A DNA stretch of 61,764 bases, counting the filler, from Sluysia triapertura (taxonomy: Eukaryota): NCBI GenBank assembly GCA_046118255.1. It is 5 parts of 5 records of this genome, joined end to end, with 100 filler letters (N's around TTAATTAATTAA, not from the genome) between each part and the next. Parts side by side here need not be neighbours in the genome. Positions count along the whole stretch, not along the records: positions 22,278 to 35,316 come from JBJNIA010064081.1; 4 more parts are not named here. One strand, given 5' to 3'. The notes beneath the pieces are model-generated. The model saw only the letters and a list, made by a program, of their open reading frames with translations. It was not told the DNA's origin and searched no databases. Positions within the stretch are counted from its first letter, which is position 1, and each line of letters opens with the position of its first letter. The position numbers were made by a program, and so were the translations under genes. Positions 1 to 61,764 of the stretch are shown here, in pieces.

Positions 1-165
1 TGGTGAGATATTCTCCGCCACAATCGATTACTTCCTTCCAAAGTTCTGGCAGTTTGTCACGTTTGAAGAAGCTTGGTGATTTTTGGTCCAAAAATTGCTT
101 ATTCGTTTTCAAAGATGATTCGACATGAAGCGGAAATAGAAGAAGAGTAGATGCCTGACACTCTC
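1..165 (-). mobile_element. mariner (DD34D) transposase C-terminal remnant, frameshifted
   Basis: The minus strand reads ...FYFRFMSNHL, then in another frame KQFLDQKSPSFFKRDKLPELWKEVIDCGGEYL. This matches the mariner C-terminal pattern DYHLFRS.xNHL ... FF.S.SP.FF.RGI.KLP.RW..VID..GEY. Confidence 0.75.
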
Positions 166-504
166 CATTTTAATGATGGTAATGAAAGTGAAAGTTAGTC
201 TAAAATGATTTAAATAGATAATTGAATAGATAACTGAATGAATATAACTCAAATCAGTTAAAATAAAAAGTTGGTGTGTTTTCTTTGCAACAAATAAAAC
301 CGCAAGAATTTTTGCACCAGCCAAATATATTGTATTAGTAAATTTACATGCGCCTTAATTTATTCTATATTATAACTATATACTATAGTAAATTTTCATC
401 CGCTTAAATCGAATTTTATACGTGCTGCTATGAGTTGTATTTCATATTCTTATCATTCTATTTTCGTTTTTTATTCTTATATAATAATAATTATAATTAT
501 TTAG

Positions 505-2255
505 ACGATTGTTTAGTTTTGAGTGGTAATTTGGATATTAAATTTTTATGGCTCACAAGTCAACTAGTACCGTTTATAAAATCAAGCTTTCTGAATATGT
601 TTCAAGAAGATGTCATTTTAATTATGAGTCATTTACAAAAGCTGTACAATCCAAATGCCATAGAATTATTTTCTACATTGCTTCCTTGCTGTCTATCCTT
701 GACCACCTACAGTTTCACTAAACTTGATTCTATGAAATCATTGAAAAACAGAAACTTTCATAAAAATTCCTGGTCCGGCTTAGTATCTAAAAATCAAATT
801 TATCAACTACACAAAACTGACAAATGGAATTACATTTGTGTTTCACCAGGTGCTGAACAAAAAGCATTTCTTGACATTTTAATTGATCGATTCATTATCC
901 CTTCTATTGATGAAATGCACAAATTCACTGATTTAGTGCGATCGAACAATGATCGAATCAAATTCGAACCTTATCAGTTTCAGTCGATTTGTGATCAACT
1001 AACAGTTATTTCAGTTTGTTTAATTAATGAACAATTTTTTGTTGACAATCAAGAATGTTATCTATTTCCAGACCAATCAAAGAGCGCTTTTGAAATAATT
1101 GATCCAGTTGAATTTCGACAAAGTCGAGTCAAAAATACATCAGAAAAACAAAATCCAAAAATAACTGATTTACTAATGAAAATTCATTGCAGTGTCTATC
1201 AAGCATTGCAAGCCATCGCTGAATTTATCAATCAACCAAATCACGACTTATCTAATCTTCCGATAATCGTTAGCGATTTATATCATTTGTTTAACAATAT
1301 ACCATCTATTTTTTGTGTTAGATTCAATCCTAGAAGTTGTGATTCAAAAGAATTTCTTGATCGCCGTTTTTCGTCTTTTATCGATCCAATGGTTATACAT
1401 AAAACTAACACACCATATAATTGGATTGTAATGCTTCATTGGATGTTTACTAATTGTTGTTATGAAAATAAATTTCCAATGACATTGGAAATTCGCAAAT
1501 TAATCGATTTATTACTACCTATGGTGTACAATTCAAGTCAAATTTTACGTGATAACTCCATTTCAGCATTATTTAATATAACTAATTACTTTCTTAATGC
1601 TGAACATTATATCATTGATCAATGTTTTCGAATAGTCGATTTGAAACAATCAACAAGCTCGTCAGGTTTAGATGAACACACACATAATGGTATTGGCCAT
1701 TTGATCAGTAAAATATTAAAAAATCACTCGAATGCTTTTGAAAGTATGAATTTTATGTATAAAACTATTGCTATTTTTGTTAATTTGACTAAATCACAGC
1801 ATATTGAACAACGAACCAATCATAATTTTACAAATAAACTTTTTTCTTCATTAGTATATTTATTGACTTCATTTAAAGTAGCTCCAATTGAATTAGTTTC
1901 TGCAAATGATTGCGAAACTAATCAACAATACGTTGATAAATTACGTGAAACAACCGTACTACGTACTGAAGAATTCGGTTATTTGATTAATAATACTAAA
2001 AATGAAAGAACAGTTGATATGGTTACTAAACGCCGGCAGTTATATTATTGGTGCATTGATTATTCTATATCATTGTTTTTTGATTCAAAATTTGTCGACA
2101 ATAACGAATCTGATTTGATGGGTTTTGTATTGAAAAATAAGAATACTTGGCAAAGCACTTTACAGATTTCTATTATTTTACCTATACATCCAGAATTGCC
2201 GATTTTGTTGAAATATTTGAAATTGTTTTTTTTGACATTATTTAGTCCATCTAAG
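505..2255 (+). CDS. PSME4: Proteasome activator complex subunit 4 (PA200/Blm10), large internal exon
   Basis: Long ORF bounded by ttag| (503-504) and aag|gttagt (2256). Segments SPGAEQKAFLDILIDRFIIP...QLTVISVCL and IRKLIDLLLPMVYNSSQILRDNSISALF resemble PA200 [20 protein letters not shown]...QSLTIVHNCL and [25 protein letters not shown]. Confidence 0.8.
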
Positions 2256-2869
2256 GTTAGTCAGTTAATCGAAGTGTGTTTAAAATTATTTTCAGCACAT
2301 TTATAACAACAAATCTCAGAAGAAATTTTATAATTTTATATTATTTTAAATTGCATTGGTAAAGAAATATTTTATTCTTCTGTGTTGCTTTTTTGTTAAT
2401 GTCGCATTATAATCTTTAATGACTTAACGTTTTCTGATTGGTCGTTGTAGTTTTTAAAGGTAACACTTGTTTTATTATATCTTAAAATAATTACAACTGA
2501 ACGATTTTCAGGAGTTACACAATTTAATAATTTTAACTACTTACACTTTTATTGATATTCGGTGTAAATTTTTGAAAGGAAGTATTAGAATAATTATTTA
2601 ATATTAATTGTATCTTAAGCACTCTTCTATACAGGAATCAAGTATAATAGGTCATTACTATAATTTTTATTGGTTATCAGTTAGGTGCAATAGGTGCTCC
2701 CACACAGGGCCGACAAATGAATACATATGCTCCCACCGAAAATATATGTATGCTGACGATATTCTTATAATCGAATTTACTGTTTGGTTTTTATTTTATA
2801 TAACTTTATAAACATGCACACTGTTTATTTATTGTTTATTTGTGCTATAGGGGGCTAGTTGCGGTACTG

Positions 2870-3400
2870 ATGTGGAAATATATACTGAATTTGAAATGAA
2901 TAACATTATTCAAAGAACGAAAGAATTAGTATCTGAATTGAGAAATGGTTTAGAAATAAATACTTGAAAATCAATGAAGAAAAGTCAGAATTGTAGGTGG
3001 TAAGATGTTGGAAGCGAAACTAAAAGTACTAAATATAGAATGCTATATGGTTTGAAAATGAATATGGAATAAAATATTAATTGTATTGTTAAAAAGTATA
3101 ACATATTAAAGAAAATATCAAATATTCGAAAATTTATTAATGAAGAAACAACTAAACTAAATGTTCATTCATTGATAACCAATAACATTGATTTTAATAA
3201 TGGTATATTGTACTAAATTCCGTATAGAAAATTTCAAAATTACAATTACTGATGAATCAATCAGCAAGATTAATTTTCCAAGTAAGAAGATCTTATATCT
3301 TAGGAATTACATTGGGTACCAGTAAAAACAAGCGTAGAATTCAAAATCGTGACAACTTAAGAAAGCTTACATTATGGAAGTCCTGAATATCTCTTGGTAA
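2870..3400 (+). repeat. dispersed repeat (decayed TE) copy, homologous to 39290-39625
   Basis: Shared collinear blocks atatactgaatttgaaat, aaatattaattgtatt, gtagaattc.aaatc and ctgaatatctctt occur in both copies. Confidence 0.7.
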
Positions 3401-3532
3401 TGAAAGAATTCGGAAACCAAAATGAATGTCATTAATGTATAATAATTTATACAGAATCCACAGTGATAGGTTTATATACTATTTGTTTCAAAAATGTACA
3501 ACCAGCTACCAGAGAATGTTAAATTATTGTAA

Positions 3533-3612
3533 GGAAATATTATAGTGAATGCTTTATTTTAAGCTCTTTTACAATAGATATTAGTGCACTATAAATTAAT
3601 ATGTTATTATTA
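3533..3612 (+). repeat. short dispersed repeat, 3'-end-like, copy 1 of 3
   Basis: gaaatattatagtgaatg.tttattttaag...tagatat.ag.gca.tataaattaat is also found at 11891-11980 and 61636-61764. Confidence 0.75.
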
Positions 3613-4144
3613 ATATTATCTTTGTTGAAAAAAGTTTAGCTAATTAAAATCTTATTGCATAACTAATAGCTGTCAATCTCTTGATCAAACTGATTTATTC
3701 ATTGACGAGCCTTCCGATATTGTCGTGAATGAGACGCTTATTACCAGAAAATCTGGCGAGTCTAAATTACTCGCCACAATTATAACCATAAAATCATTAT
3801 CAATTAAAATAAAGTACTAAAGATAATCGTACTTTAACACATAAAGGTTCAGCATGCATTAATGCATAATTGTACTGCTATTGCTAAACCGCCGGCCATG
3901 CATTTTTGCACTCTGTAACTGAATTTCTGGTTGTCTAAATCTTTACTAAGCGAATGTGTCATAAGTTTACACTGGTTTTTCTTTAACATGTTAAATTTTT
4001 AAAATTCGTAAAATATCATCAGGTATTTACGCAGCAGTAAAATAAGTGTTAAGAAACTAAATTTTAAAATTAAATTTATGCATAAAGCTCAAAATTTTAT
4101 ATATTATAAATATTTAAAAAATGACGAAAAATCTTTGAATTCAG

Positions 4145-4628
4145 GAACTTAGTAATCAATCGTGTAATCAAATCAATATAATAGCATGGATATTGCGCGG
4201 CAAAACACCATTATCTTACATTACCAAAAACGATTTGTGTAAACTAACAAATCAAGATAATTATCCATTAATCGAAATTAACAATCCTGGTCCGAGATTG
4301 GATAATCAGTTTTTAGTAATCGATAAAGACAGTGATTATTGGTCAGATTATTGCAATCAAATTTATCCGGCTAATTTATTTTATGGTTATTTAGGATGGC
4401 CAGAAAAGATAAAAGCCCGAAAAATATGTCCTGGAAATAATAAAAATAATGTAACAAAACAGATGTTATCAGCAGTATCAACAATAAAAGATGGAGACAG
4501 TGAAGCGTGCTGGAATTTATTGTGTCGAGTATTCGAATCGAAATCATTTCACAATCGATTACATGATTTCTTGTTTGATCTTGGTAGCCAATTTTTGAGA
4601 GAGGATGAAATGCTACAATTGAGTCAGT
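4145..4628 (+). CDS. PSME4: PSME4/PA200 exon
   Basis: The acceptor tcag| at 4143-4144 is in phase 0, matching the previous exon. GPRLDNQFLVID...FYGYLGWPEKI matches PA200 GDRPDNHWLHYD...HWGYYTWPKNM. Donor t|gtattt is phase 1. Confidence 0.8.
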
Positions 4629-5649
4629 GTATTTATTTTTCTAAATATATTTAACTATCACTTAAGTTGTGAAATTGGATTCACCTTTGCAAAGACAGTT
4701 TTTATTACTATGCTCTGCATAATAGACCATTCGGTTGCCCGAACTGTGAAAAAATAATTATAAATATTTAATCAAATAACTTTACATATAATTTGAGGAA
4801 TTTTATATACCTTTATGATACCTAAATTTCATTCTCTTGAAATATTTGTAATTCAGTCTGCATTTCATAATTTAGGAATTAATATAGGTTAATTTAAAGT
4901 GATATCATAGGTCACTAAGAGAATTTTTTACTATTCTCGAATTACATGTTTGATAACACTAAAATTTTGAGGAAATAAGTGAAGTGCATCTAGATTTTAG
5001 AAATTTAGAAATAGAAAAATCGTAATCGAAGTTGTACCACATGCATAGTTTATTATTTAACGTTTTTAAATATTTTTGAAGATTTACGAAATATTCGCCA
5101 CCTTGCCTAATCGATTAAATCATGTTAAATCGTTCGAGCTCGAATTTTCAATTTGTTTTAAAAAGAAAATACAAAGACCTAGATTCCCATGAAATTTATT
5201 AAATTGATAATTTATTATTTAGATTAAACTATAGAAATCCTATAATGGATTCTATGTATGCACAATTTTTAAAAATTACATATGACACATCTTACTCGAA
5301 ATAATATAAATTCAATGTTATCATAGTTATCCACTATCACTATAAGTTTTTCATAAAGGAGATAACATACTCGCACAAACAAATATTCAATTAAATAAAT
5401 TACTTTGTACAGCGTACACTTAGAAAATATAAATTTCATTGAAGGAAAACCGTGTTTTCGAAACGACAAAAGAAAATATGAATTTAGTAATTAATTTTTC
5501 ATTTCAGTCCGGTTATGTAGACATAAAATTTATCTATTATGGTGATATTTGTTAAGAATATCCAAGTTATCAATTAATATGATAACACTGAACACGAATG
5601 TATTTTGATATTCGATATTATTAAGCTTTATACAAAATTGTAATTATAG

Positions 5650-5834
5650 ATTCTTCAAAAAAGAACAAGAAATATTTAACATGTGATCATTTAATGTACA
5701 ATTCGGAGGTTTCTTCTACATTTCCATTAGACCATCTCATTTGTACCATGTTGCTTTGTATCGGTCCAGAAAAAGGTTTGCCAGTGGTATTGAAGTTGTA
5801 CAATGATCTGATGTTAAATCAAGAAGTTAACAAT
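5650..5834 (+). CDS. PSME4: probable further PSME4 exon (not in ORF track)
   Basis: The acceptor tag| at 5648-5649 has a phase-1 start compatible with the previous exon. It reads ...HLICTMLLCIGPEKGLPVVLKLYNDLM (cf. PA200 FDDAFLPVLKPHLEHLV). Donor is gttagt at 5835. Confidence 0.6.
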
Positions 5835-6627
5835 GTTAGTTATTGAATTTCATAAAATTATTGAAGATTTCTTTAATGATTTAGAATCTTTGTTGGGTCG
5901 TTTGCGCAAAAAGATTTAACTACAAAATTATTGGAAATACTCTTGCTGTTTTCATATTTATTATTAAATAACAAATCAAATAATTAAACTACGTAATAGA
6001 GAAATAGTAGCGTACCAAATTTGTATTTCCATACGATAAACTAATAAATCTTGATTAAAAATGTGGATCAATCATGTAATTGTTCTTCATAGAAGTAATT
6101 TTGTCTATTGTAACTTAAATTCACTAAAACTGTTGTTTGTTTCTAGAACAAAAGTGTTGAGAAAATATCATTTAAATATAATTTTTATTTGTAATATATT
6201 AACACCGATTTTAATTTAAGATTTTACATTTTCATAAATTTATATGACCATCCTAGATCTTGTTCTAAAAATAACAATATAAACATTTATTATGACAAGA
6301 GGAGGCTTAAGAGTAGACTGTTAGGAGAGCCAAAACCATAAGTGTAATGAATTCTGTTAGAGACTATTAATGGGAAAATGTAATATTTTTGTATTCAGTA
6401 TTGTCTTACGGTGATTGAACTTATTTTGTGTAAAGAAGAATCTTGCGCTATCTATGTTAAAGCTATGGATATATTTGATGTTATAATTGTAAAGTTTAAC
6501 CTTGTAAGTTTTAATATTTTTACTGAATTTAAATGAATCTTTATGTAGTATTATTTTTATGTGGCACCGAAGGCGTTATGTGAGGCGTAATCCATGTATC
6601 ATAATGAAAGCATATAGGGAATGTTTC

Positions 6628-7100
6628 TGGTGGTCAAACTCATTACAGCTAATTTTATTACGAAATCAACATATAACAAATACGTAACTAATAACATAAT
6701 TAACAAAATTCCCAGTTTAAATCATATAATCCCTAAATATTTCACAATCGAACAATTTAAACTTGAAATCTCTTGACAGTAACATCCACTAACTCAAGCA
6801 ATTAACTTGAATATTGTATTAAAGCAAAATTACAACACAATCCAGGAATTCACTTCTGATCCAAACGTTGCTAGAATAGCGCGAATAACAACATTTAACA
6901 AACTCATCCTACAGATCATGTAAAGCCAAAGTAAATTATATTTTTATAATATTAAAGAAGATTACAACATAATTCAACAAATCTATTCATTATCACAAAT
7001 TAGAAATCATTAAATAATCCCTTATGCATCGGGCTCAATACACTCAAGCATCATACCTTTAAAAACATTCAAATTGAACACTCAAATACCAAACAATGTG
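6628..7100 (+). repeat. C/A-skewed dispersed repeat starting TGGTGGTCAA
   Basis: The start motif and skewed composition are shared with minus-strand copies starting at 26164 and 52268. Confidence 0.5.
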
Positions 7101-7129
7101 CTATATTATGTAAATTTATGTGGACAAGA

Positions 7130-7230
7130 AAAGAATTTAAAGAAATAAAGGAAACAAAGGAAAGAATTTAAAGAAATAAAGGAAACAAAGGAAAGAATTT
7201 AAAGAAATAAAGGAAACAAAGGAAAGAATT
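7130..7230. repeat. 31-bp tandem repeat, 3 full copies plus a partial
   Basis: Unit aaagaatttaaagaaataaaggaaacaaagg is repeated exactly. Confidence 0.95.
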
Positions 7231-8324
7231 AAAGGAATTTCTTAATAAAAATGTATCAGTTCTACAAAATATAAAAGTAGCTTCTGTAATTTTTCCATCT
7301 TGTTTAGTGATAAAATCTATTGTTATGTTTTCTTATCAAGCGATTGAAGAACTCGACATTACTGTACCGAACGGATGATAATAAAGGGAAACAGGATAAG
7401 AACAAAACGATTTTAAAAGTTTTTTCAATGGACATAGATTTCATCAAATAATGACAACTCCTAAAAATGTTAAAGATGAAGATCAATCGATTTGAAAAGA
7501 AGAGCGACGTTTATTGAATCGAATAAATATCGTAATTTATGTCATTCATTCTTAAAACGGATTTTCATTGCCTACAAGAATGCTGTCCAGACTGTTTCGG
7601 AAAACAAATTTCAAGTTCGAGATCAAGATATTTAGTTTATGATGTCGCAAAATTCGTTATAAACATGGAAATAATAGAACCAAAATCCTATTGGTTTAAA
7701 AAACCTTTGTTAAAATACCATATAAATATTTTCATCTTTAATTCTCGAGTACTCAAAATGTATATGGATTAAATTTAAATTTTGAAATAAATTATGTACT
7801 TAAAATTAAAAGTAAAGTTAATAGATTAATTCATGATGAGGCGAAAGTTATGGATAATATTATCTAAACTACGTTAAGCAAGATAACATCTCATTGGTAT
7901 CCTTTTTAATTCTGATATTTATTATCGAGTACGAAGTTCAGGAATGTGAATCATGTAATTCATCGCCAAATTTTTCATATGTTATAAATCAAGTACTACA
8001 TCTAATTAATTACAAGATATCTGGAACAATCAATCCTGACATTGATGAATAAAATAATAATAATAATATTATGATTATTATTATACCAATGAGCCACTTA
8101 GTAGTGGCATCATCTTGCTACAGTTTGTGACTAACTATCGAATTATTGGTACTGAAAAGAGTAATAATTGGCCAGCCAATAAAAAATTAGAATATACGAT
8201 GGATGCTAGAAAAAAATGGAAACTCCTAAGTTTTTATTATCATAGTTAAAATGTTTATGATCATTGTTTACAGTGGTACCAAGTAAAAAATGTTTACATT
8301 ATGTACCAAATAATAAACATTTTT

Positions 8325-8597
8325 ATTGAAAATAGTTAATAAATATGGTCGAATTTGTGTTAAAATATATTTATTGATAGTGTTTAGTAAAGAGCAATTT
8401 CCCGTAATGTACGGTCCAACTGTATTTGATAACCGTGGCAATTATTAAAGTGAAAAAAGTACATTTAGCACTTTTAGATACATGTGTCCAACAAGACTAT
8501 GATAGATCGAGATCCTTATTGTATCTAGATACATATGTAGTTCTATGCGTTTTTCCATCGATAGTAATGATGCTGGATTCCCTCAAGACCCTTTAAA
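8325..8597 (+). pseudogene. RHOA: RhoA/Rho1 small GTPase pseudogene (N-terminal half)
   Basis: Reads LLIVFSKEQFPVMYGPTVFDN / VAIIKVKKVHLALLDTCVQQDYDRSRSLLYLDTYVVL / FSIDS across two frameshifts. RhoA is [68 protein letters not shown]. The P-loop and DTAGQ motifs are degraded. Confidence 0.9.
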
Positions 8598-11011
8598 TAT
8601 ACTATATTATTTATAAGTTATATACTATAAGTTGTTTTTTTGTTATCTTTATTGTCTGGTTTGTCACATGACTGGTGGTACTTTATTTTGTGATTAAAAT
8701 TGATATTCAAATTATTATTATTATTACAAAATATAAAATAAAAACTAAACTCAATGTATTTATATGAAATTTTTGCTAAATCATAGTCGTATTTCTGTCC
8801 TAAAATCATATTTTGATTGTCAATAGTAAACAAGTTACATGGACTAAATACTGTTGTACTAGCAGCACGTCTAATGCTGTTCTTTATTTGTCTCGCATAA
8901 CACCGAAGAGCAACAGGCGACGTGCAATCTTTCATTAATTCACATAGGAAGTCATCCTTAACACATTAATATCAGAACGTTTTTAAAATTTATATTAAAA
9001 TCTTTTACCAATTACACGTGATTTTAAAATCGCTGATTTTATTACTAATTTAAAATTTTTTAAAGTACAATTTTGGAATTCTTGGAGTTCTTTTTAAACT
9101 TAAAATTTACAGTTGCAATCATTTCGTCATCATTAGCAAATTTAATAAAAACACAAAGAGCTAATATTTTATCATTATCATACTTGAAGTTTACATTCAT
9201 CTCAGAAAAAATTATAGTATTGTGGAAAATCTCAAATATCCTTTTAAGCTGTATCAAAAACAGTTAAACAAACTTCAACAGTGATTGTCATTCTTCTTGA
9301 CCTGAGTAAGTTGTCGACATACTTCATTTCTACTCCAAAACGTTTGAGTGCCATTGCTACTTCACAAAGAACAATTACTTATTCGAATATCTAGTCTATT
9401 TCAGTAGCATCTCGAAAATTCGTAAAATTTAAAATTACCACATGAACTCTTGCAGAATTCGGGATATAATAACCATGAATTCCTTTAAAGACATTACTAT
9501 ATTGTGTTGACTCGTGTTTTATAAAAATCTTTACAAATATTCGGCATTTTATATAAACAGATGTTGGCATAGATTGTTGAATTTTTCGTTCTTTTTTTGG
9601 AAATGACTTACGTTTATCGACAAGTGTATCAGTAACATAATATTTATTAGTCTTTTGCGACATTTGAAAATATTTAATTATGTTTATATTATCATGATGT
9701 TTTAGACATTTTATACGACTTTTTCTTATATATATTTTAAATTCTCTGACATTTAACCTATTTTCTATACACTAACTGGACAATCCCAACATATATCTCA
9801 TTCCCGAAGAAAATGTCTGTCCTCAAACATTCAAAAAGTACTTTTGTGAGAAATAGTAGTGTTGTGTTGTTTGAACAGAATAAATTTTAATTACATGTGA
9901 GTTCACCAACGATCTATTTAAGGCTATCAGTTGGGTTTAGAAGTAAGATAAAACTTAAGGAGGTTTTATTAATTTTACTCAATGAAATTATGCAGTGAAA
10001 ACTCTTATGTATTCTTGTTAACGTTAATATTTTACCAAGGATCTTCTTTAAAGCGATCCTAAATGATATTTTAAAATATATATAGATTTTTCTTTATTTT
10101 CGAAATTAAAAGAAACCGTTAATTATAGAGATTTTAAACAAGATTTTAATTAAGTTTTAAAAGAAACCGTTTTAAAAATTTAGTATTTTACTGTGGTTCT
10201 TAAAATGAACCAAAAACAATTACTAAAAATTTTGTTAAATATTTTACGTAATAAACTTTTCTTTCTATATGTTAACAAAATAAATGAAATGTAGAACATA
10301 TGATAAGATACAAACTTAAAATATGGTACAAGTTTATAATTTAGATGATAATTATTTTATACTGATTATTTCTTGATAATCTTTAGCGTTACAAAATTTA
10401 AAACGATATTTTACTTAGTTAACATTTTAAAAGTTAACTATGAAATTAAAGAGATCTTACGTATATTTTTCTCTGTAACTAAATTGTCGCGCAACCTAAC
10501 AAAATTATACTAACTATAACTAATATTGTAAAAGTTGAATTCATGAAGTCGCTAATCGAGTAGTTCGAGTTAAACCGTTAGAATAGTGTTAAAACAAGTT
10601 CCTTATTTATACTAAAACTATTAACCTTGATTAAAAATTTTATTTTAATTTAATTTAACAAAATCAGTTAAATAATTTTTATGTATCGCTAGTTTCTATT
10701 TAAATTGTAAAATCTTTATTTATTAACGTTAAAATAAAATTGCAAAAATATTTGAACAATTTCAATAATTATAATAATAAACGATATAAAATAATTTGTG
10801 AAATGTTTGTGATACGCATTAACATATAATGACATATAATGTTTGCAATAAATAAATACATACATTAACAATATCCCAATTAAAAAGGATCTACAAAAAT
10901 GAAATTTAATACTAAATTAATACGACACGAGTGGTACAGGTTCCATTACGTTTATTATGATCGTAGAGATGACTTTTAAACTTAATTTTAAATTTATATG
11001 AGATTTGTTAT

Positions 11012-11111
11012 NNNNNNNNNNNNNNNNNNNNNNNNNNNNNNNNNNNNNNNNNNNNTTAATTAATTAANNNNNNNNNNNNNNNNNNNNNNNNNNNNNNNNN
11101 NNNNNNNNNNN
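11012..11111. other. artificial scaffold spacer
   Basis: 44 N + TTAATTAATTAA (stops in all six frames) + 44 N, 100 nt total. Confidence 0.97.
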
Positions 11112-11890
11112 ATGATAACAATAATGTAATTATTGTATATTTTAAAACAATGATGTTGTGATATTAATATAAAAGTTATTATTATCATACTATATAACAA
11201 TTATGATAATAATTATTATATGTTTTGATACGATTGGATTTATAAAAATAATAACTATGGTTCATGACAATTATGTACAACGACTATGTTTGTTTGTTGA
11301 ATGATTCAAGTAGTTTATTTAATGTACTGTGTATGTAAGAGATGTTTTTTGTGATTTGGATATGAATTCCCGACATGTCCTTTTTGCTGTCCGCTTTGTT
11401 ATGAAATATGGTGGTTTACAAGTATAATCCCTTATATCAATATTTTCTGTAAAACGTGAACTTCATTACTTTCAAAATCTGTTCGTGTTTTGGTAGTAAG
11501 TAATAAGTTTAAGTGACACTCAACAATTAATAATGGCTCAAACATTGTAAATATTTAAATCGGAAGCAATTTTAACACAAGAATTACTGTTCATCTTCGT
11601 TTATCTACAATGTCACGTGATACATTGCGTATGTAAATAATAAGAATAATATTGGATATTGTGGGAGGGCTTTATATGTTTTAAAGTTAACAAATTATAA
11701 TTATTTTTGTTTATTTTTTTAATTATGTAAAAATTATCCGAAACATGAAATTTGGAAAAAGTTATCAAAATGTTAAAACTATTAATTACTGAACTAGGCT
11801 TAAGGCCTTTTAAAAATAACAATTTTAAACAAATAACAACAAAGTTATGTAGTGTTCAAATATTTAAGAAAAATGCAAACTTCTTTCTGT

Positions 11891-11980
11891 TTCAGAAATA
11901 TTATAGTGAATGATTTATTTTAAGTTCTTCTGAGTACTTTGCAGTAGATATGAGCGCAATATAAATATATTATTATTGTT
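11891..11980 (+). repeat. short dispersed repeat, copy 2 of 3
   Basis: ttcagaaatattatagtgaatgattta...tgagtactttgcagtagatatgagcgcaatataaat is nearly identical to 61636-61715. Confidence 0.85.
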
Positions 11981-12640
11981 AATTAAATTTTGTGTCAGTG
12001 CACACTGGGTTAAGTAAGCACTTCTGCTTACGTTTGACTAAACTCATAAAATCTGAGATACAATTAAATATTTTGAATATAGGTAAATACTTGAGATATT
12101 ATTAATGAAGGTACTTTAATTATTATATATTATTGTATATTATTATATAGATGCCTATCAATCACGAAAATGTTTGACCTAAATCAAGAATTATCTCAAA
12201 TGTGTTTCAATGTATTTTGTGCTGCTTTCTTGAAATGATCCGGACCTATAATAATTCGAAATTAATTTTTACACCTTCTTATATTATAAATCTTATCCAT
12301 TATATCTGTTAACATGTTTACTGTCATTATATGAAATAAAATTTCTTGCCATGCAGCTTGTACATCTTCCTTTGTATACATATCTGAATTTGGAATAATA
12401 TTTGGTGCTAAAATTTTTAATTTTCTTTCATCTCAGTTAAATTTATTAATTCAGGCATTTTAGCCTAACATCTATGGGCAGTGATATCCAAAGATTATCA
12501 TCAATTTTATATTCTGGAGCTATTACATTCGAGTAGTGGATAGGTTTTTGTTTTATCTTATTGCATTGTTTTCTTTCTGAAAATTATTTACTTAATGTGC
12601 GTTTAAATGTGTCTTACTGCTGGCCTCACATATAATATAC

Positions 12641-13058
12641 CAGGGATGGCGAACCAATGGCATACGTGCCACAAGTGGCACGTTTGAAAGTTTTGATGGC
12701 ACGCACAAAAAAACAAAATTATTTTTTATAAATTAACTTTTTTGATAGAAATGAATTAAAAATTATTAATCTACACTTTATAATTTATGATATAAATTTG
12801 TAGTGCTGAATACCTATTTTAGTATGTTAACTAGAACCGTCAAATTATACATTTTATTATTAAAATATCGCAAGAATTCTCTCGAAGTATATAAAGATGC
12901 GCATTAGATAAAATTCCTATTTGTTTATTTAATTATACTTACGCTTAGTTTCACCACGCTAACATTCCGAATGAAATTTTATTTTGGCACGTTACCTATT
13001 TGAAAAAGAATTTTTTGGACTTTGTGGCACGGACATCAAAAAAGGTTCGCCATCCCTG
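12641..13058. mobile_element. non-autonomous hAT (Charlie/Buster-type) MITE, 418 bp
   Basis: Perfect 15-bp TIRs CAGGGATGGCGAACC / GGTTCGCCATCCCTG, with repeated subterminal TGGCACG/CGTGCCA motifs at both ends. No matching 8-bp TSD. Confidence 0.9.
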
Positions 13059-16000
13059 CTCTAGCATTTCTGATAGTTTCACAACAAAAGCTTTAAAATC
13101 CGAAAAGAAAGAAATATCTCAATAAATGAATTTAACCTTAAAAAATAATCAAATATAAAATATAAATATTATAAAATAGGACTTCACTAAACTTAGCGAG
13201 TTTAAAAGTTACGGACTAAACAAAGGCAGTATAGGGTTATCAAAAAACAAATATTAACAAAAACATACAAATACTATCAGACCCAAGCTAAAATACATTA
13301 AATACATTTAAAAAATTATGGTTAAACTAATTTTGTAGAAAAAATTAACTAATATACAAAACACCTAAATTAAAACCATTTATGTAGAAAGAAATTAGCC
13401 ATATAATTGAAAACACTCTTTGGAGAAAATTTATAGAAATTCAAAAAAATTTTGACCATAATATAATATAATTGATAAAATTACCAAACAAAACAGTAAT
13501 AACATTCAATATGTATAAATACACATTATACATATTTTAGAATTTTATAATCTCGAATTTGATGACTTACTGATCTGTGAATTGATTAAGTTCGAATTTC
13601 GAATATTATCGATATAAAATAATAAGTACAAGAACCAAATAAATAAAATAAAGTTTCCAACTCTATAATTACATGTGATTTCTTATATTCTGTATTTGAT
13701 TGTGCATTAGATTTTATTAGATTTACTAATAAATCTTAGTAAATTAAGTGTTTGGTTTATTGCCTCAATTTAAAATAATTGTTAATTTGAAACTGAATAT
13801 CCGTCTCTATCATCAGAAACGAGTTAGTTACCTATATAATTTTAAAACATAAATATTAAAGTTAAATTTATAAAAAAATATTTATAGATACACTATTATT
13901 ATTAAATATCACATGTCTTTAAATATGAACACATCAAAAGTGTTAATTATTCGATTAAATTGTATTAATGTTTATTTCGGTTTATAGGCCATGAGCTTGT
14001 ATTTAATTTTTACATTTCTCTTATTCTTGTATTTAAAAAAATTAACTTGTATTTTTATTTTGTTTATATTTGTCAATAATCAATGATTCTATTCTCTTTA
14101 AAATTATTCGTAAAATTAATAAAAATCTAAACCTTAACGAGAAAACTCAAATAATATTGACTTTAAGTTACCGTTATAATATCGTGAACTCGACTCTGGT
14201 ATTTAAGATTAGTTCAACACTCTTTCTAAATAAAGTAAATCGATGCTACGCAAAACAAAAAAATTTATATTTAAATCTCAATCACAGAATTATTCCATAA
14301 ATTTTATAAAATATTTTAATAATTACATCTGGAAATAAAATTGCCTATATTCTAACAAATTTGTGTTTAATAATTTGTTTAAATCTCAAAAATATGTTCA
14401 GCAAGTTATGGAATATAAACTTATACCAGCGATAAAATTATACTTGCATTGTACTTTCTCTTTCCATGCTATTTATATTGTATTTTCGCGCTCCTAATTA
14501 ATATGGCCAATGAATTTTCAATTTCTATCACACAAAGTATAATTTAACTTTATACTTGGATTTTCGTTTTATAGTTATTATATCTAAGTTAATATCTCAT
14601 ATATGATGATTATTCACATTCTACAGTATAGTTCTTTCATTCTATCATATCCGCCTTATCAATTAGTATTCATTTTTAACAGGTTTTCATCTTTTATTAG
14701 CGTTTGTCTTCAATCTGTCATTTCGTTTGCTAATTAAGTGTGATCGATTACTGGTTTTTTCTTCACATTTATTTTCATTTTCTAATTTTTATTTCGTTAT
14801 TTAGAGGTATTTCTTATCGTCTTTTGATAATATTTAAGTTTGCTTGTCATTTTCAGAAAAGCTTTATTTTTCTTCGACTTTTTATGTATTTTCGAAGTAT
14901 ATATTTTCAAATTATATATATGCAAAGTATGTATAGTATAATTTTTTATTTTATTTAATGCATTTTTTAAATTTATTTCGAAATTTTATATTATTTTATA
15001 AATATTATTCACAATTTTATAAAATCTAATTTGTATAAAATAAAAATTATGATTAAAACATGAGTTATTTTATTCAAAATTAGATGCTCAGACATCTTAT
15101 AGTTAGAAAATAAAAACCCGACTAAAATCATAATTGGTCCTAACAAGCCTGACATAATATTAAAACTTTTTCATTCTTTAAGTATTAATTATTAAACAAA
15201 TTTATCACTATTTACTGAAATCATATAGTAGCAGTCTTCATTTGACTGCTAACTTAATTGTATTGGAAATATTTTCAATTTCATATTTGATAATTATCAT
15301 TATTACTTATCTGAAAAAAATATCCATCTCTAACAACAGAAACGAATATTAACTCAATCTCCAAGATAAATTTATAATAAGTCAAGAGAATGGTTTTTAA
15401 CTGACATAAAGAATTCATCGGCAAACAAAATAAATAAAAATATAAATAACATTTAAAATTTAAAATCATATCTAATAAATTATTTTTACAGAAAAAATAA
15501 AACATTTCTTCAAAGGAGCAAAAAAATATAAATTAATGTAAATCTAGTGAATATTTGCTTTGTATTTTCAGACTGAATATTTGAATTTTATAAAATGTAA
15601 AAATCCATTACAAGCTCGGTTAGCTTATTTTGCATAAATGGCATATTCGAGAAATTGACACCACATAAAATAAAAGACAAAAAGCAAAAATATATGTTAA
15701 TAAACAGTCTTACTATTAGACGTAACGTTTTGGTATCTAGTAGCTGTAAAATAATTTATCAGATAAATTATTTCATTATACATAATCTATAATAACTTAC
15801 TTGAACTGCATCTTCAATATTTATTGCATCTGAATATTTTTTATGTACGTTTCTAGAATAATAATAATAATGATAATGATAATAATAATAAAAATAATAA
15901 TATAATTATATAATAACAATAACATAATTTTTATATAATAATATCAGTCTATTAAAATTTTAACATATGTAATTCGAAACCAAAATATCGGTTGTAACCG

Positions 16001-17899
16001 AAATAATTGAAACAATAATAAATCGATTATTTGTTAATAAACTTACAGTTGGAAATATCAAAAAAAGAATTAAGAAATAAAAATTTGCATATTATTGCTA
16101 TTATTGATATTATTGTTTCGTTTCTTTCTTTTCGTTCACGTTACTTATATTGTTCATATTTTTAACATTGATTTATTATATGCACTCATTTTATTGTAAA
16201 TTATCTTTTTTAAGTTATGATTGCATTAAAAAAATTCCAAAAGGTAAATTTCGAGAAATCCGGATTCTCGAACAGATTGCATTGTTATAAAATCGTCAAA
16301 TCTGAAATTTCAGAGAAAACAAATATTTTTGTAATGACTGAATAAAATATTAGAGCTAATATTCAAAAATTGTATAAGATACAAAGCGATCGTGAAACAC
16401 GCCCAAGGGCGTCATCTATTCAATTTGTGATGAATAATATCAAATTTCAGTTTTCATTGTATAAGTTTGCTTATCCAAAGTATATCAACATTTGAAAAAT
16501 TGTTTTAAAGTTTATATGCATTTAATAATAATTTTTGTATTGCTTTCGTATATTAAATAATAAAATTATCTGGTTTTTTAAAAATTTTTCTTGGATTCAG
16601 AACATGAGACATATGTGATGTGATGTAAAATTTTTATTGAGTCGAAATTCCTAAAGCATATTACTCGCTTCTTATTATTTGTGCCTAAAACTTTCCGTAT
16701 AAATGTCCTTATAATACTTTTTATTTTTCCTGATCACGGTTGTATATACTAGCACATGATATTGTTTTAATTTTAATTTTTAATTGTGACTAAAGATTTG
16801 TCTATATTAGTTCTAGATGCACCATCGCTTTTGAGTATCAATTTAAGCTAATAAATAGAAAAGTTATGTTTAAAAAACATCCGGAAGCATTTGTCGAAAA
16901 ATATGTGGTAAATTTTGCTAGATACAAGAGTAAATTTACTTGAAAACCTAAAAATATTTCAAGTTAACACTGCCGAGTTAATTAACCGCAAGATTTTCAC
17001 GATGTCATGACACTCATTCGGATACTACAATCATTTCATTTGTATTAATCAATGGTTGAGACAACCATGGGAAAATGGTTAAGAGTGACTCAAAGTAATA
17101 AAGGCAATTCTAGACATAATAAAAATACTACTTATATGTACAATACTACAATATGTAATATAATATAAAAAAATAACTCACTTTAAAGTAAGAATCAATT
17201 GTTTTCCAAAATTTCTGGTTTTATAAACTTTAGGAAATATACTAATAATTGTTTCCATTTGCTTGCTACGGCTTGTGAATATATTCGTATGTAATGAAGT
17301 TTTACTTGAAATACTTTCTTCTCTACTTAACTATGAATAGAATTGAAAATAAAATTGCAATCCATGATAAAGTAATTAAGTTAAATTTTGAACTTTCAAA
17401 CAAATAAATAATAATATGAAAATAAGTTTTTTATCATACTAAAAATTAACATACATGTAAAATTAAATTTGCTATTAGTAAACAGGTATAATTATATGAA
17501 ACGTAGTGCACACAGTAAATAGATGAATCTAGTACACAGAATGAGTTAATCTAAATCTTGATTTTGATTAATGATTTAATATTTAACGGATTTATTTTGA
17601 AATTTAATCAATTAACTATATTTGATTTAAAAAACAATTTTACAAAACTGCACAAGTTCCTAAAGCTAATATCTAATTTCAACAAAGTTTAAATATTAAT
17701 ATAACATAATTATGTAAATAGCTCACAGTGTGAAGATGAACATTTAAAAAAAACTTGAATATCAAAAGCGCTCCAGTTCAATTTTTATCGTTCAATTTTA
17801 ACCAATTATCAGTAATAAAACGCTTATAGATTCTGAAATTCTATTCTGACATTAATTCAATAAATTGATCATTTTTTTAATTTTTCAAGGAATAACTTT

Positions 17900-18260
17900 C
17901 TGTATTGTACATACTTTCCTAACAATAAACTTTCAGTCGAACCTAAAAAGCTACGCATCCATTAAATCATTTGACGGTGTCTTTTTTTGTACAATTATCA
18001 GATTGAAGATATTCAATAGTTAATTCTCTGAATGTTGATATAAAAGACTTAAGCCTATGAGAGTCGACCGGTTGTAATAATGCGGTAAAACTTTCAAAAA
18101 TCACACACAAAGTATTTTTCTTCTTAAATAAATGCTGATATTTTACTGAAATCAACAACTACTTTACTTTTAATTTCTTTGTATACTGAATTCCTTTTAC
18201 AATTCGACTTTTTCGTAGTCTTTCAGTTGTGTCTTACCTTTTAAGAAGCAAAAATATATT
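17900..18260 (-). mobile_element. pogo/Tigger-like (DDE_1) transposase remnant
   Basis: LCVIFESFTALLQPVDSHRLKSF resembles the pogo motif L.VIP.G.T.LLQPLD....K.F. An upstream LKGKT resembles IFKGK. Confidence 0.6.
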
Positions 18261-18386
18261 ACGATATTTTAAATGCATTAAAAACTTTACTCAAAACGTT
18301 GTATATCGTTATAAAATCCATCTGGAAAAACATGATATACCTATTTGTATAAAGTAATTTTCAATAAACATTTCACATAATTATAA

Positions 18387-18606
18387 CCTTTTAAGGTCGA
18401 TAGACGTACATGTGTTTTTAAATTACGGCAACATCATCAAGCAGTCAAAATCTTGAATATTTTGATAATTCTGAATCAGAAAGTGATTCAGAAACCGATA
18501 TATGGATTCATCGGTCGAAGAAACATTGTCTACAGGGAGCGGAAAAAATATGTAATTAGAGAAGTTTTAACAATTTATTAACGAAAAAATAGCCATCCTC
18601 AAAGGG
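18387..18606 (+). mobile_element. internally deleted piggyBac-like element, 220 bp
   Basis: Ends ataa|CCTTTTAAGG ... CCTCAAAGGG|ttaa form an imperfect TIR with a TTAA-type target. The interior encodes acidic DNSESESDSETD, typical of piggyBac transposase N-termini. Confidence 0.6.
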
Positions 18607-21600
18607 TTAATGTTTATAAATATAGATGAATTTGCTGCTACTCTAGTTATTACATCTTATAGCGAGACAGCATTTTAAATTTTAATATCTAAACAAATCA
18701 TCATATTAACATATTTTCAAAAACTTTACATATTAGGTAGAAGTTGGTTTTTAAAATTTATTTAAGAATACGTTAATAAAGTTTCAGTGCCGAAAATTTT
18801 AAATAGCAAGCTCACTGAATGTTTCGCATTCTGGCCATCCTATTCCCAATAACCAAACGCTAGAGCCGCATATTTCTAATGATTAAATAGTTTATGTTGA
18901 TATTTGAAAAATTGGAAATGGTGACTTAATTGTAATTTTGTTAACCTTGATGCTACTATCCACATGTAGATGGAAAACATTTGAACAAATAATATGAAAG
19001 CAGTGATAATTTGTTGGAGTCATCTGGCAGAATTTTTGTGGCACAAAAACATTCATAATCGAAACTTGTCATTATTAAAAACGCGTTTGAACCTATGTCC
19101 AATGTAATGTACGCCAAATGTAAGGATGTTAAGTGATCATCTTATTTTTGGTTATTTATTTTAAAAAATGCTGATTGCTTTACTAAAATTAATAAAAAAA
19201 TAATCTGAAGAGAAATTCAAGAATAAAAACTATTTCTAAACAAATATTAAATTAAAATATTTTTTCATTAAATTTTTTCTAATTTCCTAAGCAGCCTATA
19301 CTTCATTAGATTAATAGTTATTAAATTAACAATAATTCACAGCTCAATATTTGTGATAAAAGCATGTAAAAGCTGCACATGTTAAATTTATCAAAATTCT
19401 GTTGCTAATAAATAAGCATGTTATTCACAAAAATATTTAAATGTGCATAAGCCATTAAAGTATTAAAATGGTTTTATACTTTCCCATCATTTCCAATAAT
19501 TGAAAATCCAAATTATTCAAATAATTTCAATAAAAAATTAATTCTACTTAAAACTAAAGTTAACATTTTATTGAATTTTTACGAAAATGAATTATTTAAT
19601 TTTCAATATTTCAACTATCTCATACTATTAATGTAATTGGATTATACTTTATATATGAAATACCTCATTTAACATTTTAATAATCTTTAAAAGGAATGTT
19701 TTAAAATTAGATTATAACTAAATCGAAGTATTAAAAAATAGCATTCTGAATATAAAATTTTAATGTCACTTGAAAAAACAACCAAAAGATTTTAAATTCA
19801 AAACTAAACTTCATTTATTGTTTGTAAGTCACTATATTGAAAATTTACACGTTTTTATTACGTAAAAAAAGGAAAATTTAAATACGATGTCCTATTTCAA
19901 AAATGTTTAAAAATTTACTTTATTAAATGTAATTATTTACATTATTTTATATTTTCACATTAATCATTTTATACCATTAAATAAAAAATTAAACACTTTA
20001 TCTTAAGTAACTTTAAAGTATTATAAAAGTAAGCAATACAATTTATTAACATACTTTACTAATATTGGAACTAGATAAGGACATACACTCTGAAACATAC
20101 GATAATTTCTGGCTACTGTAAGCAGTATTACTTCCTCTGCCTTTAAAATCTGAATGAGTTAATTCCATTGGAATTTAAAACGATAAAAAAAACAAGTAAT
20201 ATAATTTCTTCTATTACAAGTGATTTTAATTTAAATTACTTTTTAAAATTTTCAATTTAAGAATTTCATAAATAAATTAAAAAATAAGTATAAAATAAAA
20301 TTATTTCTGTCGTTTTAGATATATGTATTACGAATATAGTTGTAATTAAGTTTGTACTATATTTATTTAAAAATAATTCATTTCTATGTTATAAAACACC
20401 AAAAATAATTTAATTTTTTATATTTCTACTGAATATAATGGTATTATTAGAATAAAACAAAATTTTCTACCTAAAATTAAAAGTATTGTATATAATTTCC
20501 GACTTAAATAAAGTGAAATTATAAATAAACCTGAGAAGTAAATAAATATAAAGTACTGTTGCGTCATTAAAAGTTATAAATCTTTTCAGTCAAATAAAAT
20601 TCATTCTACACCAATCTTAAATTCCAAACTTCATAAATCAGAACAAGATTCAAATTCATCTATATGAAATGCAATATTATAATTAAACAGCTAAAATAAG
20701 CAATCTCAATATATCTTGCAATTAACAATAAATCTTCATAATAATCTAACATTCAGAACAGCTAAAATATATATAAATTGTTATCAATATAAATTAACAC
20801 TGGATCGAGAATAATGTATTAATTTTTAATTTTATAATAGTTTTACTCAATCTCAGTTTAATATAATTTTGACTCATATTACAATGATCTTTATGTTCTT
20901 AAATTTTAATTTTATATTGTCTTTATAGAATCTCATTTTAAAATGATTATTTATTTTATTTTAATCTAAAATTAAGTGTTATTTGCTGTTAAATTATGAA
21001 TTTATATTGACTCTATTAAATCTCATTTTAAATTAATGAAAAGCATTATAATCTTAATGAAAATGATTTTAATTTTACTTTAAAAGTAATTCTTATTTTA
21101 AATGAAATATACATTAAATTAAAATTGAATAAATATTATGTTACATATATATAAAACCAAAATTTACTCAGCAAACAACTTACAGTCATAAAAATGGCAA
21201 TAAATAGTTTTTAAGAAATTAACGAAACATTAACGAAATATTGCCCTGCTATACTTAAGTTATTTTATTAAAAAAACAATTTAATATATTAATATAAAAT
21301 TACTAAATTTAAAAACTATTATTGTAGATAATAGCAATCATCATATTTAATTTGTATTTTTATTTGGCAAAGTTGGTATTAAATCGAGATATGACTATAT
21401 TTAGAAAATGATTTTTTGAGATAAAATCATTTTTAATGAACTGATCAATTTATGTTTATCTTTCAAAATCCACTTGGTTTTATACCTCGATCGTAAAGAA
21501 AATATGAAATAAAGGTAAAATCCATAAAATGAATTTTAGAATAAGAAAAGGTGGAAATGTATATTAAAAATACAACAGTTAAATATTTCTAAATTGAATC

Positions 21601-22177
21601 TTTTGCTTTTTTTTACCTTTTCTACTATAATATTTAGCATTCAATTTAACAAGTTTCGAATAAGAATACAGTACTATTGAGATCATTCATTAGCTGGAAC
21701 TTTGATTTTGAATTTTGTTTGGAATTACATTATTTTTCTATTAAAATTTCAATACAGCATTACAATAATCGTCCTTTCATAACTTCAGATATCAAGTGTG
21801 AACGTATTATTCTTTTTATTATTAACAATGATCTTTATTGGCTTGACACATAAATATAAATTATCATTTTAACTATTAAAATTTGTTCGTAATCGAATTT
21901 CATGCTTCTCATTTAATTCGAACTAGCCTTATACGCGTAATTTTAAACTTTTCTATATTTTTTGAAAATTCACTTTTGTTTTTTTACTTTAACATTAAAC
22001 TTTTATCGGTTAATTTATAAATAATCCTTAAATATCTTGGTGGTAAGGTTCAATTCTTTTGAAAGTGAATACGTTTATAGATTTAAAATGGCAACTCAAA
22101 ATATATTTGATAACAATAATATGTAACAATGATAAAGAAAGCACATGTAATTTCCTGTCATTTTTATTTCGTTATTT

Positions 22178-22277
22178 NNNNNNNNNNNNNNNNNNNNNNN
22201 NNNNNNNNNNNNNNNNNNNNNTTAATTAATTAANNNNNNNNNNNNNNNNNNNNNNNNNNNNNNNNNNNNNNNNNNNN
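22178..22277. other. artificial scaffold spacer
   Basis: 44 N + TTAATTAATTAA + 44 N. Confidence 0.97.
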
Positions 22278-23177
22278 AAATAATTCTTTGATAAATGATT
22301 TATGAAACCAAATAAAATTTTAACTTTTATTAATTTTATTATTTACAAATATATTTACATTTTTTAATTTAATTTTACAGATTAATAGAAAATAATTTAT
22401 GAAAATATACTAATTTTATTATTTACAAATTGAAAATATCCTAATATTATTATTTACAATTATAATTTAATATTGGTTAAAAAACTTTAATTTTTATTTG
22501 AATTTTTTATTCTATCTGTTAGCTAGTTTTATATCATAATACATTATTCGCATGTATAATTTTTATGTAATTCTATCTGTTAGCCAGTTTTTTAACAATG
22601 CATTATTCGAACATTTTAATTTTTAACACGATTTTTACAAATAAACTTTTGTTTAATAACATTTTGTTTTATTATAAGCAATTATACTAACAATTTTATT
22701 ATAGACCCTTTGATATTTTTTGATTTTATTATAATTAATTATACTATCAATAATCTATTGTGTAATAATTTGTGATTAATAAAATTACTAAAAATTATTT
22801 GTTATAATATTTGTAAGTAATTATTCAAAACTACTGAATATATTTACCTCCAGCTTTAACATCTCAACGCTGCAAGTCAATGTTCTGACCCTCAGTGAGT
22901 AAGTCCAGTATCATAGAAAACTTATGTTTAGGATAAGACATTAAATCTTAATATCATAACAAATTTTGAGAGCTCTTATATATATTCACGGTGGAATGGT
23001 GTCAAAAAACTTAAGTATTATTCTATGGCACAGCAATCCTGACCTATTCAGTATAGTTGATGCGGTTGAAACATATGATATAAAATAATGTTTTACGAAT
23101 AATTTTAGAAATAAATTAAGGATTTGAACATGTAGTTTTGGAGCTTTGGTTCTCTTTGAGGGCTTATAAATATTGTT

Positions 23178-24089
23178 TTAAAGTTCTACGTTTAAATTCT
23201 TTATAAGATGAATATGTTTAAGTAAAGAACTTGTAAGAGAATTGCATACTTTAAGGTTCAGTTTGTGTTTATGTAGGATGACTATAGTTGCAGAAAAGAT
23301 TGGAGTGAAAGCAGTAGATTCTTCTATAAATTTAATTAAGTACTTGGACTCCTTAAGTTTTGAGATTTTATAAACTTTGTTAATTACATCTTTGATATCA
23401 AGTAATTTTGATGATACAATAAAATTCAATTCGAACACTATTACAATATTTCTCAACAATTTTGATAATTTAATATTAAGAGAATAATTTAACAACATAC
23501 AAAAACTATAACTAAATTTTATTATATAACTAAAAAGAAGAATTGTAATTATACGTTTTAAAAATATCTCGATAACAATTCTCATGTCTATATTTCTGGT
23601 TTGACTTCTCCATCGTTCCATCCGTTGCATTTCTGAAATCTGGCACAATGGTTTGTTGTCTGAATGAAAGTCATAAAATTATAAACTTAAAACTAAGTAA
23701 AACAAACTTAATGCAAAATAAATCGGCAAATTTGATGACTAGAATTACAATTTTACTAAATAACTTTAAATCGCCAAGATTACTTAACAAAGTAGGATTC
23801 ATGAGGAATGAAACATGACATAATATCTTGAATTGGTAAACATCGTTCGTTGATCGCGTAATCTTTATAGTTTCTTTTAACCAAATTTTTAGTCGTAAGT
23901 GCTTATGTAGTACTAACAGCGTATTTTTATCAATTAGAATAGTCTTTTTCGTAAACGTTGCAACTAAATTATCATATTCTTTTCTATGAAAGAAAATCAT
24001 GCATGTTCTGTCGACAGTAACATACCTTTCTAAAGCATCTATATTTAATTCGGACTTTTCATTTGTTTTTAGGCCGTTATCTGGGTTCG
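23178..24089 (-). other. unidentified coding-like sequence continuing in frame from, and then downstream of, the KDM1B fragment
   Basis: About 140 codons continue in the 23671-24594 ORF with no amine-oxidase GxGxxG motif, followed by a 156-aa partly hydrophobic ORF. No family was recognised. Confidence 0.35.
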
Positions 24090-24907
24090 AAATTAGAATC
24101 TTAGGATCAGATACACATAGAATTAACATAAGATTTCGAATAACAAGACATAAATATTTCTGATTAGTTTTAAATTCTGGGAACATACTTATTTCGCATC
24201 TATCCATAACCATAGGATTAATAGCTCCTGCAACACAATTAATGTATGACATCTGTTTGAAAGGATGAAAATTTCGAAGAAATTCTTTACAAATCGCAGG
24301 TAAAGAAAATTCTACTGCAGTTGAAGTTGGATCTATTCCAACAATATTTAAAGCTGAATTATTGAAACATTCTAAATTAATTGAAGATTCTAATAGCGCT
24401 TCATAAACTAAAGAAAACAAAAATTTTTCTGGATTTGATTTTATGTACTCAATTCTCTTATCTTCAACCACTTTACAAGGATCTTTGGTATGTTTCATTA
24501 TAAAACTAAATGAGAAGTTTTCTAATTCTGTAGGCATTATCTTTACTGACAGACTGACTTGTCTCCATTTTTGCACTGAACACATCGACACCAAATAGAC
24601 AACAATTTATTAGAAATGAAATCATTAACCTAACTGTAATCATATGACTTCGCAATCAATTCTCTTTTCCAATCCATTATCTCTTGACACTGTATGTCAT
24701 AATTCAAGGATGATGTTATTTTATCCCTACAAATATTACAAATATGTTTATCATTTATAAAGTGATACTATTTCGGATTTGAATCAGAACATTCTTTGAT
24801 AGTACGTAAGAAACACATTGGTAAGTTTGAACGACATTTGTTTTCACTACATTGTTCTACATAAGTTCTACACCTTTAAAATTGAAATTTTGTAGTAAAT
24901 TATCCAT
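24090..24907 (-). pseudogene. KDM1B: Lysine-specific demethylase 1B (LSD2/AOF1) N-terminal pseudogene: C4H2C2 finger, CW finger, partial SWIRM
   Basis: CSENKCRSNLPMCF...K*YHFINDKHICNICRD...WKREL...FISNKLLSIWCRCVQCK/KWRQ...DPCKVVEDKRI...VGIDPTST...FHPFKQ...FPEFKTNQKYLCLVIRNLML aligns with LSD2 CEKAGCTATCPVCF...RWYHLSCGEHFCNECFD...YWVQC..CRKWRQ...HCSLPEDLRV...VGMSPSCT...FQPFYQ...FPEYSRDPTMYLALRNLIL. It has two in-frame TAGs and two frameshifts. Confidence 0.9.
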
Positions 24908-25899
24908 GATAACATTAACTAAAAAATTTTTTAAATGTCTAGACAATTTTCTATAGTCTATTGAAATTTTTAATTGTAACTATTTTTGTCTGCCCAATCA
25001 GAGTGTTAAGTAATGAGGTGTACTCTGATTGGATGATATTTAGTAATGAATTAATATGGAGATAAACAATAACTGATGGCTGACCATCATCAGGGCTGAC
25101 AGCCTAATGTAAATGTGACAGACTGTCAACACTGGTGATGGCAGCAACCAGATTTGTCATCACATTAATGGTAATTTTTATTTTTGGTTATTTAATAAAA
25201 TTAGCAANNNNNNNNNNNNNNNNNNNNNNNNNNNNNNNNNNNNNNNNNNNNNNNNNNNNNNNNNNNNNNNNNNNNNNNNNNNNNNNNNNNNNNNNNNNNN
25301 NNNNNNNNNNNNNNNNNNNNNNNNNNNNNNNNNNNNNGTCTTGTTTAGAACTTATACACGATCTTTTTCTTTATATTTCTTTAATTTCTACATATGAATA
25401 AAAAGAAATAAAACTGATAAGATGTTGTGAAGGAAGAACGGCAACGAGGTAGGATACGTCTCAGTTGTCGTTGTTGCTTCTTGCTGAGATAATGAAATGT
25501 TTAAAGCTTGATTGTTTCTCTTTAAATGAAATAGAAATGAATTGAATAGTAATTGAAAGAAGAATGTTAGGAAAGGCTTATTGAAATTTATTAAAAGTTT
25601 GTAATTAAAATAAGGTTTGATCTTTGAATATGATGGTTTGAGATATTTAATGAAAGGTAAAATTTATTTTAGTTTTAAAAGACAATTACAAAATAAATCT
25701 TAATATATTATAATGTTATTACGGATAAATGTTAATGATGAATATGTGTATATGAAGTAGATTTAGCTTGATGGAGTTTGTTAAAGATATTAATGTAAAA
25801 GATTTATATTTCTGAGGTGCTTGTTAACGTAGTTGAATAGTGTTATTGTGTTATGATTTGAGTATTTTATATTGTGATTGTGGTTTGTTTGTTAGAATA

Positions 25900-26164
25900 T
25901 CTTATGAGTGAATGTTGTGAGTTATTCGAGATTAAATGTCGGCGTTTGTTGTGCTGTGGATGATTAAAATGTTAGTCGAATTGTTGATGTGTTCATTAAT
26001 GAGATATTATAAATATGAAATGTTCTTTACGGTGATTGTGTTGGTGTAATTCGATAGTAAAAAGTGTGATTGTTTTAGAAATTATATTTTAGTGAACTTT
26101 TTGAGTTATGAATGTTGTATGTGACGTTCTAACAAATTTTAGGTTGTGAGTGTTGGCCACTACA
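25900..26164 (-). repeat. C/A-skewed dispersed repeat starting TGTAGTGGCCAAC (possible LTR)
   Basis: Start shared with 52268(-) TGTGGTGGCCAAC and 6628(+). The left boundary is uncertain. Confidence 0.55.
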
Positions 26165-26539
26165 CGCTCATCATATCCCGACATTTAACTTGCAGACATC
26201 TTAAAACAATTTCATTTTTAGTATTTTAAGGAATTAGATCTAAATATGTTGAGAATAAACAAAGAAATCAAAAGCAAGATCATGTTAATTTTCAAAAAGA
26301 ATTTATGCATTAATAACAACAACAATAATAATAACATTGCTATTATTATTATCATTTTACTTCCATTATTTTAATTGTTAAATTTTTATGTTATTACAAA
26401 ACCAGTAATTAACACCATCAATGATGACACTATTAGTTACTACGTATAAATTCTCGTCATCATTGATAGTGGCTTGTCTAATAATTTCATTTATTTTGTG
26501 TTGCCAACATTCGTCCAACCAAAGAAATTATTTTCATTA

Positions 26540-26790
26540 TTTTTATACCTCTGGTTGGACAGCCAATCAAAATGATTTTTCATTAATTTTTATTGCCTTA
26601 ATTAGACAGCCAATGGTGGCAGTTCATCATTAGTCTTTTTATAGAAATGATAATAATGTGAGTACAGCCAATCCAGACAAATTACAAAAATACTTTTCAT
26701 TATTAAAAATATAATACTATTTAATAAACACAAGTGTGTAAATAGAAACACTGCCAACGTTGGTTGGTTACTGACAGTGGTAGTTACTAA
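26540..26790. repeat. CCAAT/ATTGG-rich dispersed repeat
   Basis: gttggacagccaat, gacagccaat, tacagccaat, ctgccaacg..tgacagt. The same motifs occur at 48490-48685, 24990-25135 and 8167-8180. Confidence 0.6.
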
Positions 26791-27837
26791 TTTGTTTGAG
26801 CTTAAATTTTTATTAATTAAAAAATGAAAAATAAATATAAAAAGATAAAATAATAATAGTAATAATGACAACAAAATGCATAAATTTCTTGTAATAAGTA
26901 TACACGACCTTTCTGTCTTGTTCTTTTAATTCTTAACATATTTTAAATTAACAGAGAAATAAAATTAGCATGTATTTAAACTAAAGATCTTTGCGTATAT
27001 CTTTGTCGTAATATGATATGGTAAGAATACTTTTGTTATGAAGTAAAATGTAGAATGTTAGAGTGAATTTCCAAATAATAACTAATCTTTTTGATTGAGA
27101 GGGACATTTGAACATTGAACAGTGAATAAAAGACCTATTGAGAAAAGTGTAGTTTGGTAAATGTGAAAAGCTAAATTATAATACAACTATTGATATATTT
27201 GAAATATTATTGTGTAATGTTTTGTGTGATTTGTTTATTTCTTGTTTTTGAGTGGTATTGCATTGTGTTGTTGGTGAATATGCTGAGACAAATGGTGAAT
27301 TTAAGGTGTTGTAATTGATTCGAAGGTGCAAAGTAAATAATTTTAAATGTGGAAATTATTTGGTTGTAGTGGATGTTGAGTTGCATGTTTTTGGTAGATT
27401 TGTTGGTGAAAGTTGATGATATTGGATGTAACTGTGGTTTGTATATTATGAGATTGTGAATATGGTTTAGTTTAGACAAAAGAACTGTTTAGTGAGTGTG
27501 TATGAGGTTTAATTAATTTTTTCATTTAAAATTTTAAGAGTTATAACAGTTATCCACCACAAAAGAAGGTAGAAAGATAATTATAAAGATAAAAATACTC
27601 TTCGCGAAATGAAAACGGAATTAAAAAGGTTATCAATAAAAGTGAATGTAGTGATTCTGTGAGTAAATCAAGGACGAAATTAGAACTTATATTAAATGAA
27701 AATAGTAATACTAAGTTACAAAATCGGTTAACAAATACTTTGTGCTTTAGTAGCACAATAAGTCAGCAACGTCCTCTTAAAAATTAAATGAAACAAAATA
27801 ATTCTAAAAAAGTTATTTTGACATAAATACTATTTTG

Positions 27838-29463
27838 ATGTTAAAATATTTTTTTACATTAATAGTACAATCAATAAGAGTATACGATTGTGAAAATTCT
27901 ATACTCGGATTTCACTAATGGATGATGAAGAATGTCTTGAATACATTTATTATCAAAATACGTTTATTAAGTTTTATGACCAAATGCGTCGCATAACCAA
28001 CAGAGATGGTTAATTTATACTCAAGCGAAAATATATTCGATTATAAGAAAAAGGTCTATTAGGTAGTGCGGACATCAAAAGTTAAACAACCTACATTAGA
28101 GGAATATTTAGAAATTACGCCTGCTAATTGTTATTCAGCTTTTAAAATAGATACACAAATTAAACTAAAAGCAAAAGTTTGTACAGTAATTCATTAAGAA
28201 ATTATAGTAGTAGGAGATTTGTTCAATTATGGTACATGTGATTAGTATCAGGAAAGAAAAGTAAAACAAGTATTACTCATAGATACGTATTAAACGGAAA
28301 TTAAGAATGTTGGAGTAATATTATGAATATTAAGAATAATAGGTCGACCGTATAGCTTAGTTAGTTTAAATTCTTATTTTGACGGTCAAAATACACTAAT
28401 ATATGATGCGCAAAAGCAAGAATGTGGAGTAGTTTTCTTAAAGAAATTAAAGGAAAAATATTTACTAAAGGTAAAAATATTTTAGAAAATGACAGTCTTA
28501 TCCTACTTAAGAAAATGAATTGCGAGAAAAAGAAATACTTTTTATATTAATAGCTAATAAAACAGCAGATGCAATAAGATTAGTGAAACGAGATATTATA
28601 AAAACAAACTATGATAAATTTTTTATAAAAACAAAAAATTAAACAAACTTATTCTATTTGACGTTAATTTTACTACTTATTTACTATTTTTGTATCATCA
28701 CCAACTACGGCAAATAGAGGACTTATATCGTAAAATGATAATAAATGATTGTAAATTGAATAGAGAGATTTTAAGAACGAAAATGACATTAATTATGGCA
28801 GATCCAAATATAGCATGTCCACTAATTCCTCTATGAAATGGTGTCTTTAGTAGAATCATGGGAGAAGCATTACAAACATTCAAATGCAAAGAAGTCGAAA
28901 CGAAACAAATATATGTTCCTATGAGTTATTATTTATTTATAAAGGAATCTGACGTTAAACAGGTAAAAGAAATTCAGAAACTACTGGATAGTTAACTCCT
29001 ATTTCACCACCTAGAAGTTTTGCTTTAACAAATTTAGATCATAATATTCAATTTAAAACAATTGAAGATTTAATGACAAGTGGACTATATGACCAAAAAA
29101 ACAATGGAAGAAGCAAGAAGATATCTATTGTTCCCTCAGGTTAGAGATAGAATACTTACGGAAATAGATGAAACATCTCTGATTGAAAACACAAACAGAC
29201 CCGATTTTGAAAGATTGTTATCTGAAAATCATTTCGAAAAGGCAGCTAAAAATGTTATGAAACAAATATGGGAAAAATTTCTCATTTTTGGACAAGCAAT
29301 AGCAGGAGTTTATTACATTATAATAATTATTAAAACTTTATTTAAGAAATTAATATCCACTTACGAATTATATAAAGTTATTGGATTAAGCTGGTGTAGA
29401 GAAATCACGTCTGCACGCTTCATCACACACGAACATTTCTTACATACACAGAACACTAAATAA
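27838..29463 (+). pseudogene. decayed chuvirus-like (class III fusion) glycoprotein gene; endogenous viral element or retrotransposon env
   Basis: Collinear motifs across stops and frameshifts: MLKYFFTLIVQSIRVYDC / TRISLMDDEEC / EYLEITPANC / VGDLFNYGTC / QIEDLYRKMIINDCKLNREILRTKMTL / GVFSRIMGEALQTFKCKEVE / DLMTSGLYDQK-TMEEARRYLLFP / IWEKFLIFGQAIAGVYYIIIIIKTL...YELYKVIGLSW. These match the recalled chuvirus G pattern GYDC..T.SL.D..EC / C.LERQVL...L / GY.A..AGE......C..VE / SGIY......R..IMFP / W..F..FG...AG / Y.LH...GWS. Confidence 0.8.
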
Positions 29464-30269
29464 ACTACTTGACTCATTCAAAAAGCAAACAATCATTTTA
29501 CATAATTATCATAAACTAAATTTATTGCATTTTAAATCCAATTGTAATAATAATTCTTATAATAATACCACATCATCAACATAATCGTATTAATATATAT
29601 CATTATTATGATTATCATGTAGTAATCCTTATAATATCTCAACATCACCAACATCATATTAAAATATAATAATTATATTATAGTTATCATTATGATTTCA
29701 GTTTTTACATTCCATCTTCCTTTTATTTATCATCAATCTTTCTTTTTATTCTTTTGTTTGCATGAATTTTTATATATTTATGTATATGATTCTGATCTCT
29801 AGATATTACAGACATTTGATTCGTGATTAACTTTTATCATAATTCCATCTTTTTATCTTTTATGGCTTTAATAAAACTTTAAAAATTAGACTAATTTTCC
29901 CTAATGGTGTAAAGGTGTGTGTATTTATATTATTGTAAAGGTATTATTTTTCATGTATTTAATTTCATAAATTATTTAAAATATATTTTTATGTATATAT
30001 TAAATTAAAAATAAAAAATGTATAAATGAAATTACCATGAAATACTTATAAAAATAAAATTATAAAGCATCAATATTTTTCAAAGATTTTAACTACCACC
30101 TATTGGTAGATCAATAAATTTAAAGATATGGTTTTCTTATTCACAAATATTAAAGACAAATTCAAAATTTATTAATATTATACAAAGCGATACATCAAGC
30201 TTATTAAAAATTATCAAATAATAACTAGAAATTAACAAAAAAGAGTAAAAACACATGAAAATAATGTAT

Positions 30270-31176
30270 CTATAGTTGAGATATTTCTTTGGCCCATCGT
30301 TCTAATACTGGCATCTGAATTTTACATTCTTCTAAAAACATCTTTAAATTATTGTTATTAGAAGCGCGTTGTAAGTTCTTAAACGCATTTGATAAGGAAC
30401 TTATTTTATTTTGTACTATTTGAAAATCACTTATAAAATTTAGTTTTTCACATGAAAATGACATTTCTGTATTAAATTCCTTTCCAACCTGATCTTCAAT
30501 TAATTTACTTTTACTATCAATAACTGATTCCAAATATTTTACTTCATTTTCAGTTTTACTAATTTCGGAATCATAATTGTTCAGAATATTTGATAAGTTT
30601 TTTTGTATCGGTTGATCTGGGATTCGTCATAAAAACCAGATTCAATTCAAGAGTTTTTTCATATGCACTGCCCACATTTGCGAATAAAGATTTCAATTCA
30701 TTTATGCTAACATTTAGTTTCTTAAGTACAATACTAAAATCTTCAATTGCTTTATAATATTTAAGTAATAAATCATTCAAAATAGTAATAAATATCATAT
30801 TAGAATACCTCATTGAATGAGAATCATACAAACTAATATTTAATGGTTTACTATTTTGAATTAAATAGGAATTCATGAATGAAATATTCAAATCATTTTC
30901 GGTTTTATTCGCTTCTAATTCTTGAATTAATGTTTTTATATTTAACAAGAAATTACAAAAATTAGATACCTTGAATTCAACCACTAAGGGACATTCTTGC
31001 TTTACATATTCATGAAGATTTAAAATGCATAAATGTACATTGTGAGATATTTTGTTTTTAATAATCCGGATAGAATTTAAGTAGTCCAAATTTTTCAAAT
31101 ACTCTATTTCCAATAACTTTAAAATATTTTTTAATGTTATTATCGTTCTTTTTATTAAAGATTCTTCATTAGACAT
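30270..31176 (-). pseudogene. intronless helical/coiled-coil protein of unknown family, split by one frameshift
   Basis: The 201-aa and 87-aa ORFs join into about 300 aa if the A-run near 30600 is corrected (...KNLSNILNNYDSEISKTENEVKYLESVID...). There is a clean ATG at 31176. Confidence 0.5.
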
Positions 31177-33254
31177 TAATATATTTAAATCATAAAAACT
31201 AGAACTAAAAAACCTTGACCTATAAATAATAAAGTTTATTTTAAATTATTTTCATATTATATTAAAAATCATACCAAAATTAGTTCCTCAACAAAATACG
31301 AACATAAAAATTTTATAAATGTAATAATTTAGAAGTATTCATTTTTTTCAATTTTTATAATCATTTTATTACATTTTTATTAACTATAGCACTTAAATAA
31401 ATCACATATTTTTTATTTTTTTCAGAAATTTTTTAGCAAACAAAAATTACTTATATTCTTAAAATAAATAGGCAAAGTATTTTTAACTTTCTGCGAATAT
31501 TCAGAAAAATTTACTTCTAACTTTACACGATTAAAACTAAATATGTTACATAATGAATTCATATCGAACAATAAAAGTATCGCATTTGTAATAAACTTAA
31601 AAAAGGAAAGTAAATGTAAATATTATGTTGAATGAAAGACTTAACTTATTCTGCATCATATTATTTATAAATAAAATGTTAATTTACAAACTTAATTGTA
31701 TTATCAAGCTATTATGAAAGAAAAAGGATTTAATAAAATTTACATATCCGTAAAAAATATTAAAGCATGATTTTAAATAATACTGGAGTGTTAATTCAAT
31801 TCATGTCAGAAGAAAAACGTTAAATTTAAAAGTAAGGATAACGTGACTAAAAATGTAATGCCACAAATTTAAGAATAAAAAATAGTAAATGGGTGATTCA
31901 TATAACTAATCGTGATTCTTATATGAAATTAAATGGTATGTCATAGACTTATGGCAGACTTGACGTGTTTTAATTATCACAACTATCACCTTTAATGAGC
32001 CATGTTTTTAATATTTCGATCAACTTTGTCATTTAATATTTTCTAACATTACCAATCCATTTTCATTGAGAGTGACAAGTGTACATTATTCAATAAAACA
32101 AATACCAGATTTGGAGTTAACAAACTTTCGCTCAGTGTGTTCCAAGTTTATAAAATTAATCAAAAATACTGAATCGAACCTTATTTAGTTCATTGAGCAT
32201 CTTGTGTTTATTGCTTTGTTTACTGATATCCTTCACATAAAACTGAATCTCGATATATTATTATATAACAATTATAAAAGTCAAATCTTTATATGACAAA
32301 TCTTCATATCACAATTATAGTTATATAAATCAAACTTTTTATATAGTTAATCAAATTCTTTAATAAATTACTATCGAACTCTTTAAAAATCTCAGGGGTT
32401 ACACAACATAAATGTTGTTACCGCAAATAAAATATAAAATAATAATAAAAACAAAATGAATCTTAACTCTCTACTAACATCGTAAACTTATTTTGTCTTA
32501 ATGTTATTTCTGAAGAAAAAGATTCAATGAGTGTTATCCACAACTCAATTGAATCCAGCGTTCCTATAGAAAGAAGTTCCTGACTAATTTGTCGATTGAC
32601 ACTGTTGTCGCTTTTTTCTGGATTGTTATGGTGATTTTATGTAAAAAGTCAGCTCTTTATATAGTATCCAGATAATTGTCAGATAGTAGGGAATTCAATT
32701 CAATTATTTTGCATGTTTTACGCCGACTCATTACTAAAATGAAATTTCAATATTAATTTCCAATGAATGTCCGATTTTAGATTGCCTGAAAATTATTTAT
32801 AGATAATGAGTTTTGTGAAGAACAAACCCATATCTCTTTAAAATAATCAAATCATAATTTAATATCACAATTAGCATTATACAAACAGATAAAAATATAC
32901 ATAATCCTAATTTACTTATATTTATAATCTAGCATAAAACTTCTTTTAATAACAATACTTTATATCATACACAACACGTTAACGGTACGTCACAAGTCAA
33001 TCTCAATAGCGTGTATTGACTTGTTTCTTTACAAGCTCTAATTTGATATATACGTTATTAATGCTCGTACATTGGAGCGTATTTAATCTTTAATTTTAAA
33101 TTATAAAATTAATTAAAATAGCTAATTTTACGTTATCTGCGTTGACGTGCTTCGTAACACTTCATTACCAAAACCAATACTAAAACTCAACATTATATAT
33201 GATATCATCATATTATCAGCAAATATTTTTATTGAGTTATCAAATTAAATATTA

Positions 33255-33486
33255 TTAATTAAATTAATTAGCAAATGTACTTTAACACTTCGACAAATAA
33301 AACCATATAAAAGATTATTTCTTCGTATTTCTCATTATCTTATCTTATTCAAGTATTTCATATACTTATCTTATCATTACAATTCATCATAGTCCCCTAT
33401 CTCAATTTCTCAATGAGGTTTACCTTATCTGTCATCCTGAATCTTGAACCTTTATATCTACCTTTGCTTTTCAATAATCCCAACAA
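33255..33486 (-). repeat. solo-LTR-like repeat starting TGTTGGGAT, inverted copy of 35071-35305
   Basis: caaatgtactttaa, ataaaacc, ttcgtat.tctcattat, ttatctta and ttcatca are the reverse complement of collinear blocks in 35071-35305. Confidence 0.7.
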
Positions 33487-33842
33487 TAATATTGTTGATT
33501 TTTATTTTAATTTAAGTAAAAGTAGATTGAGTAGAGTAAAAGGAAGTTATGGTTGATAATAAATAAGATTTCTATGCGTTGTACCTAATGAAGTTTGACA
33601 GACCGTACCATGTAATTGCCAAAGTTTTATTGTCGGTTTGATTCTCAAAGAGGTTTGGATGATTTGTGTGAGAGAATGTTTGATTGTGAGACTGGGAATT
33701 GATTGGATGATGAAAGAGTAAAATCCATGCTTTCGGTAAGGATTATATATTTCATTTAATTATTTTAATATTATTTTAATTATTATTTTGATTATTATTA
33801 TTATTTCATTTGATTTTTTAGTGGGACTATTTTTAAATTCTG

Positions 33843-33960
33843 TAATATCATTTGGTGGGACACTCCCTTTGCTATTTTATTTAAAAAAACATTAACTTTA
33901 TTTTCATTTTTAAGGGATTTTAATATCATTTGGTGGGGGATACCCTTTGCTATTTTATTT
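33843..33960. repeat. local duplication of about 40 bp, period 78
   Basis: taatatcatttggtggg....ccctttgctattttattt occurs twice. Confidence 0.85.
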
Positions 33961-35070
33961 TAAAATATTGAATTTATCCATCAATAATGTTCTGGATATT
34001 GACATTTTTCAGTCTGTGTTGCGTCCTTATTATTATTATAAACACTATTGTTAATTATGTCATTTTAGCTATTTTAGTATTCTTAGTGGAGATTCTTAGT
34101 AACAGTAAATTATATTTTTTTAAAACTTTTGTTTAATAGTAAATTATTGTGTTATCTTGATTTGATTTCAAAAAGTTTAATTTTGGGGTAAATAATTATT
34201 TATATTAAGTAAAATAATTACTTAAAATTATACTTGATATAGTGACTATTTAAATTATTAAGATTCTTTTAAGCTGATCAAGTTAATATTGAGTTGTAGT
34301 AATTAATAAAATTTTAAAGACGCAACAATTTTATTCCAACGCATAAATTTTCTCCAACGATCTTTTTAAACACAGATTTCAAATTTAACAATTTCAAGTT
34401 TAACTGCCTTAACATTATACAATAGTTTAAAGACTCCTAAAGTCATTGAAAAATTCACATAATCAGAAACGCACTCAGTTAATAAGATTTAAGTAATACA
34501 TAAGCACCAATCGAAAAAAGAAAGGTATAGGCTATACATTCACAGATCTTCTACACTTTTACTTTCACTCAAAGAAATAGAAATAGTAAAAGAATGAGAA
34601 ATTATAGAGAATATACTTTCTTTTAGGAAGTACAAATTTTTACGAAACAAACACTTTTACATATTTTTACAGTAAAGAAATATGTTTAAAATCAGAAAGA
34701 ATGTATGCAAAATTTTTATTTTTGTTTTATTATTTATTATTATTTTCATTTTTATATTATTATTACATATTTTTATTTTATTATTATTAACGNNNNNNNN
34801 NNNNNNNNNNNNNNNNNNNNNNNNNNNNNNNNNNNNNNNNNNNNNNNNNNNNNNNNNNNNNNNNNNNNNNNNNNNNNNNNNNNNNNNNNNNNNNNNNNNN
34901 NNNNNNNNNNNNNNNNNNNNNNNNNNNNNNNNNNNNNNNNNNNNNNNNNTCAATCTATTTCATTGTTAGTATTATTATTATCATTATTAATCATTATTAT
35001 TATTAGTAGCACATTTTCTCATCTTCACCATCATTTTAACCACTATTTAATTCAAGGTGTTCAATTATAT

Positions 35071-35305
35071 TGTTGGGATTAGTGAAGAATAAGGGTTGGT
35101 ATAAGGGTCAAAACTTGGGATAACAGAGTTGGTTGAACGTTATTGAAGAACTAAGACGAAGCATTGTGATGAACTGCAATAGTAAGATAACCATGGAGAA
35201 CATTTGAATCAAAGTAAAATAATGAGAGATACGAAAAGATAACCCTGTAAAAGGTTTTATCTGCTAAAATATTAAAGTACATTTGTTAATTAATTTAATT
35301 ATAAT
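35071..35305 (+). repeat. solo-LTR-like repeat starting TGTTGGGAT
   Basis: Homologous, in opposite orientation, to 33255-33486. Confidence 0.7.
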
Positions 35306-35316
35306 TTGTTTAATTT

Positions 35317-35416
35317 NNNNNNNNNNNNNNNNNNNNNNNNNNNNNNNNNNNNNNNNNNNNTTAATTAATTAANNNNNNNNNNNNNNNNNNNNNNNNNNNN
35401 NNNNNNNNNNNNNNNN
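35317..35416. other. artificial scaffold spacer
   Basis: 44 N + TTAATTAATTAA + 44 N. Confidence 0.97.
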
Positions 35417-35973
35417 TTAATTATGTGAAATAAAAAAAACGATTATTTATAACCTTTTTCTTTAATAAAAAACGCGCGTTAAGGGGTTAAATATGACAAG
35501 TTTCATCCCATACTTTCTATCAATTTTTGTTTTTATTTATTTTGACATTGACTGCATTTTTCGCGATATTTCTTTCTTAGTTTAAGATTACAAAGGTATT
35601 TAATTTAATTTTATATTAAATTATAAAAAATTAATTTTTCAAAATTATTCTCATTATTAATAATAAAAATTTAAAAAATATAATTAAAATGTAATTAAAA
35701 TTACAATATTTAAAATTGAAATAAGTAATTACTGCAAACAAATAGTAAAAAAATTTGTTTTTATATTTAGTTTTTGATAATAATACTAACAATTTATATT
35801 TTTAAAACAACTGCTTTCATTTCATTTTACATAAAATTACATATGATTATAAATTCATGTGGTATTGTTTTTAAATAAAATAATTTAATATAATATAATA
35901 AACATAATTATGAAATGTCGCCTTATGCTAATTAATATATTTTGTATTTTATTACTTATACCTTTTTTGTTAG

Positions 35974-36480
35974 ATCTCAAATTAATTTCGTCTCCAGCTC
36001 AAGAATGTGACTGGTGCAGTCGATTCAACCAAGAATCAGACATATCATCTGTATCAGCAGCTTCAGATACTATTTTTAGTCAGTCGAATGATTATTTAAT
36101 AGATTGTGATATGCTAGAACACCGTATTCAGCTGGTGGGTACTGTAATGCGTAATGTTGCCTTGGATACCACTTTATCAACAAATACCACCAGTGTCTCC
36201 TCAATAATAAATCAAATTACTAATTCTTCGGTACCATCCTCTTCAATATTATCGTCTGCTATGATAATGACAAATCGGTTGTCAGCAGTCTTGACTCAAA
36301 ATCAACAAATGATGCGTTTCATTATATTATGCTGTTATTCGATAAAACCACCTATACGGCAGATTGGTCTTGAATTGATTGCACTTTTAAGATTTCCAGT
36401 TGTAGGAATCTTGAAAGAAATTTTGCGACAACTTTTACCAGAATTAATCGACAGTGACGATAGATTTGATCGATTAAGAG
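35974..36480 (+). CDS. ARID2: ARID2/BAF200 (PBAF subunit) internal exon
   Basis: Acceptor ttttgttag| and donor g|gttaat. HRIQLVGTVMRNVALD...NQQMMRFIILCCYS...IRQIGLELI...DSDDRFDRLRG matches ARID2 QRVLQIAVILRNLSFE...NRTCLRFLLLSAHS...LRQLGLDTL...MSRDRFLKMRG, with a Ser/Thr-rich insertion. Confidence 0.85.
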
Positions 36481-37862
36481 GTTAATTCAACAATTTTAGG
36501 ATTTAATAGTATAGTGAAAATTACTGAAAATAAATATCTAAATACATAAAAATGATAATAAAGAAAATAATAATAATAATCTAAAAAGAACACTTGAAAG
36601 AAAAAATAGTAATAAAAAGAAAAAGAAAAACTACCTATTATTTTCTTCCTCTGCAAATCTAAAAATATTTATATTAATAATTTTTGTATTAGTGTTATCA
36701 AAAATTTTATGTAAAATACTTACTGCATTTTGGGCATAAGCCAAATTATTATAATTACGGGAAAGTAGCCAGAAAATCTGTGTAAATTGAAGATAAATAG
36801 TAAGAGTTACACAAAACAAAAAGCAACTTTCTATAGTTACATTCAATTATTATCTAGATCATTTTCCCTGTTATTTCATTATTCATTAACCAATTTAATT
36901 AACAATCAAGATATATCCATTTATAAAATCTGTGCATTTATCGTGTTTAAGTTGTTTAAGAGATGCAATGCACTTAAAATCTCTTCTCAATGTTGCGCTA
37001 TTTTTACTATGATAGTGATAAATTCAGTTTAAAATTAATTATTACAATTTAGATCCTAAATCTAAATTGATTTTATATTATAAACTAATTCAAAATACTC
37101 ATAACGGAATAGTTAATATCAGTAACTTGATTTAATTACACAATAGTAAGTTTTTAATTCTACTTGCGCTTATATTATTAGTGAACTTGTGTTTCTACTT
37201 TTGATTTAATTACGTATATATTAATTAAAACGTTGACTTATTCTGTTTTGAGTAGTAGAATCTTTATTTGGTAGCACACGAAGTAAGAACTCATAATTGT
37301 TGAATATTTAAAGTTTCTTCGACTATTGGTAACTGTGCTCGGTGAAATTTACTGAACTTATTGATGTCAGAATAAGTTTTAAAAATACTTATTTTAAAAC
37401 GTTATCCTTCAATCTACATAAAAAATTAATGTGCCTTGTAAGTGCTTGTAACATGTATTAATGTTAGAAATTGAAATGAGAATTATTTAGTACTTGAATC
37501 TCTTAAATTAAGATAACTAATTCAAATCACAATACTTTTTTATCATTGTTTCTTCATCGCTCTTATTATCAGCTTAAGGCCTTACAAAGCTATGTAACTA
37601 TATTTTAATAGGTAATTGACCCAATAAAAAACAAACAACAAAAATAACGAAAAAACGAATTAATCTAAAAAGCTTCTGGACCGTTTATTTGTGCTTATTT
37701 TTCTGAAATAACCATTTAATTCATCGTACACGATGTTTGATTTAACGAAACTTAATACAACTGTATTGTATTGCTTTCAATTGTCTTAAAACAATTCGAA
37801 ATATCTCATTCCATGTTTGATCTTTTTGACCAACATATTCAGCTATTTCTCGAATATTTTTA

Positions 37863-38330
37863 TCAAGATAAACATTGAATTTGGCTAAAGTTTTTAATAT
37901 ACTTTTTTATGATTTTAACAATTATCTTAAAATCAAATTTATTAACGATATGTTTAGGATTAAGGCCTTTAAAACTTATATAAAACTTGATGTAGTTTAT
38001 AACTTTTGCACTTTTCATAATTTTGTTTACAATATTTTTAGGCTTAAGGCCTTTAAAAAAATTTATAAAACTTAACCCAAACAATACAATTAAATTAACT
38101 AGTAAATTTATATTAATCAAACTAGGAACTAAAATAAAATAAATAATAAACTAAAATAATAAACTAAAAGCTGCACTGCCTACAATTGTACCAGGAAATA
38201 ATTCATCATTATTTTCATTTCCTACCAATATTCTATCACATACAACTGATACACCAACACAGGTGAAATGAAGTAAAATTAATAAGATAATAATTTATAT
38301 ACCATAATTTTCAATAGGATCAGAATCACA
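37863..38330 (-). pseudogene. degenerate STT3-derived membrane-protein fragment
   Basis: One frame with two stops reads ...VVCDRILVGNENNDELF...ININLLVNLIVLFGLSFINFFKGLKP. It parallels LSRSTSRNYGNES...INLVASLNVLIICSLLIISGLKP of the 45.5-46.2 kb copy. The GLKP block is locally duplicated (GLNP). Confidence 0.45.
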
Positions 38331-39289
38331 TTTCGGATAAAGTTTAATAATGAAATCATATTTACAGTGTTATTCAGGAATGATATTTAATCTTATATAT
38401 TTTATTGTAAAATTTGATTCTTTGTTTCCTATTTATATTTCTTGTTAACTTCAATTTGTAGCTAACGCCGTTAGTACCTTGAACCTTATTTGATTTAGGT
38501 GCTCCTTTAAGAAATATAATATAGAACTTTATATTATGTTGAAGCATTAATAATAATATTTGGCATTTAACAAAAATAATGTCATTTTCACAACGATTTC
38601 TTTTATATTTACCTTATGATGTTAAATTACTCATAGATAATATTGCTCTTGGTGATAAATCAGATTTAAAGACAATTGTGCACATTGAACATCAATCATC
38701 TGTAAAATTCTTTAGATTATCAGGTGACGGATTTTTACTTTGATTAATCTAACCTAATTCAAAAGCTTTTCTATTATTTAAATTAGAATTAAATTTTAAT
38801 ATTATTTCATACGATTTTGAATTCGGCTTTCTAATAACAGAAAATCCTGGATGTTTTGTTCTTTTTGAGTTAACATACTATAACATCTACTCGAACAATA
38901 ATATTTGCTTTAAAATCTTGTTTCTCAGTAATTAATAAAGTAATATTAATAAATTATAGACGTGTTTCTTGTACAACCATGATATTCGGGTAATTGACAG
39001 TTCACTTGAAATGGAGTTATTAAATGTAGCACTGATACTAATAGATTAAAATATTTTATTTTTATATCGTTAGTAAAAATAATTATGACAATAAATAATG
39101 TTAATTATAAATGTGAATAATAATAATAAATAGAGTAATATTAAAAATAATAGTAACAGTAAGTAATAGGAATGATTAAAACAATAATTGTTATAACAAA
39201 AATAATAATAAAAATCATAAAAATATCCTACTTTCATTTGTAGGTAGGTAATTGTTTTAAAAGATTAATTTTTTAGAATAATAATAATT

Positions 39290-39625
39290 TAGAATCAGAT
39301 ATACAAATATATACTGAATTTGAAATTATTAAAATAGAAAACACTATTAAAAGTATAGAAAAACTAATAATTGAATTGATAAATTATTTTAGAATAAATA
39401 TTTGAACGTAATTGTACAAAAGTAAAAGTAGCCACAATGCTAAAATAAATGAATCAAAGTTAATTGTAAGTAGTAATATACTATAAACTGTATGGATTAA
39501 TACAGAAGAAAATATTAATTGTATTATCAAAGATTGAAAGTAGCAATAACTGCAAGAGTAGAATTCGAAATCAGGATGATTATCTATAACTGTTACGTTA
39601 CGAAAGATCTGAATATCTCTTAAAG
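39290..39625 (+). repeat. dispersed repeat copy homologous to 2870-3400
   Basis: Collinear shared blocks atatactgaatttgaaat ... gtagaattcgaaatc ... ctgaatatctctt. Confidence 0.7.
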
Positions 39626-40039
39626 ATGATATAACAATTTATGCACAATAAAATGAAGTAGAAGTAGCAGCATTAAAAATACTTATATTAATAATAATAG
39701 TGATAAAATGCGAGTATCAATAAAATGTAAACGTGGGGAGGAAGAACAAATAAAACATTGTAACGGCAACCACAAAATTATTATAACGATAGTTATTACT
39801 ATTACGATAATAGTTAATATTATTATTATGATAATAATAATTGTGAAATTATAGTAATTATAAATTATTACGACTGCGTTTATGTTTTGTATGAATTGAG
39901 TAATTTGTTTATGTAAGAAGTGTTGATTTGTAGGTGTTTGTGATTATTGTGAATTGTTTTTTTCATTAAATTTACTAAAATGATTGTTTTTTCAGCTTCA
40001 ACTCAATTTTTTGTCGATAATAGAACGCAATATTTAGGC

Positions 40040-40190
40040 ATAATTGTTAATTCATCAATATTTTTGGCAACTGATGCACTTTTGGTTTTATTATTTAATC
40101 CAATGTGGCATAAATGCCATAGTATCATTGATATATTAATGACCATCAGAATATTCTTTCATTAGCATTTGTGCGTATTTACAAGCACTG
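40040..40190 (-). mobile_element. possible LTR-retrotransposon integrase zinc-binding (H2C2) remnant
   Basis: YAQMLMKEYSDGH*YINDTMAFMPHWIK**NQKCISCQKY resembles the H..H...T.......W......C..CQ layout. Confidence 0.35.
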
Positions 40191-43179
40191 TAAAACACAA
40201 TATTTTCAATTAAATTAAGTATTTTTTAATAACTAATATTTATAGAAGGATGATTATTTTCTAAAATATTAATTTCACTATGATATACGCATTTATTTCT
40301 TCAATTAGATCTTGTAAAATATCATTTATTCAAGTACCTATGATATTTTATATCATTTGTATTGATATAGATTTTTTTATTAATTTTTAAATAATTGAAA
40401 ATATTATAGCCGTAATAGTAATAATAATAAATACAAATAGGTAATAAATAATAAATATAACTGTTTCCTTAAAGAATCATAAGTAGCTAATGATAAAATT
40501 AGTGAGTTCGTTTGCGAGTCAGGACTTTAGCAATTAAGGGCTCGTCCGCAAGATTTAGATGATCAGAAGTAAAGATACAAGGTACTATTAACAATGTAAT
40601 ATTTATTACTTTATCAGTGTATAATGCTAGTAAAGGCTTAATTTTTATTCAACAACTAAATTGAAGGATTAATCTCGTTTGAGTCTAGTAAGACTCGTTA
40701 ATGATTTATACCCTCATATTAATGATTAATTAATTTAATTTATGATTTTATGATCCTGTCTTAAAAAATATCTGAAAATGATAGTTTATCACATTTAAAC
40801 CGATGTTGGAGAAAGCAATTAACTAGTGATTAATTTTATAGAAATAAAATTGTATATGTCATTTCCCTTCAATTTATATTCTCGTTTTAAAAGAGATTTA
40901 CAAGTGTGCACAGATTGTTAGTCTTTTTTGGGGAAAATTATTATTAATCAACAACATTCGTAATAAATATTGATGATTACATTTTGGTAAATATGTTATA
41001 ATATTCAATAAATTCAGCTGAAAAAAGTAACTACAATAGTTATTTTAAGTTAAATTTTACCGCACTTATTAAATGTGCTTAAACTTATGAAAAAACAAAC
41101 TGATTTAATGAATCGTTTATAGGGATTAATGAGTGACTAATGTGGTTTTCATCTGTATATGATTTTAGAAAAACAAATAGATGAGGTATCCCAAAATGTT
41201 GTAAAATAATTGGTTTTGGGAGTTAAACTTTATTAATATTTACAATATCTTCAATTTATGATTTAATTAGACAATGAATAAAATAATGAAAATTTTATTG
41301 TTTTTTGGAAATCAGTAGTTAGAATTTGTCTAAAAAATGATGTTGTTTTTAATGCATACAGCACTACATATAGTTGATTTTAGTACTAATGTACTCTTAT
41401 TTTATTATGAAATATCTAGGCTGTTAAGCCTCATTGTTGTATTTATTATTATTAATATTGATGTTATTTTTATTAAAATGGAATTATTATTTTTATTATT
41501 GTTTTATTTATTTTTTATTATTAATTGAAAATAATATAATTATCATAATAATTAACATTTACAGATTATTATCATTGTTATTTTTTATAATTTTTATTAC
41601 AGTAACCTGGACATAACTGCAAAATATTTTAAAGTTCGATTATTTTGTAAAAATTTAAGTTTCATCTTATTTTGATTTATTTTGTGTTTTTTGTATCTTA
41701 GTTACTTTTCGTATCAGTTAAAACTTTCCTTATGTATTCTTTTGTTAATTTAATGTAAATTTATTCTGAGGTTTTAATCAGTACTTAACTCTGATGTAAG
41801 AAATGTAAGTGCAAAATTTTAATGGGTAATTTATATTTTCGTATTTTATTTCTCAAAACCAAATAATTAAGTAAAACTAAATGCTAAGAAAACTTTATTA
41901 ATAACAGCAAAATAATTCGTACAATATCGATTAAATAATTAAAAAGAAAATAATTTATATCACACGTGATTAGATTTTAGGTCTTTGATTTAATTTGTAA
42001 AAATTTTAATTTTACAAAAACCAAGGACCATAAATTTCAAGTCAAATATGTGCTAGTGTCTTATTGATAATATTGTAATTCGAATGATTCAAATCAAATA
42101 TGTTGATTAATTCAAATCAAATATAACAAATATGACACATACTTCAAATCATATATATTCAATGTCTTCTGATTTTGTGTCTCTGTCTCTCCATTTGTTT
42201 TTATAGTAAAATCCTCTATATATTAGATCCATATTATTCAGCCAATTTTTACTATATAACACGCATAAAATACTAATACATTATAGTATTATGAATTTTA
42301 ATTTAACTATTCGTTTATACATAACATATTGTGTGGCTTTTAATTTTAATTTCTATACTGTAGCTAAGATCATAATTTATTTTTATTTAATCTATTTTTT
42401 GGTACAAATTAATTATTTAGATAGCTACAATTTTACTAAGATTTATTTTTGCATATAACACGTCTCGATTTATTTTTAGTTTATTACAACAGTACATAAT
42501 CAAATAAATCAATTTCTATAAACTGAAAAGGAAATATAAATTCCAATTTCTTAAAAATTCCAAATAGCTGGTTAATGTATATTCAGTACATTCTCCAGTA
42601 CGATTGTCGATTAACCACGTATACAATTCAACCAAAAATTTTTAAACTTTCGCGCGAACTAGTTAACTCTCTTTTCTTGTATAATTATTTTATTTTACCT
42701 CACTATTTATATCCTACTTCCATAATAAATCCATTAAGAATAAATTAAAAATTTGTTTTCGAAATTCCATTAAAATTGAAAATTTACATTAAAGATTCAT
42801 TTAGTTATTAATTTAGAAATTCATTAAAATTTTTTTTGTGATACATTAAATAATTTGTAAGTTAAATATTTTTATAATGCATTAAATATCCATTAAATAA
42901 ATGAATATACATTAAACTAATTTATGTATTTTCCTTTTGTTATTATTTTTACAAAATTATGTTATTTCTTTTTAATTACTTCTAATTAACCTAACCTAAC
43001 TTAACCCTTGATTATTATATCAAAGAATCGTTAATAGGCAATTTACAGGCCCCATTTAAGAAAAAGTGAGTAAGTAGTTACTGTTATTATGTCTTTGTGT
43101 TATGCAATAATAATTTAAGTAATTATTTTTTTGGGTTTAATTCTGTCTTATGTAATAAACACATGAATTTGAATAATAT

Positions 43180-44260
43180 TAATCTTTATTTCAATATTCA
43201 CACGGCTTAAGCCATTGGAAACTTTAAATAAAATTTTAAAATTTTATTCTTTATTATATTAAGAATCCTTTGTCTAATTAAATGTTCGGTACCAGGCTTA
43301 TTATAAGAGAAATGTGTAGTTTCGTTAAGTCCAATTAAAGCAATTTCTACTTCGAAAAATGGATGATAATCTAAATTTGAATTTGAACCTTTATAAACTA
43401 TTGGTTTTGGTGTTATTTTAGTATAAAAGTTTCAATTTGTTTTGTCACTAATAGCTTTTATTATCGAATATAAATTTTCCTTATGATTATTATTCAGTAC
43501 AGTATAGCAAGATCGAAAATAAAGCAGTTATGTGTAATTAAAGGTAATATCTTTGATTGCATTTAAATGTTTATACTTAGTGCAAGTCATATTTTGCGTA
43601 TGATCTTTTTAAATTTAATAAGAATTTTAATGATTCCTTATTAGTTTGGTCAGTTTTATTTAGTAGGATATTCGGTATTCATTTGATTAATTCTATTCGA
43701 CGAAATGCTTAATATAATTTAATTGATTTAAACTTAATTCATTTAAAGCTGCCCTAGGGATTGTCAAAGCATGTTTCTAAAATTTTAAGGATGTTTAAAC
43801 TAAAATAATAAGCAAAATAACAAATTAGAAACTCAATTTTATAAGATCTGCAATAAAGAAAAATTTAACAATAATAACGAAGAGATTTGTAATTCTTATT
43901 TCACTCAATTTCTTTTCATATGTTTTAGATGTTTTGAATTAATTTTCTTCTAATATATTAACAAGAGATCTTAATAAATAAATGGTGTTTTAGACGGTAT
44001 TAATAAGTTCATATGAGTATATTCTAATTTTTTAAATTCATCATAATTAGGTGTTGTATGATAACCAAAATGATGCATTTGATCAAAAAATTATTAGTAA
44101 AGTACAGTTTAATGGCTTATAAATTTTTTATAATTTATGTTTAAATTGATGATAGAAATCTGGATGTAGATTTTTTTTAATCACATAATGAAATTTTATA
44201 ATTATGTAGCATAGAATCGTACCATTTAATAAAGATTACTATACGTGGTAAATGATTTCA
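43180..44260 (-). mobile_element. highly decayed Gypsy-like pol remnant (RNase H end and integrase)
   Basis: Scattered motifs in the expected order: IKWYDSMLHNYKI..HPDFLS, HFGYHTT, HPFFEVEIALIGL (cf. PF..V.IDL.GPL), KFPMA. Confidence 0.5.
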
Positions 44261-45044
44261 AACGAATATTGGCTGCTTGATAACTTTGTATTTATATCGA
44301 TTCATTTTTATTAAAGTAATTTTACGCCACTACCAATAAATAATTATAATCTACTTACTATTGTAAATAGGTAATAATAACTAATAAAAATAAAATAATA
44401 AGCATGCTATAATGAGCAAATTTTAAATTTTACGAATACAATAAAAGCATACTAGAGTAAATAGTACCACTTTAGTTTACAATTATAATAAAAACATAGT
44501 TTATATGATATTACTAAATTACATTTACTATATCATATTAATATTAACTCTTCTCTAATATTAACTTTTTGAAGAACTTTTTACTGCTTACTGAATTTGG
44601 AATTTTTTCAATACACATTCTGATTTATCTTACAAACTTTTGATGTAAATTTTCTTTTAATTTATAATATTTTGTTTATTCAATTATATTTTTACGTGTT
44701 GTACGTATTTAGATTTTTTAGACTATTTAGATGTGGTGACTCACATCTTTACACAAAATTTTAATACATTAAAATAAACTAAAAACCATATTTTAGATCA
44801 AAAAGCATTAAATTCATATTTTAAATTTAAATATAACAATAAACTAAATGGAATTTCTTTTAACACCTTTACCTTTGCTAATACTTTCCTTCGACACTCC
44901 TTCATATTTTTTTATCTTTTATGTTTACCCATGTGGTGCAATTTAAAAATTAATTACTGGTGCTTCCAACAAAAATAAAAATCAATAAGCAAACGACATT
45001 ACACAAAACAAGATCATTTTAAGTCAGTATCTAGTTTTTCAGCA

Positions 45045-45665
45045 TTAAAGAAAAGTCGACTCAAGACAGTCAAACACCAAGAAGCAAGTAAACACTTGAA
45101 TGAAAGTGAAAACAGAGAGTTGGAGCAGTATAATGATGAGCTTTGTAATAACGACAAAATAGGAAATATTGAAATTATTGATAACCAAAACAAAGTGGAG
45201 AAAGTTCGGTATAATGATTATAAGAAGTATGAACACTCCGAAAAAGCATATCGAGACTAAAGAAGTCATATTTACATGATAGGAAATAATCAAATGGATA
45301 ACAATACTAATTATATAAAATGTATTATAGAAGCCATGATTCAAAAGATCAAAATATGATAATGAGTTGATAAAACAACAAAATGTCGCAAAAGTGAATA
45401 CCTTAATGGGAAATGAATCTACAGTAGATGTTCAACTAAATACATTTAAGGCAATATCTACAAGAAATGTTACAAGGAATTATAAGAGAAATAAAATTAT
45501 CAACTCGATCAATAATATCAAGAAAGATTATTAAATACTTTAAGAGAATATAATCAAAATTTTTGTATTAACAAAACTGATAGTTTAAGAAAAACATTGT
45601 TGAAAAGATGAAGAGATGACTTTAATGAAAAGGAAATATTTGGTAAATATTTAAAACACAGAAAT

Positions 45666-45742
<77 letters not shown>

Positions 45743-46219
45743 GTATTTTAGTTTATACAACATTACTTTAATTAAACAAATCGTAATTAAAATAAAACTA
45801 TTTGAATCAATTCTATTTCTATTTACAAACATGGGCTTAAGACCCGAAATGATTAAAAGGGAACATATAATTAGAACATTTAATGAAGCGACAAGATTGA
45901 TTAACATCATAATATTCATGACAAAGTATAGTAGATATACTGTTTTTAATAAAAATAAAATAAACACTAAACACTGAACAGACAAAAATAAATAACCAGA
46001 ATCAAAAGTCTTAGTGCATACATAAAATGTTAGAAGCATAGCAAAAATAGCTACACTTTCATTGCCATAATTTCTAGATGTACTTCGACTTAAATGACCA
46101 GCGACAAAAAGAATGCAAATTATTGCAACAACTATAGTACATTTTTTTATAGTTGTATCATAAATATTCTCACATTTACTAAGACATTTATCATTATTTG
46201 ACGTAGTACTGTTACTCAA
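45045..46219 (-). pseudogene. STT3: divergent STT3 (oligosaccharyltransferase catalytic subunit)-derived transmembrane region
   Basis: VAGHLSRSTSRNYGNESVAIFAMLLTFYVCTKTFDSG...INL matches STT3 [37 protein letters not shown]...INL. YNTFYIIS...TSLVSICFFGVFILL matches YSTFYIVG...TSEHMAAAGVFALL. DNE has become GNE, no WWDYG domain follows, and a microsatellite interrupts it. Confidence 0.8.
45669..45741. repeat. (AAT)n-(ATT)n compound microsatellite, self-complementary
   Basis: An aat run switches to an att run, which explains the poly-I/poly-L in the ORF track. Confidence 0.95.
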
Positions 46220-46889
46220 ATTGAAAGATTTAATTGAACATTTGATGGCACCAATCTATCTCTGCACGTGAAACTGTTCGGAATAAAATGTATTGTCCGA
46301 TAATACGAAGTTGCTGATAATCTAAATGGAACGATCCACAAGCGTTCTATATCAGTAACACATTTCAATAAACGAATAAGGTTCTGAAAAATAGTTAAAG
46401 GTAAATTTGCTATCAAAATAAAAAGGAAGTAAGTCAATGATATAATATTCCGAATGAACTTTAGTGATTTTAATATTACTTGAAGGGCGGACATACCACT
46501 TTTAACTGTTGACACATTTGTATTACATTCAGTTCTTTTTATCATTGATTCAAGTCTTCCACTTTCAACGGAGTCGCCATAACTTAATTTTCTTAATATA
46601 TCAGCATTAGCAATGATTTCATCAATTTCATGTACAGTTGGATTTTCTCCTACCAACTGAAGTATAAGACGAAATTCAAATTTATCAATTACTCCATTTT
46701 TATCATTATCAAATAACATAAAAGCATCTCTGTAATCTAGAACATTGATATTTTGATAAATGAAAGTTTCAGATACTAACATTTTATTTCCTTATCAGTT
46801 AAATTATATTTTTTCTTTATAATCATCAACTTTTCGTCAGTTAAATCCTAAAAATCTATCTTTCTATATTATAAGTAACTTACACTCAT
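46216..46889 (-). CDS. calmodulin-like EF-hand gene (exons 46889-46884, 46847-46781, 46736-), truncated in EF2 and running into unrelated sequence
   Basis: ATGAGT|gtaagt, with 36-nt and 44-nt GT-AG introns, gives MSDLTDEKLMIIKKKYNLTDKEIKYYRDAFMLFDNDKNGVIDKFEFRLILQLVGENPTVHEIDEIIANADI (cf. CaM [21 protein letters not shown]...LGQNPTEAELQDMINEVDA). Similarity stops at about 46595. Confidence 0.75.
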
Positions 46890-46991
46890 TTAATTAAAGT
46901 AATTTATGTTCAACAAATGAACCATAACATTATTGATTACACACAAAAATACTATAAATAGAAAATCAGAATTCCATATATTTATTATTCA

Positions 46992-47763
46992 TTAACGATT
47001 TGATTTTGCTACTCTTTCCAATTCATCCTTCTTTTTAATTGCATACGAATTTGAGCTTCCTTTAGCAGCATTAATCAGTTCATCACTTAGACACTCAGCA
47101 ATTGTTTTCCCATTTTTCATAGCTGCTTCTCTAGCCCCAGTACATAATAAGGCTATAGCTTTATTGACTCTTCTCAACGGAGAAACATCCACGGCTTGGC
47201 GCTTTACTGTACCACCGCGCCCAATCCTTGTTGAATCTTCACGCATACCAGAATTTGAAATAGCTTTTACAAGAACTTGAATTGGATTCTAAAATTAAAT
47301 AAATTAGAAGCAAACAGAAAAATAATTTAAATTAGCATAAAAATTTAAATCGTCAGAAGCATTAAAAAATCACATTATCATACGAACGAGACATATTTCA
47401 TCATTTAAGCTATATTATGATTAGCAAAATAAAATAAAAATAACCTCGCCACTTAACAAACTAATAATTTGAAAGGATTGTTTAATTATATTTATTGCCT
47501 TTATTTTCTTACCGTTGTTACGACCATGCATCATTAAAGAACAAACGAATCTTTCGATGATAGGACATTGAGCTTTTCTAAATCTTTTTATTTGATACCT
47601 TCCTGCAGAATGGGGAATCAATTTAGCATATTTCTTGTTGTAATTTATATAATCCTATGTATACCGTAAAAAAAAATAAAAATTATACCGTTAAAGATAA
47701 GTCATAAGTTTGAACTTCTTCTGGGTTCCATTCTCCAAATAAGTTTACTTCAGTTGTTTCCAT
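46992..47763 (-). CDS. RPS5: 40S ribosomal protein S5 (uS7), exons 47763-47689, 47654-47445, 47288-46992
   Basis: [12 protein letters not shown]...|DYI...[22 protein letters not shown]...[10 protein letters not shown]...SGE|NPIQVL...[27 protein letters not shown]...[13 protein letters not shown]. The GT-AG introns are 34 and 156 nt, both phase 0. Confidence 0.98.
47347..47408 (-). ncRNA. intronic C/D-box snoRNA guiding 18S rRNA 2'-O-methylation
   Basis: Box C ATGATGA (47404-47398), guide GTCTCGTTCGT (47392-47382), D' ATGA (47381-47378), a C'-like TGTGATT, and box D CTGA (47356-47353) about 64 nt from the 3' splice site. The guide is complementary to conserved 18S ACGAACGAGAC. Confidence 0.88.
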
Positions 47764-48153
47764 TTCGAAAATTTAACAAAGTATATTATATGATTATTAA
47801 AACAAAGTAATGACAAAAAAATAATTGATAAAAATTGATAAATCATGAGATTAAAAAAATTCTTATTTTTGTAAATATTGTGTCATCTTTAAATTAATAT
47901 GTACAAATTAAGCACTAATTTTAAAAATTAAGTGCGTGTTGAAATATATTAGTGGTTACTATAAATTAAAAATTGATTTCCTTATAAAATACATGTATTT
48001 TCTAATTAACACTAGATTTACCAGGAATTTTCCATACCTATTTATACCTATTTTTTTTAATATTATTTAATTAACGAAAAAATAAAAACACTTGCGAAAT
48101 TAGTGCATTTAGTTTGTGTGGTAAAAGTCAAATATTGGTTTTTAAAATAAATA

Positions 48154-48253
48154 NNNNNNNNNNNNNNNNNNNNNNNNNNNNNNNNNNNNNNNNNNNNTTA
48201 ATTAATTAANNNNNNNNNNNNNNNNNNNNNNNNNNNNNNNNNNNNNNNNNNNN
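48154..48253. other. artificial scaffold spacer
   Basis: 44 N + TTAATTAATTAA + 44 N. Confidence 0.97.
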
Positions 48254-48489
48254 TATGATCTGAATCGTAATAATAATAGCGATAGTTCATGATAATTAGA
48301 TGTGATGGTCATGTTTGTTTTTGAATGAGTAATAGTTTGTTTAATAGTCTGTGTATATGTGAAGTGCTTTTGTGCGATGTAGTGTGATGGATTTTGTGTG
48401 AAGAATCCCCTACAATTATCATTTTAATCAATTTTATTATTATCATATTGATGCTAATAATTAAACAATTGTGCTTAACATATATTAAT

Positions 48490-48685
48490 AACTGCCAACG
48501 GTTGACAGTTCTAATTAAACAAAACCACAATGATTATATTTCCCGTCAACTGCTGACAGTCTCACAATGATAATATCATGTTTACCTTCCAATCACATCT
48601 AGTGACACAATGTTATTGGCTGTCCAATCAACATTGCACACATTTCTGTTCAAATTGATTTATTCATGATTGGACAGCTAATCAA
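48490..48685. repeat. CCAAT/ATTGG-rich dispersed repeat
   Basis: ctgccaacggttgacagt, attggctgtccaat (48615-48628) and attggacagctaat (48669-48682) are the same motifs as in 26540-26790. Confidence 0.6.
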
Positions 48686-48945
48686 TTTTCTTTACTTGTA
48701 TACATACATTGCAACTAGAATTTTATACAGCATACTTATTGTTTAGAGAGTTAAAAAACAAAAATAATTGGACGATTGGTAGTAAAAAAATTGATGGTCT
48801 CATGAGAACAAAAAAAGGTGAATAAATTGAAATTAAAAAATATAATAAAAAAGCCATAATAACAATTGTTGGAGCCTAAAAATTTTTGTTCAATATCGTT
48901 TCAAACCTATTTTAAATATTATTTACATAGAATTTAATTTTTTAT

Positions 48946-49783
48946 TTGTCTTTTCAAATATGCAACAACCGACCGAGCTTTGAAAGTTATACCACGTATG
49001 ATAAAGTTGTTCAAGTTATGTTATCAAACGGTCGTAAACACTTATTACAAAATAATTCTTATCAAGATTTACCACAATTTATTGGCTTCAGACGAACTTT
49101 CAGTGTCCTTTATATGTATGACCTTAACTATATTGCATCAAATTTTATATTGGATGTAAACATATTTCGTTTTGATTCAGATAGTGAATACTCAGCAGTT
49201 TATCTTACAAAAACGAAGTTAAACCATTTTTTATATTATTTTCGCATAAAGTAAACATTATGAAATCTATGGTATCTGAACATGTGGTTTTGTATGAAAT
49301 TTCGTTGAAAATTTTTGATCATTTTGCATCAAAAATTCTAGAATTAATTATAAAACCTATCATAAATAGATGTGGCTAGTAGAAAATTCGCTCAATTGTT
49401 TCAGTTGTTCATTATCAGCTACCTCAAGATCTCTTATAACATTCTGATAAGATTTGATGAACGTATGAAATTCCTCATAGATGTTGACTCTTTTATAATG
49501 AATGAGATGATGCAATCGATTCAACGTAGAACAAAAGTTAAATTTAAAACTAACAATGATCTTCAAACTCCGTTATGTTAAATTCGGCACAAACTGTATT
49601 TATGCCCATGATGCATTCGAAATCGAAGATGTTTTCGGTTTGGATTCACACGTCATAAATAATCATCGCATAATACGTGATTTAATACTATATGTGGCAT
49701 CATATCCAATCTATACTAATAACGAATGCGGCACTAAAGAACTTTATAATGCCAACACCGAAGTATACAGAGAAAATAAGTAG
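48946..49783 (+). pseudogene. frameshifted gene relic ending in a degenerate CCCH zinc finger (possibly roquin-like)
   Basis: Successive ORFs end in KFKT...PLC/KFGTNCIYAHDAFEIE, joined across a 1-nt frameshift. This fits K[FY]KT..C...C..G.NC.[FY]AH...E, with the first Cys missing. Confidence 0.5.
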
Positions 49784-51488
49784 CCTAAAACAAAATTTTA
49801 GTTTAAATGTAGAGTCAAAAAAATAAAACTAATGTGTGTTCTATCTTACTTTTATTTGATCAAATGTAATAACAAATTTGTAATTTACACAATTTTTACA
49901 ATGTTAGACATAAATGCTTTAATTAAGTTAATAAAATTATCTAATAAAGATCAATTAATTAACATTTATAAAAGTAAATAAATACCTTCAATAAAAATAT
50001 CAACACATTCATTCATACCAAGAATGTTTAATTGATTTGTGGAAACTTCATCCAGCATTGAATTTATTAATAATTAAATTAAGTAGTAAGTTTAGATTCT
50101 ATAGTATTGAAAACTCTTAAATTATAAGAGTTAGAAAATCAGACTTAAACGTAACTCTTTTACGTTGGTCCCTAAGACCAATAATAAAATCACATTAAAC
50201 TGTTAATTATGAGTTGACTAGGTCCATTTAAATAATTATTATTATAATTTTTGTCTATATATTATTCATCTTTGTAGTTTTGTTAAATTATTTTTATCAT
50301 TTTTTATAATATATATTAGATAACATTTATGATTGTTAATTTAAACATATAAAATACACCACATAATTTTTTGATGCAAAACTTGTATTTTTCGCTTTTC
50401 TTAACGCATTAATTCAAACATCTTAGTTAAGAACGGACACTTGTATTGCATTGTATATGTACATATTCATGGTAGTTACAAGTACGCCAATTATAAGTCG
50501 TATATTGTAAGCGGACTCTGCTGACTTTATTTTTGCTGATAAGATAGTTTAAGATAAAAAACAGCAGCATAAATAATAGCCAAAAATAAAAATAAATAAT
50601 TAAAATCGGAATATAGTGAGCGTAGACAACAAGTAGTAATAGAAATACAAAGAACACAAATAAAAGTTTTATGTAAACCTTGTAAATCGCTGATAGAACA
50701 ATTTAGGCTCGTTATTTGAGCAGGATCTTTCAAACACTCTCCGAGTCCATCAGCAAAGATACGTACATTGGCTTGATTCAAAATGCAACTTGTGCAATGT
50801 AATTTTAAAACATTTAATAACTACCGACTCTCGAAGAAAATCTGAACCTGAATGCTTTATTTTAGATCTGTCGCATATCTCATTTGTCTAAAATGTAAGT
50901 TATTAGAATTTTCTAAGATAACTGACAAGGTATAAGATTCTTCAATACTGAATCGAATCGAATTATAAAACTCATCAAATTGTACAAATTTAACAACAAT
51001 TTTACAACTGATTTCTGATATATATATTATCTGATATATTAACTGATATATTATCTGCTCTAGATTGTTTCATCATTCCCGATAGATCACTAAATTACAA
51101 AAACAGGATATTTGTATTTTAGTTTTTGTTTAACTGAACTATGAATAATTCTTAGTTTGACACTAAGATGAGTTCCGGAATTGAAATCAACTACATCTGG
51201 ATGAATAGCTAATTTTATTTTATAATGATTTTTCAAACAAAACAATTCAAGACTAAGAACATGAACACTTAATTTATTTATTTCGAAATTCAAAATCATC
51301 ACATCTATTAAAACCACGTAATTATAATTTTCATCATCATCTGGAACGTTCATGAATAAATTACTTTCGATATTATCCACTTCAAATACTTGTACGTTTA
51401 AATTGCTAACTTTATCATTTACAAATTTTATTATAGTTAGAACTTGCTTTAAAACATAAAATATCACTAACAGTTTGCTGTGGATACT

Positions 51489-51640
51489 CTAATTGTTGTC
51501 ATTGTGATTCAATGATAAACAGACTCTCAACAGCTTTAACAACCCTTTCAGGAATATTACGGTTAAGCTCAACATCATTGTAAACATTAATGATGCATAT
51601 TCATAATAATTCCGGTCACTTTTCAAAATTTTATAAATAT
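51489..51640 (-). pseudogene. possible further STT3-derived fragment
   Basis: ILKSDRNYYEYASLMFTMMLSLTVIFLKGL parallels LSRSTSRNYGNESVAIFAMLLT and the F/LKGL ending of the other copies. Confidence 0.35.
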
Positions 51641-51849
51641 GCATAATATTAAAACGAAAAATTTTTAGAATTTTTAAACAATTTTTAATAATGAAATCTA
51701 GAATCAAATTTTTAATAATAAAAAAATAGGAAAAACTGCTTATGAATATGTAGTGGTAAGGCTTTTCCATGTGGCACCTTTTTTGGTTCTGACATTCTGA
51801 CTGAAATAATGTTTTTGGCTGAAATGTTATTAATATAAGGATAGTTTTG

Positions 51850-52268
51850 AACTAAAAGCCTGGAATAATGTAGACGTTAAAGTGAGTGATTATGGTGTTT
51901 GGCTATTAAGATTAAATAGTACAAGATGTAGGTTTATGGTGTTTAATTTATTGGGGAGTGTTTGTTGAGTGATTGTAAATGTGGATGTAATTAAATTGTT
52001 TGTGATGTAAGGATGAGAAATAAAATATTTTGAATGAAAATTTAATGTGCTTGAATGGTTTAAAACGATATTGTGATTTGGATGTTGTGAGGTGTTCGAT
52101 AAGTTTTTAATGGATTTCTTGCTGTGAGTTGATAGTATTCTTTGTTATGAATTTATAGACTTGAGGTATTTTGAGAAGTAAGATTTTGTTTTTGTAGATT
52201 TGTGAGATTTTGGTATGTTTAAGATGGGATCTTACTAAAATTTGTTAGTTATAATGTTGGCCACCACA
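51850..52268 (-). repeat. C/A-skewed dispersed repeat starting TGTGGTGGCCAAC (possible LTR)
   Basis: Same terminus and composition as 26164(-) and 6628(+). Confidence 0.55.
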
Positions 52269-55200
52269 AAACGAAACACTTGCATTAATAACATTAAAAT
52301 TAATTATTTTATATTATAAATTTTTTTTATTTGTTTTAAAAATTTAAATTAATTTTCTAAATTTTTTGCAATTTTTTAAACGAAAATATAACTTTGACGT
52401 TGAAACAGTGAGTGCACAGTACAGAAAGAAATTTCTGTTATATTCATTGGTGCTACACTTATTGATTTTAAAGCACATACAAATTTATTTTTTGTAGGTA
52501 TTATGAAATTTTCAAAATCAAATTTATTCTTAATACTTTTATTTTAGATATGTAGTATTATTATATTAATAATAATTTGTAAATATTTAGATAAATCAAA
52601 ACAAGTTCCAAAAACAAAAAACAAAGGAAAATGTTTGCAATTTAATGTCTTCAATTTTATTATGAAAATGATTAATTGAACATATCCCGCGTAAGTTATG
52701 CATATTAATGATTTTTAAATATTTAGATAAAAAACAAGTTCCATGAACAAATCCACCATAGAAGGGAATATGGTTGCAAAAAAAATATAAGTTATTTGTT
52801 AAATATAAGTTATGAAAATAATCATTAATTTAATTTTTTGTAAGATTTAACACTATAATTCTCATCGATTTAAGAATTATAGAACCTTTTGATTAATGAT
52901 TACTTTCGATGAAATGCTTTGATAACCCCCTTTTAAACCGTTAAACTAATTTTAAAATAAAATTAATAATAATTAATAAAGGTTGAAAAAGGTATAAAAT
53001 GATGGAGGTTAAATCTCCAGGAAATAAGGAAAATTCTAAATAAGATAGATTCTCGCAAAATGGTTTGTCGTAAAACATACGTTCTACTAAAAATTAGTCC
53101 CATTAAACTGAATATTGAATAATTTTCATATAATATAACTATATTTCGTGTATCAAATGTTCGCTTATCTATGTACTTGAATATTAATTTTTAAAATATT
53201 TATGAAAATTTAAAAATAAATAAGACGTACTTTAAAATCCAATAATCCAGAAATGATTAAAATTTTATAATTTTAAAATCCATAAATTACATATTAGTTT
53301 ATGAAAAACAATTAAATAAAACATGAACAAACAATAGTTAATGAAATATCAAAAACCGTAATATGAATAATATAAATAAATCATAATAACACACTATCAC
53401 ATATATAACAAGAAAAATGTGACAAACTAATTATTATTATTATTACTACATAATATTATAATAAACAATTATTTTAATGATTCTATTATTCCAGTAATTG
53501 CAATTTTATGTTATTAATCACATGTCATCTTTCTGAGAATTTGTTATTTTATTGTTTATTTTAACGTTACTATAAATAAATTGCCAAAAATAAAAACAAA
53601 CAATAATTTTAACTTTTAATTATATATTTGTTTTACAATTAAAATTTACACTCAGAAATTTCTAATTAAGTGGTGTTTTTTAAACTTTCATATTTAATGA
53701 CAAATTTTTATTTTTACCGAATGATTGATTAAATTTATAATAAAAATACGACATCTTATAATTAAGTTACTATTATTACATTCTAAACAATGTAGTTATT
53801 TTACAAAAGCATATAACCCTACTAATGATGATTAAATTTTCGTAATGAAAAGTGTAAATTTGCGACTAATTTTCGGTAATATAAAACGGTATAAAGATGA
53901 TATATAATAATAAAACATAATAAAATATAAAAATGGTCTTTGTGATGTTGCATTTATACCAATTATATTAAATTGATATTCAGTGTTTATATTTCTATAT
54001 TTATTTGTTGGTAAAAAGATCATCTGATTGGTACACATTAAAGTCCAAAATATGCAGTATATACGATTTAGGTTTCTTTTGATCAAAAAGAATACATTAG
54101 ATGTCTTGATAAACATTATGATTCTTCTTGTTCCCAATTTCAAAATATTTAAATTAAGGTTAACATTAATTCAAACTTATTATTATAAAATCAATTTTAT
54201 ATTATTTTTGTATTAGTCGATATTTTTAATTTTAAAATAAAATATAACTCTAAAATATTATAAGATATTGAATTTGAATTAAAGTGTTATAAAATCATAC
54301 ATTCCACGTAATCATCTCTATACTTTCATTGCACATTAATAGTCAACTTCTAATATATAATGTTTTGATCATACCAATTATGTTTAAATTTTTTTTTAGA
54401 ACCACAAAAAATAAAAATCAATCAATAATAAAAAGTGAAAATGATAAGTTAGAATAACAAAGTCAAATGATAAAGTAATAAAAATAGTGCAGGTTAATAA
54501 GTAAAAATCGTAATAATCATGCATAAGTAACTAACTTTTAAATATTGTTATTAACAATAACTGCGGTAATAAATTTATTAGTTGAGTCAACTCTGAGTCA
54601 GACAGGGAACTATTGGTTAAATGGTAATCCAAGAACCGGATATGATTATTTATTCACTTGCTTTATTCATCGCTTCATTTAAATTGTTGATCATTATAAC
54701 GTTACTAATGAAAAACAACTGACTCACTGATTATTCATTAACAAACAATATAGCAATAATAATAAGTGCAACATTTATTTATGAAAATTTGAGCAACGTG
54801 AAGCATTTGATAAAAAAATGAATCACGGAATGTTTATTCGAATTTAAATATCTTTTTGTGTCAATTCAATAAAACGAATTTCAGACCTAGTTTTGTTGTT
54901 TAGAAGACTGAAAGTAAACAGCATAATTATTATCGTTTCAATCTTGTCTGATTAATAATTTGCTAATTAACGATGAACTAAACGATAATGAAACTACATC
55001 TGATTATGATAAATATTTGAATAAAACTTATTTGGTCTTATCACATTATTGATTATGAAAGTTTTGATGCCATAGAAGGGTGCCAGTATTACTTCTGCAT
55101 GTATGTATTTTATTCTTTTATTTTAGTTACTTTTTTCTTTAATATAAGATCATTTGTTAATTTAGTTATATTGTTTAGATTAAATTTTGCATGTTTTTTA

Positions 55201-55699
55201 AAGACCTTCAGCCTAAGTTAATTGTTCATAATTATCAAAAAATAATAAAAATTTTCTTTAAATTTCATGTTTTTAATTTTCAAAAAAAGATGAAATTTTT
55301 AATGTACTTAGAACCATAAAATATATAAAACCCTCTACATTTAGGAATCAGTTATCATCTAAAGATTCTAAATTTGTTAATTTTAAAAACTTTCCAAACA
55401 GGATACAAGGTAGTAAAGGAACAGTACATAATTTTTATTTGATTTAAAACAATTATCAAATTAAGCGTAAAGTTTTATACATGAACAGAAAATCGAATTA
55501 CTGAAAAGTTTATTGATAGGTTTAAAAAGCCAATAAGAACACAACTTTTAATGTTAGATTTAACTAATTTAGACGATTTAGTACAGAAAATACAAGAATT
55601 ATGCATAAGTCTAATACATTCGTAGTGATAAACAAATGAATAACTTTTGGAATAATCAAAATAATTTTAAATATAATTGTGTTGAGGGCAAAAAATTAC

Positions 55700-55985
55700 T
55701 TAACTCGAATATATTAATTGTATATTTATTATTTTTTTGAAACGTTTAATAATTAAATTACAAACATTAATCAAAAACAAATTATTAAATATTAATTTTA
55801 AAATTACAAAAGAAATAGACTTAAGGCCTGTAACAATTAACAAATTTAAAACAATAACGAAGTATGATCTTATAATGAAGTTGAAACATAACAAATAAAG
55901 AAAAAGTATAAACACAGTTATTAATAACCCTAGCAGTACTATAATCGAGATTCCTGCTTTTATTTCTGCATAACCATAGCAATAA
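55700..55985 (-). pseudogene. hydrophobic fragment of the GLK[PS] family
   Basis: KAGISIIVLLGLLITVFILFLYLLCFNFIIRSYFVIVLNLLIVTGLKS. The nucleotide core cttaaggcct is shared with about 11800 and 38043. Confidence 0.35.
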
Positions 55986-56089
55986 TAAAAGATGGTATAA
56001 AATTTATGATAAAATACATGTTTAATCTCGATACTGATATAGTAAAAAATGGTTCAGACAGGGTAAAATTGAAAATTATTAATTCGCCA

Positions 56090-56759
56090 TCATTAACAAG
56101 TTTCTTAATAAGCTTTTCAGATAGAATGTTCTTATCTGCGAAACTATACATATAAACTAGTTTTGTACATTTTACCAAATACATTCTTATTATACATTCA
56201 TAGCGACGAATAAAAGATTTAGTAAATATTAAATTGCTTTCCCTTACTGCTTGTAAAGCACCGAAAGGGTTAGTAGCAATTAATTTTTTAACAAATATCA
56301 AAGACATATCTAAATTTTTCGTAATATCGCCTATATTTACACACCACTTTTCTTTAAGCACATCGTTTATTTGTAATATGAATCTAATATATGAAGAGTA
56401 CATTAAAATATTATTTATTAATTGTAGATTATTAACACGAAATAACATATTACTAACACATGATTCAATAATCTTTAAATTAACTTCTAAAGTATTAGAT
56501 AACACGAGTAATGCAAGTTTGTGATTTTGGAGTTCTAATTCTTCATAAATTTTTTTTCTAATTCATCAGGAGTTAAAACACTTTTACCATCTAATGTGTA
56601 GAACAGCTTTAACTTGATACCAGATATCAAAAAATTTATTGTATCAATAAAATTTCTTTCGCTTAATTTATTAATTGATGAGACTTCTTGCACTCTCTTA
56701 AAATCAGAGACTAATATCTTAATTTCATAATGATAGTATTCTGCCTTATCTGATATCAA
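56090..56759 (-). pseudogene. UFL1: E3 UFM1-protein ligase 1 N-terminal fragment, frameshifted and truncated
   Basis: EIKILVSDFKRVQ...KLSERNFIDTINFL...YTLDGKSVLTP matches UFL1 EIRRLAADFQRAQ...RLSERNCIEIVNKL...HTLDGKEYITP. After a frameshift in the A8 run (56550-56557) it continues INDVLKE...LIFTKSFIRRY (cf. VNDKLQE...VIFTEAFVARH). Confidence 0.9.
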
Positions 56760-56982
56760 CGTTGTAACAAATCAAACATGATATTTAATAAATTCATCAC
56801 TAAATTTTAACACTTCTGATTCTGCGGCAAAAATTTCTTTTCCGACGTGAAGTATTATACTTATCGTGACTATCGATTTTTTAATCTTTAAAATAATTTT
56901 TGTAATAACTTTATGACCAATTCAAACATTTAGTACCGTTTATAGTTGTAGATTTTATACCAGTATAACTTGTAAAGGTGAA

Positions 56983-57400
56983 TCAATCCACAAAACATAT
57001 TTCAAGATTTCCAGTAGAAACAATATAAAACTGATAATACTCCATATCGTAATTAAGTGCTAGTAATTCGATTTTATACAAACTGTCCGATTTTAAATTT
57101 GATATAAATAATGAATATCCAAAATTATTGACAATTTCATAATCTTTACAGACATTTGGCAACTTTGGTACAGTTTTCTTAGTTAATAAAATATATCTAC
57201 AATGATTATTGTCTAAATTTATAATGTTTATTGAGTATTCATTTGTGTTGTCTTTATTAAATTCCACAATAATATTGTCATAATTTGCACGCACATTATA
57301 GAAATTTGTCAATTTCCTAGTAGTGCTTCCTCTTTCTGTGCAGTTCAACGAAGTAAATATATTATCTTGGTCAATATTCGTTAAACATATATGATTTCTT
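56983..57400 (-). CDS. fibronectin type III-like domain ORF or relic
   Basis: SLFISNLKSDSLYKIELLA fits the FN3 signature .ITNLKP.T.Y...V.A. Gene boundaries are unclear. Confidence 0.45.
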
Positions 57401-58725
57401 TAGTTTTTACTTAAGTAATTTCAAATGATATTAGTACTTCTTAAATTATAATTTCACAGTAAAACATGCTTTAAAACATCATTTTGCATCCACATGATAA
57501 TAATTGTGATAAAATATATATGTAAAGTTTTATTATATAAAGTTTTATAATCATGTGTTGTTTTTTTTAAATATTAAAATTCAAGTAAAACATTTTAAAT
57601 GCGATATTATAAATAAAATATTAATGTACTAATATACTAGTGATTATTGTACTTTTAGAGATACATGTTGAAACCAAATTTTTAGGTCGAAGAATGGCTA
57701 AAGACTTAAATCGTCATATTGAATTGAGGTTGTTGAATTTAATATTTCTTTTACAAAAATAATTGGTGAATAAAGGATAAATGTCAACATAAAAATGGAA
57801 AAATGTAAAGAAAATTTATGAAGGATAGTTAAAGAGAGAAACAACATAGTTAAGATGCTAAAAGAAATTCCATTGGGTCCGTTTTCAGTGAACGACTTAT
57901 GAAGTGGGCGTTTTAAAATCTTTAAAATCACTTTAAAATCTTAACGTTAATAATGCGCGATTTTGCACTTCGGTGTGATATTAAAGAATTGTTAATAGGT
58001 ACTATGTAAATGTTGGTAAACGAAAAAGGAGTTATTCATCTACTTTAACATGGATCGCTATTTGTGTTATTTATTTGGGTTAATATGCTTTAAGTGTAAC
58101 AACAGTATTAAATATTAATATTTTTTCCGACCTTGAGTTGACAAAATTTAACAACTCTAAAATAATTCTGCAATATTTTTCTTTTATTTTCATCTAAATA
58201 AAATGGTTTTTCCTTGTAACAAGTATTTATCTTTCCGAACAATTTCAAAATTCGAATTGATAAATTTTAAGCTCATTTTATGTTGTTCGAATACTTTAAA
58301 AATGATTTGTTTCACTGGAAGTCACTATTGGTCTTTAAATCTCTAATATTTGTGCGATCAAGTCTACCTTTGCACATGCTTTAACATTTCTGCATATTAT
58401 GCTGCTGAGACTACTGTTTTCCAACAATTTTTAATGACAAATTTATGGAAATGTTGAAAAATTTTATGAAATTAAATAAATAGAATGCTATTTTTAATAA
58501 GACATTGAATATTTCTCCCTCTAAATATATTTAAAAAACTATTTAGAATAAGGTACCAACTTCATATTATATGTAAATAATCAAATGTACTTAACCAAGT
58601 TAAGTATTAAACGCAATTTCTATTATAATGAAATATGTTGAATAATGTTAATAGGGAATAAAATTTTTTAAAACATTGTTCGAGATAGGTTTACAAAATT
58701 ATGGATTTATATTACGTAAAATAAC

Positions 58726-58975
58726 CCGTAGCAGGATCTGTAGCTGATTGCTTGAGAGCTTCTCTTTGTAACCGACATGCTTCTTTACAATCAAGCAAAT
58801 TCACCTCTTTACTTAATCGCATACGTGCATGTGCTTCAGCAAGTCGCTTCAAAGATTCTAATTGCCTTGGATAAGTAGTAACATGACCTGAATTAGACCC
58901 AACTTTTCGCATTTCTAAATACTGTGACCTCAAAAATGAAGCAGCAGGTTGACTTAGTACTGGATGAATGTGAGC
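58726..58975 (-). CDS. MCM4: MCM4 replicative helicase subunit, single internal exon (arginine finger region)
   Basis: tttag|AHIHPVLS...YLEMRKVG...[23 protein letters not shown]...[17 protein letters not shown]|gttatt. [11 protein letters not shown] is diagnostic of MCM4. Confidence 0.92.
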
Positions 58976-59402
58976 CTAAAATTAAATTTCATTTCTTATA
59001 TAATATTTCTTAGTCGCTAATTTTCTATTCTAGGAACAAATTTCTAACAAGCAATATTTAACAAATAATTACTAATCGGATATAAATATTTTTTAAGTTA
59101 ATTAAACTAAATATTTATAATCTTTGATATCCAATGTAATACTATTAAAATTGAAATTATATACAAAAGATTTTTCTCTTGAGAATCATTCTTAAATTCC
59201 ACTAATAGTACATTCTTAATATTATTAAATACGTTTATAACCCCAAACTATTAAAATTTTAAATTTTCTTGTTATGCTTACATAAATACAAATTGAATAC
59301 TTAAATAAAAACAGTTATAAATATTATACAAAATTATACGTATTTGTTCTTTAATTATTGTAATGTTTGATTGTGATGAAAAACTTATTTGAATTATCTT
59401 AA

Positions 59403-59473
59403 CACACTATGAGCGGGGCGGGTATTATTACCCGTTTTATGAACTGTTATTCTAAATACCCGCTCATAATGTG
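59403..59473. mobile_element. 71-bp piggyBac-like MITE with TTAA flanks
   Basis: TTAA|CACACTATGAGCGGG ... CCCGCTCATAATGTG|TTAA, a 15-bp TIR with one mismatch. Confidence 0.8.
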
Positions 59474-61635
59474 TTAATAATGATTAATAACTATTACTCA
59501 CTTTGCGGTATTCGTAAATTTCAAGTAAATAAAACTTACTTTTAATTTTCTTTAACTTATTCTGATTTAATTCTATAATCAAAAATTTCAATATGTTGTC
59601 TATGGTTCGGTGATGTTTAAAACCTTCATATAAAGTCTCTATCCAAAAAATCGCATTTCTAACTTTTGTCTGATATAAGAGAAGGAAGTACAAATGAAAT
59701 CTAAATTTTTTCTCAAAACAAAAACATGAGTCAAACTAATGAAGGTTTATTAAAGTGACAATGCTTACAAAAAATCTTTAATTTATAAGTTATTGTACTT
59801 TTAGGATATCGTATTTATAAATTCACTTCAGACCAAAACAATATTTAAAACAAATTTTCGGATTAAACAAATATCAAAATAATTCTGAACCAATATCCAA
59901 AATGATTTTTTATATTGAATCAATATTCAGTTAGTAATCAAAATTTTTGTTTCTGCAATAAAAAGTACATAGCCCGTTGCAGCCAAAAATTCATTTGGTT
60001 ATATTCTATAATAATTTTTCATAATCAATTCTTTTCTATAATTAATCTAGTTATATAGCTAATTTTGTTCTATAATAAAATTCCACATATTTTTTACCTC
60101 TATAGTGCCAATTTTCCTCATAAAATAGTTAATGATATTCTGCAATATATAGCTACATTTTCATCAGCTTTATTTATTTATTTTATATATTATGGTTATA
60201 TATTTACATATAGTGTATTTACATCCACATTAATTTTCTTCTGTGACTATATATTATAGCTATTTTACATCCGCCTTCGTGTCGTCACTTTTATAGTGTT
60301 TTCTGCATCTCTAATCTTCCTTATTTTTCTTTCATTATTTTTTGAAATAATTTATCAATTATTTCTTTTCCATTTCCAGATTTCTAATGTTATTGAATAA
60401 AGTTATTTTAATGTTAAAGTTATTTCTTTAATCAACAAGAAATCATTTTATGTTAAAACATTTTATTTTTTTACTTTTGCATTTATTATGATTTTTAGTT
60501 CTAATCATGATTTATAGAAATTATAGGAATTATAGAAATTACTTAATAAAATCTTTATGACATTTTACATTGAATGACTACTCTTCGAACTATCACTATT
60601 TCTACCAAAGCTGTCACGCCACCTTTAAACATTTTAATTTGAAATTATTTTCTAAGTTTAACTACTTTTTCTCAATTCATGTTTTGGCTTCGTATAATAC
60701 TTGTTAAATTTATTTAGCGGTATAATTTTCCTTCATCTCATCCTAGATCTAAATATACGTACCTGGTATACAAATAGGCATACAGAAAATCGTGTTAAAC
60801 AATGTTTAGTAAAATAGTAATAAACCCTTTTCAAGTAAATATAATTTGGACGAACCTCTTGAGTCTAAGAATGCTGACAATAATAGTTGCATAATGGCAT
60901 AAATGACTTAACTTGAGTTTCCATAAATACTTATTATTTTGGTGTCATTACGCAGACGTATCAGTAGCACAAATGACCAATGATATTCCGGAGATTCTTA
61001 ATCACTTAAGTTATTATTTTATATTATAATTTATTTATAGGTATACACTGTATTGTATTATTATTTTGAAATTGAAAATTTGTCACAATATATTTGTTGT
61101 CTTTTGATTTAAAACAAATATTGGGTCATCGCAAATGTTTAATAACCCAAGCGAATCAAAATTAAAGAATTAAAAATGAACTAAGATAGAAGAAATATTC
61201 CAGTTTTAATAAAACTGGAGGTGTTAGTAACAACATCGCTAATTAACGATAATTTAGAAGATTTGAACAATTAGAGTTGTGGTGGTTCAATCCATAACGT
61301 ATAATTTTGTTATTTCAACAGCGCATAAACAACTCGTACTTCACAAAATATAAAAAATATCTAATTTTAATAATTTCTAATCATATTCAATTCATCAAAT
61401 TCATTTTGTAATTACACATACTCAGATCATTGAATATTACGTTGCATATTTTGTATTTCGAACCTTACACAACTATTTAATTCGCAGCATTATTCATTAA
61501 AACATTTCGGTTTCAAATAATAAATAAATAATAATAAATTACGTGGCATAAAATTTTTGGTATGCTTTAATTATAAGTTTAAAATATTAAATAATCATCT
61601 TTTAAAATAAATTTTTGTTAGTTACAGTTTGTTTA

Positions 61636-61715
61636 TTCAGAAATATTATGGTGAATGATTTACCTTAAGCGCTTTGAGTACTTTCGTAGTAGATATGAGC
61701 GCAATATAAATTAAT

Positions 61716-61764
<49 letters not shown>
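61636..61764 (+). repeat. short dispersed repeat, copy 3 of 3, ending in a long (TAT)n tail
   Basis: Near-identical to 11891-11965, followed by (TAT)n to the window end. Confidence 0.85.

Follow-up and report, generated by a model that had tools for sequence, protein, structure and literature searches.

The window analyzed here, by which we mean the whole stretch of 61,764 nucleotides, has a GC content of 24% and is gene dense, with short introns. Among its features (Table 1) is a decayed env gene, which keeps an internal-signal-like start, the ectodomain, a heptad helix, and the first transmembrane segment. This gene is followed directly by a dispersed repeat, referred to here as R1; two further R1 copies, a second env relic, and a host ribosomal protein gene were also located.

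Table 1. Features of the window, with positions counted along the whole stretch
Feature	Position	Strand	Basis or remark
Upstream stretch with 64-codon open frame	27506..27831	+	X1 contig 85% alike at 27575-27807
Decayed env gene (HSV/gB-type, PF24664)	27832..29394	+	Pfam, tblastn to P0001, frame-by-frame map, clade profile
Dispersed repeat R1	29395..29690	+	Copies at 11112-11355 and 48283-48386 share 71-75% identity with it
R1 copy, purine-rich run before it, cut by assembly gap	11112..11375	-	Repeat comparison
Third R1 copy, no env found adjoining, cut by assembly gap	48254..48414	-	Repeat comparison
Second env relic, C-terminal third, more diverged, another subfamily	12069..12562	-	Clade profile, E=8.3e-10
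Host ribosomal protein S5 (RPS5) gene with introns	46995..47751	-	Used for host placement

Structure and surroundings of the env gene

Read along the plus strand over three frames, the env copy presents, in order, a hydrophobic start, YDC, SLMDDEEC, DCKLNREIL, GEALQTFKCKEVE, SGLYD, EEARRYLLFP, and WEKFLIFGQAIAG, with SGLYD and EEARRYLLFP in different frames; every motif listed in the first-pass annotation was thus located, in the order given there. Frame 1, searched with X at stops, matched the Pfam family PF24664 (Monjiviricetes_fusion) at E=3.6e-22, its 78.5 bits passing the curated cut-off of 27, and the terminal ORF by itself matched at E=1.2e-13. Frames 2 and 3 of the locus, each searched singly against Pfam, gave no match. 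A clade profile recovered the gene with E values of 1.7e-46 and 5.4e-41. Together with the predicted fold of a relative (below), the Pfam match bears out the earlier assignment to the class III glycoproteins of the chuvirus-like family.

The extent of the decay was gauged against P0001 (HBK71150.1), the best protein match found. A frame-by-frame map revealed several stops, ∼7 frame changes, and several deletions, as had been proposed. By tblastn, the env copy corresponds to P0001 residues 377-972, for which 1788 nt would be expected and 1563 nt are present; the net loss is ∼225 nt, and ∼13% of the copy has therefore been lost internally. The C-terminal tail of Env is also missing. The gene had been described as near full-length, at 27838..29463. 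Its location, its strand, and the broad span of the glycoprotein stand, but homology ends at 29394, with the ORF tail at 29395-29463 being read-through into R1, and the losses just given qualify its completeness. The start, earlier described as signal-peptide-like, matches the internal signal of polyprotein relatives (P0001 residues 366-386) and is not the start of a gene. Open reading at the 3′ end is confined to the last 128 codons, and the GC content of the relic (0.24-0.27) matches that of its flanks. The env copy encodes nothing functional today.

Neither tblastn with 14 related proteins or gag/pol pieces nor a pol profile (best E=0.14) detected gag, RT, or integrase in the 62-kb window. 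A six-frame Pfam search of 2.5 kb on either side of env, which decayed fragments could escape, returned no family, including N or L. Neither paired LTRs nor a target-site duplication could be found. Because gag and PR-RT-RH-IN went undetected in the window, the locus is filed as an env remnant of the family and not as an element, and its element context is inferred from relatives rather than seen in place. The upstream stretch, at 27506-27831, is possibly the remnant of a gag-env linker; it has no similarity to P0001 (best E=0.92) and no second copy in the window.

R1 begins with TGTAGAGA precisely where env homology ends and has an LTR-like 5′ end. Its 3′ end lies between 29690 and about 29970, a unique contig of sequencing run X1 (described below) starting at 29969. 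Similarity of R1 to the other two copies far exceeds that of shuffled sequences (z=20 and 12.7), and TG-starting motifs are present at all three 5′ ends. No R1 copy lies upstream of either env relic on the same strand. The second env relic aligns to P0001 in two pieces, at 27% and 48% identity, and falls below the Pfam threshold.

Other repeats were recorded in the course of this comparison. Two AC-rich repeats at 25600-26185 and 26971-27510 were considered as R1 copies and rejected, their similarity not being significant (z=1.8 and -1.0); they are strongly strand skewed, 59% alike, and of high X1 depth, and the former opens with the TG motif of R1 on the minus strand. The pol profile likewise lent no support to an integrase-like reading immediately upstream of the R1 copy that starts, on the minus strand, at 11375. 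Directly 5′ of the second env relic, at 12641-13058, lies a 418-bp element whose terminal inverted repeats, of 15 bp, are perfect and for which no matching target-site duplication was seen. We take this element to be hAT-like. A repeat of ∼90 bp occurs in three copies (3534-3619, 11891-11981, and 61636-61727), one of them between the second env relic and R1. Two inverted copies of a 257-bp sequence, at 33242-33494 and 35062-35316, share 73% identity and are spaced about 2 kb apart; they are candidate ends of a DNA transposon.

Relatives and phylogenetic position

A phmmer search of 1.84 billion representative proteins gave 95 matches at E values up to 0.001. The best of these, P0001 (2627 aa, E=7.3e-88), is 59.5% identical to the env copy over 296 columns. 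In a single ORF, P0001 encodes Env and, after it, protease (1083), RT (1394), RNase H (1615), and integrase (1833-2004), with a CCHC-like knuckle discernible by eye at the N terminus. Hydrophobic segments are present before Env (366-386), after Env (931-955), and after integrase (2254-2277 and 2534-2567). This complete gag-env-pol polyprotein is annotated as a hypothetical protein of a Flavobacteriaceae MAG, on a 9084-bp contig, which is likely eukaryotic DNA binned into the bacterial MAG as a contaminant.

Pfam was used to scan 21 of the best 23 phmmer matches. Retro-type protease or RT follows Env in the same ORF in 11 of the 21, another 7 records are short (143-492 aa) and consist of env only, and the remaining 3 (P0002, P0009, and P0014) are longer and gave no retro Pfam match; an RdRp or nucleoprotein domain was found in none (0/21). 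The relatives carry RT_RNaseH, RT_RNaseH_2, and Integrase_H2C2, and those scanned gave no Pfam match to Peptidase_A17 or DUF1758/1759. Such domain sets distinguish gypsy from BEL/Pao elements. Three metagenome loci were also found: in L001 and L003 a single ORF encodes Env-PR-RT-RH-IN, and in L002 a CCHC-knuckle ORF precedes an env truncated by the contig end. In L001, a 496-codon ORF (10617-12104) lies 3′ of the gag-env-pol ORF and has a weak match to RNase_T exonuclease (E=1.4e-5).

Other searches were less productive. A word-based protein search retrieved 2 relatives among 7999 candidates with the env part of P0001 and none among 8000 with the read-through frame of the window copy. Pattern matches in GTDB contigs (0/59) and viral contigs (0/450) included no relatives. 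An Atlas search found PF24664 clusters at 0.91, the recognition value lying below threshold. For structural comparison we turned to P0002, which is 40% identical to the env copy and has a predicted fold with a mean pLDDT of 80; its best Foldseek matches in the PDB are to herpesvirus gB (E=1e-12, TM about 0.35-0.45). Judged on the P0002 model, rather than on the broken copy, the predicted fold of the env family is class III and gB-like.

Four of the polyproteins encode a second predicted membrane protein after integrase (P0001, 2254-2567; P0003, 2486-2742; P0096, 4361-4735; and P0099, 2587-2910). The layout in each is a signal-like segment, about 240-350 residues, and a transmembrane segment; the four tails align only weakly with one another, and fold prediction gave no usable model (mean pLDDT, 33). 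A short motif in this protein presumably recalls fibronectin type III.

The phylogeny called for in the first-pass annotation was built from 101 proteins considered, of which 72 had an env span of 300-900 aa and 69 passed a coverage filter. The careful tree, rooted at the midpoint, comprised 28 rows: the window env and 27 hand-chosen from the 69. Here the env copy is sister to P0001 (100/99) within a 14-row clade (100/100) consisting of the window copy, 12 polyproteins, and one short record, and a quick tree of 70 rows gave the same placement. Identity to polyproteins other than P0001 is 24-44% over 296 columns. The named insect-genome proteins sit in another clade. P0034 (705 aa), in which RT and RNase H are fused before the PF24664 domain in a different env-pol arrangement, groups with stand-alone glycoproteins.

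Chuvirus glycoproteins are represented in the careful tree by two named rows, one of them long branched. The env copy is 21.3-21.4% identical to these proteins, from Wufeng shrew chuvirus 2 and Tacheng tick virus 4, and their phmmer matches scored E=1e-11 and 1e-7, respectively. Forcing the env copy to group with the two named chuvirus G proteins and one further relative was rejected by the AU test (p=4.7e-7). On the evidence of these alignments, the env copy is not chuvirus derived in the narrow sense.

Host placement and abundance

RPS5 was used to place the host. The window protein is closest to those of animals, and in a tree of 168 columns it is sister to trematodes plus cestodes (99/96), with Macrostomum outside, on a long branch (0.28) for which long-branch attraction is possible. 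Named rows for triclads, monogeneans, orthonectids, dicyemids, and myxozoans were absent from the tree. GRGG and a non-proline at SGxRED are common to the window RPS5 and the same 8 of 120 matches listed, and a KKxKxxN motif is common to it and 8 of 114 scored matches; 7 of the 8 motif sharers are trematodes or cestodes. Although sampling is thin, we consider a flatworm host likely from these RPS5 comparisons, in keeping with the earlier remark that the host does not look like an insect. An orthonectid or myxozoan host, suggested by composition, was set aside on the RPS5 analysis, in whose tree neither group is represented.

Two further host sequences were noted. An MCM AAA-lid exon lies at 58712-58975 on the minus strand (E=2e-19); visual inspection of the translations upstream of it, as far as the end of the window, revealed no MCM ATPase motifs. 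A 632-codon ORF at 408-2306 on the plus strand has no Pfam match; Atlas gave HEAT-repeat leads, with no family consistent among them and nothing on lineage.

Abundance was assessed in X1, a single sequencing run of unrecorded kind, available as contigs, which contains 0.41 of the words. X1 differs from the unique DNA neighboring the env copy at 1 position in 930 bp and at none in 1406 bp, at a depth of 11-21. As X1 is possibly the window's own source, its depth is not independent support. Summed depth over the env bins is 17,000-53,000, or about 800-2,500-fold that of unique DNA, these values being sums over contigs and not copy numbers. At one env site, a depth of 13,064 is split over 4 contigs, which gives a lower bound of about 150-155-fold in one contig. 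Because depth over env is so far above that of unique DNA, the env family is probably abundant, likely with hundreds of copies. The first env bin has a depth of 27,226 and the stretch immediately upstream a depth of 939; over R1, depth is about 800-3,100 at the places listed (bin mean, 12,174), below the env depth. Low-depth X1 contigs with other env deletions are present, and transitions account for 425 of 650 differences over the whole 9.4 kb compared with X1. Extremely abundant in X1 is a repeat at 32290-33869 (summed depth, 229,000-476,000, compared with 11-21 for unique DNA).

Origin of the env copy and comparison with known elements

The closest relatives of the env copy are the Env regions of Ty3/gypsy polyproteins with the order Gag-Env-protease-RT-RNase H-integrase, and so we conclude that this broken env is very probably the remnant of a dead element of that kind, in what is likely a flatworm genome. 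Of the two origins offered in the first-pass annotation, the relic of an enveloped retrotransposon is thus the one that agrees with the nesting of the copy among gag-env-pol polyproteins (100/100).

An intact member of the family would be translated as a single long Gag-Env-Pol ORF. An internal signal sequence of the P0001 366-386 type would thread the Env ectodomain into the ER, where signal peptidase would separate Env from Gag, and a transmembrane segment of the P0001 931-955 type would stop transfer, so that protease, RT, and integrase would remain cytosolic, to be released by the element's aspartyl protease. By analogy with gB, Env trimers would work as a class III fusogen, fusing membranes, and particles would enter neighboring or germ-line/stem cells in the way that the available text of PMC13524379 describes for Drosophila gypsy. 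Reverse transcription and integration would come after cell entry. The window copy would have integrated as part of such an element, gag and pol would have been lost through deletion and nested repeat insertion, and neutral decay would have followed.

A variant of this explanation, with the same origin, is that the unit amplified in this genome is an env-only non-autonomous derivative, which retains env plus an LTR (R1), no longer has gag or pol, and is copied in trans by autonomous gypsy elements. We regard this variant as unlikely. The window holds two env relics and zero pol relics, a small sample, and R1 lies downstream on the same strand of both, at 0 and about 700 bp; the chance of this arrangement is 2e-4 to 3e-3 in a post hoc simulation with 3 to 9 random R1 copies. 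The R1 copies open with a TG motif, as this variant has it, but a junction at that very TG is also what an unrelated LTR element inserting into env would leave, and the X1 depth of R1 is below that of env, whereas an LTR belonging to the family would be expected to match or exceed it. Similarly, the drop in depth just upstream of env suits an env-only unit but also fits a 5′-truncated copy or a fast-evolving linker. Fuller, and slightly more doubtful, is a scenario in which a recently amplified env-only gypsy family (LTR plus gB-type env, without gag or pol) has hundreds of copies in a flatworm, possibly a neodermatan, and its autonomous members encode the post-integrase membrane protein as a partner of gB.

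The remaining explanations assign env a different origin. The endogenous viral element envisaged in the first-pass annotation would here be the single integration of a reverse-transcribed G gene from an exogenous, jingchuvirus-like RNA virus. It would account for the fact that no retroelement gene adjoins the relic; PF24664 was built around such viral glycoproteins, and the part of PMC7305300 available records a tapeworm virus of the Jingchuvirales. We strongly disfavor this origin and hold it to be very improbable: the nearest relatives are retroelement polyproteins (35-59% identity, compared with 21% for named chuvirus G), both the tree placement and the AU test oppose it, no N or L domain was found within 2.5 kb, the 450 pattern matches in viral contigs yielded no relatives, and the very high X1 depth suits retrotransposition better than a single integration. 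Descent from the env of an Anakin- or Tas-type BEL/Pao element, the carrier first suggested, has precedent in mosquito BEL/Pao elements with chuvirus-like glycoproteins (described in the accessible portion of PMC7642597), yet it is even harder to credit, as the relatives scanned have Ty3/gypsy-type Pfam domains, without the BEL/Pao set, and carry Env in frame and ahead of pol. Least likely, by a small margin, are domestication of a fusogen gene by the host and contamination or misassembly of the stretch. An open frame over the last 128 codons would suit domestication, but this open tail is without the signal sequence and most of the ectodomain, and stops and frameshifts are many. Although P0001 is itself likely a binning contaminant, the env relic has the GC content of its flanks and stands among intron-containing eukaryotic genes, and X1 carries the neighboring unique DNA near-identically, with no listed X1 contig bridging it to env.

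The known systems closest to the dead gypsy-type element favored here are the giant gypsy-like LTR elements of dugesiid planarians, Burro and GYPSM1. According to PMC6431247, Env of Burro shares a single ORF with the Gag that precedes it and the Pol that follows, all in the same frame, as in relatives of the window env, and matches mononegavirus fusion glycoproteins; decayed fragments bearing stops and frameshifts, like the window copy, are described from Dugesia japonica. We call the relatives Burro-like on domain resemblance. Within the clade of the window copy, P0002 has a Bcl-2-like domain (E=1e-3, below the cut-off), and P0096 (4844 aa) has ankyrin and several proteases. Burro in the strict sense has an ORF of about 4,900-5,100 aa, BIR, BCL2, MATH, and ankyrin extras, and multi-kb LTRs. 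In contrast, P0001 is compact, at 2627 aa, and without such extra Pfam matches, Burro having been compared by description only.

HSV/gB-type GAG-ENV-POL errantiviruses, which were reportedly treated by Sacco et al. in 2022, combine a Ty3/gypsy pol and a gB-like env in the same GAG-ENV-POL order as the relatives of the window env. The consulted portion of Chary and Hayashi (PMC13524379) places them in Platyhelminthes, Bryozoa, and Nematoda. It names 9 flatworm elements, one of which, in Schmidtea, has 215 intact copies. Of 55 flatworm genomes surveyed, 3, each of a free-living species, have annotated elements, compared with 0 of 50 neodermatan ones; a single ENV-POL env candidate is given for each of 3 of these 50. 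Unlike these elements, the window copy is not intact and has no gag, pol, or LTR pair. As in-frame gag-env-pol with such an env is already published for planarians (in the parts of PMC6431247 and PMC13524379 available), the proposal of an undescribed kind of element is not supported, although the particular env family may so far be unannotated. Since the comparison covered published descriptions, this family may already be among those published.

Viral and arthropod systems are more distant. Chuviridae (Jingchuvirales) G and arthropod endogenous viral elements, as covered by the accessible part of PMC10084718, share PF24664, the motif series, and the class III fold with the window env, but chuvirus G is a stand-alone ORF of about 650-770 aa in a separate clade. 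Anakin, which was compared by description (partial text of PMC7642597), is a mosquito BEL/Pao retrotransposon with a chuvirus glycoprotein, of which solo glycoprotein copies also exist; it differs from the relatives of the window env in being BEL/Pao rather than Ty3/gypsy and in its arthropod host.

This work adds one apparently unannotated and probably abundant family to the described enveloped gypsy elements of flatworms. It also advises caution, in that matches to a "chuvirus-like glycoprotein" in non-arthropod genomes are often retrotransposon env genes and not records of RNA virus infection. If the host is neodermatan, the family would extend the range given in the available text of PMC13524379, and if the amplified unit is env-only, selection keeping a fusogen without its own gag and pol would be implied. 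A non-exhaustive literature search of titles and abstract openings returned no env-only gypsy family in flatworms and no post-integrase membrane protein. In the part of PMC13524379 consulted, cell entry of gB-type errantiviruses without gD and gH/gL is posed as an unsolved problem, for which the predicted post-integrase membrane protein of four relatives offers a lead.

Follow-up and report, generated by a model that had tools for sequence, protein, structure and literature searches.

The locus and its open frames

The window, a stretch of 61,764 nt joined from five parts of the genome of Sluysia triapertura, includes one piece of 12.7 kb (35417-48153, from JBJNIA010085028.1), and this piece, which is free of gaps, is the DNA analysed here. 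Its G+C content is 16-34% (500-nt windows). The piece carries a complete RPS5 gene, an open frame with a calmodulin-like start behind it and an STT3-like open frame that overlaps the end of that second frame (Table 1).

The introns of RPS5 are 34 and 156 nt long, with donors GTATAA and GTTATT, and its TAA stop is followed directly by TGA. When its exons were searched singly, the last one matched animal ribosomes best (167 bits), then fungi and plants (150-157 bits) and then protists, and RPS5 scored as an ordinary animal protein that is not unusually divergent. On this evidence the DNA most likely comes from an animal, one whose genome is compact and very AT-rich. In the open frame behind it, the first 60 residues (46602-46782) are calmodulin-like (E 2e-14 against PDB; E 2e-6 for the Pfam EF-hand family) and hold the one canonical EF loop of the piece, at 46675-46710, which lacks a partner loop. 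For the remaining 128 residues our searches found no relatives; a membrane helix is predicted at residues about 110-141, and the frame ends 37 nt inside the STT3-like frame. Because a calmodulin-like part is followed by a part without relatives and then by an STT3-like part, the local ORFs chain pieces of unrelated genes. A candidate intron between the EF-hand part and the multi-copy block (46496-46384) was rejected, its phase leading straight into a stop.

About 8.5% of codons in the surrounding DNA are stops, yet the STT3-like frame is open for 233. Its first 36 and last ~92 codons show no similarity to STT3. The tail of the frame (45557-45832) consists of a microsatellite and unrelated sequence and scored a z of about 0 against shuffles; the microsatellite, the two arms of which (45670-45705 and 45707-45742) are 92% complementary, encodes a poly-Ile/poly-Leu tail that lengthens the apparent STT3-like ORF.

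Table 1. Positions of the features discussed, counted along the window
Feature	Position	Strand	Basis or remark
Local duplication of 84-nt period holding two 12-mer copies (37956-67 and 38040-51)	37935-38058	minus	repeat search (D7)
Open frame, 233 codons stop to stop, longest of 35417-48153	45557-46255	minus	ORF scan
Compound microsatellite (AAT)9(TAT)17, self-complementary	45669-45747		follows the 12-mer after 86 nt (minus-strand direction)
Multi-copy block, ~0.6 kb	45782-46383		many diverged X1 contigs; borders approximate, within about 30 nt
12-mer GGTCTTAAGCCC, translating as G-L-K-P	45833-45844	minus	3' end of similarity; 32 variant contigs read GGCC
STT3-derived segment, ~86-93 codons, similar to STT3A residues about 146-235	45869-46147	minus	phmmer, tblastn, profile, shuffles
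Degenerate catalytic-loop motif S-R-S-T-S-R-N-Y-G-N-E	46058-46090	minus	sequence
Upstream open frame, 191 codons, in another frame	46219-46791	minus	ATG at 46782, 210 nt past the end of RPS5
Homopolymer with one base fewer here	46240-46243	minus	71% of other versions' depth has one more base
RPS5 (uS7), complete, 193 codons	46992-47763	minus	exons 47763-47689, 47654-47445 and 47288-46995, TAA stop

The second longest open frame of the piece lies apart from these features, on the plus strand at 35889-36482 (198 codons), where G+C is highest (0.33). Its N-terminus is hydrophobic and resembles a signal peptide, and it matched no Pfam family and no exact record elsewhere.

Extent of the STT3-derived segment

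The single significant STT3 match within 35417-48153 was the segment at 45869-46147. Residues 31-112 of ORF 45554-46219 aligned with residues 146-227 of STT3A from the mammalian complexes in PDB (phmmer, E 8e-8); five STT3 proteins matched 45890-46147 with E values of 3e-11 to 6e-9, everything else falling at E >= 0.1 (tblastn); and our own STT3 profile, built from the ten longest database hits and run without filters against 506 ORFs, gave E 4e-15 for 45869-46141 and E 1.2 for the runner-up. Composition-preserving shuffles yielded z values of 14-19 for the segment. Comparison of ORF residues 1-129 with 1.84 billion representative proteins returned 69 hits (best E 1.9e-6, identity 25-46%), none of them a closer relative, and all ten of the hits that were scanned with Pfam proved to be canonical STT3. 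The Pfam STT3 model PF02516 did not match ORF 45554-46219 even at E 1 (hmmscan).

The original prediction had claimed STT3 homology for the whole of 45045-46219. That claim holds for 45869-46147, with E values down to 4e-15, and fails for the wider span. A hydrophobic ORF at 45048-45431 (minus strand) that had been counted as STT3 aligned to the next STT3 helices at tblastn E 2-3.5 and z 0.7-2.0, and it was rejected. Two upstream extensions were likewise rejected: in frame A one suggestive 12-residue match was reached by 35 of 500 shuffles, and in frame C an R-I-I-G word was not significant. AT-richness and the TAA then TGA at the end of RPS5 had prompted a trial of the ciliate genetic code, under which tblastn (code 6) found no longer homology; this code was rejected also because RPS5 stops with TAA at its conserved C-terminus.

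STT3, the catalytic subunit of oligosaccharyltransferase in N-glycosylation, has 13 transmembrane helices in solved structures, and its D-x-E loop carries metal ligands, the Asp binding the catalytic metal. The segment described here resembles STT3 (PF02516; human STT3A, PDB 6S7O; mammalian STT3A, 6FTJ) over residues about 146-235, which we take to comprise three to four transmembrane helices and the D-x-E metal-site loop. Shared with STT3 are a loop S-R-S-x-x-x-x-Y-[D/G]-N-E and the helix that follows it, A-I-F-A-M-L-L-T-F-Y. Hydropathy scanning found two clear helices in the segment, the other hydrophobic runs being unrelated or encoded by the microsatellite. As had been read, the loop motif is SRSTSRNYGNE, ending in Y-G-N-E: a Gly codon (GGC, 46064-66) stands in place of that for the metal-binding Asp, and Glu is still encoded at 46058-60. 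Unlike STT3, the sequence covers ~90 of ~700 residues, belongs to a multi-copy block and has, in this copy, Gly for Asp.

What surrounds this core in STT3 did not turn up. Upstream, no frame gave a significant match to external loop 1, which bears the first catalytic Asp, or to the N-terminal helices (tblastn, profile, shuffles). The luminal WWDYG domain, noted as missing in the original prediction, is indeed absent throughout 35417-48153 when searched by tblastn with STT3 (P0054, residues 1-640) under both the standard and the ciliate code; external loop 5 is absent as well, and tblastn and profile searches detected no other STT3 part in the piece. With external loop 5, the loop of the first catalytic Asp and the luminal peptide-binding domain all lacking, the STT3-like stretch cannot be a complete enzyme; it is predicted from its sequence to have no glycosylation activity and would contribute at most hydrophobic helices to a chimeric ORF. 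Relatives of such a short STT3 form were not found among proteins of 121-387 residues, among the 1.84 billion representatives, or by word search, exact look-ups and the ESM Atlas, and a literature search on amplified STT3 fragments gave no match.

Among the further pieces of the same family that had been proposed on account of their GLKP- or FLKGL-type endings, those at 37.9-38.3 kb lie within 35417-48153, and for them the proposal did not survive. As STT3 relatives these pieces scored E 0.45 (across a stop) to 3 and z -0.3 to 2.0. The duplication at 37.9-38.1 kb encodes F-K-G-L-K-P and F-K-G-L-N-P on the minus strand, and between the 38.0-kb piece and the 3' end of the STT3-like frame there is a weak 37-residue similarity that was reached by 4 of 300 shuffles. 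Both also contain the 12-mer GGYCTTAAKCCY, which occurs three times in 35417-48153 (0.06 expected). The endings are therefore what a short and highly abundant DNA repeat encodes, and they are no sign of STT3 kinship. The region of the 12-mer contains no significant hairpin, and shuffled sequence folds as well as it does (z -0.4). A suspected resemblance of 38154-38294 to Na/Ca exchangers was borne out by no tool.

Versions of the block in run X1

Run X1, the sole public run of the organism, is kept as contigs and may be the assembly's own source. Its contigs were aligned to 44000-46950 at 80% likeness, which placed 1555 contigs on 2951 nt, 1413 of them less than 99% alike. Evidence for a multi-copy state was taken from the number of distinct versions rather than from word depth.

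Among the 40 variant sites shown of 149, the 18 best supported within 45813-46349 comprised 16 with 5-32 distinct variant contigs and two with four, and the diverged contigs were 81-99% alike to this copy, likeness over the block ranging from under 90% to above 99%. A 319-nt contig differed at 40 positions over 207 nt and a 142-nt contig at 24, both without gaps; against the two longest abundant variant contigs listed, the block copy is 17-19% diverged. In contrast, contigs match the neighbouring stretches 44146-44846 and 44893-45659 perfectly, with a single such contig on 45178-45659, no variant among those listed falls in 45170-45659, and the AT-rich unique neighbours of the block draw no comparable diverged contigs. 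Summed word depth, which adds up contigs, gives no copy numbers and cannot rank parts of a stretch, was 2000-6200 on the block, 12849 at the 12-mer and 13-30 on these neighbours. Coverage of the block was very uneven, with subfamilies of near-identical contigs, and was greatest toward the minus-strand 3' end, reaching its maximum for the whole stretch at the 12-mer (45833-45844). Within 35417-48153 there is no second copy of the block, self-comparison having returned just background matches of 60-70% in AT-rich sequence.

The number of distinct versions makes the block a multi-copy sequence family in this genome, and its versions are probably many, of the order of a hundred. The central proposal of the original prediction, that an STT3 fragment has been amplified to many copies, is thus borne out by 4-32 distinct diverged contigs per site, as against single perfect contigs on the flanks.

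The other versions differ from this copy at informative positions. All 17 contigs that cover 46065 (100% of depth) have T for C there and so read GAC, Asp, in place of GGC, Gly. The loss of the catalytic acid is consequently private to this copy; the predicted loss is real here but is no trait of the family, which keeps Y-D-N-E. The base missing from the homopolymer at 46240 would, if present, join the upstream frame into the STT3-like frame or, in an alternative reading, let the third frame run into the upstream frame. In addition, the majority variant at 46217 removes the TGA (46216-18) that ends the upstream frame, and that at 46349 removes a TAG (46347-49) in the third frame, both stops lying in frames other than the STT3-like one. 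Since the majority variants restore the Asp, remove two stops and add the 46240 base, the copy studied here is a derived, damaged one. With these defects and its divergence from the abundant variants, it can hardly be called the best-preserved member of its family, as it had been.

Of the 11 differences listed within the STT3 frame, five are synonymous and most of the others conservative, and no stop arises from any of them; this synonymous share suggests a leaning towards coding constraint that is not significant (binomial p about 0.1). Upstream of about 46150, every one of six differences changes the residue when read in the open frame, and four of six are silent when read in a closed one. 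One contig (word depth 163) lacks the 98 nt of 46384-46481 and has two other letters instead, a net change of 96 nt that is in frame with the upstream ORF and removes exactly its predicted membrane helix. The idea that this version is a spliced form was discarded, as it is a DNA variant with two other letters at that place.

Origin of the multi-copy block

On balance, the copy is best regarded as a decayed member of a dispersed, lineage-specific family of repeats with a captured piece of STT3 as cargo, a reading that we hold with modest confidence. It is favoured because a short block stands in unique flanks, its coverage is uneven with a maximum at the 3' end, it falls into near-identical subfamilies, and the local ORF is chimeric. 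According to this scheme, the fragment would have been picked up once from the organism's own STT3 gene and multiplied inside a dispersed, non-autonomous repeat. The present copy may then have landed, or been duplicated, behind the calmodulin-like ORF 0.2 kb downstream of RPS5, where it would have drifted, accumulating the change of Asp to Gly, the base loss at 46240, the new stops in two other frames and the 17-19% divergence.

Three kinds of known system offer comparisons. Helitrons (in maize and bats) and Pack-MULEs (in rice) amplify fragments of host genes. Judged from general knowledge of these elements rather than by comparing their sequences, the block resembles such captures in being a piece of a housekeeping gene in many diverged, decaying copies and in having ORFs that chain unrelated gene pieces (calmodulin-like and STT3-like). 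Non-LTR retrotransposons make 5'-truncated retrocopies and families of processed pseudogenes. Reminiscent of these are a coverage maximum at the minus-strand 3' end (45833-45844), which is only a hint given that depth cannot rank parts, a shorter fragment at 38.0 kb that has just that 3' end in common, and a (TAA)n-type microsatellite 86 nt downstream. The STT3 paralogue arrays of trypanosomatids consist of a few full-length, catalytically active genes; they share with the present case the occurrence of more than two STT3-related sequences per genome and differ from it in that the sequences here are many short fragments without catalytic and peptide-binding parts.

Mobile-element hallmarks were looked for and not found at this copy. 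Helitrons begin with 5'-TC, end in CTRR-3', carry a GC-rich hairpin that lies 10-12 nt from the 3' end and insert between A and T. Neither such ends nor the hairpin occurred at the block borders, which are known within about 30 nt. No inverted or direct repeat of >= 10 nt connects 45740-45860 with 46350-46500, the best border match being an AT-only 9-mer, and an inverted-repeat search of 35417-48153 yielded pairs within microsatellites only. Unlike Helitrons and Pack-MULEs, the copy thus shows neither 5'-TC/CTRR-3' termini accompanied by a 3' hairpin nor TIRs flanked by a target-site duplication. Unlike non-LTR retrocopies, it lacks poly(A) as well as a target-site duplication, and an RT ORF is not found in its vicinity; transposase and Rep-helicase ORFs are also absent from 35417-48153. 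The termini that the original prediction had in mind (Helitron ends, TIRs, poly(A) with target-site duplications) were accordingly not found at the borders of this copy. An RNA family or a tRNA-derived SINE was rejected too, there being no Rfam or tRNA match.

This lack of hallmarks counts against repeat cargo and speaks for a different possibility, namely that the block belongs to a multigene family, lineage-specific and expressed, whose products are small membrane proteins made from STT3 helices, with D-x-E intact and perhaps an N-terminal EF-hand, and of which the present copy would be an inactivated member. Also in its favour are the other versions, which keep the Asp and are free of the stops and frameshift of this copy, the length of the open frame, the synonymous or mostly conservative differences, none of which creates a stop, and the in-frame indel of net 96 nt in another version. 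The open frame, these differences and the indel weigh against repeat cargo too. We nonetheless consider this family the less probable reading, although a serious one: the excess of synonymous changes is not significant, the differences upstream of 46150 single out no one reading frame, the block measures just ~0.6 kb between unique flanks, its very uneven coverage is what truncated repeat copies are expected to give, and no such proteins occur in any database searched. The stronger proposition, that the other copies (with Y-D-N-E kept and without defects) amount to a family of about a hundred or more small, expressed membrane proteins derived from the STT3 active-site helices, some perhaps behind an EF-hand, appears unlikely to us. 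If true, such a family would be a new class of STT3-derived pseudo-enzymes that might bind the lipid-linked donor or metal, or interfere with oligosaccharyltransferase, and a large family grown from the STT3 metal-binding core would represent an unexpected new use of the glycosyltransferase fold.

Tandem organization provides a further, distinctly improbable account, according to which the block is a monomer, or part of one, of a satellite array elsewhere and the copy studied here is a stray. That so short a block has a very large summed word depth would fit, as would the backward joints, typical of tandem arrays, in the neighbouring repeat at 44693-44890; on the other hand, no backward (end-to-start) joint is listed for 45782-46383 itself, and its versions differ by up to 19% and include many distinct variants. 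Still less credible is a single ordinary STT3 pseudogene whose apparent relatives reflect AT-rich hydrophobic bias. It is true that just one STT3-like segment of the piece is significant, that no other candidate passes the shuffle tests and that self-comparison reveals no second copy, but X1 contradicts this account by showing many diverged versions of the block, with dozens of contigs at 81-99% that carry consistent majority variants, unlike the AT-rich unique neighbours. Finally, an exon of a working, very divergent STT3 gene of the organism, although its open frame and good match around the catalytic loop would suit, is almost certainly wrong, because identity to canonical STT3 is just 30-42% over a stretch in which the STT3 proteins retrieved seem to differ little among themselves, and the adjoining RPS5 is ordinary. 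In addition, the metal-binding Asp has given way to Gly, neither the ~10 kb downstream nor the 2 kb upstream holds a further STT3 exon, and the block is multi-copy.

If the block is indeed repeat cargo, it would show cleanly how part of a housekeeping gene can be multiplied in an animal genome that is compact and very AT-rich. Gene finders would call spurious 'STT3-like' genes at such copies, inflating STT3 copy counts, and a family consensus could both date the capture and identify the carrier element.

Three other observations concern the DNA on the downstream side of the block. The short repeat at 44693-44890 has 72-95 variant contigs per site, the most on the stretch, and a summed word depth of up to 23400; backward joints run from 44871 to 44759 and from 44876 to 44797, which suggests that this repeat forms tandem arrays elsewhere in the genome, and it matched no tRNA or Rfam family. 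The G+C-richer interval 44979-45431 holds two overlapping frames, of 93 codons on the plus strand and 128 codons on the minus strand, neither of which has relatives and neither of which is favoured by the variant positions. At 45115-45169, a second version is present in X1, represented by one contig with eight transitions in 55 nt.
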